Below, in pieces: positions 1-64,000 of a stretch of DNA of 64,000 bases; the first letter of the stretch is position 1; each line of letters starts with the position of its first letter. The stretch lies in NCBI GenBank assembly GCA_963836185.1, contig CAWIIQ010000001.1, positions 1,760,001-1,824,000 of the forward strand, given 5' to 3'. Origin of the DNA: Candidatus Krumholzibacteriia bacterium (lineage in GTDB: Bacteria > Krumholzibacteriota > Krumholzibacteriia > Krumholzibacteriales > Krumholzibacteriaceae). Position numbers and translations under genes: made by a program. The notes beneath the pieces were generated by a model that searched no databases, was not told the origin of the DNA, and saw only the letters and a program-made list of their open reading frames with translations.

Positions 1-1
1 C

Positions 2-1045
2 ATCTGGGTCCACGACTATCACCTTCTCGACACGGCGAGTGAACTCAAGAGAACGGGCACATCTACCAATATAGGATTCTTCCTTCATATCCCCTTCCCC
101 CCTCTCGATATCTTCGCCAAGCTCCCGTGGAGATCGGAGATCCTCCGCGCGATGCTGGACTATGACCTGATCGGCTTTCAGACTCTAAGAGACAGGCGTA
201 ATTTCATACAGTGCCTTCGTACCTTTGTAGAAGATATATCCATAGAGGGGAAAGGCCAGGTGCTCACAGCCAGGGCGGGCGACAGATCGATCAGGATAGG
301 CTACTTCCCGATAAGCATAGACTATAACGAATTCTCCCAGATGGCTGGATCGAAGGAAGTCGCGGACGCCGCCTGGTATATTCACGAGGACATCCCGAAG
401 GGCAAGATCATCCTTGGAGTCGACAGGCTGGACTACACAAAGGGCATCCTGTACAGACTCAGGGCATTCGAAAATTTCCTGATCAAACACCCGGAGCTGC
501 ACAGAAAGATAACCCTGATACAGGTAGTGGTCCCGAGCAGGCGTGACATACCCGTTTACGAAGAACTCAAGATCGAGATAGAGCGGATGGTCGGCGAGAT
601 AAACGGCAGGTTCACTCGTTCAGGCTGGGTGCCTATCCATTACATCTTCAGGTCACTGACCCGTCCAGAGCTGCTCGGATACTACAGAACGGCGGAGATC
701 GCGTTGATCACGCCGCTCAAGGACGGAATGAACCTTGTCGCGAAGGAATATTGCGCCTCCAACACTGAGCAGTCCGGTGTCTTGATACTCAGCGAGTTCG
801 CGGGCGCCGCTCCTCAGATGAAAAGAGGAGCGATCCTGGTAAATCCATATAATATCGAGGAGGTTTCCGAGGCGATATACAGTGCCTGGAAGATGGATCT
901 CCGTGAGCGCCGCACCAGGATGAAGAAGATGCAGAGCTCGGTCGCGAAGAACGATATATACTGGTGGGTGAATTCTTACCTCAACGCTTCGATAGCCGGG
1001 AACCTCGACGACTTCCCGACCGTCGGCTACATCGAGCCTCACTGA
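2..1045 (+). CDS. otsA: Trehalose-6-phosphate synthase (GT20), 5'-truncated by the window edge
   Basis: The frame is open from base 2 and reads IWVHDYHL...[10 protein letters not shown]. Downstream motifs [28 protein letters not shown] and VNPY are all present. Confidence 0.95.
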
Positions 1046-1048
1046 CGA

Positions 1049-2149
1049 TCAGAGCAGTTCCCCGTAGACATCCTCCGTCTTCGCGACAGACATGGTAAGT
1101 GTAAAGCGGTCCTCATAGATCCGCCTTCCCGCTTCTCCCATGCTTCGCGTCATCGTCTCGTCGGCGGCGAGCCGCATAACAGCGTCAGCGAGGGACACTT
1201 CATCTCCCGGAGCCACCAGAATACCGCTGACTCCGTCTTCGACCTGTTCCGGGATACCGAATATGCCTGATGCCACTACTGGCCGGCCGGCCGCCATCGC
1301 CTCAAGTATGACGTAAGGGGTCGCCTCCATCAGGGACGGAACGACGAGTATGTCCGAGCGAGCTATCAGACCGGGCATGTCATCGACCCGGCCGAGAAGA
1401 GTCACTCTTCCGCCGGCTCCTGATGATTCGATCCTGGACTCGATCTCCCCGCGCAGAGGTCCTTCACCCGCGATAGACAGATGGATCCTTTCGGGCAGCC
1501 GTTCCATCGCGGAGAGAAGGAGCATTTGACCTTTTCTTTCTTCAAGCGCTCCCGCCACGAGCAGTTCGACCATATCGCCGCCAGCTTCTTTCCCTGCGCC
1601 ATTGAGCTCCGGATAGGGGATGCCGTTATAGACTACCCGTATTTTTTCCTGCGGCACCGCGTGCTGCTCGACAAGATGTTGCCTGTTGTCCTCGCTGACC
1701 GTTATGAACCTTGATACATGCGGCATATGGATCGCCCTTATGATCCTTGCCTTCGCGAAGGATCCGATCATCGGGAGATGCTCGGTCGTAACGATCCTCC
1801 CGTTACCGGCAAGTCTGGCCAGCGACGCGGGAAGTCCATAGGAGCAGTCGAACGGACCGGGCATGTTGATGTGGACTATGTCAGGACGAAGCCGCCTCAG
1901 AAGACCGGTGAAAAGTCTCGCGCCTGCGGCGGAAGCGAATGATCTCCCGTCCGTCGTTTCGCTCCGCACCCCTTTTTCCATGACGGCCGTCCGCAGCCGT
2001 TCAAGGCCGGGCGTGCCGGAGGTAACGAGGATCGGTTCATACCTTTCTCTGTCGAGCCCGCCCGCGAGCAGTTCGATATACTTCTCGGCTCCGCCGAAAT
2101 AAGCGGCGCCGGATATGAAAACGATTCTTCTGCGGCCGTCAACATTCAT
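1049..2149 (-). CDS. Glycosyltransferase family 4 (GT-B)
   Basis: N-terminal GGAE motif, RKG, and the EX7E motif (EATPYVILEAMAAG). Confidence 0.9.
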   Translation of the reverse strand: MNVDGRRRIVFISGAAYFGGAEKYIELLAGGLDRERYEPILVTSGTPGLERLRTAVMEKGVRSETTDGRSFASAAGARLFTGLLRRLRPDIVHINMPGPFDCSYGLPASLARLAGNGRIVTTEHLPMIGSFAKARIIRAIHMPHVSRFITVSEDNRQHLVEQHAVPQEKIRVVYNGIPYPELNGAGKEAGGDMVELLVAGALEERKGQMLLLSAMERLPERIHLSIAGEGPLRGEIESRIESSGAGGRVTLLGRVDDMPGLIARSDILVVPSLMEATPYVILEAMAAGRPVVASGIFGIPEQVEDGVSGILVAPGDEVSLADAVMRLAADETMTRSMGEAGRRIYEDRFTLTMSVAKTEDVYGELL

Positions 2150-2158
2150 ATCGGCAGT

Positions 2159-4732
2159 CTAATCTCTGATGGTTACTTTGCCGGCAATGTATCCGGCATA
2201 CGAATCCTCGTTGAGGAAATAATCCTTCAGCCACCTGTCGGGCAGGTATGCACGTCTCTTCGTCGAGATCCTTACCTCATAATCACCTTCAGCCATTCCC
2301 CGCGGAATCCTGACCAGGATCTTCTGCCTCTCCTTCTCGCCAGCGTTCCACATGTCCGGCTGCGCGCCGCCGGCGTCGATTCTCCCGGAGACTGTATACC
2401 GGTAGAGTTCTCCTCTCCTGCGCTCCACGCTTCTCCTGTACTGTTTGCCGTACCACTCCCTGTAGAAAGGCCCTTTGCTGAAATCAGTATCAAATCGCAC
2501 GGTCCAGTAGAAGGGCAGCCCGAAGCCCGCATTTTCATCGACCGTCCAGCATACAGTTATGACGGCGGTATCCCCCGGTTTGTAATCATCATCATCCATT
2601 GAAAATCCGGTGAGAACCATCCCCTCCCCGGCCGCTACATCCCGATCGCCCGAACAGGAGTCCGCCTCTGCCCGCGCGCCCCCTGAACCCGCGGGATGCG
2701 AGGCCTCGACAGCGAAGAGTATCATTGTCCCTTTCGAGCGGATCTCCCTCAGGAAGGGGTACATACCGAACCTGATCATGGATCGAAGCCCGGATTCCTG
2801 AGAGTTGACACCGAAGAAATCCTCTATCAGCGGAGGGGCTGTGTTGACAAACAGGTATTCAGCACCGCAGGCAAGAATGCGTTCCCTGACGACAGAATCA
2901 GGAAGCACAGGAGAAAAGATATCTCTCGACACCTTGACCCGCGTGATCGCTTCTGTATCAGCTGGAGAGCAGTGCTGGTCGAGTATCACGGTGACAAAAT
3001 GATCAGTGAACGCTGATATATCATAGCTTGATACCGGATCGGCGGCTATCACGGACCCCTCCGGGATGCCGGAGAGAAATTCATCGATCATCTCCGCCCT
3101 TCCCTCTTCACCATGACCGTTATTCATCAGGAGTGAAGATATCCTGCCTGAAAGTGATGCCGCGGACGGTCTCAGGAAGACACCAGCGAAAATGGCGAAC
3201 AGAAGAACTCCGGTGACCCGGATTCCCGCCCTTCGTTTCCAGCTTCCATCATCTTTTTCAAGCCGCCATCTCCCGGTCAGCGCGCCTCTTCCGGCGCCGA
3301 ATACGGCGATGGCGATAAATACCATCGCAGGCGCAGCGTAAAGCAGGCGGTAGTGCATGTAACCGGCCAGACTATCAAGTGGAGTCGCCGTCAATGGATT
3401 GAGCACGAGGAGGACCGGGAACGAGAATAGCACCCAGACGAGACGCGATCTCCTGTACCCCGACGCGATGACTGGAAAGATCGGCAGCACGATCACCGCG
3501 AACAGAAACGGGAATCCCATTCCGGAAATCAGTTCAGCCGGATCGATGACCCTCAGCCATGCGGTGATATTCATCATCCCCTGCGTATGAGTATGAATCA
3601 TGTTCGGGTGATCGGGAAAATTTATCAGCCTCGCCGCGAGAGGAAGGGCGACAGCCGCGGCGACGAGCGGTACGGCTCTCCAGAAACGGCCCATCCATTC
3701 CCCTCCCCAGCGAGGGACCGAAACGTAGATAAGCAGACCGAGCAGAAAGACCCCGAGAACGGGAGCGTACGAAAGATGTATCGCGGTTCCGGCCGCCGCT
3801 GTAAGAGCGACGATACCGAGATCTTTCCCTCTCTGCTCCCTGAGATACCTGATCATGAATCCAGCTGTTCCCCAGAACAGGATCTGCGCGATATTCCTGC
3901 TGTATGAGAGTTTTGTCAGCCAGACAAACCCATCGTCCCTGAAGAAAAGGAATAGAAAAAGAACTGACAGGGCTTTCACAGGAATCGACCCCGAAAGTTC
4001 CCCGGCAAAGAACCAGAATATCACGATGGCGAAGAAGGACAGGAAGGCGGGCATCATCGCCCAGAGGTCATGCGGTTCTGCGTCGGCCATCCAGGCCCAC
4101 AATGAGACCACGGGATGCCATATTCCCTTTCGCGGATCGAATGATATCCCGTCCCCGTCTATATGGAATGAGTTGCCCGGCAGCAAACCCCCTCCATCCA
4201 GGCTTCTTCTGATAAAGCTTATATGATCGGGAGCGTCCGTATTCACGCCGAGTTCTCCATTTCCGGCAAGTAACGCGGCGCATATTCCGAAGAGAAGGAC
4301 AAAGACGATCAGCATCGCCTTTTTTTCCCTCGCTGAATAGTCCTCCCTGCGGGAAAAGACTCCTATAAGATCGGCGGACTTTTCATCCTCTCTCTTTCCC
4401 GTGGCTATACCACGGTAAGCAAGGGCGATGATGATCGAAGCCGCATAAGCTACAGCGATAAAAGTATATGCTATCCCCGGAATGAAGCCGATGCAGACAA
4501 AGAGGCAGGCGTAGGATATTCCCGTCAGAAAGACCCGTGTAATTCCCTCGAAATCAGCCTTTGCCCCTCCAAACAGCAGGTCGGAATATAGGATGCCCGG
4601 TAGAATTATCAGAGTATAGAACGCAAGCGCTATCCCCGCGCTGTCGGGTCCAGGAAGTATCCTCAGGCCGGTGAGAAGTGACAGCAGTACAACCGTGATA
4701 TTTACGATCAGAAAAGTCGTTCGTCTGTTCAA
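2159..4732 (-). CDS. Large polytopic membrane protein with a C-terminal soluble domain; possible GT-C-type transferase or polymerase
   Basis: 857 aa with many hydrophobic segments over roughly the first 520 aa and an early loop motif (DAPDH). Lies directly downstream of the GT2 and EamA-type genes. Confidence 0.6.
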   Translation of the reverse strand: MNRRTTFLIVNITVVLLSLLTGLRILPGPDSAGIALAFYTLIILPGILYSDLLFGGAKADFEGITRVFLTGISYACLFVCIGFIPGIAYTFIAVAYAASIIIALAYRGIATGKREDEKSADLIGVFSRREDYSAREKKAMLIVFVLLFGICAALLAGNGELGVNTDAPDHISFIRRSLDGGGLLPGNSFHIDGDGISFDPRKGIWHPVVSLWAWMADAEPHDLWAMMPAFLSFFAIVIFWFFAGELSGSIPVKALSVLFLFLFFRDDGFVWLTKLSYSRNIAQILFWGTAGFMIRYLREQRGKDLGIVALTAAAGTAIHLSYAPVLGVFLLGLLIYVSVPRWGGEWMGRFWRAVPLVAAAVALPLAARLINFPDHPNMIHTHTQGMMNITAWLRVIDPAELISGMGFPFLFAVIVLPIFPVIASGYRRSRLVWVLFSFPVLLVLNPLTATPLDSLAGYMHYRLLYAAPAMVFIAIAVFGAGRGALTGRWRLEKDDGSWKRRAGIRVTGVLLFAIFAGVFLRPSAASLSGRISSLLMNNGHGEEGRAEMIDEFLSGIPEGSVIAADPVSSYDISAFTDHFVTVILDQHCSPADTEAITRVKVSRDIFSPVLPDSVVRERILACGAEYLFVNTAPPLIEDFFGVNSQESGLRSMIRFGMYPFLREIRSKGTMILFAVEASHPAGSGGARAEADSCSGDRDVAAGEGMVLTGFSMDDDDYKPGDTAVITVCWTVDENAGFGLPFYWTVRFDTDFSKGPFYREWYGKQYRRSVERRRGELYRYTVSGRIDAGGAQPDMWNAGEKERQKILVRIPRGMAEGDYEVRISTKRRAYLPDRWLKDYFLNEDSYAGYIAGKVTIRD

Positions 4733-4746
4733 GGACCGCTGCCCCC

Positions 4747-5121
4747 CTACTGACCGGAGAATGTCCGGCCCACGAGGAATACACCGAGGCAGATCACGAG
4801 GATGCCGATAAACCGCTGGATCGAGAAAGACTCACCGAGCAACATGGGCGAGAAGATGGCGGTCAGAACGTATGAGAGGCTGACCATGGGAAAGGCCCAG
4901 CTCAATTCAGCGCGGGAAAGCAGGACTATCCAGAGCGCGGCGCTGATGGCATAGGCGGAGAACCCCCCGATAACGTAGCCTGAAGTAGCGACCCGGGGAA
5001 GGAACTCGAAGAATCTCGACAGATCTATCTTTCCTATCTTGTTTATCCCCGCTTTCATCATGAACTGTCCCGTGGTGTTCAGGCAGACTGTCACGAGTAT
5101 CAGGAGCAGGTTCTTCAGCAT
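4747..5121 (-). CDS. Small EamA/SMR-family membrane protein (ArnE/ArnF-like lipid-carrier flippase subunit)
   Basis: 124 aa, four hydrophobic helices, LSRAELSWAFPMVSLSYV...LLGE pattern. Confidence 0.8.
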   Translation of the reverse strand: MLKNLLLILVTVCLNTTGQFMMKAGINKIGKIDLSRFFEFLPRVATSGYVIGGFSAYAISAALWIVLLSRAELSWAFPMVSLSYVLTAIFSPMLLGESFSIQRFIGILVICLGVFLVGRTFSGQ

Positions 5122-5132
5122 TTTGACCTTTC

Positions 5133-5816
5133 CTATTTCTTCAACGGCGTGAAACGCAGTTTTACCAGGTACATCAGGTTCTCAAAACCGTCTTTCCACT
5201 TGTTCAGTTTTACCTCTCCCACCCTCGGGTGATAGTTCACGTTATACTCATCGAACCTTATCTCCGGATGCCTGATCGCGTTTATCTTTATCTCTTCACT
5301 TAAAGGCATACCATCGCTCTTCAGCTGGAGTTTCGGGTAGATCTCGCTCTTATAGATCCACATCCCTGACTGAGAGTCCCTGATACCCCGCATGAACAGG
5401 ATCAGGGTCGCCATGGTCAGCACACCGTTCCCGACCTTGTTGGTGAAATTCATCGCTTTCGGATCCTTCAGCGGGAACCTCGAAGCGTTCACGAAATCAA
5501 GGCCGTTATCGAGAAGATAATCGATACATTCCTCGATCTGCTCGACTGCATAGGTCCCGTCCCCATCCATCGTTATCGTAATATCACCCGTGACCGCGGG
5601 CAACCCCGCCTTATACGCCGCTCCATACCCCTTCCTCTTCTCGAAGACGACCCTCGCGCCTTTCTCCTCAGCTACCTGAGCAGTACGGTCAGTAGAGTTG
5701 TTATCAACGACTACGACTTCGTCGATCGACGCTGGAAGCGAGTCGATGACCAGGGCGACTCCCACTTCCTCGTTGAAACAGGGGATCACTACGGATATCT
5801 TCTTGTCACGGTACAT
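5133..5816 (-). CDS. GT2, polyprenol-phosphate glycosyltransferase (DPM1/ArnC-like)
   Basis: Motifs VVIPCFNEE, VVDNNSTD, GYGAA, MDGDG, DSQSG and RVGEVKL. Confidence 0.9.
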   Translation of the reverse strand: MYRDKKISVVIPCFNEEVGVALVIDSLPASIDEVVVVDNNSTDRTAQVAEEKGARVVFEKRKGYGAAYKAGLPAVTGDITITMDGDGTYAVEQIEECIDYLLDNGLDFVNASRFPLKDPKAMNFTNKVGNGVLTMATLILFMRGIRDSQSGMWIYKSEIYPKLQLKSDGMPLSEEIKINAIRHPEIRFDEYNVNYHPRVGEVKLNKWKDGFENLMYLVKLRFTPLKK

Positions 5817-5829
5817 GATTTTTCCTTCT

Positions 5830-7332
5830 TCAGAGTATGGATACGATCTTTTCCTTCAGAGGGATCGGAAGCCTCATGAGGAGGGCCTTCTCCCTTTCGC
5901 CAAACAACCTCAGGAGTTTTACTCCCGCCAGCAGCAAGAATACACCGATCAGCATCTGAGCGGCAAGCGCGATGGGAGAATCCCATCTTGAAGCGCTGAT
6001 CCCCAGCAGAGCGGTCGGTAAAGCAGCGAGATAACACCGGGCAATAAAACCTGCCGGTATCGACAGGCTGGAATCGAATCTTCCTGCGACCATCCTGAAT
6101 ATAACGATGGCAAGCAGCATGATCGCTGCTACGGGGAAAAACGCCCCCCATAACCCGAATCTGGGGATAAATGCAAGATCCAGACCGACATTGACGATGG
6201 CGAGGGCGATGAATACAAGCATGTTGACCCAGCTCTTCTCCATGACATACAGGGCCATGCTAAGTGGAGTATAGAGAAAGGAATACGAGAAGACAACGAA
6301 AAACAGCCTTGTCATTTCGGCCGCCGGCGCCATCCCTGACCCGAAAAGAAGGGGTACGAGCGGCCCGGAAAAAGCGAATCCCATAGCCGCTACAGGCACT
6401 ACGAGAAGAAAGAGAAGGCGGAAATAGATATCTACCGCTTCGGCGAGTTTCCCCGGATCCCTTGTGTAGGCCTCCGATATCCCGGCCATGACTATCGGCC
6501 ATATCGACAGGGGGATGAACTCGAGGGCCATCTGAGGGATCCTGTAGGCCAGGCCGAAATGGCCTGCTGCCTCCATTCCTGTGAAATGGCCGAGAAACAG
6601 GACCTCAGAATGCCTCCAGACGATCTGGTTCAGGATCCCGGTAGCTACGAAAGGAATTGAATATCTGAGCATCCTCGCTGCTCCGGGCCCGGGAGAGTCA
6701 TCCATCGGCGCCCTTCGAGTGAGTTCCACCAGATCGGGAAGCAGAAGCAGGATCATTACCAGATTGACGGCTCCACCCGCGGCAAGTACACCGGCGACAC
6801 CGGTTCCTGCCTTCATAAGAAGGATTAATAGAACTACGTATAATACGTTACCTACAACCATTACGAGAGCGAGTCGCTTTGTCTCGTACCACGACTGAAG
6901 GGCATTCATCGTCAGGGTCATCCCTGCTTCGAAGAGAACAAGCCCGACAGCGATAATGACATACCTTCCGAAGACTGACGGGTCCTGATGGAAAAGAGAA
7001 GCGAGCCAGTCTCCCGATAGATACACCGTGACCGACAGGACCGCCCATACGGAGACCTGGAGCACTGCCAGCCTTCCGATGTTGGAGAGAAGGGCCCTCA
7101 TGCCGCCCTTGATCCTCACTTCGGGGATATACCTCAATAATATCTTTTCACCACCGAGCATCACCAGGACAAGAGCGAACGACGTGATCGTCCTGAGGAC
7201 ATTGAGTACTCCCCAGTCATGCTCACCGAGTGAGCGTACGATGACGATATATGAAAGGGGCATGGCTACAAAGCGGGCGACCTTGGCCACGACACTCCAG
7301 GACATCGCATTTCCAGCCTTCTCCACTATCAT
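5830..7332 (-). CDS. wzx: Wzx-type oligosaccharide flippase (MOP superfamily)
   Basis: 500 aa with about 12-14 TM segments; typical flippase layout inside a polysaccharide locus. Confidence 0.8.
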   Translation of the reverse strand: MIVEKAGNAMSWSVVAKVARFVAMPLSYIVIVRSLGEHDWGVLNVLRTITSFALVLVMLGGEKILLRYIPEVRIKGGMRALLSNIGRLAVLQVSVWAVLSVTVYLSGDWLASLFHQDPSVFGRYVIIAVGLVLFEAGMTLTMNALQSWYETKRLALVMVVGNVLYVVLLILLMKAGTGVAGVLAAGGAVNLVMILLLLPDLVELTRRAPMDDSPGPGAARMLRYSIPFVATGILNQIVWRHSEVLFLGHFTGMEAAGHFGLAYRIPQMALEFIPLSIWPIVMAGISEAYTRDPGKLAEAVDIYFRLLFLLVVPVAAMGFAFSGPLVPLLFGSGMAPAAEMTRLFFVVFSYSFLYTPLSMALYVMEKSWVNMLVFIALAIVNVGLDLAFIPRFGLWGAFFPVAAIMLLAIVIFRMVAGRFDSSLSIPAGFIARCYLAALPTALLGISASRWDSPIALAAQMLIGVFLLLAGVKLLRLFGEREKALLMRLPIPLKEKIVSIL

Positions 7333-8471
7333 CGCTTGCTCTCACCACCCCTGAATCCCGGCAGCAGGAATCCGGCGATAGCGTCTACCGAAGCCTCTTC
7401 CCCTTCGAACTCCTCATTTGAAAACATGACGCTGTCCATGCATGGAGAATCGGGGTGATACCCGTGCATCCCCTTGACCGGAGCGCTTCCCATGTAGCTG
7501 GGCAGTATGATCGTCCCCGGATCGCAGAGGAAGACGATGTCTCCGTACTCATCTCCCTGAAAAGAGACGCCGAGTGACTTGAGTTCATCAGCATCCAGCA
7601 GTCTTCCGCCGGATGTTCCTTCCAGCACCTCTCGTAGAATAGCTTCCGCCCTTTTGCCGCGGACCTTGAAACGGGCCATTGTCGAATCGTAGAAGGGAAT
7701 GATATCCCCCGGTATCCTCAGGTCCGCCGCTTCGACCGCTCCCATCACATCGATATGAGCGGTAACGTCGCACATGCCGTGATCTCCCAGTACCGCAAAC
7801 CTCACATCGGGGAATCTCGAAACGATCGAATCGATCCTCCTGCTGTAGCGTGCAAGCCTTGCCCCTATCTCCCGATCCATCGAGCCGTACCTGTGGAGAT
7901 CCGAATCGAGCCCGGCAGTATAAACGAGATGAAAGAGTGCCCCGCCCGATTCAAGAGCTGATTCCAGGTCATCAAATGCCTGCTCCTCCGGCGTATTGTA
8001 ATCCCTTATGAAGACGCCCCCCTCATCAAATGCATGATCGATGATGCTGCGCCTTTTTCCGCCGCCGGACTGATCGAATATCGATCTCCGGGCGGGAAGT
8101 TCGAGGTGCTCGAGGACTTCTCCGGGAATTTCGTAAAGACTGTAGTAAGCGGATATCCTGTCGACCCTCGACAGCTTCCACCTGAGCAGATCGCGGACCC
8201 ACAGCCTGTCCGGGCCTCCGAACGGCCTGAGTCCACGAAGAATATTAAAAGGAGATCTGCCGGAAGCGAATGAATACATCATCCACAGCCCGTGTTCATC
8301 CGGAACGCTTCCCGTAAGTATCGACGTGAGGGCCGCCTGGCTGAAGCCGAGGACCGTCCTGAGACTGGTCCTGTCCGGCAGGGTTTCCGGCCTGAAACCG
8401 TGCCGTTCTGCCATCTCACTTCCGAGAGCATCGATAATAATAATGGCCGTTCTCTTACTCAAGCCTGTCAT
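7329..8471 (-). CDS. Alkaline-phosphatase-superfamily protein (type I phosphodiesterase / nucleotide pyrophosphatase-like)
   Basis: Metal-ligand motifs IIIDALG, DSDLH, GDHGM and GMHGY. No signal peptide evident. Confidence 0.85.
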   Translation of the reverse strand: MTGLSKRTAIIIIDALGSEMAERHGFRPETLPDRTSLRTVLGFSQAALTSILTGSVPDEHGLWMMYSFASGRSPFNILRGLRPFGGPDRLWVRDLLRWKLSRVDRISAYYSLYEIPGEVLEHLELPARRSIFDQSGGGKRRSIIDHAFDEGGVFIRDYNTPEEQAFDDLESALESGGALFHLVYTAGLDSDLHRYGSMDREIGARLARYSRRIDSIVSRFPDVRFAVLGDHGMCDVTAHIDVMGAVEAADLRIPGDIIPFYDSTMARFKVRGKRAEAILREVLEGTSGGRLLDADELKSLGVSFQGDEYGDIVFLCDPGTIILPSYMGSAPVKGMHGYHPDSPCMDSVMFSNEEFEGEEASVDAIAGFLLPGFRGGESKR

Positions 8472-9633
8472 CCTCCCTGCCCGTCACAAGGCGCCGCCAT
8501 TCAGCCTCGGTGATGGAAGCCGCATCCTCCCAGGATCCTCCGCCGTGAGGATAGCCCCCCGGCGCAGACCCTATATCGCTGCTCGTTCCATCATTCACTG
8601 CGTGCCTGATCAGGTTGACCGAAGCTTCCCTGACCCGCTCTCCGGGCTCCTGTCCCGAAAGCAGCCCCTCAGCAAGGAGCCTCAATCTGCCGCTGCCTCT
8701 TCTGTCTGGTGCGGCATTTTTCCAGAGCCTCAAAAGATCCAGCGGCCGCCGCTTAGGGCTGCGTCGGCCATATACGTTATTATTCCGCGCGATCGTGTCC
8801 CTTGCCTCGAGCAAATCGGCAGCGGCTTTAGACCATACCATCGCTGCCTGTTCCTTACCCGTCCAGACCTTCCCTGCGTCAGGATCGACCTTGAACCTGG
8901 TCCACATCGCAGCTTCAGCAGCGAAAGCGTCGCCGAGTTCTTCGCGTATTTCCGATGATTCAGGAGAGGCAAGAAACTCAGCCCTGGCCCTGTAACCGGA
9001 ACGGTAGATCCCTCCGGCACACAGGGCAGCTGTAACGATATCTGTATACACGCGTGATACTCCATATAAAAATCTGTACAGCGGCCTGCCTGCAGGACTG
9101 TCCGTTGCGGGCCGGACGCCGAGGAACGCAGCCATCCTGTTCTCGAGAAGTTTCAGGGCCTCAGCGGCACCTATTTCACTTCTGTCGAAAGATGGAAAGC
9201 GGCGCCGGATTTCATCCTCACCGTGCAGCAGCAGCCCCGTCTCTCTCATATCGAAGATTCCGGGCGAATGCGGAAGCCCGGCGAGTTCATCGCGGGTCAT
9301 CACACCGACGTCTATCGTGCTTTCGAAAACAGCGTCCGGAAGAAGGGCCTCGCACGCTCTTCCTATCTCTGACTTTCGTGGATAAAGCAGGGCATGAGTC
9401 GCGGGGGAAGAGACGACCAGAAGAAGATCTATGTCCGAGAGAAAGACAGGTGCGCCGCCGAGGATCACGACGCTTCCCTCTGATGACGCGAAGCTGCCGG
9501 CAAGGAAAAGCCCAGCGACGTTCCCTGCCCCTGCTTCCTCCACGATCAGATCGCGGCACTGTTCGATGAATCCGGGAAAGGTGTCTGTATACCAGGATCC
9601 GATAGCGCTGTCTTCGCGGCTTTCGCCCTGCAC
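8455..9633 (-). CDS. Pol-beta-superfamily nucleotidyltransferase-like protein with a helical C-terminal region
   Basis: LAGSFASSEG...LSDIDL (hGS..DxD) plus a third acidic residue in IDVGV. Confidence 0.65.
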   Translation of the reverse strand: MQGESREDSAIGSWYTDTFPGFIEQCRDLIVEEAGAGNVAGLFLAGSFASSEGSVVILGGAPVFLSDIDLLLVVSSPATHALLYPRKSEIGRACEALLPDAVFESTIDVGVMTRDELAGLPHSPGIFDMRETGLLLHGEDEIRRRFPSFDRSEIGAAEALKLLENRMAAFLGVRPATDSPAGRPLYRFLYGVSRVYTDIVTAALCAGGIYRSGYRARAEFLASPESSEIREELGDAFAAEAAMWTRFKVDPDAGKVWTGKEQAAMVWSKAAADLLEARDTIARNNNVYGRRSPKRRPLDLLRLWKNAAPDRRGSGRLRLLAEGLLSGQEPGERVREASVNLIRHAVNDGTSSDIGSAPGGYPHGGGSWEDAASITEAEWRRLVTGREDDRLE

Positions 9634-10398
9634 TTATACCCGCCTGTATATGAACTCGGGGATATAGTATTTCTTTCTGTTGAGCACGGTCCCGAGAAAC
9701 TTTCCTCCGAGTTTCTCGATAGTCATCATCGCTCGCTTGATAACTTCGCGCTTCGTCCTGCCGGACTGCACAACGATAACGGTACCTGTCGCAAATGAAC
9801 CGATGATCGGCGTCTCGGGCGCTTCAAGGATGGCGGAGGTATCGATCAGGACGTAATCGTACATCTCCCGTGTTGCCCGGATGAAGGTAGCCATTTTCTC
9901 CGAATTGAAAAGCGGCTGTGTTATATCCGCTCCCCTCCTCGGCCCCGTAGTGACAACGTCGAGAAAACCATCATCGACAGCATTGATGACCTCTTCGAGA
10001 GGAGCTGATCCGGCAAGATAGTCGAGTAATCCTTTTTCGTTATTCAACCCGAAGAGAGTATGCAGTTCGGGATTGACAACGGCGCAGTCGACGAGCAGAA
10101 CACGGTCGGCCTCGCTCAACGCGAGCATCCGTGCCAGAAAAGCGGTGATCGTCGTCTTGCCTTCCCCTGCTATCGCTGAGGTAAACATGATCACCCTGAA
10201 ATCGCTGTTCTTCAGTTCCGAGTCGATCGAATTCCTCAAGGTCATCAGTCCGCGCCTGAAATTCTCCTCGACGCCGTGGAGGAACTTGCTTTCGACTTCC
10301 TCTCCCCCATCACGCCGGGCGCGGACCTCTCCCTTTCTTCGGTGAGGTCCCGATTTTTTCATCTCAGCTTTTCTGAGCGCGTCGAAGATCTTGCTCAA
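9634..10398 (-). CDS. CpsD/CapB-family (BY-kinase-like) polysaccharide chain-regulation ATPase
   Basis: MSKIFDALRKAE N-terminus, TSAIAGEGKT Walker A, GTVLNR and a Tyr-containing tail. Confidence 0.85.
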   Translation of the reverse strand: MSKIFDALRKAEMKKSGPHRRKGEVRARRDGGEEVESKFLHGVEENFRRGLMTLRNSIDSELKNSDFRVIMFTSAIAGEGKTTITAFLARMLALSEADRVLLVDCAVVNPELHTLFGLNNEKGLLDYLAGSAPLEEVINAVDDGFLDVVTTGPRRGADITQPLFNSEKMATFIRATREMYDYVLIDTSAILEAPETPIIGSFATGTVIVVQSGRTKREVIKRAMMTIEKLGGKFLGTVLNRKKYYIPEFIYRRV

Positions 10399-10416
10399 AT
10401 CGATCTCCCTCCAGGA

Positions 10417-11262
10417 TCACATGGGCCTGTTGCGCCTCTGCGTCACAGGCACTTCCTTGTTCTCCAGATCCCTGATCCCCTCACGGATGATCCTTCCATC
10501 GATCGTCCGCGTATTCGAGACATATCCGATCAGAAGCGCCCTGTCGCAGAGCACATTTATCAGCCTCGGCGTGCCTCCGGAATAATGGAATATCTCGTCC
10601 ATCGCATCTGGAGTGAATACAGGACCACCGTTATGTTTTCCGGCGATATCGAGCCTGTAGTCGATATATCTCTCGAGATCTTCCCTGCTGAGGATGGGTA
10701 TCCTGCATATCCCCGGGATCCGCTGCCTCAGCTGTCGCATCTCGTTGAGATTAAGCATCGTCTCAAGTTCCGGCTGTCCGACCAGCATTATCTGGATGAG
10801 CTTCCTGTCACGTGTCTCGAGATTCGAAAGCATCCGCAGTTCCTCGAGAACATCTGGGCTCAGATTCTGTGCTTCATCTATGATAAGGACCGTGTTCCTG
10901 TTCTTGTCGTACTGATCGAGCAGAAACTTGTTCAATGTCATCAGCATCTGGGCCTTGTTCTGTCCATCGACCTCCAGGCCGAAGTCGTTGCAGACGAGGT
11001 AGAGGAGCTGATCGAAAGGGAACTTTGTCGTGAATACGAACGCGACCTCCAGCGATGGCTGGAACAGATCTATAAACGCGTTCACCACGGTAGTCTTCCC
11101 TACTCCTACCTCCCCCGTTACGGCAATAAATCCCTTCTTCTGGAATATTCCGTAGGTGATGTAGGCCAGCGCATCCCTGTGGCTCGTACTCCTGTAGAGG
11201 AACCTGGGATCAGGCGTGACGTTGAAGGGAAGCTCTTTGAACCCGTAATATTCCTCATACAT
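10417..11262 (-). CDS. ExeA/GspA-like AAA ATPase (PEP-CTERM/exosortase-locus type)
   Basis: MYEEYYGFKELPFNVTPDP, GEVGVGKT, IIDEAQNL, LVGQPEL, GGTPRLIN. Confidence 0.9.
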   Translation of the reverse strand: MYEEYYGFKELPFNVTPDPRFLYRSTSHRDALAYITYGIFQKKGFIAVTGEVGVGKTTVVNAFIDLFQPSLEVAFVFTTKFPFDQLLYLVCNDFGLEVDGQNKAQMLMTLNKFLLDQYDKNRNTVLIIDEAQNLSPDVLEELRMLSNLETRDRKLIQIMLVGQPELETMLNLNEMRQLRQRIPGICRIPILSREDLERYIDYRLDIAGKHNGGPVFTPDAMDEIFHYSGGTPRLINVLCDRALLIGYVSNTRTIDGRIIREGIRDLENKEVPVTQRRNRPM

Positions 11263-11267
11263 GGCAA

Positions 11268-12636
11268 TTACTGCTCAGAGTCAGGAAAACTTGCCAGTAC
11301 CTGACATCCAAGTGTCTCCTCGGCCTCGGCCACGTTCTTGATCGAGTGGTCGAGGTTATCGATGAAAAAGGCAAAACCAAGCGCTACGACGAGGCTGAAG
11401 ATCGGCCCCAGCGCCATCCTGACATAATCTCTCGTCTTTTTCTGGTATGCCGGCGCCGCCGGAGAAAGTACCGTTATGTTCCATTCGGGATTGCTTGCCT
11501 TGGTCAGCTTCGCGTTCATATGCTGTTGCGAAAGTTCGTCGTACTGCTTTTCGGCCCTCACGAGGGCCATATTGATGCTCTGCAGCTCGACCTCCATCTG
11601 GGAGAAGACCGCCTTGCCCTCCTCGAGCATCGCGATCTGGGCCATCAGCTCTCTCTCCTTGATCCTAAGCAGATCGAGGTTCGCGCTGTTTACCGTCGAG
11701 AAGGACCTGATCTCCTTGTCCAGGTAGAAATACAGGTCTTCTATCTGCTTCCTCACCTGCTTGAGATCCCTGTGAGCATCAGTGTATTTTACAGAGAGCT
11801 CCGACTCGACCAGCCGGAGATCCATCAGTTTCTCAGTATATCTTTCTATCGCGGTCTGTTTGGCGCCTTCCCGCTGGAGTGTATTCGACAGGGCTGCCTG
11901 CTCGTCGATGTCCAGCGACCTGAAGTCTTCCAGTTTCCGCATTATCTCTCTTTTTTCGGAGATATCCCTTCGTACTTCATCGAGTTCGACCTGGTACCTG
12001 ACCAGGCGATCGAGTGCCGCCCTTTCCTGCTGCTCCATATCGATGATACCCGATTCTGTCTCCAGCTTCGTCTTCTTCTCCCTCAGGTGCGTAATCTCCC
12101 TCTGGAGACTGGACATCTCCTCTGAGAAGAAATCTTCCATCTCCGGTGGAGTCCGTGCATCGAGATAGTATTCCTTGTACGAGTTGATCACAGCGTTCGC
12201 CGCTGCCCTGCAGAAGACCGGATCGCTCGAGGTATATGCGATCCACAAGACATTGGAAGTCCCGACCACCCCGGCGTCGATCCTCCATTCGTTCAGTTTT
12301 TCACCTGTCTCGAACCCTTCGGGGAAATATCTCAGTGACTATCTCCTGGGCTCTGCCGGATACTACCTCCGATTTGATCATCTCTATCTGGGAGGCCATC
12401 TCCTCTTCCCACGACAACGTTCTGATTTGCGTGTTGTAGACGCCTGTGGCCTCTCCTCTCTTCACGAGCAGCCTGCCTGCCGACTCGTATACTGCCGGCT
12501 CCCTCATGTTGAGCAGGAAGACAGCGGCTGTTGAAATCAAAACAACCCCCAGGATCATCCACTTCCGTCGGAAGATTACCTCGAGGAAATCCTTTACAGT
12601 CGATTCCTTGCTTGTAGTCAGGCTCGTTTCCGCCAT
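11268..12636 (-). CDS. GumC/Wzz-type polysaccharide co-polymerase; one frameshift near 12321-12327
   Basis: The N-terminal part (MAETSL...FRRKWMIL, TM) and the coiled-coil + C-terminal TM part (11268..12269) join if one base is removed from the GGGG/AAA run, giving ...EIFPEGFETGEKLNEWRIDAGVVGTSN. Confidence 0.8.
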
Positions 12637-12640
12637 ATTC

Positions 12641-13436
12641 CTACCTGCCGATAACCCTGGCATAATATTCGTAATAAAGACTCGACGTTGGCTATCTGCC
12701 AACCCTTAAGATACATCTCCATCGGTTTTCCGATAATGTTATACAGCCTGTTTATGAACTGCTCGGTCGTCGCGATCCTCGATTTCGGGACGTATACGAT
12801 ATCAAACGGCTTGAGCGGGATGTCGAGAGAAAAATCGTTCTTCGAGAGTATCCCGTCGATATCGACCTCTATCCCGATGATATGATCCTCCGCTATCCGC
12901 CTGATCACAAGTACATTGCTCTTGCGCGCATCATTGGTATAGCCGTACGCGACTGCCAGAGCCTTTGTGAGAGTCATGTCACGGACATATTCGTAGTCTC
13001 CCGGGGTCCCGACCTCACCGAGGACGTAGACCATCTGGGGCTGAAAATCCCTCACCATCACTGTTATCTGCGGGTCGAGGACGATCTCGGCAAATTTCTC
13101 GGTCAGAACACTGTCGAGGTCTGCCGGGGACATTCCTGCGACAAACATCTCGCCCGCCAGGGGATATGTTATCCTCCCGTCAGGACGGACCTTGATCTCT
13201 TCTCTTGAATATTTCGTCTCGTACAGGAAATTGACGTCCAGCACATCTCCATATCCGATGTAGTAGCTCTCCGCTTCCGGAGCGGCCGGAATACTGTCCG
13301 TATCGAGGTCGGACCATACGACCTCGTCGCCGACCTGATCGTACATCCGGCCGCTTCCGCCGCATCCGGCCACCATGAGCGCAGCCGCAGTCAGCAGAGC
13401 TAACGTTATATACAGGCGAATCTTTCGACCCTTCAT
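12641..13436 (-). CDS. wza: Wza-like polysaccharide export lipoprotein; frameshift near 12676-12678
   Basis: Lipobox VAGC, YYIGYGDVL...VRPDGRITYPLAGE and SLBB segment VYVLGEV. Removing one base gives the end ESYYEYYARVIGR-stop, 4 nt before the GumC ATG. Confidence 0.85.
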
Positions 13437-13534
13437 CGTATCGACCCTTGCAGGGGGCACCGCCGGAACCCGTAAATCAGGTTAACCGGCGAGAAGTTAA
13501 CCCGTTAGAGACAGTTTGTCAAACAAGTTTTAGG

Positions 13535-13550
13535 GCAAGAATGATGCCAG
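13535..13550 (-). promoter_or_regulatory. Sigma-54 (-24/-12) promoter upstream of wza
   Basis: Minus strand reads CTGGCATCATTCTTGC, an exact GG-N10-GC, about 100 nt before the wza start. Confidence 0.75.
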
Positions 13551-13557
13551 ACTGGAA

Positions 13558-14253
13558 TCAATAGGCCCCTTTCCTGGCTATCACGGCTGGGATGGTTTTG
13601 AGCATGATCTTCATATCCGTGATAAGGCTTCTGTTGCGGATATATTCCAGATCGAGTCTCATCCACTCCTGGAATCCGATGTGACTTCTACCGGCGATCT
13701 GCCAATAGCATGTGATCCCGGGAGTTACATCCAATCGTCTTCTCTGCCAGGGAAGGTATTGTGAGACCTCAGATGGGAGATTGGGACGCGGACCTACTAT
13801 ACTCATGTCGCCCTTGAGCACGTTAAGAAGCTGGGGAAGTTCATCAAGGCTCGACCGCCTGAGGAACCTGCCTGTGCTGGTGACCCTTGGATCCTCCTTC
13901 AGTTTAAAAACGGGCCCGTCGACGCCGCTGAGGGGCCTCAGAGACGCTATTACGTTCTCTGCCCCTGTATGCATCGAGCGAAACTTGAAAAAATCAAACT
14001 CCCGTCCACTTTTGCCTACCCTCTTCTGCCTGAAAAGGACGGGGCCTGGTGAGTCGAGTTTGATAAGAATGACTATTATGGGTATCACCGGAAGTAACAG
14101 CAACAGGATCAATGATGCTACAGCGATGTCCGTAAATCTCTTAAAGATATCGAAGGTCCTCTTCTTCTCGACTGCCGGGCTGTCGATGGAATCTTCGATC
14201 ATGGAGCTCGCGGGCTCTGTTAAAAGCTCTTGAAGTTCGGGGTACCCAGTCAT
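13558..14253 (-). CDS. Priming phosphoglycosyl transferase (bacterial sugar transferase family, small monotopic type)
   Basis: KRFTDI, FKFRSM, DPRVT, LDELPQLLNVLKGDMSIVGPRP, PGIT. Confidence 0.93.
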   Translation of the reverse strand: MTGYPELQELLTEPASSMIEDSIDSPAVEKKRTFDIFKRFTDIAVASLILLLLLPVIPIIVILIKLDSPGPVLFRQKRVGKSGREFDFFKFRSMHTGAENVIASLRPLSGVDGPVFKLKEDPRVTSTGRFLRRSSLDELPQLLNVLKGDMSIVGPRPNLPSEVSQYLPWQRRRLDVTPGITCYWQIAGRSHIGFQEWMRLDLEYIRNRSLITDMKIMLKTIPAVIARKGAY

Positions 14254-14262
14254 TGCTCCTCC

Positions 14263-14296
14263 AAAAAAACCCGGATCTGATACTTCAGCCCGGGTT
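14263..14296 (-). terminator. Intrinsic terminator in the 5' leader, immediately before the RBS of the sugar transferase
   Basis: Minus strand reads AACCCGG-GCTGAAGTATCAGAT-CCGGGTT, then a T-run, then GGAGGAGCA-ATG. Confidence 0.7.
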
Positions 14297-14408
14297 CTGG
14301 CGCATTAAAAAAACTGCTGCAGAAACTCACTTCGGGTCAATCATGTTGCCAAAGCTGAAGTAAATACCTGTAGCAGAATTCCCTGAGTACACCTCCTGTA
14401 TAATGCAT

Positions 14409-14438
14409 ATAGTAGCACTAATAGAGCCTCGTTGTCAA
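14409..14438 (-). promoter_or_regulatory. Sigma-70-type promoter for the sugar-transferase leader
   Basis: Minus strand TTGACA-18 nt-TACTAT. Confidence 0.7.
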
Positions 14439-14491
14439 CAGCTATGTTATGGGTACAATACCTGGTTTCCTGAAATCCTGTGTGACCTGGA

Positions 14492-15438
14492 TCAGGAAAG
14501 CAGGGCTGAGTAGATCAGGGGGATCATTATCTCGTGGTGTCCCGTGAGTGATATAGCTTCTCCGCCGAATGCGGAAGGACGAGAAAGGACATTCTCACCG
14601 GGACGGTAATGAGATGTCATATCCAGGTTACAGGCTGTTATCCCTTCGAATCCCGCCCCGAGGTTTCTCGCGACGCTCAAAGCCTTGAGGAATACCTCCG
14701 GCAGTATTACAGCGGAACCGGCATTTACGATGACACCACCGTTCTCACCGAGCCCCCGACTCTTGCGGTAAATATTCTGAAATCCCTCGCCGAAAGTTCA
14801 CCCCAGAGCGCTCCGTCAAAGCCGGGATGCTGCACGACGATATCGGTTCCGATAGCCACGTGAACAGTGACCGGCACATTCTCGGCGGCGGCTCTTGCGG
14901 TGATGCTTACATCCCTGTGCGGAGCGTCGCTCGAGGCGATGAACCGCCCGACCGCCTCGCCCAGCCCGAGCCCTTCCTCAGCTCCCATGTCTACTGCTTC
15001 GAAGAGGAGCGCCGCTGTCTCTTCCGCGAATCCGAAAACGCCCTTCTCGAGCTGCGATGAGACATCCTCGGAAGTCTTCCCGAAGAACGCCAGTTCCAGG
15101 TCATGAATTATTCCCGCTCCGTTGAGGGCCAGAGCAGTAAGGTATCCCTTTTTCATCAGGTCGGCCAGGTATGGAGAGAGGCCGCATTTTATAACATGCG
15201 CACCTGCCATCCAGATCAGTTCCCGGTCCTTCCCCGAGCGCGCTCTGCGCATCGCCAGTGTCAGTTTTCTCAGCCGGCTCACTGCCAGCTGGTCGGGAAG
15301 CGAGTCGAGCCATTTCCGGAATGCCTTGCCGCCCTTGACGGGGGTTCCCATCATGCCGACGGTGACCTTGCTGTCCCTTTCGGAGACAGGCGTGGTCCTC
15401 ACCTTGCCGAGATCGATCTCTTCGTATCCGCTTCCCAT
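14492..15438 (-). CDS. Conserved protein with a deoxyhypusine-synthase-like fold (GSU2086-like); frameshift near 14753-14757
   Basis: MGSGYEEIDL...GAHVIKCG...NGAGIIHD...VHVAIGTDI. Adding one base to the 5-base run continues as GSAVILPEVFLKALSVARNLG...HYRP...GHHEIMIP. Confidence 0.7.
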
Positions 15439-16329
15439 CAGGGTGATGATCCTTCCTTTTCGATGATGAGCGGGCCTGTCGGGAGCCACTGTGAACTCCT
15501 TCAGGACAGCCTCGAAAGATCCGACGGCCACTTTCGAGCGCATGAGCACGGGCATCCGGAAGTTATCATCGGTCAGCCATATTGTCAACTTTCCCGTATT
15601 CTCGAAGATAGCGCTCGTCTCGAGGACCGGCTCTATAACCAGGCAGTCGAACTTGCCTGCCTGTACCTCGATCTGCTCCCGGCGAAGGGCCTTGACAAAG
15701 ATCGGATAGTTCTTGCCGTCCGAATGATTCGGCATCCAGACCGCCTGCCCGGGCTCGAGAGGGATCGTCCTGATATAGTAGAGAGCTGAGATGAAATCCT
15801 GGGTGTTCGGAGGGATCCCCACCTCCTCTTCGGGATAGATGGCCAGATGGTTCTGCTGATCGAAATCCACTACCTTGTCCCGTCTGAACTTGCCCTCCCT
15901 GAGGTGTTTCTCGAACCGCAATGTATACAGGTTTTCCATGTCCATGTACGACTCGTGCCTGTCCCTGACCTTGTAGACGACATCGAATGTCTTGTTTGTC
16001 CTGGCGACAGAGACGAGATGATAGGCAGGGCGGCCGTTTAACACTGCATCGCTGCGCACCTCGAGCGTCGCGTCCCCGGCATAGATCAACCCGTACTGGA
16101 TCGCGAATACAAGGTACTCTCCCTCCCCGAACGGAACCATGTCAGGAACCGGATGAACAAGTTCGAAGCCTTCGATCATCTCATACCCGTGATCGGTGCC
16201 GCTGTTCGTTACGACATGAGCGGTTTCCTGGGCTCCCACACCTGCTGCGAATCGACCCGAAATGAGGACACAGAGTGTAATGAGGAGGATAACCGGTATC
16301 CTGCTCCTGATTTTCATTTTCCTCATCAT
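15438..16329 (-). CDS. DUF3108-like exported protein; apparent frameshift near 15472-15474 fuses it to the next gene
   Basis: Signal peptide, PFGEGEYL...AG, VQAGKFDC and IWLTDD..MPV. Removing one base ends it DRPLIIEKEGSSP-TGA in a TGATG overlap with the next ATG. Confidence 0.75.
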
Positions 16330-16435
16330 ATTCCCCTAACATGTTATTATCACATACTATATCGTTTCGTTCACCGCCGGATCACTTTCCCGGCTAACTG
16401 TCGGTCATATATATGTGCAAGGGCCGTGCTCGAAA

Positions 16436-17497
16436 TCAAGCCGTGCCCGGCGCGAGAACCTTTTTGTATACCGCCAGCGTCCCGTCGACCATCTTTTCGA
16501 CATCGAACATGCGTGATCTTTCCAGAGCTCTCGAGGAGAATGATTCCCTGGCGGATGGCTCGACTGCCACTCTTTCGAGCGCTGCCGCGAGTTCTTCCTG
16601 ATTGCCAGGCGTAAAGAGGATCGCTCCATCATCACCTGTCACCTCCGGGATCCCGCCGGCGCTGCTGGCGACACAGGGAAGTCCCGAAGCCATCGCAGCC
16701 ATCAGTCCTGTTGAAAGGCCCTCCTCGATCGAAGGCAGTACGTATATGTCCAGCGTCCTGAGAAATTTTTCCAGCGGATCACCGTTCCCGATCCGGCATA
16801 TCTCCAGATCGATTCCGCGTTTCGCGGCTCCGGAAACTATCGAAACCTCGAGCCGGCCTCTTCCAGCGAGGACATACCGCAACCTGATGCCCCGCGATTC
16901 AAGGATCGATGCCGCATCGAGCAGGACCACGTGCCCTTTTTCCTTCTCGAATGCTGCAGCCGTGCCCACGACAAGCCTTTCCCCTGCTGAACGGTCCCTC
17001 GCGGCTGGAGAGAATCTCGTTAGATCTATGCCGCTGCGGACTATAGTCATCTTCTCGTCGGGGACGCCTCTTGAGCGCAGGCTTCCCGCTGCCGCCTCCG
17101 AGATCGGGATATAGTGCGCCACTCCTTTTCCGTATTTCAATATCGAGGCCAGCCCCCTGCCTCCTCCGAAGGCCGTCCTTCTGCTGACAACGAGTGGAGC
17201 CAGCCCTCTGCTCGCGATAAGAGCATAGGCATGTGCCTTGGAGGTCTGCGTATGGACGATATCAGGTCCCCAACTCTTTATATACTTTCTCAAGCGAAGA
17301 GGAGTCATGAATACCGGCGTCTCGAACGGGGCAGTCATCGATCCAGCGCCGGCAGGCAGCGCCGCTTCAAGTTCGGAGCCCGTCTTGACAGCGAATGCTG
17401 TTTCGATTCCGCGCTTTTGAAGGCGCAGCCCCAGCTCGAGAGTCTGGCTCTCTCCTCCCCGCATCGTCGCGGAACTGTTTATCAGCAGCACTCTCAC
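16436..17497 (-). CDS. Glycosyltransferase family 4
   Basis: RGGE, EKGH, EEGLSTGLMAAMASG (the second Glu of EX7E is replaced by Ala). Confidence 0.85.
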   Translation of the reverse strand: MRVLLINSSATMRGGESQTLELGLRLQKRGIETAFAVKTGSELEAALPAGAGSMTAPFETPVFMTPLRLRKYIKSWGPDIVHTQTSKAHAYALIASRGLAPLVVSRRTAFGGGRGLASILKYGKGVAHYIPISEAAAGSLRSRGVPDEKMTIVRSGIDLTRFSPAARDRSAGERLVVGTAAAFEKEKGHVVLLDAASILESRGIRLRYVLAGRGRLEVSIVSGAAKRGIDLEICRIGNGDPLEKFLRTLDIYVLPSIEEGLSTGLMAAMASGLPCVASSAGGIPEVTGDDGAILFTPGNQEELAAALERVAVEPSARESFSSRALERSRMFDVEKMVDGTLAVYKKVLAPGTA

Positions 17498-18579
17498 CCG
17501 TTCTCCTCTGCTCCGAGAATCGCCAGCAGTCTTCCGGCCACCTTCCCGGGATTGAACTGCCCCCGGACAAGGTCGCCTCCCTCCGTCGCGATGGAACCCG
17601 CGAACTTCCTGTCATCCCTCAGCCTCTTCAACTCCCCCGCGAGAAGGACAGCGTCCCCAGGCGGTACGCATACAAGATGCTTCCCGGGTGTGAATATCTC
17701 CCTTATGGCAGCGGTATCCGCGGTCACGACCGGCCGGCCGCACGCCATGGCCTGATATACCTTGTTGGGTATCACCATACCTGTCTTGGGAGTCGTACCG
17801 AAGACTCCGAGTACGGCATCCGCCTGCGAGATCAACCGGGGAAGTTCACTCTCAGGGACATTTCCGGAAAGCTCGATCTTCCCGCTGTCGAGTCCCTCTG
17901 CCCTCCGCATGAACTCTTCCATCGTCTGCCCGCTCCCTACGATCCGGAATCTGAATCCATCATCGAGCAGCCGGGCCGCCTCTACGATTATGTCGGTTCC
18001 ATGGAGCGGCAGAAAGGAACCGTAGAAGAGGACACGGAAAAGACCGTCCGGCTCACGGTCGGGCAGTCTGTTGAAGACCGTATCATCGTACCCCAGATAC
18101 AGTGTGCTTACCTTCTTCTCGTCGGCATCGAACTCATCGATATAAAACGCCGCATGTGCATCGGTATCAGCGAGGACGATGTCTGACATCCGCATGGTTA
18201 TCTTGTCGATATTCCAGTTATGCTGAGCCTGGGCTGAGCCCTCCTCCGCATCACCCCGGTCGAGTACCCTGGTCTCGTAACGCGAAACGAGTGGATCGAA
18301 AATCAGTCTCCTGCGTGGAACCCTCGACAGCATCCAGGCCAACGGCACGTCCTTGTGCCTGAAATCAGGCACAAAGAGAGGAGACCTTCGTGCCATGCAG
18401 TTGGTGATAAATCTTGCGAGCAGGAGTGGATAACGGAATACGGCCCTTCGTGAGCCGTCGGCACGGCATGAACCGACGCCGACACCGAGCCTCTCCAGTC
18501 CCTTTCTTATGATCGCGTTTCTTGGATAGTCCGGATCGTAGCCGCCGAAGAATACGATCTCGTCAGGCGCGGCTCTCAT
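17494..18579 (-). CDS. Glycosyltransferase family 4
   Basis: YGSFLPLHG and VIPNKVYQAMACG. Start placed at the ATGA overlap with the upstream GT2. Confidence 0.85.
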   Translation of the reverse strand: MRAAPDEIVFFGGYDPDYPRNAIIRKGLERLGVGVGSCRADGSRRAVFRYPLLLARFITNCMARRSPLFVPDFRHKDVPLAWMLSRVPRRRLIFDPLVSRYETRVLDRGDAEEGSAQAQHNWNIDKITMRMSDIVLADTDAHAAFYIDEFDADEKKVSTLYLGYDDTVFNRLPDREPDGLFRVLFYGSFLPLHGTDIIVEAARLLDDGFRFRIVGSGQTMEEFMRRAEGLDSGKIELSGNVPESELPRLISQADAVLGVFGTTPKTGMVIPNKVYQAMACGRPVVTADTAAIREIFTPGKHLVCVPPGDAVLLAGELKRLRDDRKFAGSIATEGGDLVRGQFNPGKVAGRLLAILGAEENG

Positions 18580-19352
18580 CGGCCTTCCTCCGGCGAGCCT
18601 CGGGAAAGTTCCCTGAGCCAGACATATTTGAAGAATACACTGGCGGCTGCAAGTGAGCACAGAGTCAACCCGGCGCTTCTGTCGAGGAATCCGAGCTGAA
18701 GAAAATACATTCTCAGAAACCTCGCCAACGGCCTGAGGAAAAGCCCGGGGAACCAGTGCCTCCCCTTCCTGTGGAGCTCTGATGCCCCCTTCCTGCTGTA
18801 GCTCTTCAATCGGTCCATATAGTCCTCGAGATCCCTGTAAGGGATGTGGTCGAGTCTCTCACGAAGGCGGCCCGCCACACCTTCGAGCTCGAGACTTTCA
18901 TGGACAGCACGCTCGGGATATCTCCCTCGCCCCCTCCTGAAGAGCCTCAGGACCTTGTCCCGGTCCCATCCACAATGACGGATAGTCGTTCCGAAAAAAT
19001 CGTTTCTGCGGTACAGCCAGAATCCGTTTTCCCGCGCCGACACTATCGCTTCCGCTATCTCATCGCGAAGCCGCGCGGAGAGGAATTCATCCGCGTCGAG
19101 GATCAGGATCCATTCAAGCGTCGCCTTCTCCATCGCCCAGTTCTTCTGGTCCGCATTCGACACAAACTCCCTGGTAAAGACTCTTGCCCCGAATTCTCCA
19201 GCTATACGAAGTGTCGTATCTGTGCTCATCGAATCTACGACGATGACTTCACCGACTCCACGCGCGCTTTCCAGGCACCGGCCGAGATTCTCCTCTTCGT
19301 TCAATGTAGTAACGATAAGAGATATCCTGGCCAGTTCAGTTTCAGTGCTCAT
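18576..19352 (-). CDS. GT2, WaaE/KdtX-like LPS core glucosyltransferase
   Basis: TLNEEENL, VDSMSTD, WILILDADE, VHE. Confidence 0.88.
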   Translation of the reverse strand: MSTETELARISLIVTTLNEEENLGRCLESARGVGEVIVVDSMSTDTTLRIAGEFGARVFTREFVSNADQKNWAMEKATLEWILILDADEFLSARLRDEIAEAIVSARENGFWLYRRNDFFGTTIRHCGWDRDKVLRLFRRGRGRYPERAVHESLELEGVAGRLRERLDHIPYRDLEDYMDRLKSYSRKGASELHRKGRHWFPGLFLRPLARFLRMYFLQLGFLDRSAGLTLCSLAAASVFFKYVWLRELSRGSPEEGR

Positions 19353-20428
19353 GCTTCACCGCCGATTACGTCTCTTACCTCGCTGAATACTTCATCGACT
19401 GAAATCATATCCATGCACCTGTTGGGCTCGCATTCCTTGTCCCTGCATCCTTCCGCGCAGTCGAGCCCTTTCCATATGACCCTGTGCAGACTGTTTACAG
19501 GATCCCAGATCCGCGGGTCTGTCGGCCCGAAGAGAGTGACGGTCGGTACGCCGAGCAGGACGGCGACATGCTTCGGACCTGAATCAATCCCGACGAGGAC
19601 CTTCATCCGGCCTATCAGCGCCCCGGCCTCGGCTACTCCCGTAGCAGGCGGAACGATCGCTCCCGGAACCTCCCTTGCGATCCGCTTCGCCAGTTCCTCT
19701 TCTCCCGGGCCCCACATGATCACCGGCCTTATGCCGAGTCCGCCAGATATCCTCCCCGCCAGTTCGATGAACCGGTCAAGCGGCCAGGCTTTCGACGGAT
19801 AGGTCGAGCCGGGAACGATACCCGCGAGATCCCGGTCCGTTTCGCCCAGTGAGCCGATGAAAGAGCTGGCCCACTGCGATCCTTCTGCAGCCGCCGGAAA
19901 CCCGTAAGGTTCATCACCTGAATCGATCCCGTGTCCTTCCTCCCCCTCTGGCAGCCCAAGCATCCGGCAGAGCTCAAGATTTGATTCTATAGTGTAGCAC
20001 CTGATACGTTTTCCGTCCCGTATTATAGTCCTTGGCAGGACTTCGTCATAATAACCGTTACGGCGCCCGGTATCCATCCCGACCTTGAGACGTGCCCCGC
20101 AGAACCGTGTGATCAAGGCGCTTCTCGGCGAGCTGAGCAGATCGATGGCGACATCGGGTCTTCTCTTTCTGATCCGCCTGACGGTTTCCACCTGACCTGC
20201 TGCTCCGTCAGGCAGCGGCAGAACTTCGTCGAGGCCGGTATCGCCGGCGAGAGCTTCGGAAAATCTTTCCTTTACGAGGCATCCGATCCATGCGCCCGGG
20301 AAAGATTCTCTGAACTGCCGGATAAGAGGCAGTGTGAGGACGATATCGCCCAGCGCGAAGAGCCGGATCAGCAGGATAGAATCGATGCCTTCCATATCCT
20401 TGAGATCGATGACCGTCGCGTCACTCAT
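19349..20428 (-). CDS. GT9 heptosyltransferase
   Basis: ALGDIVL, SKAWP, DSGPKHVA, LFGPT. Confidence 0.9.
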   Translation of the reverse strand: MSDATVIDLKDMEGIDSILLIRLFALGDIVLTLPLIRQFRESFPGAWIGCLVKERFSEALAGDTGLDEVLPLPDGAAGQVETVRRIRKRRPDVAIDLLSSPRSALITRFCGARLKVGMDTGRRNGYYDEVLPRTIIRDGKRIRCYTIESNLELCRMLGLPEGEEGHGIDSGDEPYGFPAAAEGSQWASSFIGSLGETDRDLAGIVPGSTYPSKAWPLDRFIELAGRISGGLGIRPVIMWGPGEEELAKRIAREVPGAIVPPATGVAEAGALIGRMKVLVGIDSGPKHVAVLLGVPTVTLFGPTDPRIWDPVNSLHRVIWKGLDCAEGCRDKECEPNRCMDMISVDEVFSEVRDVIGGEA

Positions 20429-20431
20429 AGC

Positions 20432-21466
20432 CTACCACCCTGTTACCCTGGCCAGCCCGTCGGCGACCTCGCCCTCGGATATATTCTCCAGACATTTCAT
20501 ATCATCACACTCGTGAAGGTGACAAGGCGCGCATTCCGCACCGCTCGTTATCACCTCGAACGGGCCCATCCCGGAGTATGGAAACCACATCTCGCATTCT
20601 GTAGGGCCGAATATTCCGACGGTGGGCAGCCCCATGGCTACGCTTGCATGCATCACTCCCCCGTCGTTGGCGACCAGGGCTCCGCATGCGGCTATCACCG
20701 CGGACGCCTGTCGTATCGGCATTACTGGCATCACTACGGCAGATCCGCCAGTTCCTGATGCTACTCCTTCGGATATGGACTCCTGTCCCGGTCCGCTTAT
20801 AAGCAGGACCCTCGCTCCGAACCTATCTTCGATCAGCCTGGCAAGAGCCGAGAACGAAGAGACGGCCCACCTCTTCGCCGGCCACGTACCTCCAGCCTGA
20901 AAGGCGATGACTCTCCCCGGCATCCGCCCACCGAATGCAGCACTCACTTCGGCTCTGCCGAGCTCAAGTTCCTCTTCACCGAGACAGATCAGGGGACGTT
21001 TCACTGCCGCTTCGCATCCGAGCACCTTGACAGCTGCCAGATGCTGCCTTATAGCGTTCCTGATACTCCTGTCCGCCTCGAAGATATGTGTATAGAGCCG
21101 TCTTCTCCATTTTCTTCCCCCCCCGATACGGACCGGGATGCCCGAGAGCCGAAGGATGTTCGCGCTTCTCGGATTATAGAACAGATCCAAAGCCGCTGCG
21201 AACCGGAGTCTCCTTATCCGCAAGATCGTCGACAAGGTGGCAGACGCTCCTCTGCCCGCTTCTACGATCCCGGCAAGTCCCGGGTGTCTCTCCAGTATCT
21301 CTGAATGGGGTGGTTCGGCCATGTACCATATTTCAGCCTCGGGAAAGCATTCACGCAGCGCGTCTATTACCGGAGTAGTGAGGATGACATCACCGAGGTA
21401 CCGGAGCCTCGTCACAAGTATCCTTAACGGGGCGCCCTTTCTCGCTGAGATCGGGACAGGCTCCAA
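20432..21466 (-). CDS. GT9 heptosyltransferase
   Basis: YLGDVIL, AKRW, NDGGVMH, IFGPT. Confidence 0.9.
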   Translation of the reverse strand: MEPVPISARKGAPLRILVTRLRYLGDVILTTPVIDALRECFPEAEIWYMAEPPHSEILERHPGLAGIVEAGRGASATLSTILRIRRLRFAAALDLFYNPRSANILRLSGIPVRIGGGRKWRRRLYTHIFEADRSIRNAIRQHLAAVKVLGCEAAVKRPLICLGEEELELGRAEVSAAFGGRMPGRVIAFQAGGTWPAKRWAVSSFSALARLIEDRFGARVLLISGPGQESISEGVASGTGGSAVVMPVMPIRQASAVIAACGALVANDGGVMHASVAMGLPTVGIFGPTECEMWFPYSGMGPFEVITSGAECAPCHLHECDDMKCLENISEGEVADGLARVTGW

Positions 21467-21467
21467 C

Positions 21468-21947
21468 TTAGTCCTCCTGCCTCAGACGCGAGATGATCCC
21501 CCGGCTCGACCTGTCTTTCGGGTCGCCGGTAATGACGGTTACGCACCCTATCTCCCTGGCCGTCTCTATCTCTGGAACAGTCTCGACTGTATAGTCGGTT
21601 CCCTTGGCGTGAACATCGGGCTTGAGCTTCCTGAGTACACCATCGACCGTGTCTTCCATGAATATCAACACGTAATCGACGAAGCGCATAGCCGACAGGA
21701 TCTCGGCCCGCTCTGCCGCGGGCATGACCGGTCTGCCCTCACCCTTAAGGCGCCTCGTAGAATCATCGTCGTTAATAGCGACGACGAGGAAGTCACCATG
21801 CTCCGCCGCCTCCTCGAGATAACGGACGTGACCTACATGTATGATATCGAAACAGCCGTTTGCCAGAACGACCTTCCTGTCTCCGGACCGCAACCCGTCA
21901 AGTATCCCGGCGAGCCTGCCGGCATCGTTGTATATGACCTCTTTCAT
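21468..21947 (-). CDS. hldC: Heptose 1-phosphate adenylyltransferase (RfaE domain II)
   Basis: ANGCFDIIHVGH, KGEGRP, KGTDY. Confidence 0.9.
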   Translation of the reverse strand: MKEVIYNDAGRLAGILDGLRSGDRKVVLANGCFDIIHVGHVRYLEEAAEHGDFLVVAINDDDSTRRLKGEGRPVMPAAERAEILSAMRFVDYVLIFMEDTVDGVLRKLKPDVHAKGTDYTVETVPEIETAREIGCVTVITGDPKDRSSRGIISRLRQED

Positions 21948-22966
21948 TCAGGCATCCTTCCTCCGCCGTCCAGCAGTGCGGTGAACTGTCGCGACATCGT
22001 ATCACAGACCTTTTCCCAGGTAAAATCGAGGATATCTTTCGCTCCTTCACGTCCCATCGCTGCTGCCCTTTTTCTGTCATCGCAGAGTTTTCTCAGCGCC
22101 CGTCCGATTGAAGATGAGTTCCTCCGCCTGACGACGAGAGAATTGCTGCCGTTGATTGCAAAATCGGTCGTGCCGCTCCTGGTGCATACGAGAGGGAGCG
22201 CGCAGGCAGCTGCCTCCGCGCAGGTATTGCTCCAGCCGGCTCTGTGCTCCGCGGATACGAATACGTCCGCGGAACCATACATCGACGCCATCCTCTCCTG
22301 CGGCAGATCTATGTAGAAACGGAACGGAAGACCCGGGTCGAATCCGGCGCGCGGATCCGGCGATCCCGGCGTCGAGCTGTCGAACAGGATCAGTTCTATA
22401 TCATATCCATCGCGATACATGGATTCGGCGGCCTTTATCACGAACCTCGTTCCTTTCCTCGGCCTCGAAAGCCGCCCGTAGCACATCACCCGGAAGGGCC
22501 CTCCCCCTCCGGCCCTGTCGCCCGGAAGGGGATGGAACAACCCTGGATTTATTCCGCCTCTGCCATCGATCGCGCTCACACCGTATTTTTTCCGCAGCCT
22601 CTCCATCAGGCCCTTCGAGTTGGCCATCAACAGTATCTCTTTAGTCCGGACGATCTCTTTCTCCCGCGCGACATTCTCTATCTGAAAATAGAATACTTTG
22701 AGACTGGCGGGAAATTCCCGGAGCGTTTCGAGATACTCCGGTGAGCCGGTGATCATCACATCGTGATCCCTGTTTACCGCGTCGGAAAACTTCATGCATT
22801 TTCCGCTCAACTCTGTCCAGGCGGGATATTCCCCGTCGGGGGTATAGATGGTGAATTCATCACCTCGCCGTGTGAAGGCCGCCGACAGTTCGACATACCT
22901 TCTGACTCCTCCGAAAAGATATGTATGGGGCAGGATAGCTCCTATCCTCAACTGCCGCCTCCTCAT
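21944..22966 (-). CDS. Glycosyltransferase family 4-like
   Basis: FGGVRR, RPRKG and a GT-B C-terminal signature (AGWSNTCAEAAAC). Confidence 0.8.
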   Translation of the reverse strand: MRRRQLRIGAILPHTYLFGGVRRYVELSAAFTRRGDEFTIYTPDGEYPAWTELSGKCMKFSDAVNRDHDVMITGSPEYLETLREFPASLKVFYFQIENVAREKEIVRTKEILLMANSKGLMERLRKKYGVSAIDGRGGINPGLFHPLPGDRAGGGGPFRVMCYGRLSRPRKGTRFVIKAAESMYRDGYDIELILFDSSTPGSPDPRAGFDPGLPFRFYIDLPQERMASMYGSADVFVSAEHRAGWSNTCAEAAACALPLVCTRSGTTDFAINGSNSLVVRRRNSSSIGRALRKLCDDRKRAAAMGREGAKDILDFTWEKVCDTMSRQFTALLDGGGRMPE

Positions 22967-23988
22967 CCTGCTTCCAGTATCGAATCCAGTTTCGACATCA
23001 TCTCGTCAGGCGTAGTGACCGCGGTACCTCTTTTCATGACGACGATAGAGGCGGCCACGTTTGCCGCCAGCATAGCTTCCTGCATCCCCGCTCCAGCGGC
23101 GAGAGTCAGCGCGACCGCGGAAACGACAGTATCCCCGGCACCGGTCACGTCGGTCGCCTCGGGGCTTCCGACCACTCCAACCTTGAGTGTTTTCCTTCGC
23201 GGGCGGAAGAGAGCCATTCCAAGTCTTCCCCTTGTGATCAGGAGAGAATCAGACTGGAGAGCTTTGAGCAGTTTCCTTCCTGTCTTCCTCAAAGCGTCAT
23301 CGGACCCGGGATCGATACCAGCCGCCTCAGCCGCTTCCACCTCGTTTGGTGTCGCGGTTGTAATACCCCTGAAACCGGTCAGTCCGAACCTGGAATCGGC
23401 GACTACAGGGATACCTGAAGCGGAGGCCATATCGATTATCGTCTTCGCGGTTCCGCCGGAGAAGACTCCCTGCCCGTAATCGCTCAGGATGACCGCTCCG
23501 CAACCCCGGAGCCGTTTCTCTATCGAGCGCAGAAACAGCTCCCCGGCCGACCGGGAAAGCGGGGCACGGTTTTCCCTGTCTATCCTGACGATCTGTTGCC
23601 TCTGCGCGTGGAAATCGCCCGCGAGTACCCTTGTCTTCGATGTAGTCAACAGTTTTGCACCGGCGATCATACCGCCGGTATTCACGCCCGAAGAACGCAG
23701 CATATCTCCAAGTCTTTTCGCGGCGTCATCCCTTCCGGTGACTCCCGAGACGACAGCGCGTCCTCCGAGCGCTGCTACGTTTGTCGCCGCGTTGGCAGCT
23801 CCGCCGGGGCACCACGAACTTCCATCATACCGGACGATGACTACGGGAGCCTCTCTCGAGACCCTGTCGGTCGTTCCGTAGAGATACTCGTCCAGGATCA
23901 TGTCCCCAGCGACAAGGATCTTTCGTCCTTTCCAGGAAAGTACAGTCTCCCTTACGCTTCTGTAATCGTCGATCGTAATATCGTTCAC
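22963..23988 (-). CDS. hldA: Heptose 7-phosphate kinase (RfaE domain I, PfkB family)
   Basis: GDMILDEY, SREAPV, GGAAN, SDYGQG, TPN, DVTGAGDTV. Confidence 0.92.
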   Translation of the reverse strand: MNDITIDDYRSVRETVLSWKGRKILVAGDMILDEYLYGTTDRVSREAPVVIVRYDGSSWCPGGAANAATNVAALGGRAVVSGVTGRDDAAKRLGDMLRSSGVNTGGMIAGAKLLTTSKTRVLAGDFHAQRQQIVRIDRENRAPLSRSAGELFLRSIEKRLRGCGAVILSDYGQGVFSGGTAKTIIDMASASGIPVVADSRFGLTGFRGITTATPNEVEAAEAAGIDPGSDDALRKTGRKLLKALQSDSLLITRGRLGMALFRPRRKTLKVGVVGSPEATDVTGAGDTVVSAVALTLAAGAGMQEAMLAANVAASIVVMKRGTAVTTPDEMMSKLDSILEAG

Positions 23989-25037
23989 TCTCTGCTCTCC
24001 CTCATGATTTCCATGGCCGCATCGAATACATCATCGATTTTTATATCTCGCAGGCAATGAGTATCGCCCTCGGGGCATTCCTTCCTGAAGCATGGTGAGC
24101 ATCCGGCGCCTGACGTCACGATCCTCGTGCGAGGACCTCGAGGAGATGTCCAAACAGGACTCGTCGAACCGAATATCGTCACGGTCGGCACTCCCATCGC
24201 GGCCGAGACATGCACAGGTCCACTGTCATTTCCAACTACGAGATCAGCTCCCCTCAGGATCGACATCATGTCACCGATCCCGGATCTTCCGGCAAGATTG
24301 AGCGCATTATCATCCGCGCCGGTGATTTTTTCGAGATATTCATATTCGTTTTCTGAACCGACAGTGACAGTACGAAGCGCTTTCTCCTCCCGCAACCTCC
24401 CTGCCAGCGCGGTAAACCTGTCGAGCGGCCAGACCTTCGCAGGCCCGTAGGCCGCGCCTGCGGCGAGGACCACGTAGCTGCCGCCTAGGCCGAAGCTTTC
24501 GAGCCTCTCCTTCCAGTCGTATGGAGGGATGACACATGGTGCGGGTGTCTCGTCCGTCTCAGTTCCACTGTACAGCCTCGCGAATCCCGCGTATTCCGTT
24601 GACAGATGGATCTTCCTGTGGACTCCGGGCGAGACCGGCTCAGTGAGCAGCCAGTCTCTCCCGCTGCTTCTGTAACCGATCCTTCTCGATGTTCCCCCGA
24701 GATACGCTATCAGAGCTGCCGAGAATGACATGGGGAGCAGGAACGCGGCATCCCATCCACGGCCGGGCCTTCCGGCTCGAAGAGCCATTATCGCCCTTCG
24801 GGCCCCGCCGTCTTTTTCGTATGTGATCAGGTTATCGATGAAAGCGCTTCTTTTCAGAAGCTCCGAGACATAGTCCCTGCATAGTACAGTTATAAAATCG
24901 CCAGGATTCTCATTCCTCAGGAGAGAAAGAAACGGCGTCGCCATCACTACGTCGCCGATCCAGTTCGGAGCGAGTACGAGGAGTTCCTTACGCCCTGATC
25001 TGCAGGCTGTAGAGCTTTCGGTAGATCCCTTCCTCAC
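23985..25037 (-). CDS. waaF: LPS heptosyltransferase II (GT9); start uncertain
   Basis: APNWIGDVVMA, GAAYGPAKVWP, NDSGPVH, FGSTSP. Confidence 0.88.
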   Translation of the reverse strand: MRKGSTESSTACRSGRKELLVLAPNWIGDVVMATPFLSLLRNENPGDFITVLCRDYVSELLKRSAFIDNLITYEKDGGARRAIMALRAGRPGRGWDAAFLLPMSFSAALIAYLGGTSRRIGYRSSGRDWLLTEPVSPGVHRKIHLSTEYAGFARLYSGTETDETPAPCVIPPYDWKERLESFGLGGSYVVLAAGAAYGPAKVWPLDRFTALAGRLREEKALRTVTVGSENEYEYLEKITGADDNALNLAGRSGIGDMMSILRGADLVVGNDSGPVHVSAAMGVPTVTIFGSTSPVWTSPRGPRTRIVTSGAGCSPCFRKECPEGDTHCLRDIKIDDVFDAAMEIMRESRE

Positions 25038-26844
25038 CGATCAACTCCTCATGTGTGCCGATCTGCTTTATCCTGCCGTCCTCCAGGACGACGATGCGGT
25101 CGGCGTTCTTGATAGTCGACAGCCTGTGAGCTATCACGAGTGTTGTCCTGCCGCGCACGAGCCTGTCTATAGCCTCCTGGACCAGCGCCTCGCTCTCAAC
25201 ATCGAGAGAACTTGTGGCCTCATCGAGTATCAGTATCTGGGGATTCTTCAGAAGGGCACGCGCGATAGCGAGCCTCTGCCTCTGTCCGCCAGAAAGCTGG
25301 ATCCCCCTGTCGCCGATCACCGTATCGTACCCTTTCGGCATGGCCTCTACGAATTCATGAGCGTTAGCTGCCCGGGCGGCAGTGATGACATCCTCGCGTG
25401 GACAGTCAGACAGCCCGTATGCGATGTTGTTGAAGACAGTATCGTTGAAGAGGATCGTCTCCTGGGTCACGATCCCCATCAGGGAACGCAGTGATGATAT
25501 CGTGATCAGGGATATATCCCTGCCATCTATCGTTATCCGCCCCGAATCGGGCTCATAGAATCGCGGGACAAGGTCGGCAAGGGTCGACTTGCCGGCGCCG
25601 CTCGCTCCGACCAGAGCGACTACTTCCCCCTTACCGATTCTCAAGTTCACATCGGACAGAACGGGAGTCACTTCGTCGTAGCTGAACTTCACATCCTCGT
25701 AGACGATCGATTCAGTTATCGTATCAATAGTCTCATCCCCTGAGATCTCCTCTTCAGTCGGGATATCCAGGATCTCGAATACCCTCTCTGCGCAGACAAG
25801 TCCCTCCTGTATAAGGCTGTTGAGCTTGCTCAGCGCTTTGATCGGATTGACTACCCAGAGCATCGCGCCGATAAACATCATCAGATTGGCGGGAGCGAGC
25901 TGCTGCTGTACGACTAGACGGCCGCCGTACCACAGGATCACGACAGCGGCGATGATCCCGAGGGTCTCGCTCGTCGGTGACGCGAGGTCGGCGATCCTTC
26001 TCATCTTCGTATATTCACCGAAGTACATACGGTTGAAGTCCCCGAACTTTATCTTTTCGAACCTCTCCATCCCGAAAGCCTTTACGACGCGTACTCCCGA
26101 GATCGTCTCCTGGAGGGTGGCAGTCATGTCGGCCATCCTCTCCTGGGCCCTTCTGCTGCCTTTCCGCAGTTTCCTGCTTATGACAGCGATGAGTGCAATG
26201 TTCACAGGGACCAGGATGATCGTCAGCATCGACAGTTGCCAGGATGTATAGAAGATGATGGCGATCGCTATGATAGTCATCAACCCGTTCCGTATAACGC
26301 TCGCAAGGCCTCCGACAACGGCGCCCCTCAGACTTGTCACGTCGTTTGTTATCCTCGAGATGAGATGTCCCGTCTTCTGCCTGTCAAAGAAGGCCATCGG
26401 AAGCATCTGGATCTTCCCGTACAGTTCGTCCCTCATCGACATGAGTATCTTCTGCTCGAGATAGATCGTCAGGAATGTGCCGAAATATCCGAAGATGTTC
26501 TTGATGAAACTCAGCAAAAAGAAGATTACACAGAATCTCGCGAGTCGTTCTGTCGGCGACCCCTCATATATCAACGCCGTGGCCTGCTTCTGCACCGCGT
26601 CGATCCGTGCCTCAACGCCGTCCGGAATGAGGGGCGAACCGTGATCGCCTTCCTCCCTCTCTTCCACCGGGGCCGGCTCGGTAGAGAATACTATGTTGAG
26701 AAAGGGCGGTATGAGAGTGAGCGAGACTCCGCTGAGGGTCGCGAATACAGTCGTGCATACAAAAAGGATCAAGACCTTCTTCCACCACGGCTTGAGATAG
26801 CCGAGTAGTCTCATATATGTGCGGAAAGGTCCCTGCGCGTTCAT
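24988..26844 (-). CDS. msbA: Lipid A-core flippase ABC transporter
   Basis: TM domain followed by NBD (GASGAGKS, LSGGQRQR, DEATSSLD, IAHRLST), inside an LPS cluster. Confidence 0.85.
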   Translation of the reverse strand: MNAQGPFRTYMRLLGYLKPWWKKVLILFVCTTVFATLSGVSLTLIPPFLNIVFSTEPAPVEEREEGDHGSPLIPDGVEARIDAVQKQATALIYEGSPTERLARFCVIFFLLSFIKNIFGYFGTFLTIYLEQKILMSMRDELYGKIQMLPMAFFDRQKTGHLISRITNDVTSLRGAVVGGLASVIRNGLMTIIAIAIIFYTSWQLSMLTIILVPVNIALIAVISRKLRKGSRRAQERMADMTATLQETISGVRVVKAFGMERFEKIKFGDFNRMYFGEYTKMRRIADLASPTSETLGIIAAVVILWYGGRLVVQQQLAPANLMMFIGAMLWVVNPIKALSKLNSLIQEGLVCAERVFEILDIPTEEEISGDETIDTITESIVYEDVKFSYDEVTPVLSDVNLRIGKGEVVALVGASGAGKSTLADLVPRFYEPDSGRITIDGRDISLITISSLRSLMGIVTQETILFNDTVFNNIAYGLSDCPREDVITAARAANAHEFVEAMPKGYDTVIGDRGIQLSGGQRQRLAIARALLKNPQILILDEATSSLDVESEALVQEAIDRLVRGRTTLVIAHRLSTIKNADRIVVLEDGRIKQIGTHEELIGEEGIYRKLYSLQIRA

Positions 26845-26865
26845 CGAATTCTCCCTGTATTCATT

Positions 26866-27957
26866 CTAGACGGTGATCTCCTCGCCAGTCGCGAGGACCT
26901 CTTCCACCTTGCTGAAGAAGCTTTTGAGTGAGAGCTTCTCCCCTTTGGTCCCCTTGAAGATCTTCACGTTGGGCATATTCTCGGGAATCCATGATTTCCC
27001 GTCATATTTAGTGAACAGCCCTATCGTCGGGACCTTCAACGCCGCGGCAAAATGGAACAGGTTGGTATTGCCCGAGAGGAAGATGTCGCACTGCGACAGG
27101 AGGGACAGAGTCTCGCCGGCATTCGTAGGAATCAGGTCCATGACCTCTCCCTTGAGCTCTCCAGAGATCTTCTGGACAAGTTTCTCGTCCCAGGGGTCGG
27201 TCAACACGAGGAATTTGACCCTCTGCCGTCCAGCAAGATTGTTTGCCAGGTATGCGATGATCTCAGGGATCACCCGGTGCCTGCTCTTGCTCCTGCCTGG
27301 ATCGATACCGACCGTGATGACGCCCTTCTCCGGCTTTCTGAAATGTATCAGCTGCCGGGCATGATTCAGGTCCGCCTGCGGCAGGACTATATCACGCTTG
27401 ACCCCGCCGGTAGGAAGTCCTAGCGATTCTACCAGCCTTACCATCCTGGCTCCCTCATAACCCCTGGAGGAAATCCTCACTTCGAGGTTGATGAAGGGAT
27501 GAGCGAGCTGATGATGGAATCCTATCCTTACCGGCGCGCCGGAAGCGAAGGCGAGTGTATGCCTCTCCATCGAGATACCCCTGCTCAGCAGTATTACCGT
27601 GTCGATATGCTGCTGGCGGAGTTTGCGTACAAGTGCGTAATAGTCGGCCGTAAAGAACCGAAGCTGCTTCCTGTTGTATGTAAGTATCGAATGTACCCTG
27701 AATATACTCCTCGCTATGTCGGAGTCTTCCGAGTTGACGAGCAGTGTTGTCCTTATCCCAGGAAAACGGTCGTGGAACCAGTTCGCCACCGGGGCGGCAA
27801 AGAGAAGGTCGGTGACATCTCCGGAATCGATGAAAAGAAGCCTGGCGGATTCAGTGATCCCTCCAGGAAGAGCAAAAGGCTCCTCCTTGCCCGTATGTTT
27901 GAGGAAATACGAGACCACCTTCGGCACGATCTGCTTTTCGCCGTTATCTCTTCGCAT
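26866..27957 (-). CDS. Divergent GT9-family protein
   Basis: GT9 layout, but the motifs read GDVTDLL and GNTNLFHFAAAL. Confidence 0.7.
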   Translation of the reverse strand: MRRDNGEKQIVPKVVSYFLKHTGKEEPFALPGGITESARLLFIDSGDVTDLLFAAPVANWFHDRFPGIRTTLLVNSEDSDIARSIFRVHSILTYNRKQLRFFTADYYALVRKLRQQHIDTVILLSRGISMERHTLAFASGAPVRIGFHHQLAHPFINLEVRISSRGYEGARMVRLVESLGLPTGGVKRDIVLPQADLNHARQLIHFRKPEKGVITVGIDPGRSKSRHRVIPEIIAYLANNLAGRQRVKFLVLTDPWDEKLVQKISGELKGEVMDLIPTNAGETLSLLSQCDIFLSGNTNLFHFAAALKVPTIGLFTKYDGKSWIPENMPNVKIFKGTKGEKLSLKSFFSKVEEVLATGEEITV

Positions 27958-30319
27958 TTCTTCTCCCGGCCTTTCCGCCGTCACCGGCGAGCGCAATCGA
28001 TATTCCTTTATCAACAGTGTCTATAAATTCGAATTTGATATCTCTTCTGATGCCGGGGGGAATATCGTCCAGGTCCTTCCTGTTCGAGGAAGGAAGGATA
28101 ACTTCCCTTATACCGGCACGATGGGCGGCGATGACCTTGTCCCTTACCGCCCCCACGGGGAGCACCTTACCCGTCAGCGTGATCTCGCCAGTCATCGCGA
28201 CATCGTTGCGGATCTTCCTGTCTGTCGCCAGCGAGGCAAGTGAGACCGCTATCGCGACGCCTGCGCTCGGCCCGTCCTTGGGAACGGCCCCGGACGGAAT
28301 ATGCAGGTGAAGGTCGGAGTTTTCAAAGAATTTCTCATCTTCCATATCCCCGCTCATGCTGGCGCGTACGTAACTCATCGCGGCCTGGGCCGATTCTTTC
28401 ATCACGTCGCCGAGCTGGCCGGTCAGTTTCACCGTGCCTGCGCCTCTCATGCCGAGAGCTTCCACGAAGAGTATTACTCCTCCCGCGGCAGTCTTCGCCA
28501 TACCGGTAGCGACACCCTTTTCAGGTCGCGGCAGCATCTGCTGGTCGGGATATCCAGCCGCGCCGAGCCAGGACTCTAGGTTCCTCGATGACACCTTCCA
28601 CGGCCCCCTTGTCCCTTCGACCATCTTTCTCGCCGCTCGTCTAGCGAGGGTCGAGATCTTCCGCTCAAGGTTTCTGACGCCGGCTTCCCTCGTATATCTC
28701 TCGACAATCATCCTCAAGGCGTCGTCAGTCACAATAAGCTTCGAGGGCGGCACGCCGTTCTCCTCGAGCTGTCTCGGATAGAGATATTTCCTCGCTATCT
28801 TGACCTTCTCCGCCGTGATGTACCCGGACAGCTCTATTACTTCCATCCTGTCCAGAAGGGCCGCGGGGATCGTATCGGGGATGTTGGCGGTCGTTATGAA
28901 CATCACTGCCGAGAGGTCGAAGGGAGTGTTGATATAGTTATCCTCAAATGAACTGTTCTGCTGAGGATCGAGCACCTCGAGAAGAGCTGAGGCCGGATCG
29001 CCCCTGAAGTCCTTGCCAAGCTTGTCGATCTCATCGAGCATGAATACGGGATTGCTGCTCCCCGCGTTTTTGATCCCCTGGATGATCCTGCCGGGAAGAG
29101 CGCCGATGTATGTCCGCCTGTGCCCCCTTATCTCCGCCTCGTCCCGTATGCCGCCGAGAGAGATGCGCACGAATCCCCTCCCCATCGCGGAAGCGATACT
29201 CATCCCCAGTGATGTCTTCCCGACGCCGGGTGGACCGGTAAGGCAGAGAATCGACCCCTTGGAGTCCTTCTTGAGCTTTCTGACCGACAGGTACTCGAGT
29301 ATCCGTTCCTTTACATGCTCGAGATCATAATGGTCCCTGTCGAGGATCCGCCGTGCCTTCCTTATGTCGAGCGAATCATTCGTCTGCTCCATCCAGGGAA
29401 GATCCAGGATCCAGTCGACATAGGTCCTCGCCACGGTATATTCCGCCGAACCGGGGGCCATCCTCGACAGCCTCCCCCATTCCCTCTCCACGGCGGAACG
29501 TGCCGTCTCAGGCATGTCCTTCGAATCGATCCTCTCCTTGAGGTCATCGAGCTCGACTGACGCGTCTTCCTCTCCCAGTTCTTTCTGTATCGCTCTTATC
29601 TGCTGGCGCAGGTAGTACTCTCGCTGTTCCCGGTCCATCTCGTGACGGACATCCTGTCTTATCTTCTCGCCCATCCTCGCTATCTCAAGTTCGCCGTTAA
29701 GGAGATCATAGACCAGCTCGAGGCGTTTGAAAGGATCGAGAAGCTCGAGAGCGGCCTGTTTCGATTCGATACCCGTGTTGATGTTCGCCGTTACCAGGTC
29801 CGCAAGCCTTCCCGGTTCCCTGACTCCGGCTATCACGCCCTTGAGTTCGTCCGGATAGCTCTCTGAAGCGTCGACCAGCCTTGAGAACGCGTTGACTACA
29901 TTCAGCATCATCGCCCGGGCCTTCCTCCTGTTGCCGTTCTTCTCTTCGAGAGTAGAAACGGCGACCCGCATCATCGGCGGATCCTCGAGGAAATCCCCGG
30001 CCTTTATTCGTGCGATGCCCTGGCCGATTATCCTGATATGCCCGTCAGGAAACCTGGCCATCTTCTGGATCAGCATCGCGCATCCGATGCTGTATATATC
30101 GTCCGGACCCGGGGATGACTCTGCCGGATCTTTCTGCGTAAAGACGCCGACGATCTTTGCCTGGCCAAGAGCCTCATCGACGAGACTTATAAGGTTCTCA
30201 TCGGTCAGGATAAGCGGCACGAGCATATACGGGAATACCACGCCGTCGTTTATCGGGATGACGGCCAGTTCTGCCGGTATATCCTTTATCAGGTCCTGAT
30301 CTCTGGTAGATTCGTTCGT
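27944..30319 (-). CDS. lon: Lon protease (endopeptidase La); start probably upstream of the GTG at 30241
   Basis: GPPGVGKT, GHRRTYIGALPG, LDEIDK, PKDGPSAG. The frame stays open to the hsp20 stop and encodes IPAELAVIPINDGVVFP. Confidence 0.95.
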   Translation of the reverse strand, partial: TNESTRDQDLIKDIPAELAVIPINDGVVFPYMLVPLILTDENLISLVDEALGQAKIVGVFTQKDPAESSPGPDDIYSIGCAMLIQKMARFPDGHIRIIGQGIARIKAGDFLEDPPMMRVAVSTLEEKNGNRRKARAMMLNVVNAFSRLVDASESYPDELKGVIAGVREPGRLADLVTANINTGIESKQAALELLDPFKRLELVYDLLNGELEIARMGEKIRQDVRHEMDREQREYYLRQQIRAIQKELGEEDASVELDDLKERIDSKDMPETARSAVEREWGRLSRMAPGSAEYTVARTYVDWILDLPWMEQTNDSLDIRKARRILDRDHYDLEHVKERILEYLSVRKLKKDSKGSILCLTGPPGVGKTSLGMSIASAMGRGFVRISLGGIRDEAEIRGHRRTYIGALPGRIIQGIKNAGSSNPVFMLDEIDKLGKDFRGDPASALLEVLDPQQNSSFEDNYINTPFDLSAVMFITTANIPDTIPAALLDRMEVIELSGYITAEKVKIARKYLYPRQLEENGVPPSKLIVTDDALRMIVERYTREAGVRNLERKISTLARRAARKMVEGTRGPWKVSSRNLESWLGAAGYPDQQMLPRPEKGVATGMAKTAAGGVILFVEALGMRGAGTVKLTGQLGDVMKESAQAAMSYVRASMSGDMEDEKFFENSDLHLHIPSGAVPKDGPSAGVAIAVSLASLATDRKIRNDVAMTGEITLTGKVLPVGAVRDKVIAAHRAGIREVILPSSNRKDLDDIPPGIRRDIKFEFIDTVDKGISIALAGDGGKAGRRNAKR

Positions 30320-30331
30320 TTGAAACGCTCC

Positions 30332-30754
30332 CTACTCTATTTCGACCTTCCTGACACGGCTCGAAGGATCGGTCCTGGCGATCCTGACTTCGAGCATGCC
30401 ACGGTCATAACGTGCCTTTGTATCTCCATGATCGACCTGAACAGGCAGTTCGATCTCCTTGAAAAACCTGCCGATGCGGACCTCTATCTGGTGGTACTTC
30501 TTTCTTCCCTCACAGCACGAAGTGCCCCTGACTCCCCCGATCCTCAATTTACTGCCATCGGTCACGATATTTATCGAATCACTGTCCATTCCGGCTATAT
30601 CGACTATTACTATCACCTCAGCTTCGGTGACTATCACATCAGCCGCCGGTTCCCAGGAGAGATCTGAGGGAAACTTCATCCCCGCCCCTTCCTCCTCGCT
30701 GGAAAAGAATATACGGGTCTTTCTGCCTCTTCCGCTCCCATGGTCGTTTCTCAT
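30332..30754 (-). CDS. Hsp20/alpha-crystallin small heat-shock protein (alternative start 30679)
   Basis: WEPAADV, DIAGM, EVRIGRFFKEIELP, ARYDRGMLEV; immediately upstream of lon. Confidence 0.85.
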   Translation of the reverse strand: MRNDHGSGRGRKTRIFFSSEEEGAGMKFPSDLSWEPAADVIVTEAEVIVIVDIAGMDSDSINIVTDGSKLRIGGVRGTSCCEGRKKYHQIEVRIGRFFKEIELPVQVDHGDTKARYDRGMLEVRIARTDPSSRVRKVEIE

Positions 30755-30806
30755 TGAAGGGCAATACCTTTCGTTTTCCGGACTCACAGTTCTCCAGATG
30801 GTGTCG

Positions 30807-30849
30807 AGGATAGAAAAGGCTGGATTTAAAGTCAATTCAAAAGGCTGGA
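30807..30849 (-). promoter_or_regulatory. Sigma-70-type promoter of hsp20-lon, overlapped by an 11-bp direct repeat
   Basis: Minus strand TTGACT-17-TATCCT. AAAAGGCTGGA (plus strand) occurs at 30814 and 30839, flanking the -35 box. Confidence 0.55.
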
Positions 30850-30933
30850 CATGGCAAGACGGAATGCCCTTCTACCCTTTATCCCGTCGATACCCGACAG
30901 GCACGGATCAGCGGGCATCCCGCCATAAGCGTT

Positions 30934-31380
30934 CTACTTCCTGTTCGTGTCTATCTTCGTGTTTCCCCCATGATAGACTACCGGTTCATCGAATCCGACA
31001 AGGCTGTAACTCGACAGCCTCTTCTCATCGATATTCCAGTCGTACAGGATATTGTCATCGTCGAAATCGAGCATGTAGACGAGAACGGAGTTTCCTCCTT
31101 TACCCTGGATGTAATAGATGAACCGTTCCTCGTCCTTGACCTTGGAAGTCAGGTAGACATTCGGCATCCCCCAGGAGGCGATGACCTCGTCCTCGTTCAT
31201 TCCCCTGATGATCTCTCCGTTCCGGATATTCTCCTCGAACGAGCTCTCCGGATGACCTTCGATATAGATCTCCCTCGCGTCACTGGAGGTGAAATCCTCT
31301 CTTTCGACCTGGGTGGTACAGGAACATCCTGAGACGAAGATCAGCATGGGCATTGCGAATAGAAGCGGCAGGTACCTCAT
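30934..31380 (-). CDS. Hypothetical lipoprotein (SmpA/BamE-like GM..EV...WG.P motif)
   Basis: Lipobox VSGC, IIRGMNEDEVIASWGMP, strong RBS AAGGAGGGAG. Confidence 0.7.
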   Translation of the reverse strand: MRYLPLLFAMPMLIFVSGCSCTTQVEREDFTSSDAREIYIEGHPESSFEENIRNGEIIRGMNEDEVIASWGMPNVYLTSKVKDEERFIYYIQGKGGNSVLVYMLDFDDDNILYDWNIDEKRLSSYSLVGFDEPVVYHGGNTKIDTNRK

Positions 31381-31494
31381 GAACTCCCTCCTTGATTATA
31401 GGAGGCTTCCTTCGGGGGCAATCTCACGGTGGGTCGTGAACGGACAGAACTCGCCCCATAAAAATCACCATACTATCTAAAGTATATTTCGTTT

Positions 31495-33024
31495 TCAGGG
31501 AGTGTCAACCGTGCCGGGAAGGGATTCATAGAGCCGCAGTGAGACCCCGGGAAGATCATGTTTCGCAGAAAGGCTCATGCCCGTCTCGAAATACTCCATG
31601 ACGTAGCCCTCGGCATCTGTATCCCACATCCTGCAACTCAGCAGCCAGACCCTTCTACGCCCCTCCATCATCCTGATAATCTTCCTTTCAACACCATCGC
31701 GGTCCAGATGTGCCGCGTAGACAGACTCTACCGGGCGGTCTCCCCTGTAGTAGTAGCGGACCGCGAGGTCCATACCCGGTGCGAGGATCAGGTCTCCCGG
31801 AACAGCCCCATCAGAGATGATCCGCACCGCTCCCCTTATGTCATCCCTTGCATATCGCGGTTCGAAGTAGTAATCCCCGACAGAGAAGAGCATGAGAAGG
31901 CAAAGAGCCGAGCCCGTCGCGATACCAGCGATCCTGGTCCTGGGGATTCCTTGAGCGATGATCGCGATGAAGATGGGAAAGGCGCACATCAGGTACCGGG
32001 CATTGAGCACCTTTATCTTGAGGAGCGCCGCCACAGTGACCAGACCGATCGTCGCCACCAGAACAGATATATAGAGGGCAGCTCTGCGCTCCCTGAAGAG
32101 CCTGACCATCCCGGCCACCGCTGCCCCTCCGAACAGGAGTGCCGCGAGGCCGATCTTCAGGCCGTACCTTCCAAGCAGCGAGGATGCCGATATGGCATCA
32201 TGAAGCTCCCTGAGGTCGGGGCCGTACGAGAATCCCATGGCGAAGGCGAAAAGTCCGTATGGATATGCCATCAACGCCGATGGCCCGGAGCCCTTCATCC
32301 TGTATATTACCGGCAGTCTTGTCGCCTCAAGCGCTCGTATCCTCTTAAGGAAAAAGAATTCCCTGTATATCCATGGTGAGACGATCACAAGGACTACGAT
32401 TGCGGCTAGAGAGCCGTACCTTAGATGGTCGCCTCTGAGCCTGCCTGTCACCATCAGATAGAGGACGAATCCAACACAGATGAAGACAGCCATGAAATGT
32501 GAAAGGCACGCGAGGCCGAGCGACAGTCCCAGCAGGAGCCCGGTTCGAAACGAAGGTTTCTCATCGAACCTGCTGAAGGCCAGTAGAGAGAGGACGACAA
32601 ACATCGTCAGAAAGGAATAGAACCTCAGTTCCTGTGAATAATATATGCTGAAAGGGTTGACCGCCATAAGCAGTGCGCCGGTAAGCGCTGTGCTCTCACC
32701 CGATTCGCGCCTGAGCCAGAAGTAGATGAGAATGACCGTAACAACGCCGGCTACGGCCCCGGGGGAACGAAGCCACGCTTCTGAGGAAGAGATCTCCGAC
32801 CAGAAGTGCATGACCAGGGAATAGAGAGGACCATGCACATCCCACATCAACTTTTCACCGTAAAATATACCCCCCTCTGGTGACGAATATGACCCGACAG
32901 TCAGGATCTCATCGAGCCAGAAAGACTGATGTCCCAGTCGGAAAAACCTCAACAAGGCGGCCAGTACGGCTATCACCGTCAGGGCGGTCAGGTTTCTTTT
33001 GTGTATATGCGTATCGGTCATCAT
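31495..33024 (-). CDS. GT39/ArnT/PMT-like membrane glycosyltransferase (GT-C)
   Basis: LRFFRLGHQSFWLDE, HGPLY, YSQELRFYS, many TM segments. Confidence 0.85.
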   Translation of the reverse strand: MMTDTHIHKRNLTALTVIAVLAALLRFFRLGHQSFWLDEILTVGSYSSPEGGIFYGEKLMWDVHGPLYSLVMHFWSEISSSEAWLRSPGAVAGVVTVILIYFWLRRESGESTALTGALLMAVNPFSIYYSQELRFYSFLTMFVVLSLLAFSRFDEKPSFRTGLLLGLSLGLACLSHFMAVFICVGFVLYLMVTGRLRGDHLRYGSLAAIVVLVIVSPWIYREFFFLKRIRALEATRLPVIYRMKGSGPSALMAYPYGLFAFAMGFSYGPDLRELHDAISASSLLGRYGLKIGLAALLFGGAAVAGMVRLFRERRAALYISVLVATIGLVTVAALLKIKVLNARYLMCAFPIFIAIIAQGIPRTRIAGIATGSALCLLMLFSVGDYYFEPRYARDDIRGAVRIISDGAVPGDLILAPGMDLAVRYYYRGDRPVESVYAAHLDRDGVERKIIRMMEGRRRVWLLSCRMWDTDAEGYVMEYFETGMSLSAKHDLPGVSLRLYESLPGTVDTP

Positions 33025-33059
33025 CGTTCTTATACCCCACAAAGCACACTTTTTTCCAG

Positions 33060-33088
33060 TTGAAAACGAAACCGCCCCGGTCGATACT
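33060..33088 (+). promoter_or_regulatory. Sigma-70-type promoter; likely a leaderless transcript for the DUF72 gene
   Basis: TTGAAA-17-GATACT, with the ATG 7 nt downstream and no SD. Confidence 0.45.
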
Positions 33089-33094
33089 TGATTC

Positions 33095-33994
33095 ATGGAT
33101 CCCCCGCAGAACAGGAAAACGAAGATCTACATCGGCCCGGCGGGCTGGTCATACGCTGACTGGGAAGGCGTCGTATACCCTCCGGGCAAAGGGATTGACA
33201 GGCTTCTCCATATCGCCCGTTACTTCACTGCAATAGAGCTAAACAGCTCTTTCTATCGGATTCCCCCGGAAAAGATGGTATCGAGCTGGCGGGACAGGCT
33301 CACGGCCGTCCCTGGTTTCAAGCTCACCATCAAGGTCAACGGGAGGTTCACTCACGAAAGGAAATATACACCCGGAGAGCTGGAGGAATTCATCGACAGG
33401 TTCACGCCCCTGCATGAAGAGGGTATCTCGGGGCCTTTCCTCCTCCAGTTTCCATGGTCGTTCAGGAACACCCCTGAATCGAGAGAATACCTCGAAGGCC
33501 TGGCTCCATATTTCGACGGCCGTCCGGCAGCCGTCGAGCTGAGGCACGGATCCTGGGCCGGGGAAGAGACTGGTCCCCTGCTCTCAAAATGCGGTTTCGC
33601 CTTCTGCAATATTGACCAGCCGCTGATCGGCGACTCCCTCCCGCCTTCGTCGGCCGTTACTGATCCGGGTACGGGATATATCCGCCTCCATGGACGGAAT
33701 GCCGGGAACTGGTTCCGGAAAGGAGCGGGACGGGACGCAAGATACGATTACCTCTATTCGATGGATGAAATGGAAGAATGGTCGGAGCGGGCGGGCGAGA
33801 TGATCGGCCGGGTCGGTTCTCTTTTCATTATCACGAACAATCACTTTCAGGGGCAGGCGCTGGCCAACGGCATCCAGCTCAGATCGATGCTCGAAGGAGG
33901 CACAGTTGAAGCCCCTGCCTCTCTGATAAGATCGTTCGCGTCTTTAAGGGATATAGCCGTCCCCCCACATGGCGAAGAGGAACTCGATCTGTAA
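33095..33994 (+). CDS. DUF72 family protein
   Basis: IGPAGWSYADW, ELNSSFY, LLQFP, VELRH, YIRLHGRN, YDYLYS, NNH. Confidence 0.92.
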   Translation: MDPPQNRKTKIYIGPAGWSYADWEGVVYPPGKGIDRLLHIARYFTAIELNSSFYRIPPEKMVSSWRDRLTAVPGFKLTIKVNGRFTHERKYTPGELEEFIDRFTPLHEEGISGPFLLQFPWSFRNTPESREYLEGLAPYFDGRPAAVELRHGSWAGEETGPLLSKCGFAFCNIDQPLIGDSLPPSSAVTDPGTGYIRLHGRNAGNWFRKGAGRDARYDYLYSMDEMEEWSERAGEMIGRVGSLFIITNNHFQGQALANGIQLRSMLEGGTVEAPASLIRSFASLRDIAVPPHGEEELDL

Positions 33995-34011
33995 GCGTTA
34001 TCGCGAGCAGT

Positions 34012-34584
34012 CTATCTTGTCAGTATCCCGATCAGAAGAATCACTGCGACCACCGCGATATATATCAACAGCTTCTTCGGCGTCAGGAGATTGCCGCTCT
34101 TGCCCGCATCCATCATCGTCTTGATATTCGGAGTCTTTTTCTCTACAAGGGGCGTGTGGCAGAACTGGCAGTACTCATCGTCCTTTTTGATGGGAAATCC
34201 GCACTTCAGACAGCTCTTGTCAGGAACAGAAGCAATCGTCGGCTCTTCCTCGGCGATCTCGACCTTGGGCGCCTCTTCCGGATTATACTCCTCGAGCATG
34301 CCGAGGCCGCCGGCCTCCTCTATCAACTCAAGGGCGCCACGGGCCCTCGGAGCGGATTTCGTCTCGAGTATGGTCTTGGGCAGATTGCGCATCATGAACT
34401 TTATTCTTGTGACGGGCGAATTTGTCAGAATCCCGTACTTTATGGCGAATGAGCCGGGAGTCTCGATATCACTCTTTATTCCCTCGAGGATGACCCTGTA
34501 GATCGTCTCTGCAGATTTGCCGCCGGCTGTTTCTTCGCCGGCACCAGGAACGGCTGACTTGTATGCGGAATCCTGTATAGACAT
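34012..34584 (-). CDS. Hypothetical protein: L7/L12-C-terminal-like segment, zinc ribbon and C-terminal TM anchor
   Basis: LPKTILETKS..RARGALELIEEAGG; CLKCG...CQFC; hydrophobic tail; RBS GGGAG before the ATG at 34584. Confidence 0.7.
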   Translation of the reverse strand: MSIQDSAYKSAVPGAGEETAGGKSAETIYRVILEGIKSDIETPGSFAIKYGILTNSPVTRIKFMMRNLPKTILETKSAPRARGALELIEEAGGLGMLEEYNPEEAPKVEIAEEEPTIASVPDKSCLKCGFPIKKDDEYCQFCHTPLVEKKTPNIKTMMDAGKSGNLLTPKKLLIYIAVVAVILLIGILTR

Positions 34585-34610
34585 AATTCTCCCTTCAGGC
34601 TCCGAATAAT

Positions 34611-34626
34611 GCATTATCCGTGCCAC
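34611..34626 (-). promoter_or_regulatory. Sigma-54 promoter
   Basis: Minus strand GTGGCACGGATAATGC (GG-N10-GC), about 27 nt before the ATG. Confidence 0.65.
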
Positions 34627-34656
34627 AGAGTGACTTTCTGAAGTTCGGCCTGGGAT

Positions 34657-34688
34657 AAAAAAAGGGCCGGAAGCTCATCCGGCCCTTT
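34657..34688 (-). terminator. Intrinsic terminator after the FN3 lipoprotein gene
   Basis: Perfect inverted repeat AAAGGGCCGGA-6 nt-TCCGGCCCTTT with a T-run on the minus strand. Confidence 0.85.
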
Positions 34689-34709
34689 CAGGAATCATGT
34701 CGCACGGCC

Positions 34710-35105
34710 TTAGCGTGTATTGATAACAGCGCACTCCTCGTCGGTCCTCCACCCTTCTATACCGAATGTATCTACAGCTGAGACCTTGTAGCAGTACTCT
34801 ACGTTTCCGACCAGCCTGTCGTCGATATATGTCAGGCTGGTCGTCGTACCGGCCAGTTCGACGACATCATATGCCGCGAAATAGTAGTAGATCCTGAATT
34901 CCTCGATGGCTCCCATGTTACCGGACTCGTAATCCCATGCTATCGTCGCCTGTTCCGAACCTGCCGTGACCGAAAGGTCGGTCGGGGCCGGCGGAGCTTC
35001 CAGATCGAACGGCGCGGGCTCTGTCCCATGATCGTTCGAACAGGAGACGAAGGCGGCAGCCGCGACAACCATCAATGCTATTATCGTATTCTTCAGCATC
35101 GTCAT
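34710..35105 (-). CDS. Fibronectin type III domain lipoprotein
   Basis: Lipobox FVSC; PPAPTDL...IAW...FRIY...YIDD.L....EYCYKVSAVD. Confidence 0.8.
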   Translation of the reverse strand: MTMLKNTIIALMVVAAAAFVSCSNDHGTEPAPFDLEAPPAPTDLSVTAGSEQATIAWDYESGNMGAIEEFRIYYYFAAYDVVELAGTTTSLTYIDDRLVGNVEYCYKVSAVDTFGIEGWRTDEECAVINTR

Positions 35106-35111
35106 CGCCTC

Positions 35112-35592
35112 CTAAAAAGTGAATGTCTTTACAAGCATGAATCCATCCGGCCTGATCTCCATGGCGACGGGCGGTGTGCTTGCTTCGGGGCCGAGCGTGA
35201 TATCAAGTATGCTCCAGACATACATGCCGGCCAGGACGCCTATCGCTACGTTACGGTATGTGTACGCATCGTCAGCATCGTTCCACGCGTCTGTCATCTG
35301 CGAATAGTACTCGGCCGCGTCCCCGATGTAGGTCGCCTGCGCATAGCCCCTGGACGCATCCTCGTACGAATCCACGTGCCGGTTATACTGAAGGGTGAAT
35401 CCAGCCGATCGCTCCGATAGAAACAAGCGCTGTACCCATCATCACGGCGCCTCTTGTGTACCGTCCGGTCGAGATCTGCCCCCATCCCGGGAAGACGCAT
35501 CCCTTGATAATATCCTCTGTCCTCTCGGCAGCGGAGGCGGCGGACGATAACAGCAGCAACGCTGCGAGCGCTGTTACCATGGTCTTTCTCAT
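35112..35592 (-). CDS. DUF5683-like exported/membrane protein; frameshift near 35404-35406
   Basis: Signal peptide and FPGWGQ. Joins ORF 35112..35426 (YVWSILD) if one base is removed. Confidence 0.65.
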
Positions 35593-35673
35593 CCGGAATC
35601 CTTTCTGCGGGTCATTATCGATAAATGCTCTTATAGCCTTTTTACGGATTTCGGGCGAATTTGTTACATCGCC

Positions 35674-35738
35674 ATTGTATAGCCTCTTGAAGTCCGGAAC
35701 AATAGCCGATTGACATGTTTCAGGAAAGCCCTTAGTTT
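35674..35738. promoter_or_regulatory. Back-to-back divergent sigma-70-type promoters
   Basis: Plus strand TTGACA(35710)-17-TAGTTT; minus strand TTGTTC(35702)-17-TACAAT. Confidence 0.55.
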
Positions 35739-35791
35739 TATGTACGCTGCGAGCGGGAAAGGGCAGTGAGCTTCTTTTTTGGAGGACCGGT

Positions 35792-36742
35792 TTGATCGAA
35801 GTACGGGAACTCTCAAAGAATTACGGGATTACGAAGGCGGTCGAAAGGCTGTCCTTCACCGTGGAAAGAGGCGAGGTCCTCGGCTTTCTGGGCCCGAACG
35901 GAGCAGGCAAGACGACCACGATGAAGATGCTTACATGTTATCTCCCCCCCTCCTCCGGAACTGCCAGTATATTCGGTTTTGACATACTTGAGGATTCGAT
36001 GGAGGTCCGGGAAAGGATCGGGTACCTGCCCGAGAAGAATCCCCTCTATACCGACATGGACGTATACTCATTTCTCGAGCTCGCTGCACGCCTTAAAGGA
36101 GTCGGTAGAGATTCCATCACCGGCTCAGTCGCGGAAGTTGTCGAAAGATGCGGCCTGGGGGATGTCAGCCGCAGAAGGATCGGAAATCTCTCCAAGGGTT
36201 TTCAGCAGAGAGTTGGAATAGCACAGGCCATCGTAAACGATCCTGAGCTTCTAATCCTTGATGAGCCCACGATAGGCCTCGATCCGCGGCAGATAATCGA
36301 CATCAGGTCCCTTATAAAAGATCTCGGCAAAGACAGGACTGTCATACTCAGCTCCCATATCCTGCCGGAAGTCAGCCAGGTCTGCGACAGGATAATAATA
36401 ATCAATAACGGACTTCTCGTTGCCGTCGATACACCCGACAACCTTCGCGACAGGCTGAAGAGATCTTCGATGACAAGGGTACGTATCGCGGGATCTGCCG
36501 TTGCAGCAGATGCGGAGAAGATCATCTCATCGATCGGGGGAGCGCGTGTGATCCGAAGCGAAGAGAAGGGCGGGGACGGATCGTCTCTTCTCACCGTGGA
36601 ATCGGCCACTGACTCGGATATCCGAAATCTGCTCGCCCGGAAACTGGTCGAGGCGGATATCCCTCTCCTTGAGATCTACAGCGAGGAACTCTCCCTCGAA
36701 GACATCTTCATCAGGCTGGTAACCGAAGAGGGAGATGCATGA
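35792..36742 (+). CDS. ABC transporter ATP-binding protein (GldA-like)
   Basis: GPNGAGKT, LSKGFQQR, LDEPTIGLDP, SSHIL, SLEDIF. Confidence 0.92.
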   Translation: MIEVRELSKNYGITKAVERLSFTVERGEVLGFLGPNGAGKTTTMKMLTCYLPPSSGTASIFGFDILEDSMEVRERIGYLPEKNPLYTDMDVYSFLELAARLKGVGRDSITGSVAEVVERCGLGDVSRRRIGNLSKGFQQRVGIAQAIVNDPELLILDEPTIGLDPRQIIDIRSLIKDLGKDRTVILSSHILPEVSQVCDRIIIINNGLLVAVDTPDNLRDRLKRSSMTRVRIAGSAVAADAEKIISSIGGARVIRSEEKGGDGSSLLTVESATDSDIRNLLARKLVEADIPLLEIYSEELSLEDIFIRLVTEEGDA

Positions 36743-37509
36743 ACAAGGCCTCAGCGATATACGGAAAGGAATTGAGATACTTCTTCCAGTCGATTACGGC
36801 CTACGTCGTCATCTCGATATTCTTAGTGATATCCGGGTACTTTTTCTTCAGTATGTTCCGGTATTATAATCTTCTATCCCTTCAATCGATTCAGAGTGGC
36901 TTCGCCAGTGGCGGACTGAACCTGATCGATGGAGTGATGCGGCCCCTTCTCGGCAATATCAGCATCATAATCCTCCTTCTACTCCCCCTGCTTACGATGA
37001 GGTTGATGGCCGAGGAGAAGAAGCAGGGTACGTTCGAACTCCTCTCCACCTATCCAGTTTCAGATATCGAAACGGTATGGGGCAAGTTCCTGGCAACGAT
37101 GACAGTCTACGCGCTGATGATCGGCTGCACCCTTCTCTACCCCGCGATGCTTTTCTATTACGCCGAGCCGGAGATCGTGCCGATCGTAACCGGATATCTC
37201 GGCCTTCTTCTTATGGGCGCGGCCTTTATCGCTATGGGGACTTTCTTCTCCTCACTCACCGACAACCAGATCATCGCAGGTGTCGCTACATTCGGAGCGT
37301 CCCTCTTCTTTCTCGTGATAGGCTGGGCCGCCCCATTCGTCGGCCCCAGATTCGCGGCGGTGCTGGCGCAGATCTCGATACTCTATCATTTCGAATCGTT
37401 CTCCAAGGGAGTGATCGAGACGAGCGACCTGACATACTATATATTCCTGACCACTTTCTTTCTTTTCCTGACTGTGAGATCTCTCGAATCGACGAGGTGG
37501 AAAAGCTGA
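36739..37509 (+). CDS. ABC-2 permease (GldF-like)
   Basis: KELRYFF.S..AY, TMRLMAEEKKQGTFELL, six TM segments. Confidence 0.9.
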   Translation: MNKASAIYGKELRYFFQSITAYVVISIFLVISGYFFFSMFRYYNLLSLQSIQSGFASGGLNLIDGVMRPLLGNISIIILLLLPLLTMRLMAEEKKQGTFELLSTYPVSDIETVWGKFLATMTVYALMIGCTLLYPAMLFYYAEPEIVPIVTGYLGLLLMGAAFIAMGTFFSSLTDNQIIAGVATFGASLFFLVIGWAAPFVGPRFAAVLAQISILYHFESFSKGVIETSDLTYYIFLTTFFLFLTVRSLESTRWKS

Positions 37510-39059
37510 TGGGCAGTTTGATCTACAGAATACTCGGTGCTGCCGGCCTTCTTCTTGTCGTGTTCGGGGGAATCCTCTACGGGATATTCTACACGAGTGG
37601 ATGGCCGGCCATCATCCCCCTTGTGCTCGGCATGGCGATGACGATCGCCGCTTTCGCGGGAGCGTACCGTTCCGAGAGCTCGGAGGGCTCGAGACGGACA
37701 GCGCGTTTCGGGATAGGTGCCGGACTTTCGGTCGTGGCGGTCGCCGCTATACTGATCCTCCTTCAGACCCTGGCATACCGGCACACTTCTTCGATCGACC
37801 TCACCAGCAACAGCCGATTCTCGCTCTCCCCTCAGACGGCCAAGGTCCTCGGATCTCTTGAGGCTTCCGTGCATCTAACAGCTTTTTACAAGGAGACGAA
37901 CCCTGACAGGGTCGTCCTGATGGACCTGCTGGAAAGTTTCTCGGCCCGCAATCCTGCTGTGACCTATGTATTCATCGACCCCGACAGGGAACCCCTGATA
38001 GCCCGCAATTACGGGATCACCCGTTCAGGTATAGTCTTTGTGGAGTCCGGGCAGATGCGCGAGGAACTGGAGGCTGCGAACGAAGAGCGACTGACCAATG
38101 CCATCGCGAGAGTGACCTCCGGCGGCATAAAGACGATCTGTTTTCTAACGGGCCACGGGGAAAAATCCGTGCATGAGAGCGGCCCCCACGGGATCAGTTC
38201 CTTTCTGGAGGCTTTACGGGCTGAAAATTTCGAAGTACGCGACATTGTCGCTCTCGGTGCGGAACGGATTCCAGCTGACTGCGACATCCTTATCCTCGCC
38301 GGGCCCGAGAAGGACATAATCAAACACGAACAGAATGTGATCCTCGACTACCTTACTGAAGGCGGACGGGCGCTCTTTCTCCTCGATCCGATGACCGAAA
38401 TAGCGAACATCGAGGGTATACTCGCCGCTTACGGGATACTCCTCGGAAACGATGTTATCGTCGACAGGTACGGAAAACTCCTCGCCGGCAACTTTCTGAC
38501 TCCGGTTGTTAACAATTACGGCGTGCATCCTATAACGGATGGATTCAGACATTTCTCGTTCTTCCCGCAGGCGCGATCGGTAACAGCGATGAAGGACCCT
38601 CCTGCCACACTCGATGTAACAGTCATCGGCAGAACGAATGAGGGCGCTTATTCCGAAACCGACATGGCGACACTGCTGGAAGGACAGACCCAGTTCGAGC
38701 CCTCGGAGGATATAAAAGGGCCTGTTGATATAGCAGTCGCCGCGGTCATGCTCTCGCAAGCCGATTCATCTTCCAGAGCCCCGGAATCCCGCATCGTCGG
38801 TTTCGGAGACAGTGATTTCGCGGGAAACTCCAACCTGCGCCTCTCGGGAAACAGGGACCTCCTTCTCAATACAGTTCACTGGCTTGCCGAATCAGAGGAC
38901 ATGATCTCTATCAGGCCGGCCGACGACCTTCAGCAGCCAGTCCTGCTGACAGCTACCCAGGGGCGTTTCGTCTTCTGGATCCCTGTCGTCGCCCTGCCCG
39001 CACTCATACTGCTCGCCGGAGCGGTGATCCTCACATGGAGAAAACGAACCGTCCGGTAG
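37509..39059 (+). CDS. GldG-family ABC auxiliary protein
   Basis: IDLT....FSLS, FLTGHGE, GDSDF, NRDLLLNTVHWL, C-terminal TM. True start is at the TGATG overlap at 37509. Confidence 0.88.
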   Translation: MGSLIYRILGAAGLLLVVFGGILYGIFYTSGWPAIIPLVLGMAMTIAAFAGAYRSESSEGSRRTARFGIGAGLSVVAVAAILILLQTLAYRHTSSIDLTSNSRFSLSPQTAKVLGSLEASVHLTAFYKETNPDRVVLMDLLESFSARNPAVTYVFIDPDREPLIARNYGITRSGIVFVESGQMREELEAANEERLTNAIARVTSGGIKTICFLTGHGEKSVHESGPHGISSFLEALRAENFEVRDIVALGAERIPADCDILILAGPEKDIIKHEQNVILDYLTEGGRALFLLDPMTEIANIEGILAAYGILLGNDVIVDRYGKLLAGNFLTPVVNNYGVHPITDGFRHFSFFPQARSVTAMKDPPATLDVTVIGRTNEGAYSETDMATLLEGQTQFEPSEDIKGPVDIAVAAVMLSQADSSSRAPESRIVGFGDSDFAGNSNLRLSGNRDLLLNTVHWLAESEDMISIRPADDLQQPVLLTATQGRFVFWIPVVALPALILLAGAVILTWRKRTVR

Positions 39060-39072
39060 TGGAGGCTGATCT

Positions 39073-40389
39073 ATGAAGGCCCGCAGCCTCATTATCCTGG
39101 CAGTGATCCTCGTGATCGTAGCGGGATATTTATTCATAATCGACGAGAAGAGGCGCAGTGACTCCGCCGAGGAGGAGAAGTCATCTCGAAAACTAGTGCC
39201 CTATGGCCCTCTTGATATCGATCTCGTTTCATTTATCAACCCGTATGGCGAGACGATCATCTGGAAGAGGGATGGCGACGGTTGGCTCATAACATTTCCC
39301 GTAACAGATATCGGCGAGAAAAGTACCATCGACATGTTTCTCGGCCAGATAGCCCCTGGACAGAAGCTCGAGGAATTCACCGGCGTTGATGATCTTTCAA
39401 AGTACGGACTTGCCCCTCCATACGCTATCGTCATTCTCGAGAGCGAGCGCTATGGGAGGATAGATACTCTTTACATCGGCGATAAGACACAGACGAGTTT
39501 CAGATCGTATGTGTCTCTGGGCTCGTCACGCAGCGTGGCAGTGACCAGGGAACTTGCTCACAACGTCATGCAGAAGAGACTCTTTCACATCAGGGACAAG
39601 AATTTCCTCTCCCCCGCGGAGAGGGACATCGTCGAATTCGCCATCATATCCGGAAACGACACTCTTCCCTTTCAGCGTTGGGGAGATGCATGGAAAGTCG
39701 CCGGCTCGACATTGACCGTGGACCGCGACGTGATCGAGCCATGGGTCATGCGTCTGAGAAGCGCCCTGGTCTACGAATTCGCCGCCGAGGATCTGGCGGA
39801 TACGATTTCATTCGGCATCGGTGCTCCTGGCAGGTCTGTCATCCTGAAAACATCTCAGGGTGACTCCACCAGGATATCCTTCGGCCGAGTTTCGGAATCT
39901 CTCGTTCCTGTCGTGAAATCGGGCCGAGAAAAAATAATGATGATCGAATCAACTTTTCTCGACGCATTTTACTGGACCGACGACCGCCTCATCGTGATGA
40001 GTCTTTCACTCGTCAGGCCGGGAACAGTCGCCGCCCTCCAATGGGAGACTCCAGATTCGGTTACTTCCTGGAAAAAGGAGAACGATATCTGGATGACCGC
40101 GGGGGACGATCCCTCGCCGGTCGATCAGGAAGCGCTGAAGTATCTACTGATGTACATTCGTTCGGTTGTTTACGAGAATATCGTCACAGACCGTGAAAAA
40201 GTCTCATCGGTCAGGCCCGATGTAATGATCACACTTGGCGACGCTTCAGGGGAAGTGCTGGACATCATCTCACTTTACCGCTTCGATGACGGAACAGCCG
40301 GAGGCATCTCTATATCTGGCGGTAATGCCGGCCGCATCAACGAGGGTGTCCTGGCGGAGATATACAGGGCCCGCTCAGCGATACGCTGA
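39073..40389 (+). CDS. DUF4340 domain protein
   Basis: N-terminal anchor and repeated W...P...(D)L..YGL..P modules; this is the usual fourth gene after gldAFG-like genes. Confidence 0.75.
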   Translation: MKARSLIILAVILVIVAGYLFIIDEKRRSDSAEEEKSSRKLVPYGPLDIDLVSFINPYGETIIWKRDGDGWLITFPVTDIGEKSTIDMFLGQIAPGQKLEEFTGVDDLSKYGLAPPYAIVILESERYGRIDTLYIGDKTQTSFRSYVSLGSSRSVAVTRELAHNVMQKRLFHIRDKNFLSPAERDIVEFAIISGNDTLPFQRWGDAWKVAGSTLTVDRDVIEPWVMRLRSALVYEFAAEDLADTISFGIGAPGRSVILKTSQGDSTRISFGRVSESLVPVVKSGREKIMMIESTFLDAFYWTDDRLIVMSLSLVRPGTVAALQWETPDSVTSWKKENDIWMTAGDDPSPVDQEALKYLLMYIRSVVYENIVTDREKVSSVRPDVMITLGDASGEVLDIISLYRFDDGTAGGISISGGNAGRINEGVLAEIYRARSAIR

Positions 40390-40421
40390 CAGTAACTGCT
40401 GTACCAACTTCAACGATATTC

Positions 40422-40430
40422 TGCTATATT
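40422..40430 (+). promoter_or_regulatory. Extended -10 promoter; likely a leaderless start of the radical SAM gene
   Basis: TG-C-TATATT ends 7 nt before the ATG at 40437; no SD. Confidence 0.5.
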
Positions 40431-40436
40431 CAGAGC

Positions 40437-41567
40437 ATGATGAACGCTTCCCGCAGAAATATGTCCAGAAGGGATTTTCTCGCAACTACAGCAGGATTGC
40501 TGGCTGCCGGAACCGTGGCCGGAAGCCCGATCCTCGCCGCTGATGGATCTCCGCGAAAAGCTGAGTTCTGGGAAATACTGAATAAGGGGAAAGTGAGATG
40601 TAACCTGTGCCCTCACGGCTGCACAATCGCCGATGGAAGACGCGGAGCCTGCAGGGTCAGGGAAAATCGCGGAGGCGAACTCTTTACTCTCTCGTGGGGC
40701 AGACCATGTGCTCTTCACGCCGATCCTATAGAGAAAAAGCCTTTCTATCATTTTCTGCCGGGTTCGACCTCCCTTTCGCTTTCTACTATCGGATGTAACA
40801 TGAAGTGCCTTTTCTGCCAGAACTGGCAGATCTCCCAGTCCTCCCCCGAGGACCTGGAAACAGAGATCGTTAATCCCGGATTCTTCGCGAAAAAAGCTGT
40901 CATGGAGGGGGCCTCATCTATTGCCTTCACCTATGGTGAACCTGTCGTCTTTATAGAATACGCAATGGATATCGCTGAGGCTGCAAAAGCATCCGGGGTC
41001 AGAAGCGTTGTGGTCTCCAACGGCTATATCGAACAGAAGCCGCTTGCCGCTCTCTGTTCTTCCATCGATGCTGTAAAAATCGATCTTAAGGCTTTCGAGG
41101 ATGGATACTACCGCAAGATATGTGGAGCAAAACTCGACCCAGTCCTTCGTTCTCTCGTCGAGATCCGCTCGAGTGGTGTCTGGCTCGAGATCGTCTACTT
41201 GATGGTACCGACGCTTAATGACGATGCGGATACGATAGGCAGGATGGCTGCCTGGATCCACTCCGAACTTGGACCGGACGTTCCCCTGCACTTCTCGAGA
41301 TTTCACCCAGCTTACCGTCTGCCTGACCTCCCTCCCACACCCGTCTCTTCTCTTGAGACGGCAAGAGAGAGGTGCCTGGACGCGGGATTGAATTACGTTT
41401 ATATCGGTAACGTTGCAGGTCACGCGGCAGACTCGACATATTGCCGTTCATGTTCCGAAAAGATCATCGAAAGGTCCGGATACAGGATACTTTCTATCAA
41501 GATGGAAGAAGACAAGTGCCTGTTCTGCGGTACGGCACAACCTGGTATATGGAGGACAGACTCATGA
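40437..41567 (+). CDS. amrS: AmmeMemoRadiSam system radical SAM enzyme with a Tat signal peptide
   Basis: SRRDFL plus h-region; CNLCPHGC...GACRVR; DPIEKKPFYHF; CNMKCLFCQNWQISQ (CX3CX2C); FTYGEP; YVYIGNV; C-terminal CxxC...CxxC. Confidence 0.93.
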   Translation: MMNASRRNMSRRDFLATTAGLLAAGTVAGSPILAADGSPRKAEFWEILNKGKVRCNLCPHGCTIADGRRGACRVRENRGGELFTLSWGRPCALHADPIEKKPFYHFLPGSTSLSLSTIGCNMKCLFCQNWQISQSSPEDLETEIVNPGFFAKKAVMEGASSIAFTYGEPVVFIEYAMDIAEAAKASGVRSVVVSNGYIEQKPLAALCSSIDAVKIDLKAFEDGYYRKICGAKLDPVLRSLVEIRSSGVWLEIVYLMVPTLNDDADTIGRMAAWIHSELGPDVPLHFSRFHPAYRLPDLPPTPVSSLETARERCLDAGLNYVYIGNVAGHAADSTYCRSCSEKIIERSGYRILSIKMEEDKCLFCGTAQPGIWRTDS

Positions 41568-43099
41568 CGAGACGCGCGGCGGCCTCAGGGATCGTCCTCT
41601 TTATGACTCTCGCCGCGGCCGGCTTTTGCGATGCCGGCCTGAAAGGAAGCGACATGGAACAGTCGATCCGGAAACCGGCAGTCGCCGGACAGTTCTACAC
41701 CTCTGATCCGGACGCACTTCGCCTGGAAATCGAGACTCTGATAAATGACGCTGTGCCACCTGACATATCAGGCGATATTCTCGCTCTTATCTGTCCTCAC
41801 GCAGGATATGTCTACTCCGGGCATGTGGCGGCATCCGGATACGCTCTTCTCAAAGAGGGACAGTTCGAGACTGTCGTCGTCATCTCTCCCTGTCATGTCG
41901 AGTATTTCCGCTTCGCCTCGATCTACGATGGCGACGCATACGAGACTCCACTAGGCCTCGTGAAGATCGACAAGGAACTCTCCAGGGAGATCGCCTCCTT
42001 GAGTGACTTCGTACAGATCGGGCCTGACGGCCACGGTACAGGTCCGCGCGGACGGGGCGAACACTCCCTTGAGGTTCAAATACCCTTCCTGCAGGTCGCC
42101 CTTGGGGATTTCAGGATCGTACCGATAGTAATGGGAGATCAGTCCGCCGACGTGGTCGATGGACTTGGAGCGGCTCTGGCCGGGGCCCTCGAGGGCCGCA
42201 ACATACTGATCGTAGCAAGTACCGATCTCTCACATTTTCATGATGATGGAACAGCAAGAAAACTGGACGGTGAATTCCTCAAGCAGCTCGAAGCTTTCGA
42301 CTCCGATGGTCTGAAGAGATCTATCGCATCGGGAAAGACCGAAGCCTGCGGAGGTGGCCCGTCAGCGGCAGCAATGATCGCGTCCGCAAACCTGGGCGGT
42401 CAAGGATGCACGGTTCTCAAATACGCGAATTCCGGCGACATATCAGGTGACCACGGAAATGTCGTGGGTTATGTATCGGCAGTAATAACCGGAAATCGTG
42501 CGGCGGTAGAATCCTGCATCCACGGTGGAAGCATCGGAGATGACGTCGACCGGGAAACGAGGCTGTTCCTCCTGCGTTACGCCAGATCCGTTATCCGGGA
42601 GACTCTCGACATGGATACTGAGGAGATCGAGAGACCCGATTCACCGATCCTCGGAGAGAAACGGGGAGGCTTTGTCACTCTGAAGAAGAACGGCAGACTC
42701 AGGGGCTGCATAGGTTATATCGACGCTGTCAAGCCACTCTACGAGACTATAGGCGAGATGGCATATTCGGCGGCCTTCAGCGATTACAGGTTTGAGCCTG
42801 TTTCCAGGGAAGAAGTCGATGAGCTTTCGATAGAGATATCAGTACTCAGCCCGGTGAGGGAGACCGAAGATCCATCCGAAATCGAGGTCGGCAGACATGG
42901 AATAATCATTTCGGCAGTGGGAAAAAGAGGGCTTCTGCTTCCACAGGTAGCAGTCGAATACGGCTGGGACAGGGAGACCTTCCTCGATCAGACATGCGTG
43001 AAGGCTGGCCTGCCTCGCGGATCCTGGAAGAAATCAGGGACCACGATAGAGATATTCAGTGCCGAGATCTTCTCCGAGGAGGAGTTGGGACTGCGGTAG
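41564..43099 (+). CDS. amrB: AmmeMemoRadiSam protein B (Memo) - protein A (AMMECR1) fusion with an N-terminal signal peptide
   Basis: MTRRAAASGIVLFMTLAAAG; RKPAVAGQFY, PHAGYVYSG, EHSLEVQIPFLQ, STDLSHF; then FVTL...LRGCIG and GLLLPQV. ATGA-coupled to amrS. Confidence 0.92.
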   Translation: MTRRAAASGIVLFMTLAAAGFCDAGLKGSDMEQSIRKPAVAGQFYTSDPDALRLEIETLINDAVPPDISGDILALICPHAGYVYSGHVAASGYALLKEGQFETVVVISPCHVEYFRFASIYDGDAYETPLGLVKIDKELSREIASLSDFVQIGPDGHGTGPRGRGEHSLEVQIPFLQVALGDFRIVPIVMGDQSADVVDGLGAALAGALEGRNILIVASTDLSHFHDDGTARKLDGEFLKQLEAFDSDGLKRSIASGKTEACGGGPSAAAMIASANLGGQGCTVLKYANSGDISGDHGNVVGYVSAVITGNRAAVESCIHGGSIGDDVDRETRLFLLRYARSVIRETLDMDTEEIERPDSPILGEKRGGFVTLKKNGRLRGCIGYIDAVKPLYETIGEMAYSAAFSDYRFEPVSREEVDELSIEISVLSPVRETEDPSEIEVGRHGIIISAVGKRGLLLPQVAVEYGWDRETFLDQTCVKAGLPRGSWKKSGTTIEIFSAEIFSEEELGLR

Positions 43100-44498
43100 A
43101 TATTTGCACATCCAGGTATCTATAAAACTCCAAAGGCTTCGAAAGCAGACCTGAGTGTAGATTTTCAGGGTTCTTTTGTCCGCATTCAGGATAGAATACA
43201 TCGGCCTTTCTACGCTGCGTATATTGCTTTGTTACATATTGTTCTGCGGCTTCTTTAATGTACTGCTCCATGTGCTTCTTCCCGTAGGCCCTCTCGGCCT
43301 CGAGCCGGTTGTGCTTCCCGCACAGCAGCCTGAGATTCTCCGGTGAGTCGTCCCCGCCCCTGGCAAAGGGGACCTTGTGGTCTATCTGCAGGTCCCACGT
43401 GGACCCGCATCTCCTGCCACCGGGGGAGAGAAAGGAACATCGCCCCTTGTCCCTGGCGTATACCTCGTCACGGACCTTCCGGGGGATATGACGGGATTGA
43501 TCAGGGACCTTGTCTGACCTGGGGTCCTGTATATTCGATTTTCCTGCAGCCGTCCCCGATGATCCCTTCTCGGCCCTCTTCTCCCGCTTCTCTTTTCTCC
43601 TGATCCTCCCCTCAGGGCTTTGTCTTTCGATGTACTCGTCCATCAGAAGAGAGAAGAGCTCGCCCAGCTCAAGATGCCTGTGATACTTCGAGGAGAGAAG
43701 AGAACGGACCCTCTCGACCTTTCGCATGAAGTCCGGATCCGCTCCGAACGTGACCTTCAGCCTCTCCTCGAGAACCACTGTCTGCGCGGCGAAGGGCCTG
43801 CTGCCAGTATCAGGGCTGGCTGCCGGCCCTTCGCCGCTGCCAGCTCTGCTCCCCTTCGAAGTGGCAGGATCTTTACCGCCACCGGTGGCGGTGGAGAATT
43901 TACCACCCCCGTCTAATGTGTTGTCTCCGAGGCTGTTGCCATCGTTCGTCTTGTCTCCGTCACTCATGCAAGCGCCATCTCGGACCTCGAGCAGAGTTTT
44001 TACATATACCGGGGTGACCCTGTCTCGGATAGCGCTCTTAGGCCTGCGGCTGCTGACAAGAAGCTCGACCTCTCTCTTCGAGGCTCCCTCTATCCGGCAA
44101 AGAAGATCAGAGACATTCTCCGGTGTCATGATCCTGGTGATCATCGCGAGGTTGGTCATGCTGACCTTCCCGCAGGAGAGCGAGCGGTAGACAGCCGGGT
44201 AGTCCCTGATGCACCTGGCGATACTTATCCTCCTGCCGGCCGTGGACTCGGAGTATCCGAGACGCTCTGTGCAGAACTCATAGAGAGAGCTGAAGCCGAG
44301 AGGAAGATAGAGCTTTCTTCTGTCTATCTCGATCAGGTGGACGAGGATAGAAAGCACGGTCTTTCTCTCAGTCTCAGAGAGCTTACGTATACCGGATAGA
44401 AGGGCCCTGTTTGAGAGAGACTTCAGGGCTTTTGCTCCAGGGATGGTCTTTGTGGATCTACTGCTGGAACGGATCGAGCTCTTCGTCGTCCTCATCAT
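43056..44498 (-). CDS. HNH endonuclease with a DUF222-like helical N-terminal domain
   Basis: N-terminus HLIEIDRRKLYLPLGFSSLYEFCTERLGYSE..AGRRI; C-terminus RDKGRCSF...RCGS...LQIDHKVPFARGG....ENLRLLCGKHN. SD GGAGG lies 5 nt before the ATG at 44498. Confidence 0.88.
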   Translation of the reverse strand: MMRTTKSSIRSSSRSTKTIPGAKALKSLSNRALLSGIRKLSETERKTVLSILVHLIEIDRRKLYLPLGFSSLYEFCTERLGYSESTAGRRISIARCIRDYPAVYRSLSCGKVSMTNLAMITRIMTPENVSDLLCRIEGASKREVELLVSSRRPKSAIRDRVTPVYVKTLLEVRDGACMSDGDKTNDGNSLGDNTLDGGGKFSTATGGGKDPATSKGSRAGSGEGPAASPDTGSRPFAAQTVVLEERLKVTFGADPDFMRKVERVRSLLSSKYHRHLELGELFSLLMDEYIERQSPEGRIRRKEKREKRAEKGSSGTAAGKSNIQDPRSDKVPDQSRHIPRKVRDEVYARDKGRCSFLSPGGRRCGSTWDLQIDHKVPFARGGDDSPENLRLLCGKHNRLEAERAYGKKHMEQYIKEAAEQYVTKQYTQRRKADVFYPECGQKNPENLHSGLLSKPLEFYRYLDVQISTAVPTPPRRRSRH

Positions 44499-44562
44499 CG
44501 TCACCTCCGGGTGAGATCAGGCTATTTATCTCTGCCCCCCATTTGCCCTCTCCATCGGGGAC

Positions 44563-44571
44563 ATTATAACA
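44563..44571 (-). promoter_or_regulatory. Extended -10 promoter of the HNH gene
   Basis: Minus strand TG-T-TATAAT, about 65 nt upstream of the ATG. Confidence 0.65.
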
Positions 44572-44574
44572 CGG

Positions 44575-44740
44575 ACTTCTGGCGGCAAAACAGATGGCCC
44601 GTGGCGCCTCGCCGGGGGCCGGGATAAGCCGGATGCCGGAATCTTCGAGAGAGGCGAAGAGAGGGGCGCTGAGGTCCGCCTGGCGGCGTAATCTACGGCG
44701 GGCACGCAGGTTGGGGAATCGGGCCCGAAAAAGCCGTCAA
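44575..44740. ncRNA. Candidate structured non-coding element upstream of the HNH gene
   Basis: GC-rich with no credible ORF. Stems GGCCC..GGCG/CGCC..GGGCC (44596-44620), TCTTCG/CGAAGA (44642-44660), CCGC/GCGG (44676-44686), CGTA/TACG, and palindrome TCGGGCCCGA (44719-44728). Confidence 0.35.
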
Positions 44741-44880
44741 GGATTATTTTTGGTTTTTGGGGGATATTATTGATTATTTTGAGGATTACTTTTGGGTTTT
44801 CCGACGACTATTCTGGAGTTATCTGGAGTGCTTTTGGGGTTTCGGGATTGCTTTGGGATCTTCGCGGGATATTTCGAGGA
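44741..44880. repeat. Degenerate tandem repeat with a 42-bp period and a ~10.5-bp sub-period
   Basis: GGATTATTTTTGGTTTTT (44741), GGATTACTTTTGGGTTTT (44783), GGAGTGCTTTTGGGGTTT (44825); strong G/T strand skew. Confidence 0.7.
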
Positions 44881-44915
44881 GGAGCAGGTTTGAATCCGGG
44901 AAGATAAGGATGGAT

Positions 44916-47147
44916 TCAGTGAACCGGTGTTATTTTCCGTACAAGCAGTAGTGCCGACACTAAGTGGGTCACTGCTGCAACGGCAGCTGTCCAGTCGAGT
45001 CCTGAGAGCGGTATCAGAAATGTGCCTGCAAGCAGTCCCCCCGCGCATGCTCCGAACATGTCCCATGAGTAAAACAGAGCCGGGGGCGCCCCCCTCTTTT
45101 CGGGCCATGCGATCTCCACGACTGTTCGGTAATAAGCCCCGGTGAGCAATCCTCCCGCCAGGGACAGGAACATGAATCCAGCCATCCCAGTCAGATGCCC
45201 GGACAGCTCCGCAGCCTGCAGGCGAAGCCATACAGGGACGAGAACTGCGCTTATTCCCATAAGAACATGGAAGACGACAAGGTTCGATTTCCCTCTCTCC
45301 TGCAGCTTTTTCGCGAAATACGCACCCAGCGCGGCACCCGCCATGAAAAGTGCCGTCAACATCACGAGTGAATAATAGAGAATCCCCGTGAAAGTCTGGA
45401 ACGCGAACATCAATGAGATCTGTACAGTCATGCTGCACGATCCGGTAAGAAATACGGCAGATTTTGCGGCTGATCCACCTCCCGAAAAGGATGCAAGCAG
45501 TATCGCCGCTGTCAGGAAAGCAATCGGGAACACCCATTGAGGCAGCTGGAGCATGCCTTTAAAAAAGTCCGCCGAAGAAGAGCCCGCTCTGCGGCCGTGA
45601 AGGATCAGCTCACGAGTAACGAGAACAGGATGCAGATCGGTGTTGATCATATCCGGCGCAGATTTCAGCACAGAAGCGAGATGGGCCTTTCTCTCCCCGG
45701 ACAACCTCCACACCAGCTCATCGAGCGACAGATAGTGCCCGCCGAGCCTTCTCTCCCGCAGCCTCGCCAGTATGGATCCCGTATTGACCGGGCTGTCAGA
45801 GGCAATAAAGAACACCGTTCCCCCAGGCACCATATCGACATACTCGAATGAAGCAGCCAGGGTCTGCCGGATCGTCCCCAGGACGGCCGCGTTTCCCTCC
45901 GAGATATAGTTTTCCGAGGAACTGTGTCTCAGCGTCAGTATTCCTCCAGGAGCGAGGCTTCGTCGGGCCGCTTCGAAGAATTCCCGTGTATAGTACCTGT
46001 TCCATCTCAAATTGACCGGTTCAGGAACATTCACGATGATCACGTCATAGAGACCCGATCCGCGCAGCATGAACCTCCCGTCGCCGGTCAGATTTTGCAC
46101 TTCTTCGGATATATCAATTATTCTTACCCTGTCTGCAAGGATCCCGTATCCCGTACGCCACAGGCAGTCGTCTAAAGCTTCAGAAATGTTGCCATCGAGT
46201 TCTATCCAGTCGACAGACTCTACGCCAGGATGACTGAGCGCCTCTTCTGCTCCCCCTCCATGCCCGCCTCCGATAAGAAGCACCGCCGAAGGACGACTGT
46301 GAGCAAGCAGGGGAATATGAATCCTTTCTCCTGCTGCCTCCGCATCCGGATGACTGAACAACCGGGCTCCCCCGGAGAAGACCGATACGATCTCCCTGTT
46401 CCTTGTAACGCATAGTTCAGAGTACCGTGAAGGTACGATCTCCATTACCTCGTACCCGCTGAATACGAGCGACATGCTGGCTCTGTCGATAAACGGGGCT
46501 GCCATGTAACCGATAGCCGCGACAAGGAGGACGATCACCCATCCGAGCCTTCTTCCCTTCTCCGATGTAAACAGAAAGACCATCGTTACGATCGCAGCCA
46601 CGGCGAATCCCGCCGCAAGCTGCGTAAGGTATGCGAATAAAAGAAGAGAGAGAAGCACACCTCCCGCTATCGATCCAGCGGCCTCCAGGATATAAGCCGA
46701 AGCTATGCCCGTGGAAATTCTCTTTCCCGGTTCCTTCGTCACCGCGCTAGCGAAATTGTAAACCGCACCGTACAACAGGCCGAACGGCGCAGTAGAGATC
46801 AGGATCAATCCAGCCGCGGGAAGTATATCCGGCAGAGAGCCGGGAGGATCGACGAGCAGGCTCCTGGCCACACGGATAAACAGGAGGACAATCGGGACTG
46901 ATAGTGCAATTGACACCGAGAGACCAGCAAATGTTTTTTCGACCGGGACAGATCGAGGCCGGAGAAGTCTTCCGCCGATGATGCCGCCGGCTCCGATCCA
47001 GAACAGCCATGAGGCGAGCGCGAGCCCCAGGATCAGCTCGGTGCCGGTTATGATCCCGAGGATCTCCCGTATAAACAGAGTCTGCGCACAAACGGCGCAT
47101 GCTCCGAGAGCGATGATCCTGGCTCGTCTGGATTTTCTGTAATTCAT
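44916..47147 (-). CDS. Polytopic membrane protein with a central spermidine-synthase-like (class I SAM-binding) domain; catalytic motifs altered
   Basis: TM block, then VLLIGGGHGG...WIELDG, GDGR, YDVIIVNVPEP, YYTREFF, L.PGG, then a second TM block. Confidence 0.82.
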   Translation of the reverse strand: MNYRKSRRARIIALGACAVCAQTLFIREILGIITGTELILGLALASWLFWIGAGGIIGGRLLRPRSVPVEKTFAGLSVSIALSVPIVLLFIRVARSLLVDPPGSLPDILPAAGLILISTAPFGLLYGAVYNFASAVTKEPGKRISTGIASAYILEAAGSIAGGVLLSLLLFAYLTQLAAGFAVAAIVTMVFLFTSEKGRRLGWVIVLLVAAIGYMAAPFIDRASMSLVFSGYEVMEIVPSRYSELCVTRNREIVSVFSGGARLFSHPDAEAAGERIHIPLLAHSRPSAVLLIGGGHGGGAEEALSHPGVESVDWIELDGNISEALDDCLWRTGYGILADRVRIIDISEEVQNLTGDGRFMLRGSGLYDVIIVNVPEPVNLRWNRYYTREFFEAARRSLAPGGILTLRHSSSENYISEGNAAVLGTIRQTLAASFEYVDMVPGGTVFFIASDSPVNTGSILARLRERRLGGHYLSLDELVWRLSGERKAHLASVLKSAPDMINTDLHPVLVTRELILHGRRAGSSSADFFKGMLQLPQWVFPIAFLTAAILLASFSGGGSAAKSAVFLTGSCSMTVQISLMFAFQTFTGILYYSLVMLTALFMAGAALGAYFAKKLQERGKSNLVVFHVLMGISAVLVPVWLRLQAAELSGHLTGMAGFMFLSLAGGLLTGAYYRTVVEIAWPEKRGAPPALFYSWDMFGACAGGLLAGTFLIPLSGLDWTAAVAAVTHLVSALLLVRKITPVH

Positions 47148-47530
47148 GTCAGGGAATGCTGATCGCCGTAGTAGTCTTCCTCGAACACCTGTTTAAAATC
47201 AAAGACATCGTCGAAATCCTCGATCGAGTCTTTCTCGCTGTTCTCAAGGAGCCCCGCGTCGAGCAGGCCGAAGACGATGTTACCGATATCCCGCGTAGTA
47301 TATATACCCCAATGGTTGAGCACCTGCTTCGCCATCGGGCCGAATTGCCTTGTGGCGATCTCTCTCAATCCATCGAGAAGTTCTTCCCCTGATATATGGT
47401 CAGTGGCATGAAGCATCTCGATGGTAGACTCGACACCGGAAAGTACAAATCGCCAGGCGTACTTCTCGTACCTGCCGTCTGATCCGGCTGCCACATCGAC
47501 CTCCGGCCACCTGTCGGAATCGTGTCTCAA
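47144..47530 (-). CDS. Minf_1886-family (Verruco/Plancto-type) small protein
   Basis: HISGEELLDG, QFGPMAKQVLNHWGI, DIGNIVF, DSIEDF. Confidence 0.8.
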   Translation of the reverse strand: MRHDSDRWPEVDVAAGSDGRYEKYAWRFVLSGVESTIEMLHATDHISGEELLDGLREIATRQFGPMAKQVLNHWGIYTTRDIGNIVFGLLDAGLLENSEKDSIEDFDDVFDFKQVFEEDYYGDQHSLT

Positions 47531-49149
47531 TCTGCCATCCTCTCCCTGTGCCCGAAAGTGCTGGCCGGTCCCCTCCCGGATCCCCTCTTGAGGATCGTGC
47601 CCTGTGCCCGCGAAGGATCGCTGTCGGGCCAGTCCATATTGTAATGCAGTCCCCGCGACTCCTTTCGCAGCGAGGCCGATTCTACCACGAGCGAGCTTAC
47701 CAGTGCGATATTCCTCAATTCCACCATATCACTGGAGATCCCGTACTCATCGAAGAGCATCCTTACTGTCTGCCCTATCTGCCCGATCCTCTGCCGGGCC
47801 AGATGCAGGCGCTCGTCTGACCTGACGATTCCGACGTAATCCCACATCACTCTCCTGACCAGGTCCCAGTCGTGATCCAGTATTACAGTCTCGAGGACCT
47901 TCGGATCAGCAGCTACGGGGATATCATCTTCGACCGGCATGTATTCGTCTTTCCCGGTCCTCCCCGCCAGCAATGCTGCGCAGCGTGCGGCGCCAACGAG
48001 TGATTCGAGTAGCGAATTGCTCGCGAGCCGGTTGGCTCCATGGCAACCGGAACAGGCCACTTCACCGATTGCGTAGAGGCCTTCCAGTGCTGTCGTCCCG
48101 TCCAGTGCAGCCTTCACTCCTCCCACCATGTAATGAGCGGCGGGTACCACGGGTATCGGTTCGGAGCTGATATCTATCCCGAACTCAAGGCATGTCTCGT
48201 AGACAAAGGGGAATCGCTGCCTGAGCCATTCACCGGGCCGGTGAGAAATATCAAGGAGAACGTACTTGTCCCCACTATGCTTCATCTCACTGTCAATCGC
48301 CCTCGCCACTATATCTCGCGACGCAAGCTCACCACGAGGATCGTATTCCTTCATGAACTCTCTGCCATCGAGGGAACGGAGCACCGCACCCTCTCCCCTG
48401 AGCGCCTCTGAGATCAAACGGGATTTGGCATCCGAATGGTAGAGACAGGTCGGATGGAACTGGACGAACTCGAGATTCTCTATCTCTGCTCCGGCCGCAT
48501 ATGCCATCGCTATACCGTCGCCGGTAGCGACATCTGGATTCGACGTGTAAAGGTAGATCTTTCCGGCCCCGCCCGTAGCGAGGACAGTGTTCGAGGCGAG
48601 ATATGTATGAATACCCCCGTCGCCGAGTAACGCATGACAGCCTCGCACCCTGCCCCCTCCATCGACGACAAGATCGACCGCGAGCCTGTCTTCTTCCAGT
48701 TCAATGCGGGGATTCGACGCACAAGCCCTGAGCAGAGTCTCTTCAAGTTCCCTGCCGGTCAGATCGCCGTAGTGAACGATTCTCGGGCGAGTATGCCCTC
48801 CCTCACGGCCGAGCCTGAGGTTCCCGCTGCTGTCGTCCCTCGAGAACCTGACGCCGAGATCGATCAGTTCCTCGATCCTGTCCGGCCCCTCGCGGACCAT
48901 GATCTCAACCGCTTCCCTGTCACAGAGACCGCGCCCGGCCTCGATAGTATCTTCTATATGCAGCTCAAACGAATCCCTCACCCTGTCCATTACGGATGCT
49001 ATCCCGCCCTGGGCATATCTTGTATTCGACTGTTCGGCCTTTTTTTTTGTAAGTACCCGCACATCAGCATATTCCGAGGCCTTCAGGGCAAAGAAAAGCC
49101 CCGCGGCACCGCTTCCGATCACAAGTATGTCACTTCTCACCAGTTCCAT
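47527..49149 (-). CDS. nadB: L-aspartate oxidase
   Basis: IGSGAAG, YAQGGIA, REGGH, QFHPT, SEALRGEG, HGANRLASNSLLE, ESRGLHY. Confidence 0.95.
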   Translation of the reverse strand: MELVRSDILVIGSGAAGLFFALKASEYADVRVLTKKKAEQSNTRYAQGGIASVMDRVRDSFELHIEDTIEAGRGLCDREAVEIMVREGPDRIEELIDLGVRFSRDDSSGNLRLGREGGHTRPRIVHYGDLTGRELEETLLRACASNPRIELEEDRLAVDLVVDGGGRVRGCHALLGDGGIHTYLASNTVLATGGAGKIYLYTSNPDVATGDGIAMAYAAGAEIENLEFVQFHPTCLYHSDAKSRLISEALRGEGAVLRSLDGREFMKEYDPRGELASRDIVARAIDSEMKHSGDKYVLLDISHRPGEWLRQRFPFVYETCLEFGIDISSEPIPVVPAAHYMVGGVKAALDGTTALEGLYAIGEVACSGCHGANRLASNSLLESLVGAARCAALLAGRTGKDEYMPVEDDIPVAADPKVLETVILDHDWDLVRRVMWDYVGIVRSDERLHLARQRIGQIGQTVRMLFDEYGISSDMVELRNIALVSSLVVESASLRKESRGLHYNMDWPDSDPSRAQGTILKRGSGRGPASTFGHRERMAD

Positions 49150-49307
49150 GGCCTGATGACCTCCTGATTGAGATAATATGTGTTTCCAGTCGCAACGTAA
49201 AGAAGTGCATTATGCATATTGCAGGCTCCTTCTCTACCGCATAGTTCCCAGGACTGATATAAGCAACTGCTATTACTTCATATACGTATGTAGCCATCAG
49301 CGTAAAT

Positions 49308-49323
49308 CTGGCACAAACATTGC
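49308..49323 (+). promoter_or_regulatory. Sigma-54 promoter
   Basis: CTGGCACAAACATTGC matches the consensus TGGCAC-N5-TTGC, 55 nt before the ATG. Confidence 0.8.
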
Positions 49324-49377
49324 GTAGTGAGCGTTGAAACACCATGTAGCCAGTAAATTACATCAGGAGGTTACCCG

Positions 49378-49998
49378 ATGTCAGTGAGGAAGATGAGTCT
49401 TTTCGCAGTCGTAATGCTTATGGTGGGCGCCATCATTATGGTCGGCTGTGACAACAAACCGGACAACTACACTACCCGTACGATCGTATACGTAAGTTAT
49501 ATGAACGACGGGATGCCCTATCTCTGCGACGTCCTCAGCCAGGGCGATTCGCTTTACTACCAGGATACTGAGGACTACAAATTCACGGATGACTTTATTA
49601 CCGAGGACAGGGTAAAGGTCATATTCCACAACAGGCCCTACAGCGGCCTGCTCGAGCCGGGCGGATCACTTGGTGATTTCCTTGTCACCGGCTATACAGT
49701 GGAGTTCACGTCGACCGACGGCAATCCTACGCCCCTGCCGCCGTTTACAGGTAACACCAGTGTTCTGATCCCTGAGAACGAGATGATCGAGGCGTGGATC
49801 GTTATCGTGCCCTTCGATGCCAAGACGGTCGATCCCCTTGTCTCGATGCAGTACACGAACCTGGAGATCTATACGAACGCGACGGTCACGTTCAGGGGAC
49901 ACGAGATCCAGACAGACAGAGAGATCACGTTTACAGCAGGTCTCCACGTTAACTTTGGCGATCCACTTATCACAAAGAGCAACGAGGATGATTTCTAA
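49378..49998 (+). CDS. Hypothetical lipoprotein (beta-rich)
   Basis: Lipobox MVGC, RBS AGGAGG, and its own promoter and terminator. Confidence 0.8.
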   Translation: MSVRKMSLFAVVMLMVGAIIMVGCDNKPDNYTTRTIVYVSYMNDGMPYLCDVLSQGDSLYYQDTEDYKFTDDFITEDRVKVIFHNRPYSGLLEPGGSLGDFLVTGYTVEFTSTDGNPTPLPPFTGNTSVLIPENEMIEAWIVIVPFDAKTVDPLVSMQYTNLEIYTNATVTFRGHEIQTDREITFTAGLHVNFGDPLITKSNEDDF

Positions 49999-50035
49999 TA
50001 GACACGGCTAACAGGGTAACCGGTGTTTTATAAAT

Positions 50036-50070
50036 AGCGGCCGTTCTCCGCAAGGGGAGCGGCCGCTTTT
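50036..50070 (+). terminator. Intrinsic terminator between the lipoprotein gene and lpxK (possibly bidirectional)
   Basis: AGCGGCCGTTCTCC-GCAA-GGGGAGCGGCCGCT followed by TTT. Confidence 0.85.
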
Positions 50071-50095
50071 AAAATTCAGGCTTGCGGAAACAATA

Positions 50096-51259
50096 TCAGA
50101 TAACAGGCTCAAGCAGTTCGTCGATACCGTCTATCACCATCTTCATATCGAGCACCAGCAGCCTTACGTCTTTCGGGAAAAGCGCAGCGACCTTTGCCAG
50201 GTCCTTTCCGGTAGTGATAAAAACCGTTCCCTTTCCACATTCTTCGACCATACCCGAGATATCCTCATCCGTATATTCGTGATGATCGTCGTACCTGAAG
50301 GAGACATACGGGTCGAGCCCGAAGTCGACAGCCGTCTTCTCGAATGACACGGCCCTGGCGATTCCGCTGAAAAGAGCGACTTTCGATCCCGCGATCTCAG
50401 CTGACTCCAGACGCTCCCCGTCTCGATCACGGAGCGAGCACGGTTCGTGGCGCGCGAAGAAGACGGGTTTACCGGCGACAAACCGGGCCGCTTCATCGGG
50501 AACCGAGCGACCGGTCGCCCTCGTGAAGATGACCGCTCCGGCCCGTGTCGCTGCCGATGCCGGCTCCCTGAGCGTTCCGTACGGCAAAAGCCAGCCGTTG
50601 CCGAATGGTCTTTCCGCATCGAGGAGAAGGATGTCGAGATCTTTCGGAAGCGCGGTCCTGTGAAACGCGTCATCGAGGATCACATGCGTAGCCCCTGCCG
50701 CTTCCTTTACGGCCCGTATCCCTCTCGCCCTGTCCCTGTCTACAGCGAGAGGCAGCGCGGCCCGGATATAGAGGACCGCCTCGTCTCCCAGTTCCACTGA
50801 AGCTTCGACTTCACTGCCCCCTGTCCATCTCGAATACCCGGCGGGAAAAGCTCCTTCTTTATCAGTGTTGCCGGACGATGAGATCGTATTTCCCGGCAGT
50901 TCAATATTACTGACGTCAGATGTATGGACATTTCCGGGTACAGCTATGCTGCCACCGCCGTTTCGTGTCGCGTTTCCGCCGTAGCCGCGAGTGACAACGG
51001 CCGGTATGTGTCCTCTCGCTCTGAGCGCCGAAGCTATAGAAAGGACGCAGGGAGTCTTCCCGCCTCCTCCGACCTCGATATTGCCGACAGATATTATCTT
51101 CGGTCCAGACGCGGAACCTCGTGCGGCCGGCGCCGGAACCATGCGCGCGTGCAGTCCGTAAAAAAGCGAAAGTGCAAACCTGACCGGGCCGAGCAGCGAC
51201 CACCCGCCGACGCCCATGAAGATCCGCATACGTTTCGAATATCGTTCAACTATCCTCAT
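50096..51259 (-). CDS. lpxK: Tetraacyldisaccharide 4'-kinase
   Basis: ISVGNIEVGGGGKTP, RGYGG, GDEA, ILDDAFH, LLPYGTLREP. Confidence 0.92.
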   Translation of the reverse strand: MRIVERYSKRMRIFMGVGGWSLLGPVRFALSLFYGLHARMVPAPAARGSASGPKIISVGNIEVGGGGKTPCVLSIASALRARGHIPAVVTRGYGGNATRNGGGSIAVPGNVHTSDVSNIELPGNTISSSGNTDKEGAFPAGYSRWTGGSEVEASVELGDEAVLYIRAALPLAVDRDRARGIRAVKEAAGATHVILDDAFHRTALPKDLDILLLDAERPFGNGWLLPYGTLREPASAATRAGAVIFTRATGRSVPDEAARFVAGKPVFFARHEPCSLRDRDGERLESAEIAGSKVALFSGIARAVSFEKTAVDFGLDPYVSFRYDDHHEYTDEDISGMVEECGKGTVFITTGKDLAKVAALFPKDVRLLVLDMKMVIDGIDELLEPVI

Positions 51260-51929
51260 GCGGCCAGACATCCTCACCTGTATATCCTATATCCCTGTCG
51301 AGGCGGGAAGTCAGATCTCCCAGTCGCCTCTCGAGCTCGATCCTCAACTCCTCCCTCTCTTCGGTACCGGCGCCGGCTGGAACGAGCAGAGGATCTCCAT
51401 ATTCCACGATCACCTTCGCGAATGGAGCGGGAATCTGGAACCTGTCCCACGAATCGAATATCTTCCTGCGCCTCGCGGTATTCGTGATCGGTACTATTGC
51501 GCATGAGGCGAGACGGCTCAGCTCGGTCGCTCCCTGCTGGATCCGGCCCCTCGGCCCCTTCGGACCATCTACCGTCAATCCTATATCGTTCCCGTCCGCG
51601 AGTATGCCTTTGAGCTCTCTCAGCGCCCTGGCTCCTCCCCTTGTCGTCGACCCCTTGAGATGGCCGAATCCGAGCCATTCGATCGTCTTACCCATCAGGT
51701 CACCGTCGTAGTGCTCAGATGCGAGAATATAGACATGGCTATTCCTGTGAGACCAGCTCAGAGCGAGCAATCTTCCATGCCAGAAAGTGAATATGACTCT
51801 GTCCGAGATCTTCCGGGCCGCAGCGAGGCGTTCCTTCCCCCTTATCTCGATACGCCAGGTGACTCCCAGTATCCGTATCATAAGAGACGCGAGGAAACTC
51901 GTAACTTTGGCGTTCGGCCTAATCTTCAT
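51246..51929 (-). CDS. DUF374 lysophospholipid-acyltransferase-family protein
   Basis: FWHGRL, ASEHYDG, KGSTTRGG, TVDGPKGP, SWDRFQIP.PF. Confidence 0.88.
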   Translation of the reverse strand: MKIRPNAKVTSFLASLMIRILGVTWRIEIRGKERLAAARKISDRVIFTFWHGRLLALSWSHRNSHVYILASEHYDGDLMGKTIEWLGFGHLKGSTTRGGARALRELKGILADGNDIGLTVDGPKGPRGRIQQGATELSRLASCAIVPITNTARRRKIFDSWDRFQIPAPFAKVIVEYGDPLLVPAGAGTEEREELRIELERRLGDLTSRLDRDIGYTGEDVWPHEDS

Positions 51930-53044
51930 CGCTGTCCCGCCATAGTCAGGGCTCTCTTTGCCAGATTGTCCATCCCGCCATCCAGGCGGAGTGAATCTCT
52001 CAACCCGAGGAGACGGCTTGACACTTCCGTGTACAGGCCGGCATCGCCGAGAAGTCTGTCTGCCTCATGCGCTATACGCGAAGGGACCGCGTCTTTCTGT
52101 ATCAGCTCCGGAACTACCATTTCCCGCGCGAGCACATTCGGCATCGCGATCCATGGGATCTTCACCAGTGACCTCGCAAGCATATAGGTCAGTCCGGACG
52201 TCCTGTAGATCACGACCATGGGCGTTCCGGACATCGCTGTCTGAAGTGTGACAGTGCCAGAGGAAGCCAGGACCAGCTTTACCCCGGAGAGTTCCTCGAT
52301 ACCGCTCCTTGTCACCGTCACGTATTCCTTCATATCGCGGGGAACTGAGAGCAGATCCTCATGTATCAGCGGGGCCGCGCCGAGCCTGAAACGGCACATC
52401 GGCCATTTCTCCTTCAGTATACGAGCCGCGCCGATCATCGGTCCGAGGTGATTGAGCACCTCCTGTTTCCTGCTTCCGGGAAAAAGAAGTATATCGAACT
52501 TCTCGCCGGGGCCTGGCGCTGATTTAGCGACAGGCGGAGCGACGGTCTCATCAAGCATGGGATGGCCGGTGAACAGGACCGGGATACCCTTTTCCCTGTA
52601 GTATTCGACCTCGAAGGGAAGGATGACCGCCATCAGATCGACTATCTTCTTCATCTTCCTCGTTCTCCACCCCGCCCATGCCCAGACCTGAGGGCTTATA
52701 AAATAAAGGACGGGCACACCCCTGTCCCTGGCCTTTGCGGCGATCCTCATATTCATTCCGGGATAATCGACGGGTATATAGAGATCTATCTCTCCGCCGG
52801 AGAGGAGATCTCCGAGTCGTCTCTCGAGATCCCTTATCTTCGGCAGCCCCGAAACGATCTCGGAGAAGCCCATGAATGCATAGTCTTCCAGAGAGAACCT
52901 CACGTCGGCCCCCGCCGCGGCCATAGCTTCCCCGCCCATGGCGATGAATCTCGTTTCGGGTTCCCTCGCTTTTATCGCGGATATGAGAGCGGCGGCGTGA
53001 TGATCGCCGCTTGTCTCGCCGGAGGTTATCAGGATCGTCTTCAT
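51926..53044 (-). CDS. lpxB: Lipid-A-disaccharide synthase
   Basis: GETSGD, DYPGMN, SPQVWAW, ILPFE, GHP, PGSRKQE, SGTVTL. Confidence 0.95.
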   Translation of the reverse strand: MKTILITSGETSGDHHAAALISAIKAREPETRFIAMGGEAMAAAGADVRFSLEDYAFMGFSEIVSGLPKIRDLERRLGDLLSGGEIDLYIPVDYPGMNMRIAAKARDRGVPVLYFISPQVWAWAGWRTRKMKKIVDLMAVILPFEVEYYREKGIPVLFTGHPMLDETVAPPVAKSAPGPGEKFDILLFPGSRKQEVLNHLGPMIGAARILKEKWPMCRFRLGAAPLIHEDLLSVPRDMKEYVTVTRSGIEELSGVKLVLASSGTVTLQTAMSGTPMVVIYRTSGLTYMLARSLVKIPWIAMPNVLAREMVVPELIQKDAVPSRIAHEADRLLGDAGLYTEVSSRLLGLRDSLRLDGGMDNLAKRALTMAGQR

Positions 53045-54018
53045 CCGCCGGGGCGGTCCTTCCTGAGCCGCTCGAGGATCATCTCCGCCGTTTCGAGGGC
53101 GTGCAGCCCCTGTACTCCGGAAACTACCGGTTCGTGCATCCCCTGCGCTGCCTCTATAAAGGAGTAGATCTCCTTCATAAGTGGTTCTCCATCGTCAACG
53201 GTGGTGCCGACAGGTCTAATGAAAGCCATCGGGTCGGATGCGAGTTGTTCGACGGGGACATCGGAAGCCTTGCCGTACGCTTCGATCGACCTCGCCCTGA
53301 GATCGGCCGATACGTACAGATTCTCCTCGAAGAAGCGCATCTTCCTGAGCGGCTCCCGTGAGACCCTGCTTGCAGTAAGGTTCGCTACGCACCCGCCCTC
53401 GAACTCGAGCCTCGCGTTCACGATGTCGGGAGAGCCCGTCAGAACGTGCGCACCGGAAGCACGCAGTTCCACGAGGCGCTTACCTTCGAGAAGGGACAGG
53501 ACAAGATCGATATCGTGAATCATAAGGTCGACGACCACGGATACATCAGTTCCTCTGGGCGTGAAAGTGCCGAGCCTGTGGCATTCTATGAACATCGGGT
53601 TCCTTACGAGGCCTGCGGCGGCTTCGAAAGCGCCGTTGAACCTCTCTATATGTCCGACCTGCAGCACGAGACCGGCCATCGCCGCCGCTTCCACCATCTC
53701 CCTGCCTTCAGCAGAACTCGCGGCGAGCGGCTTCTCGACCAGAACGTGGACACCTTCGGCGAACGCCTGAAGCGCAAGGGACTGATGCGCCGTAGCCGGC
53801 GTGCAGATGCTCACCACGTCGCATTCCGCGAGAAGCTCTGAGGGAGTCCCGCATACACGTGCGCCCCAAGCCTCCGCTATCTCCTGCGCCTTGGCGTGAT
53901 CTGAATCCTGAAGAATGACCTCATCGACTTTATCCGAAGAGGCATAGATCCTCGCATGGTGATTACCGAGACTTCCGGTGCCGATGACTCCGGCCTTAAA
54001 TCCCCGGGACCCGCCCAT
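53041..54018 (-). CDS. gnnA: Gfo/Idh/MocA oxidoreductase, GnnA-like (UDP-GlcNAc 3-dehydrogenase)
   Basis: GTGSLG, EKP, VGHIERFN, DVSVVVDLMIHDID, ANLTASRVS; located between lpxA and lpxB. Confidence 0.7.
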   Translation of the reverse strand: MGGSRGFKAGVIGTGSLGNHHARIYASSDKVDEVILQDSDHAKAQEIAEAWGARVCGTPSELLAECDVVSICTPATAHQSLALQAFAEGVHVLVEKPLAASSAEGREMVEAAAMAGLVLQVGHIERFNGAFEAAAGLVRNPMFIECHRLGTFTPRGTDVSVVVDLMIHDIDLVLSLLEGKRLVELRASGAHVLTGSPDIVNARLEFEGGCVANLTASRVSREPLRKMRFFEENLYVSADLRARSIEAYGKASDVPVEQLASDPMAFIRPVGTTVDDGEPLMKEIYSFIEAAQGMHEPVVSGVQGLHALETAEMILERLRKDRPGG

Positions 54019-54049
54019 AGTTTACCCCGCTTTGCGATGTAAGTGGTTA

Positions 54050-54826
54050 TCAGAGAGTTATTCCGCGCTGCGATCCACGTATGAAATCGAGGAGTATTTC
54101 TATCTCCTCGCTCGGCTCGATCTCTATCTCTATCCGCTCGATCGCCTGCGTTACATTCAGCCCGCTCCTGTAGATCAGCCTGTAGGCGGCCTTGATCCTT
54201 TCGAGCTGGGAATCCTCGAATCCCCTGCGCTTCAGTCCGACAGTGTTGAGCCCCGAGACCTTCACCGGGCTCCCGGCGACCTTGACGTACGGCAGCACGT
54301 CTTTGGCGACACGGCTCCCCCCTCCTACGAAGGAGTGCGCGCCGATCCTTACGAACTGGTGGACGGGAACCATACCACCAAGTATAGCGTGATCGTAAAT
54401 CGTCACGTGTCCGGCGAGGTTGACGGCATTGGCAAGTATAACGTTATCTCCGATCACACAGTCGTGAGCGACATGCGAGTACGCCATCAGCAGGCAGCCG
54501 TTTCCAATTATAGTCGCATCCCCCTCGTTGGTGGCAGCGTTGACCGTAGCGTATTCCCTGATCAGATTGTTATCGCCTATCTTCACCAGTGACCGGGCAC
54601 CGCGATACTTCAGGTCCTGCGGCGGAGTACCCAGTACTGCGCCGTGAAAAATCGTGTTGCCCGCTCCGATCGTAGTAGCGCCATCGATCAGGACATTACT
54701 CGCGATGGAAGTCCCGTCGCCTATCTTCACTTCAGGGCCGATGACAGAGTATGGTCCTATCGTGACATCCTCGCCCAGCTCAGCCCCGTCGTGTACTATC
54801 GCCGCTCCGTGTACCTCGATCGACAT
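54050..54826 (-). CDS. lpxA: UDP-N-acetylglucosamine acyltransferase
   Basis: Hexapeptide repeats, PQDLKY, HVAHDC, LAGHV, VHQF, GLNTVGLKRRGF. Confidence 0.95.
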   Translation of the reverse strand: MSIEVHGAAIVHDGAELGEDVTIGPYSVIGPEVKIGDGTSIASNVLIDGATTIGAGNTIFHGAVLGTPPQDLKYRGARSLVKIGDNNLIREYATVNAATNEGDATIIGNGCLLMAYSHVAHDCVIGDNVILANAVNLAGHVTIYDHAILGGMVPVHQFVRIGAHSFVGGGSRVAKDVLPYVKVAGSPVKVSGLNTVGLKRRGFEDSQLERIKAAYRLIYRSGLNVTQAIERIEIEIEPSEEIEILLDFIRGSQRGITL

Positions 54827-54836
54827 CGTTCCTCCG

Positions 54837-56153
54837 TTATCTCTTCACGATAGTGGACGAAAGATCAGCTTCCGCCACAACACTACCGTCAACGTATGCC
54901 TTGCCCCTCATCTTGCAGAACTTCTTCTTCAGAGAACGCATCTCGAGCTCGAACCTGAGCTGGTCACCAGGAATTACGGGCTTTCGGAATTTCGCCTTGT
55001 CTATAGTCATGAAGTAGACGAGGTAGTCCTCCGGGTTGTCCACGCTGGAGAGAAGCAGGATCCCTCCGACCTGAGCCATCGCCTCGATGATGAGAACCGC
55101 AGGCATGATCGGATGCCCGGGAAAGTGCCCGATGAAGAAAGGCTCGTTTATTGTCACATTCTTGATCCCCACGACCCTCTTGCTGTCCTCAAGCTCGATT
55201 ATCCTGTCTACAAGAAGGAAAGGATACCTGTGGGGCATTATATCCATGATCATATTGATGTCCCAGTGTCCGTCGCCGGGCCCCAGGGTCGATCTCTGCT
55301 TGTTCTTCAAGTCCTGCGCGAGGAGTTTCGCGAAGGGCAGGTTGTAATTGTGCCCGGACCTGATCGCTATGATATGACCTTCGACAGGTGCGCCGGTAAG
55401 TGTGAGATCGCCCACGATATCGAGTATCTTGTGCCTGACGAATTCGTCGGGGAAGCGGAGCGGGGCATCGTTCATTATACCGTTTTCATCGACCACGACG
55501 GCATTGTCGAGGCTGCCGCCCTTTATGAGTCCCTCCTTGCGGAGCATCTCCACATCCGACATGAGGGCGAATGTCCTCGAAGGGGCTATTTCAGAAGCGA
55601 ATGTATCGGGATCTATATCGAGGGAAAAGTACTGTGTGCCGATGAATTCGCTCTCATACTCGATCGTATAGCTCACCTTGAACCCGTCGTATGGGAGTGC
55701 CAGCAGTTCGACATCGTCCTTGTAGAATGAAACAGGCGTCGTGATCTTCAGGTATTTCGCGGGAACACCCTGGTTCTCGACGCCGGCGGCCTTGATCGAA
55801 TCGACCAGTTCCAGCACGCTGCCGTCAGCCGGCTCCGGCGGTTCATCAGCGTCGATGTCGATAACGAGGTTGTCCACCTGCATGCCGGATGCGGCCGCGA
55901 GGATATGCTCCACCGTGTGGATCTGGGCGCCGTGTCTCGTAAGTGTGGTGTTTCTCCTGACCTCTCCCGGATCGATAAATTCTGCTTTCGCGGGGATCTC
56001 GACGACAGGATCCAGATCGACACGGCGGAATATGATTCCGGTGCCGACAGGAGCAGGCTTGAATACGGTACGCACCCTGGCCCCCGTATGAATGCCTATA
56101 CCTTCAAATGTGAACTGATTCTTAATCGTCCTCTGCTGACGGACCACTTCCAT
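54837..56153 (-). CDS. lpxC: Bifunctional LpxC deacetylase / FabZ dehydratase
   Basis: GIGIHTG, TVEH and HKILDIVGD (LpxC), followed by [14 protein letters not shown] and EAMAQ (FabZ). Confidence 0.95.
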
Positions 56154-57183
56154 TTCCTTTCTCCAGAGCATCCACCCTGTTCTGCAGGTTGCGGAATTCC
56201 TTCAGGAGATCGGGCAGGCGTGCGGTAGCCGCGCAGATCTTGCGGGCGAACGAATGTTCCCGGGCTGGATATCCCGAAACGCTGGTCCCTGCTGGAATGC
56301 TCTTGGTAACGCCTCCCTGGGCGCCCACCATAGCTCCATCGCCTACCTTGATATGGCCGACGAGCCCCGCCTGTCCAGCCAGAACCACATTCTTTCCGAG
56401 CTCGGTGCTGCCGGAGATCCCTGCCTGGGCCGCTACCACCGAGTTTTCGCCGATCACGACGTTATGAGCTATCTGCACGAGGTTATCGAGTTTCGATCCG
56501 CGCCCAATAAGGGTGACTCCCGTAGTCGCCCTGTCGATCGTGGTATTTGCGCCGATCTCCACATCTTCCTCGATCCTGACGATCCCGATCTGCGGTATCT
56601 TGTGATGTTCATCCCCGTCCCTCGCGTATCCGAACCCGTCACTCCCGATAACCGCTCCAGAATGGATTATCACCCTGTTACCCACTTCGCACTTCTCCCT
56701 GACTGTCACGTGGGGATAGATAAGGCAATCGTTTCCTATCCTTGCTCCCTCATTGATACATGCGAGCGGAAGGATCGTCGTGCGGTCGCCGATGACGACG
56801 TTATCTTCCAGGACGACATACGCCCCGATCGAGATCTCATCGCCGAGTTTTACGCTTTCAGGGATAATAGCTGTAGGATGCACCTCCCGGCTGTATTTCT
56901 CCAGCGGAGTCTCTGAGAAGAGTCTTACCACCTTGAGAAAGGCCAGGTAGGGGTTGTCGATGCGTATCACGGCTCCGTCGAAGTTGCCGTTTCCGCCTGC
57001 CGCTATCACGGCGGAGGCGTTCGTCGACGCGAGGTACGCCTCGTACTTCGGGTTCGCGAGAAATGTGATCTCGCCGGGCACGGCTTCCTTGAGGCCCGCG
57101 ACACCACGGATCACTATCGATCCGTCGCCGACGACCTCGCCTCCGACTATCCCGGCGATCTCCTCTATACGGTAGGAAGGCAT
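56122..57183 (-). CDS. lpxD: UDP-3-O-acyl-glucosamine N-acyltransferase
   Basis: [36 protein letters not shown]. Confidence 0.95.
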
Positions 57184-57295
57184 CTCTGTACCGTTCCGTT
57201 ATTGCCTTTATTCCTGAATTTCGAGGAATATTATACCCCGATATCAGCAAAAGCAAACAATATTATGTTCCCCTGACAACATGTATCGCCGTAAC

Positions 57296-57832
57296 TTACT
57301 GTGTTGTCTCCATTTGCGTATCAAGCCTGGCTATGATCATATCGGTGATATCTATCTCTTTGTCAGCATAGACGATCACACCCTGGGAAGAGTCGAGGAC
57401 AAGGGTAAATCCCTCTTCTTCGGCTACCATTTCGATTACGCCATTGATCTTCTCTACTATCGGCTCGGTAAGTTCCTTGTTACGCCTGGCGGCCTCGCCG
57501 TTCTCCCCGAAGATGTCCTGCATGTACTTCTGGTATTCTTTCATCTTCTGGTCGAATACGAGCTTCTTTTCCTCGAGTTTCTCCGCACTGAGCATCAGGC
57601 TCTGGCTCTGGATATCTTCCCTCATACTGGCCAGTTCAGCCTCCATCTCTTCCGCCTGCTTCTTCCAGACGTCTACCTCTTTCTTGTAGACTTCCTCGGC
57701 CTCGATGGTCTCCTTGAAATTCGCGAAGATCTTGACAGTATCGATATAACCGATCTTTACCTCTGCCGAAGCGGGAACTGCCGCAGCCACAAGCATGCAG
57801 AGCGCCAGAACGATAACGGTTAATCTTGTCAT
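57296..57832 (-). CDS. skp: OmpH/Skp periplasmic chaperone
   Basis: Signal peptide, KIGYID, coiled coil, LVLD...DIT; RBS AAGGAGG before the ATG at 57832. Confidence 0.92.
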   Translation of the reverse strand: MTRLTVIVLALCMLVAAAVPASAEVKIGYIDTVKIFANFKETIEAEEVYKKEVDVWKKQAEEMEAELASMREDIQSQSLMLSAEKLEEKKLVFDQKMKEYQKYMQDIFGENGEAARRNKELTEPIVEKINGVIEMVAEEEGFTLVLDSSQGVIVYADKEIDITDMIIARLDTQMETTQ

Positions 57833-57916
57833 ATCGCGCCTCCTTTTTCTCTGTTTTGGATTCCTGTTTTGGATTCCCTGAAAAATAAACAACTTCTCTC
57901 GATCCGTAAACCCTTT

Positions 57917-60166
57917 TTAGAAGAAAGTGCCGAAAGTGAAATGGGGCTCCCATGCCGGTCCGCCGTACTTGTCAAAGCCGTATCCATAATCGAAACCGAG
58001 GTTGCCCATGCCGGGCATCTCGATCCGGATCCCTACTCCCAGCCCGCGTCTCATGTTGTATATATTCGCCTCCGTCATCGAGTTCCACGCATTACCAATA
58101 TCGTAAAAAACGACGCCCCAGACCATCTGCGAGAAGGGGAAGACAAGTTCCTGCGTAATCTTGGTCATGAACGTGCCGCCGACGAACGGGTCATTCCCCT
58201 CAGGTACGATCTCGTAGAAATCGTATCCTCGCAGAGGGAACTTCCTGTTGCCGCCGAGCCTGTACTTTTCGTAATCCTCGACCTTTACCCCGCCGAATCC
58301 GTGTATACCGGCGACGTCAAGACCGAGATGGAATGTAAGCCTCCAGAACAGGAGCTTGAACCACGATATACCCGCGCTGTTCCTGATAAACTGCACGTTA
58401 CCGCCGAACGGCCCGCCGGCCAGTTCCGTGTTCCATGTAATGACAGTTCCACGTGTCGGGTGGAACGGGCTGTCGGTCGAATTTCTTACTATGCTCAGTG
58501 AAACCGTGCTCTTGTTCAGAGGCCAGCCTACCTGCCTCAGCGATCCATCATCAGGGTACGCAGTGTCGAAATCAGAGAGGTTGACCTTCTCGAACCTGTA
58601 CCCGAGGAAGAATCTCGTGTAATCGAGAAACGGAAGCTGGCGCCCGCCGCGGAGCGAGAAACCGGTCCTCGTATCCCTGTAGTACTGCTGGCTTACCCTG
58701 TCCTGCACCCAGTCGAAGACATTGACCGTAAAGGACCACTTCGTATCCATGAAATAGGGCGTGGTATACCGGAGGTTGAGGTTCTTGCGGTACTTTCCGA
58801 ATTCCCAGTCGAGTCCGATCGTCTTTCCACGGCCGAGGAAGTTGTTCTCCTGCATGCCGAGGAACCCGGTCAGCCTGTTGAGCTGCGAGAATCCGAATCC
58901 TGCCCTGAAACTGCCCGTCTGCTTCTCCTCGACATCGATCAGGAGATTGATATCGCCCTCATCTCCGACCGGTTCGGTGTCTATCTTCGGCGGTCCGGCG
59001 AAATATCCCATCTGGAATATATCGCGGACACTACGCTGCACATCCTGCAGAATGAACCTGTCACCGGGATAGACGTCGAGTTCGCGGCGGATCACATTCT
59101 CGAATGTCTTGGTGTTCCCCGAGATCTTGATCTCGTGGATGGATGCGGGCTGGTTCTCGATGATCTCTATGTCGAGATCTATCATCCTGCGCCGCTTCGT
59201 CTGGTTGGGGATGACGCGGCTCCATATATACCCGTTCTCCCAGTAGACCGAGTTGATCTGCATGTTGGTCATCTCCATGGCATGCATGGAAAACGGCTCG
59301 CCCTCGACGAGCATGACCAGATCCTCTATCCTCTCGTCTTCTACTTCCTCGTTTCCGCTCCATGAGATGTCTCCGACGTAGTATCGCAGCCCCTCGTTGA
59401 TCCTTATGTATACATCGACGTACCTGTCGTCCTCGACTCTCTCGAGATGATCGACCTTCACGGTGGCGTCGAGAAATCCGTCATCGCGGTACATGGTCAG
59501 CATCTTCGCAATATCCTCATCGAGCACCGCGGGCTTGTAGTCCCCGCCCCGGAACCAGGAGTCCGGCTTGCTCTCCATCAGGCCGAGGAGTTCCTTCGAA
59601 CTGAATACCCCGTTGCCCAGGATATCGATATGCCTGATCTTGACCTTGGCGCCCTCGTCGATGTTGTATGTCACGTAGATCTTGTGTTCTTCCTGCGACG
59701 GGGTCCTGACGACCTCTATCTTCGCCCCGTTGTATCCCTTTTCGGCGTAGAGATCCCTTATAGCCGTTATATCCCTCGTTATCATCGCCGGACGGGCAAA
59801 ATACCCCTCGCGAAGAGATATCTTATCCCTGATATCCTTTTCCTTGATCTTGCGGGCACCTTCTATCACGACCGTCTTGACCCGGGGATACTCCTCGACG
59901 ACGATCGTAACGACAGCCTTTCCGCCTTCCTCTGCGTAATAGGCCTGTACATCGGCGAAGTCTTTTGTCCTCACAAGCCTCTTTATTCCCTGAGAGACTT
60001 TCTCCGCGACGAATATATCTCCGGCCTTCACGCCGAGAATAGACTGCACCTTCGTCTCAGTAACGAATATATTGCCCTCTACAGCTACTCTGCCGACCTC
60101 TATAGAAAAGGCCTGCGAGGATGTCGCAAGGATGATAAGTAAAACTGTAATAAGCGTTTTCGTCAT
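57917..60166 (-). CDS. bamA: Outer membrane protein assembly factor BamA
   Basis: POTRA repeats (GNTKT...IRREL), NFLGRG, LRGY, C-terminal Phe. Confidence 0.93.
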   Translation of the reverse strand: MTKTLITVLLIILATSSQAFSIEVGRVAVEGNIFVTETKVQSILGVKAGDIFVAEKVSQGIKRLVRTKDFADVQAYYAEEGGKAVVTIVVEEYPRVKTVVIEGARKIKEKDIRDKISLREGYFARPAMITRDITAIRDLYAEKGYNGAKIEVVRTPSQEEHKIYVTYNIDEGAKVKIRHIDILGNGVFSSKELLGLMESKPDSWFRGGDYKPAVLDEDIAKMLTMYRDDGFLDATVKVDHLERVEDDRYVDVYIRINEGLRYYVGDISWSGNEEVEDERIEDLVMLVEGEPFSMHAMEMTNMQINSVYWENGYIWSRVIPNQTKRRRMIDLDIEIIENQPASIHEIKISGNTKTFENVIRRELDVYPGDRFILQDVQRSVRDIFQMGYFAGPPKIDTEPVGDEGDINLLIDVEEKQTGSFRAGFGFSQLNRLTGFLGMQENNFLGRGKTIGLDWEFGKYRKNLNLRYTTPYFMDTKWSFTVNVFDWVQDRVSQQYYRDTRTGFSLRGGRQLPFLDYTRFFLGYRFEKVNLSDFDTAYPDDGSLRQVGWPLNKSTVSLSIVRNSTDSPFHPTRGTVITWNTELAGGPFGGNVQFIRNSAGISWFKLLFWRLTFHLGLDVAGIHGFGGVKVEDYEKYRLGGNRKFPLRGYDFYEIVPEGNDPFVGGTFMTKITQELVFPFSQMVWGVVFYDIGNAWNSMTEANIYNMRRGLGVGIRIEMPGMGNLGFDYGYGFDKYGGPAWEPHFTFGTFF

Positions 60167-60340
60167 ATCATATCCATTTGCTGGTCTCTGAACCCGGTGA
60201 ATGCTATCACAGCCCCTCGAAGCCTGCAAAGATATAAAAGACCAGCCGGTAAGAAAGCGGTCCCATTCACCCGGCGATCCAGGGTCCGTATAAGATAAGA
60301 CACCCGGGCCACAGGGGAAAGCCCGTTTCTCCGGCTTTTT

Positions 60341-60370
60341 AAAGGGCCCCGGGAATCGTTCCCGGGGCTC
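60341..60370 (-). terminator. Hairpin downstream of clpC, probable terminator
   Basis: Minus strand GAGCCCCGGGAA-CGA-TTCCCGGGGCCC followed by TTT. Confidence 0.55.
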
Positions 60371-60426
60371 TCACTCTTTTACGTTTGAGGGATAACGCGG
60401 TTCCAGATTTTCTCTCGCGCGGGGGC

Positions 60427-62895
60427 CTATTCAGGCTGGCACGAATCGACTTTCTTGCTCTCGGCCACGAATATCAGGCCCTTGGCAGATGGATCCGCGG
60501 TGATCTTCAGAGTATCGTTCCGGCTTATCTCGCCACCGAGCATCTTCTCGCTCAGCGGATCCTCGAGAAGCTTCTGAATAGCTCTCTTGAGCGGCCTTGC
60601 CCCGAGAGCAGGATCGTATCCATTGTCCAGGATGAAACCCTTCGCTTCCTCCGTGATCTCGAAATCGAGATGCATCGCCTCGAGCCTGCTGTAGAGGTCC
60701 TTTAAAAGGATCTCGATGATCTCCATCAGGTCCTTGCGGTCGAGCTGCCTGAAGACGATCAGTTCGTCGATCCTGTTTATGAATTCGGGATTGAATATCT
60801 GTCTTGCCGCATCCATGATCTTGCTCTTCATGTGATCGTAACCGGCATCGGCCCCTCCGTCATCGGAGACGAATCCCATCCCCTTCGTTCCCTTGACTTC
60901 CTTGGCGCCGGCGTTCGAGGTCATGATCAGGACAGTGTTCTTGAAATCGACCCTGCGTCCGAACGAATCGGTCAGGCTCCCCTCCTCAAGTATCTGAAGC
61001 AGGAGGTTGAATACGTCCGGATGAGCCTTCTCGATCTCGTCGAGAAGGACGACAGAATAAGGTTTGCGTCTGACCTTCTCGGTGAGCTGTCCGCCCTCCT
61101 CATAGCCCACATATCCGGGAGGCGCGCCGACGAGCCTGGAGATAGCGAACTTCTCCATGTACTCCGACATGTCTATCTGGATAAGCGCGTCCTCGCTCTC
61201 GAACAGGGTAGCCGAGAGTGTCCTTGCCAGCTCGGTCTTGCCGACGCCTGTCGGCCCGAGGAATACGAACGAGCCGATAGGCCTTCGCGGATCGCGAAGG
61301 CCGGCCCTGTTCCTTCTAACGGCCCTGGCGACCGACTTGAGCGCCGGCTCCTGGCCGACGACCCTTTTGCGCAGCTCGTCTTCGAGGTTGAGAAGCTTGA
61401 CCGTCTCCTCCTCCTCGACATCGGCTACGGGAATACCGGTCATTTCGGAGATGACATTGGCAACATCCTTGGCCGTGACGATCGATTCACTCTCCTGTCT
61501 CGACTCGGCCCATTCCCTGTGCCTGTCCTTCAGGGTGGAGCGTAGCTCCTTTTCCTGGTCCCTGAATGAGGCTGCCTTCTCGAACTCCTGGGCCTGGATC
61601 GATGATTCCTTCTCCTTGGATATATCCTCGATCTGCCTTTCCATCTCTCGCAGCTCCTCGGGGATCGTGGTGACCGAAAGCCTGGCCCTGGCGCCGGCCT
61701 CATCGATCACGTCGATCGCCTTGTCGGGCAGGAAGCGTCCCTGCACATACCGCTGGCTGAGATGGACCGACTGGTTTATCGCGTCATCAGTGAATTTGGT
61801 CCTGTGATGAGCCTCGTACTTGTCGCGCAGCCCGAGAATTATCTGGATAGTCTCATCCTCGGTCGGCGGATTGATCATGATCGACTGGAATCTGCGCTCT
61901 AGCGCGCCGTCCTTCTCGATATGCTTCCTGTACTCATCGAGGGTAGTCGCTCCTATGCACTGTATCTCGCCCCTCGCCAGTGCGGGTTTGAGCATGTTCG
62001 AGGCATCTATGGCACCCTCGGCCCCACCGGCTCCGACGATCGTATGTATCTCATCGATGAAGATGATTATCTGGTCATTGTCGCGGATCTCCGCGATGAT
62101 ATTCTTAAGACGTTCCTCGAACTGTCCTCTGTATTTCGTTCCTGCTACAACAGATGCCAGATCGAGCGTCGTTATTCTCTTGTCCTTGAGAAGTTCGGGT
62201 ACCTTGTTCGCCATGATCTTCTGGGCGAGGCCCTCGATGATGGCGGTCTTCCCCACACCCGGCTCTCCGATCAGAACGGGGTTATTCTTTTTCCTCCTGC
62301 ACAGTATCTGGGTGATCCTGCCGATCTCCTTGTCACGTCCTATGATCGGATCGAGCTTGTTGTCCCTCGCAAGCTCGGTGAGGTCCCGTCCGAACTGGTC
62401 GAGCGTCGGGGTCTCGCTCTTCGCCGCCTTGCCACGCTCGGAGCCTCGTCCCGCGCCTCCCTGGTGGATCATCTTCATGATCTCTTCACGGACCCTTTTG
62501 CGGTCCACGCCCAGTTCGAGGAGGACTCGCGCGGCGACTCCTTCCCCCTCCCGGATCAGTCCGAGGAGAAGATGCTCTGTACCGACATAATTGTGCCCGA
62601 GGAGCCTGGCCTCTTCGATCGAGAGCTCGAGGACCCTCTTTCCTCTCGGAGTCAACGGCACCTCGCCGAGGGTCAGCGTATCGCCGCTCGGCCTGACGAT
62701 ATTCTCTATCGCCTGCTGTATCTGATCGAGATCGAGATCGAGTTTCTGCAGTACCCGCGCGGCGATTCCCTCTCCCTCGCGGACTATGCCGAGCAGGAGA
62801 TGCTCGGTTCCGATGTAATCATGCTGCAGCCTGTTCGCCTCGTCACGCGCAAGGTATATGACTTTTCTGACCCGCTCTGTGAACTTGTCGTTCAT
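60427..62895 (-). CDS. clpC: ATP-dependent Clp protease ATP-binding subunit ClpC
   Basis: Two Clp-N repeats (GTEHLLLG), GEPGVGKT, UVR-type middle domain, GPTGVGKT, PPGYVGY. Confidence 0.95.
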   Translation of the reverse strand: MNDKFTERVRKVIYLARDEANRLQHDYIGTEHLLLGIVREGEGIAARVLQKLDLDLDQIQQAIENIVRPSGDTLTLGEVPLTPRGKRVLELSIEEARLLGHNYVGTEHLLLGLIREGEGVAARVLLELGVDRKRVREEIMKMIHQGGAGRGSERGKAAKSETPTLDQFGRDLTELARDNKLDPIIGRDKEIGRITQILCRRKKNNPVLIGEPGVGKTAIIEGLAQKIMANKVPELLKDKRITTLDLASVVAGTKYRGQFEERLKNIIAEIRDNDQIIIFIDEIHTIVGAGGAEGAIDASNMLKPALARGEIQCIGATTLDEYRKHIEKDGALERRFQSIMINPPTEDETIQIILGLRDKYEAHHRTKFTDDAINQSVHLSQRYVQGRFLPDKAIDVIDEAGARARLSVTTIPEELREMERQIEDISKEKESSIQAQEFEKAASFRDQEKELRSTLKDRHREWAESRQESESIVTAKDVANVISEMTGIPVADVEEEETVKLLNLEDELRKRVVGQEPALKSVARAVRRNRAGLRDPRRPIGSFVFLGPTGVGKTELARTLSATLFESEDALIQIDMSEYMEKFAISRLVGAPPGYVGYEEGGQLTEKVRRKPYSVVLLDEIEKAHPDVFNLLLQILEEGSLTDSFGRRVDFKNTVLIMTSNAGAKEVKGTKGMGFVSDDGGADAGYDHMKSKIMDAARQIFNPEFINRIDELIVFRQLDRKDLMEIIEILLKDLYSRLEAMHLDFEITEEAKGFILDNGYDPALGARPLKRAIQKLLEDPLSEKMLGGEISRNDTLKITADPSAKGLIFVAESKKVDSCQPE

Positions 62896-62934
62896 GTGCC
62901 CTGGTCTTCCTTTCCCCAGGCGGACCCGGCGTCT

Positions 62935-63997
62935 TCAGGACGCCTTCAGCCTCGACCTGATGTAATCAGCCCTGCTCCTGTCACGCTCGTCCGGTCCCAT
63001 GACCTTCTCGTAGAGCATCTGGAGATGCATCGGCTGAATCATTATCAGCATCTCGTTGAGAACAGACAGCCCCGTACCGGTGATGATCCCGAGACCGACA
63101 CCGAGACGGACCGCCGAGATGAGCCCCATGGCTTCCCTGGAATCGAGCATCCTCGCATTCCTCAGAAGGCCCTAGGCTCTCCATATCTTGTCTTCGAGCA
63201 AACTCCGTGCCTCTTTGAGAAGGCGTTTCACGAGCTTTCTTCTCGAATTCGAGCACTTTACGTATATGCGCGTCCATGTTCTTTACTGTATCTGACTCGG
63301 AGAGGCCGAGAGTGATCGAGTTCGATATCTGGAAAAAATTACCCCCCACCTCACTGCCTTCCCCATAACCACCTCTTACACTTAACCTTACATGTCTCAG
63401 ACCATCGGAGACCTGTCTGATGTCTCCATTATGCACCAGCCCGGGGAGATGGACCATCGCCGAGACCCGCAGCCCTGTCCCGACATTCGTGGCACAGGCC
63501 GTGAGGTATCCGTAACGGTCGGAAAAGGCGAATTCAAGGGAACTGTCGAGTTCGTCGTCGAGACGGCTTACCCGCTCGAAGGCCTCGCTGAGCGCCAGCC
63601 CCGCCTCAAAAGACTGAAGCCTGAGATGGTCCTCGTCATTTATCATGACGCTGAGCTTTTCGCCTTTCACCACGACAAGTCCGCGGTCTGCGTACCTTTT
63701 GACCATAGCCTGGGATATGAGCCTTCTCTCGGCAAGGATCATACGATCCGGTTCAGTCGTCTCGTTCATATCGAAAAATACGGAGTCCTTCATCGAGGGA
63801 GCCAGCTCAAGCGCGCCCCTCGCCTCGCTCCAGGACCGTTTCGAGCTCGGAGGCATCGGCGCAGTGAGTGAAGGTCCTGCCCTCTATATTCCGGGCCAGC
63901 CTGACCCGGGTGGAAAGGACAAGTTCACTCTCCTCCCATCCTCGGTGAGCCAGGAGGCAGGGGTCTTCAGAAGCGTCTGCAGCTCTTTCTGCTTCAC
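62935..63997 (-). pseudogene. mcsB: Protein-arginine kinase McsB, disrupted as sequenced (3 frameshifts and an in-frame TAG)
   Basis: STRVRLARN, MINDEDHLR, CATNVGTGLR, GEGSE, FQISN and RADYIR are spread over several frames; directly upstream of clpC. Confidence 0.85.
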
Positions 63998-64000
63998 TGC

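What the first reader, a model, noticed from the sequence alone, without database searches (positions are those of the whole stretch)
44916..47147. Membrane 'spermidine synthase' lacking both key aspartates: candidate SAM/nucleoside handler for the exported radical SAM system
Seen: the glycine loop reads GGGHGG instead of GGGDGG, and the catalytic strand reads DVIIVNVPEP instead of DVIIxDxxDP. The domain sits between two multi-TM blocks. The gene converges on amrS-amrB/A and is separated from them only by the HNH cassette. Established: in aminopropyltransferases the GGGD Asp favours decarboxylated SAM over SAM, and the later Asp is the catalytic base. Inference: this is not a polyamine synthase. 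It may bind SAM, MTA or 5'-deoxyadenosine and act as a transporter, sensor or methyltransferase partnering the periplasmic Amr proteins.
Basis: partly seen in the sequence, partly recalled or inferred. Interest (0 to 1): 0.7.

Follow-up and report, generated by a model that had tools for sequence, protein, structure and literature searches.

The report
SAM exporter docking exported radical enzymes
This gene looks like a broken spermidine synthase, but it encodes a predicted transporter whose outward-facing SAM-binding cap is predicted to dock an exported radical-SAM enzyme and likely supplies it with the cofactor SAM, which would let chemistry thought to be cytoplasmic run outside the cell membrane.

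Summary
Observation confirmed. The 743-aa protein (44916-47147, minus strand) lacks both aminopropyltransferase aspartates, as does its family (D/E at the glycine-loop position in 0 of 120), while SAM-binding residues are kept. Its model is a complete MFS transporter fold split by a spermidine-synthase-like domain; charge bias puts that domain outside in 117 of 117 homologues. The family tracks signal-bearing AmrS in three phyla (26/28, 45/50, 43/43 genomes). In three genomes lacking it, the gene is coupled to a Tat-bearing PflX-like radical-SAM enzyme, with only signal-less AmrA/AmrB. So the partner is the exported radical-SAM enzyme, not the whole Amr set. A complex prediction docks the outer domain on the AmrS active-site mouth (0.82, best control 0.00). 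Six of 13 residues specific to exported AmrS lie in that interface. Best reading (0.55): SAM export and hand-off. Main rival (0.2): an outward-facing methyltransferase, like fungal NHMT. Transport and ligand are untested, and Sec-type AmrS signals are unexplained. The HNH cassette is a mobile insert. This scan found the same system before on other DNA; my ten paper searches found no description.

The parts
44916..47147 (-). Split-MFS / spermidine-synthase-like membrane protein (P0001, 743 aa, 14 predicted TM helices)
   Evidence: (pLDDT 92.5)
46563..47147 (-). MFS N-half (TM1-6, about residues 1-195) with near-invariant Q22, R27, E28, E37, W47, R92, Y152, E155
45543..46484 (-). SpdS-fold domain (residues 222-535), predicted outside the cytoplasm; SAM-binding G293/G294/G298, E316, D318, D356 kept; amine-acceptor residues lost
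46254..46271 (-). Glycine loop GGGHGG (293-298); acidic residue absent family-wide
46017..46046 (-). Catalytic strand DVIIVNVPEP (368-377); Asn373 in place of the catalytic Asp
45897..45917 (-). Loop 411-417, predicted to insert at the mouth of the AmrS active site
44919..45479 (-). MFS C-half (TM9-14, residues 557-743), homologous to the N-half; near-invariant Q584, Y693, D696
   Evidence: (hhalign 98.2%, E 3e-14)
40437..41567 (+). AmrS radical-SAM enzyme with a twin-arginine signal; predicted binding partner
   Evidence: (TIGR04337 395 bits, cut-off 220)
41564..43099 (+). AmrB (Memo)-AmrA (AMMECR1) fusion with an N-terminal hydrophobic signal; start inferred from the ATGA overlap with the amrS stop
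43235..44941 (-). Multicopy HNH mobile element (ORF 43056-44504) between the convergent genes; not part of the system
47144..49149 (-). Minf_1886-family gene and nadB upstream on the same strand; lineage-specific neighbours (nadB in 3 and Minf_1886 in 2 of 79 related loci)

Best explanation
The protein lacks the spermidine-synthase catalytic residues and is a predicted MFS-fold transporter with a predicted outward-facing SAM-binding cap that likely exports SAM and likely hands it to an exported radical-SAM enzyme (AmrS) predicted to dock on that cap. Steps. (1) Shown in sequence: aminopropyltransferase residues lost, SAM-binding residues kept, export signals on the partner enzymes, tight co-occurrence. 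(2) Predicted: a complete 12-TM MFS core plus two linker helices that place the SpdS-fold domain outside the membrane. (3) Predicted: the mouth of the emptied amine-acceptor pocket and loop 411-417 dock on the AmrS active-site opening. (4) Inferred: SAM made in the cytoplasm crosses the MFS pore, is caught by the cap and passes to AmrS. (5) Inferred, weaker: 5'-deoxyadenosine or methionine may return by the same route, and electrons come from the often-linked Tat-DUF362 and membrane polyferredoxin.
For: Fold: MFS match over residues 1-743, Z 28.4 (VMAT2, rmsd 3.5, 342 aligned) and 28.0 (SotB, rmsd 3.8, 350 aligned); SpdS fold Z 25.9 (rmsd 3.1, 271 aligned). Topology: more Lys/Arg in predicted inside loops in 117 of 117 full-length homologues (mean 21.6 vs 9.0; this protein 25 vs 5). 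Conservation in 83 sequences under 60% identity: polar TM residues near-invariant (R27 83, E28 82, E37 83, E155 80, D696 81) and SAM-site E316 76, D356 82, but the catalytic position 373 drifts (N35, G17, D12, S6, A5) and both pocket tyrosine positions are lost. Co-occurrence with the export-clade AmrS: 26 of 28 family-positive genomes vs 1 of 33 negative (own phylum), 45 of 50 vs 2 of 71, 43 of 43 vs 2 of 38. Of 23 genomes whose locus lacked nearby amrS, 20 have an export-clade AmrS elsewhere. Partner swap: in G150, G184 and G114 the gene is coupled stop-to-start to a Tat-bearing PflX-like radical-SAM enzyme only 25% identical to AmrS, and all AmrA/AmrB found there are signal-less. The 16 top PflX-like hits all carry Tat-type motifs and 15 of their 16 genomes have this family. 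Complex: score 0.82, best of 3 controls 0.00; runs agree in at least 93% of contacts; partner pLDDT at least 92; the mark was reached by 116 of 157 solved complexes and 2 of 215 mismatched pairs (counts hold only roughly: own alignments, SAM riding along). Six of 13 export-clade-specific AmrS residues, listed before the model was seen, fall in the interface; 1.6 expected, p 0.002, kin not independent. tatC lies within about 2-8 kb in 4 of 10 Omnitrophota loci fetched, four of which were picked for that reason.
Against: No transport, binding or export was measured, and a shared MFS fold shows no substrate. The only characterised membrane-anchored SpdS-like protein I found, fungal NHMT, is an enzyme and has the same glycine-loop change (PMC10349129). 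Docking over the acceptor pocket fits equally well with an AmrS product entering to be methylated. Signal-bearing AmrS form essentially one clade (one Sec-labelled sequence, L323, fell with the housekeeping copies), so most co-occurrence is one inherited event, and the PflX cases may be one further event. The score thresholds for the AmrS clade were chosen after seeing the data, and the gap is narrow in Omnitrophota (471 vs 460 bits). In Omnitrophota 19 of 29 AmrS carry Sec-like rather than Tat signals, and TatC was found in only 4 of those 19 incomplete genomes: how an Fe-S enzyme matures after Sec export is unexplained. This protein's own clade has Gly at 273 where 77 of 83 have Glu.
Confidence: 0.55

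Rival explanations
1. Outward-facing SAM-dependent methyltransferase with its own SAM channel, like fungal NHMT: the MFS part feeds SAM to the fused domain, which methylates the product or a residue of the docked radical-SAM enzyme.
For: A hydrophobic residue replaces the glycine-loop Asp, as in putrescine N-methyltransferase (D103I gives methyl transfer, PMC3725402) and NHMT (I322, PMC10349129). NHMT has seven TM helices plus an SpdS-like domain and methylates secreted proteins from the ER. The predicted dock lies over the acceptor pocket. 31 of 56 members weakly match the Pfam MTS methyltransferase model. METTL13 is a weak PDB hit (E 3e-4).
Against: No acceptor-site residue is invariant: position 373 is N35/G17/D12/S6/A5 and 376, 412 and 443 vary. 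Mature N-termini of the exported enzymes share no residue by eye. No soluble family match lies near 21 housekeeping amrS loci (weak, as those loci are unclustered). The partner enzyme changes between AmrS and PflX-like. Homology of NHMT's membrane domain to this protein was not tested.
Confidence: 0.2
2. Importer or scaffold: it anchors the exported radical-SAM enzyme and takes up its product or inhibitory by-products (5'-deoxyadenosine, MTA, methionine), with SAM reaching the periplasm some other way.
For: The adenosyl-binding residues E316 and D356 would also bind 5'-dA or MTA (established SpdS chemistry; Junker passages). Nucleoside transporters are among the MFS fold matches. Co-occurrence and docking fit equally.
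Against: Family members keep Glu at 273 (77 of 83), the position that contacts the amino group of dcSAM in SpdS, which points to an amino-acid-bearing ligand. No other conserved candidate SAM exporter turned up among recurrent neighbours.
Confidence: 0.15
3. The N-terminal signals are uncleaved membrane anchors and the whole assembly faces the cytoplasm.
For: 19 of 29 Omnitrophota AmrS have plain hydrophobic N-termini, hard to square with Fe-S export. Radical-SAM enzymes are known as cytoplasmic (own knowledge).
Against: Consensus twin-arginine motifs in 27 of 27 own-phylum export-clade AmrS and 44 of 50 anchored in related loci. Positive-inside bias in 117 of 117. tatC beside the cluster. AmrB partners carry signal-like or lipoprotein-like N-termini.
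Confidence: 0.06
4. A divergent but active polyamine aminopropyltransferase whose position next to amr is incidental.
For: Pfam PF01564 55 bits, above its cut-off. The two SpdS-domain matches in this genome are both membrane fusions, and an AdoMetDC-family gene is present.
Against: Scores far below all SpeE equivalog cut-offs. D/E absent at the glycine-loop position in 120 of 120. The domain faces away from cytoplasmic dcSAM. The AdoMetDC-family gene sits in an unrelated GNAT/ATP-grasp/decarboxylase cluster.
Confidence: 0.03

Closest known systems
Spermidine synthase SpeE / polyamine aminopropyltransferases (PF01564, TIGR00417) and membrane-fused PRK03612
   Same: SpdS fold (Z 25.9 to T. thermophilus SpeE); glycine loop and adenosyl-binding Glu and Asp; PRK03612 matches residues 11-441 including the first membrane block.
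   Different: Glycine-loop Asp, catalytic Asp, Gln and both pocket Tyr positions lost; a second MFS half follows the domain; scores far below cut-offs (111 vs 472 bits).
NCBIfam NF037959 fused MFS/spermidine synthase (listed as a subfamily model; I found no functional test)
   Same: MFS-type membrane block joined to an SpdS-like domain. Homologue L208 passes the cut-off (78.8 vs 40) and this genome's paralogue L080 aligns at 99.5% probability.
   Different: This protein scores 23.9, under the cut-off. The domain sits in the central loop of the MFS rather than after it. The Asp at the end of strand 4, kept in L080, is not conserved here. The link to exported radical-SAM enzymes is specific.
Fungal N-terminal histidine methyltransferase NHMT (AN4663; PMC10349129)
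   Same: Seven TM helices followed by an SpdS-like domain, a non-acidic residue in GxG(D/E)G, SAM-binding Glu essential, acts on secreted proteins at the ER.
   Different: NHMT has no second membrane block and a shown methyltransferase activity. Here no conserved acceptor pocket or substrate terminus was found. Sequence homology of the membrane domains was not tested.
AmmeMemoRadiSam system (TIGR04335/04336/04337; AMMECR1 context in PMC2034487)
   Same: The neighbours pass all three cut-offs.
   Different: This copy carries export signals and a membrane partner. The genome also has a signal-less housekeeping AmrS. The RNA-base-modification role proposed in PMC2034487 (passages) is hard to fit to an exported copy.
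Known SAM transporters (mitochondrial carrier; EamA/DMT-type carriers of Rickettsia, Chlamydia and plant Golgi; recalled, the Golgi case is also mentioned in PMC10349129)
   Same: They move SAM to a compartment that cannot make it.
   Different: Other folds; none recalled with a fused SAM-binding cap or a docked enzyme.

Membership tests
Spermidine synthase (aminopropyltransferase) | Asp/Glu in GxG(D/E)G | tested here: not met
   His296; D/E in 0 of 120 homologues
Spermidine synthase (aminopropyltransferase) | Catalytic Asp at the end of strand 4 (D173 type) | tested here: not met
   Asn373; Asp in 11 of 120 and 12 of 83
Spermidine synthase (aminopropyltransferase) | Distal-amine acid (D176 type) | tested here: met
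   Glu376; D/E in 103 of 120, 58 of 83
Spermidine synthase (aminopropyltransferase) | Pocket tyrosines (human Y79/Y241; numbering recalled, mapped by eye) | tested here: not met
   Positions 272 (A 50 of 83) and 443 (E/D/G/S/A)
Spermidine synthase (aminopropyltransferase) | Curated HMM cut-offs (TIGR00417, PRK00811, PRK03612) | tested here: not met
   64.8/249.55, 75.3/260, 111.5/472 bits
Spermidine synthase (aminopropyltransferase) | Aminopropyl transfer from dcSAM | not testable with these tools
   needs an assay
NF037959 fused MFS/spermidine synthase | Score of 40 bits or more | tested here: not met
   23.9 bits for this protein; homologue L208 scores 78.8
Major facilitator superfamily | Two homologous 6-TM halves in the MFS fold | tested here: met
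   Model vs PDB Z up to 28.4, rmsd 3.5, 342 aligned; N vs C block 98.2%
Major facilitator superfamily | Pfam MFS_1 sequence match | tested here: inconclusive
   1 of 56 members matches
Major facilitator superfamily | Solute transport | not testable with these tools
   needs proteoliposomes
SpdS-fold methyltransferases (PMT, NHMT, METTL13-C) | Non-acidic glycine-loop residue with SAM-binding Glu kept | tested here: met
   criteria
SpdS-fold methyltransferases (PMT, NHMT, METTL13-C) | Conserved acceptor pocket | tested here: inconclusive
   373, 376, 412, 443 vary; 273, 274, 277 fairly conserved
SpdS-fold methyltransferases (PMT, NHMT, METTL13-C) | Homology to the NHMT 7TM domain | not tested
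   NHMT sequence not returned by any tool; Atlas search of residues 1-228 listed only bacterial clusters
AmmeMemoRadiSam system (neighbours) | AmrS, AmrB and AmrA above cut-off | tested here: met
   395/220, 268.9/26, 186.1/99 bits

The most novel reading that the evidence does not exclude
A widespread class of MFS transporters exports SAM and, through a repurposed spermidine-synthase domain, serves as cofactor feeder and docking station for periplasmic radical-SAM enzymes of at least two families. This would establish radical-SAM chemistry outside the cytoplasm of anaerobic bacteria and some archaea, and suggest that MFS/SpdS fusions in general couple cofactor export to extracytoplasmic SAM chemistry.
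Probability: 0.45. Interest if true: 0.9.

Novelty: new variant of a known kind. Interest (0 to 1): 0.74.

Why it matters
Radical-SAM enzymes need SAM and low-potential electrons, which are thought to be cytoplasmic (own knowledge). A dedicated SAM exporter with a predicted, residue-level docking site makes periplasmic radical chemistry directly testable. It also narrows the still unknown function of the AMMECR1/Memo/AmrS system, which has human relatives: an exported copy is unlikely to act on RNA. Finally, many proteins annotated 'spermidine synthase' in anaerobe genomes are probably misnamed (about 45% of 263 genomes sampled in three phyla carry this family).

Tried and rejected
Link to nadB/Minf_1886: rejected, 3 and 2 of 79 loci. 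HNH as a system part: rejected, multicopy and absent in 2 of 3 genus mates. His296 as a special catalytic residue: rejected, 1 of 120. AmrS fusion P0109 as Rosetta-stone evidence: not used; its junction reads like a frameshift joining adjacent genes (by eye). Asn373 as an NPPY-type methyltransferase motif (motif recalled): looked attractive in the 120 close homologues (N/S/D in 115) but fell in the wider set (G17, A5 of 83). Obligatory link to exported AmrA/AmrB: rejected; 41 of 79 loci against 55 for amrS, and none found in three PflX-coupled genomes. NHMT-type N-terminal methylation of AmrS: no shared mature N-terminus by eye. Soluble counterpart beside housekeeping amrS: none in 21 loci. 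Promoter scan uninformative, 4 found vs 5.2 expected. Foldseek alone showed only SpdS hits. Paper searches found no description of this family or of exported AmrS/PflX (30, 98, 99 returned nothing; the others were seen as listings, except PMC2034487); searches found the PMT and NHMT papers. NHMT supplements (alignments, Figs S5-S6) were not read and bear on the NHMT comparison. No expression data were examined.
Full report
Observation. The ORF at 44916-47147 (minus strand) encodes 743 residues with the two motifs as reported. Alignment to T. thermophilus SpeE puts His296 on the acidic glycine-loop residue and Asn373 on the catalytic Asp. Pfam PF01564 matches residues 277-413, but all SpeE equivalog models and NF037959 stay below cut-off. 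The neighbours pass the AmrS, AmrB and AmrA cut-offs. The HNH ORF belongs to an element with four other near-full copies at 90-97% nucleotide identity plus shorter matches in this genome; it is missing between the convergent genes in two genus mates, and a third has HNH fragments at both contig ends. The nearest named relatives are Krumholzibacteria.

The loss is family-wide. Among the 120 listed of 182 homologues, the glycine-loop position is V36, L30, A17, P10, I9 and never D or E; His occurs only here. Position 373 is N90, S14, D11; position 376 is D or E in 103. In 83 locus-derived sequences under 60% identity (from 149; rows with more than 150 gaps and near-duplicates dropped), position 373 drifts further (N35, G17, D12, S6, A5), and the positions I map by eye to the two pocket tyrosines and the dcSAM Gln are lost. 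E316 (76), D318 (77), D356 (82) and the glycines are kept. Junker et al. (PMC3725402; I read 12 passages) show that D103I alone inactivates SPDS and yields weak methyl transfer. Batth et al. (PMC10349129; I read parts 1-4 of 8 and four passages, no supplements) use the same position to separate NHMT from SpdS. So this is not an aminopropyltransferase, and SAM binding is plausible.

Structure and topology. The AlphaFold model (56 rows, pLDDT 92.5, pTM 0.92) has seven helices before and seven after the soluble domain. Against 48,161 PDB representatives the best matches are MFS transporters over the whole length (VMAT2 Z 28.4, rmsd 3.5, 342 aligned; SotB Z 28.0, rmsd 3.8, 350 aligned), with SpeE at Z 25.9 for the insert (one search agrees). 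The two blocks are homologous to each other (98.2%). With helix limits from the model, inside loops carry more Lys/Arg than outside loops in 117 of 117 full-length homologues, placing the SpdS-like domain outside. Polar membrane residues are among the most conserved positions (Q22, R27, E28, E37, R92, Y152, E155, Q584, Y693, D696; 75-83 of 83), as expected if the membrane part is more than an anchor (inference).

Neighbourhood and profile. Of 79 related loci (the best 80 kept of 583 matches), 55 contain amrS, in six arrangements, and 41 contain amrB/A; among 48 with at least 4 kb on both sides, 37 contain amrS. Of 50 anchored AmrS, 44 match a twin-arginine pattern. For 23 of the 24 loci without amrS, 20 genomes have an export-clade AmrS elsewhere, 16 with a Tat motif by pattern; one is ambiguous and two have none. 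In whole-genome samples the family and the high-scoring AmrS clade coincide. Own phylum: 28 and 27 of 61, both 26; the three exceptions lie at contig ends and all 27 AmrS carry Tat motifs. Phylum of G062: 50 and 47 of 121, both 45. Phylum of G063: 43 and 45 of 81, both 43. Thresholds were set afterwards at score gaps, genomes are incomplete and kin are not independent. Most family-negative genomes still have a housekeeping AmrS (28 of 32 in the own phylum), and 0 of 21 housekeeping-type amrS loci have a family match nearby. A tree of 95 AmrS separates 15 signal-less copies (plus L323) from the signal-bearing and split forms, so much of the signal is one inheritance.

Partner swap. Five family-positive genomes of the second phylum lacked export-clade AmrS. 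In three (G150, G184, G114) the gene abuts a Tat-bearing radical-SAM enzyme of another family (PflX-like, name recalled; 25% identical to AmrS, 25.6 bits on TIGR04337 against 220), and every AmrA and AmrB found there lacks a signal. G105 has a lower-scoring Tat-labelled AmrS and G087 has a signal-bearing AmrB-A but no exported AmrS found. The 16 best PflX-like matches all have Tat-type motifs and 15 of their genomes carry the family; the next 14 loci showed none where read. The constant partner is therefore an exported radical-SAM enzyme, which is what a SAM-supply role predicts and an Amr-specific tailoring step does not.

Predicted complex. Residues 222-535 with mature AmrS and SAM scored 0.82 against 0.00 for the best of three controls; runs agreed in at least 93% of contacts and partner pLDDT was at least 92. 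The mark was reached by 116 of 157 solved complexes and 2 of 215 mismatched pairs, roughly applicable here. The interface uses loop 411-417 and the rim of the former amine pocket (268-271, 443). On AmrS it uses the residues right after the CxxxCxxC motif (128-132), Tyr166 of the GGE-type motif and strand residues 114/116, that is, the active-site mouth. Thirteen residues typical of export-clade AmrS had been listed beforehand; six lie in this 39-residue interface against 1.6 expected. The model supports binding; it does not show it, nor what passes between the proteins.

Mechanism and rivals. I commit to SAM export with hand-off through the cap (0.55). An outward-facing methyltransferase with its own SAM channel remains real (0.2), because NHMT has a similar seven-helix plus SpdS-like layout and the dock covers the acceptor pocket; against it, no acceptor residue is invariant and the partner changes. 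By-product import or scaffolding (0.15) shares all the genomic evidence. A cytoplasm-facing assembly (0.06) is kept alive by the Sec-like signals on 19 of 29 Omnitrophota AmrS, in genomes where TatC was found in 4 of 19; this is unexplained under any reading. DUF362, DUF6599 and a membrane polyferredoxin recur nearby (one merged cluster in 39 of 95 loci) and lie elsewhere in this genome; they are candidate electron suppliers (inference).

Novelty. Ten paper searches found no account of this family or of exported AmrS; the library omits most subscription papers. PMC2034487 (12 passages) proposes RNA base modification for the canonical system. Earlier notes of this scan describe the same module on other DNA; I retested topology, fold and linkage. 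Verdict: a real, widespread new variant of the MFS/SpdS fusion kind, with a testable and potentially category-breaking role.

Noticed in passing
L326:14125-15327, L329:8783-10116, L330:4427-5796, L325:11117-12293, L039, L060: In some Omnitrophota AmrS is split: the signal-less core is flanked by tiny ORFs carrying its N-terminal strand behind a Tat signal and/or a membrane anchor, suggesting export by hitch-hiking through strand complementation.
   Followed up: partly
L295-L314, L322, L323: 19 of 29 Omnitrophota export-clade AmrS have Sec-like signal peptides; TatC found in only 4 of those genomes. Fe-S maturation after Sec export is unexplained.
   Followed up: partly
L132-L141: Ten Tat-AmrS of the own phylum carry an extra CxxCH insert before the zinc-ribbon motif, possibly a c-type haem site.
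   Followed up: no
window 43235-44941; G000 C1:1009561, C1:1219980, C2:60987, C3:151559, C3:525415: Multicopy HNH element of about 1.7 kb without an obvious transposase (weak IscB match). One copy shares sequence up to window 44941, so the element overlaps the last codons and stop of this gene.
   Followed up: partly
L080:6422-9562: Second MFS/SpdS fusion in this genome (1046 aa, full MFS, then SpdS-like domain, then TPR), passing NF037959; both SpdS-domain matches in the genome are membrane fusions.
   Followed up: partly
L082:5657-10016: AdoMetDC-family, GNAT, ATP-grasp and PLP-decarboxylase genes in one run: an unexplained small-molecule or polyamine-like pathway.
   Followed up: no
L243, L244, L245, L178-L180: Tandem AmrS paralogues or AmrS plus Tat-PflX pairs, in genomes with a single copy of the membrane protein, which would then serve several enzymes.
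   Followed up: partly
window 35792-40389: ABC transporter / GldF / GldG / DUF4340 operon directly upstream of amrS on the same strand; conserved only in close relatives (3-4 of 79 loci).
   Followed up: no
L081: The housekeeping signal-less amrS of this genome lies about 5 kb from tatC; probably incidental.
   Followed up: no
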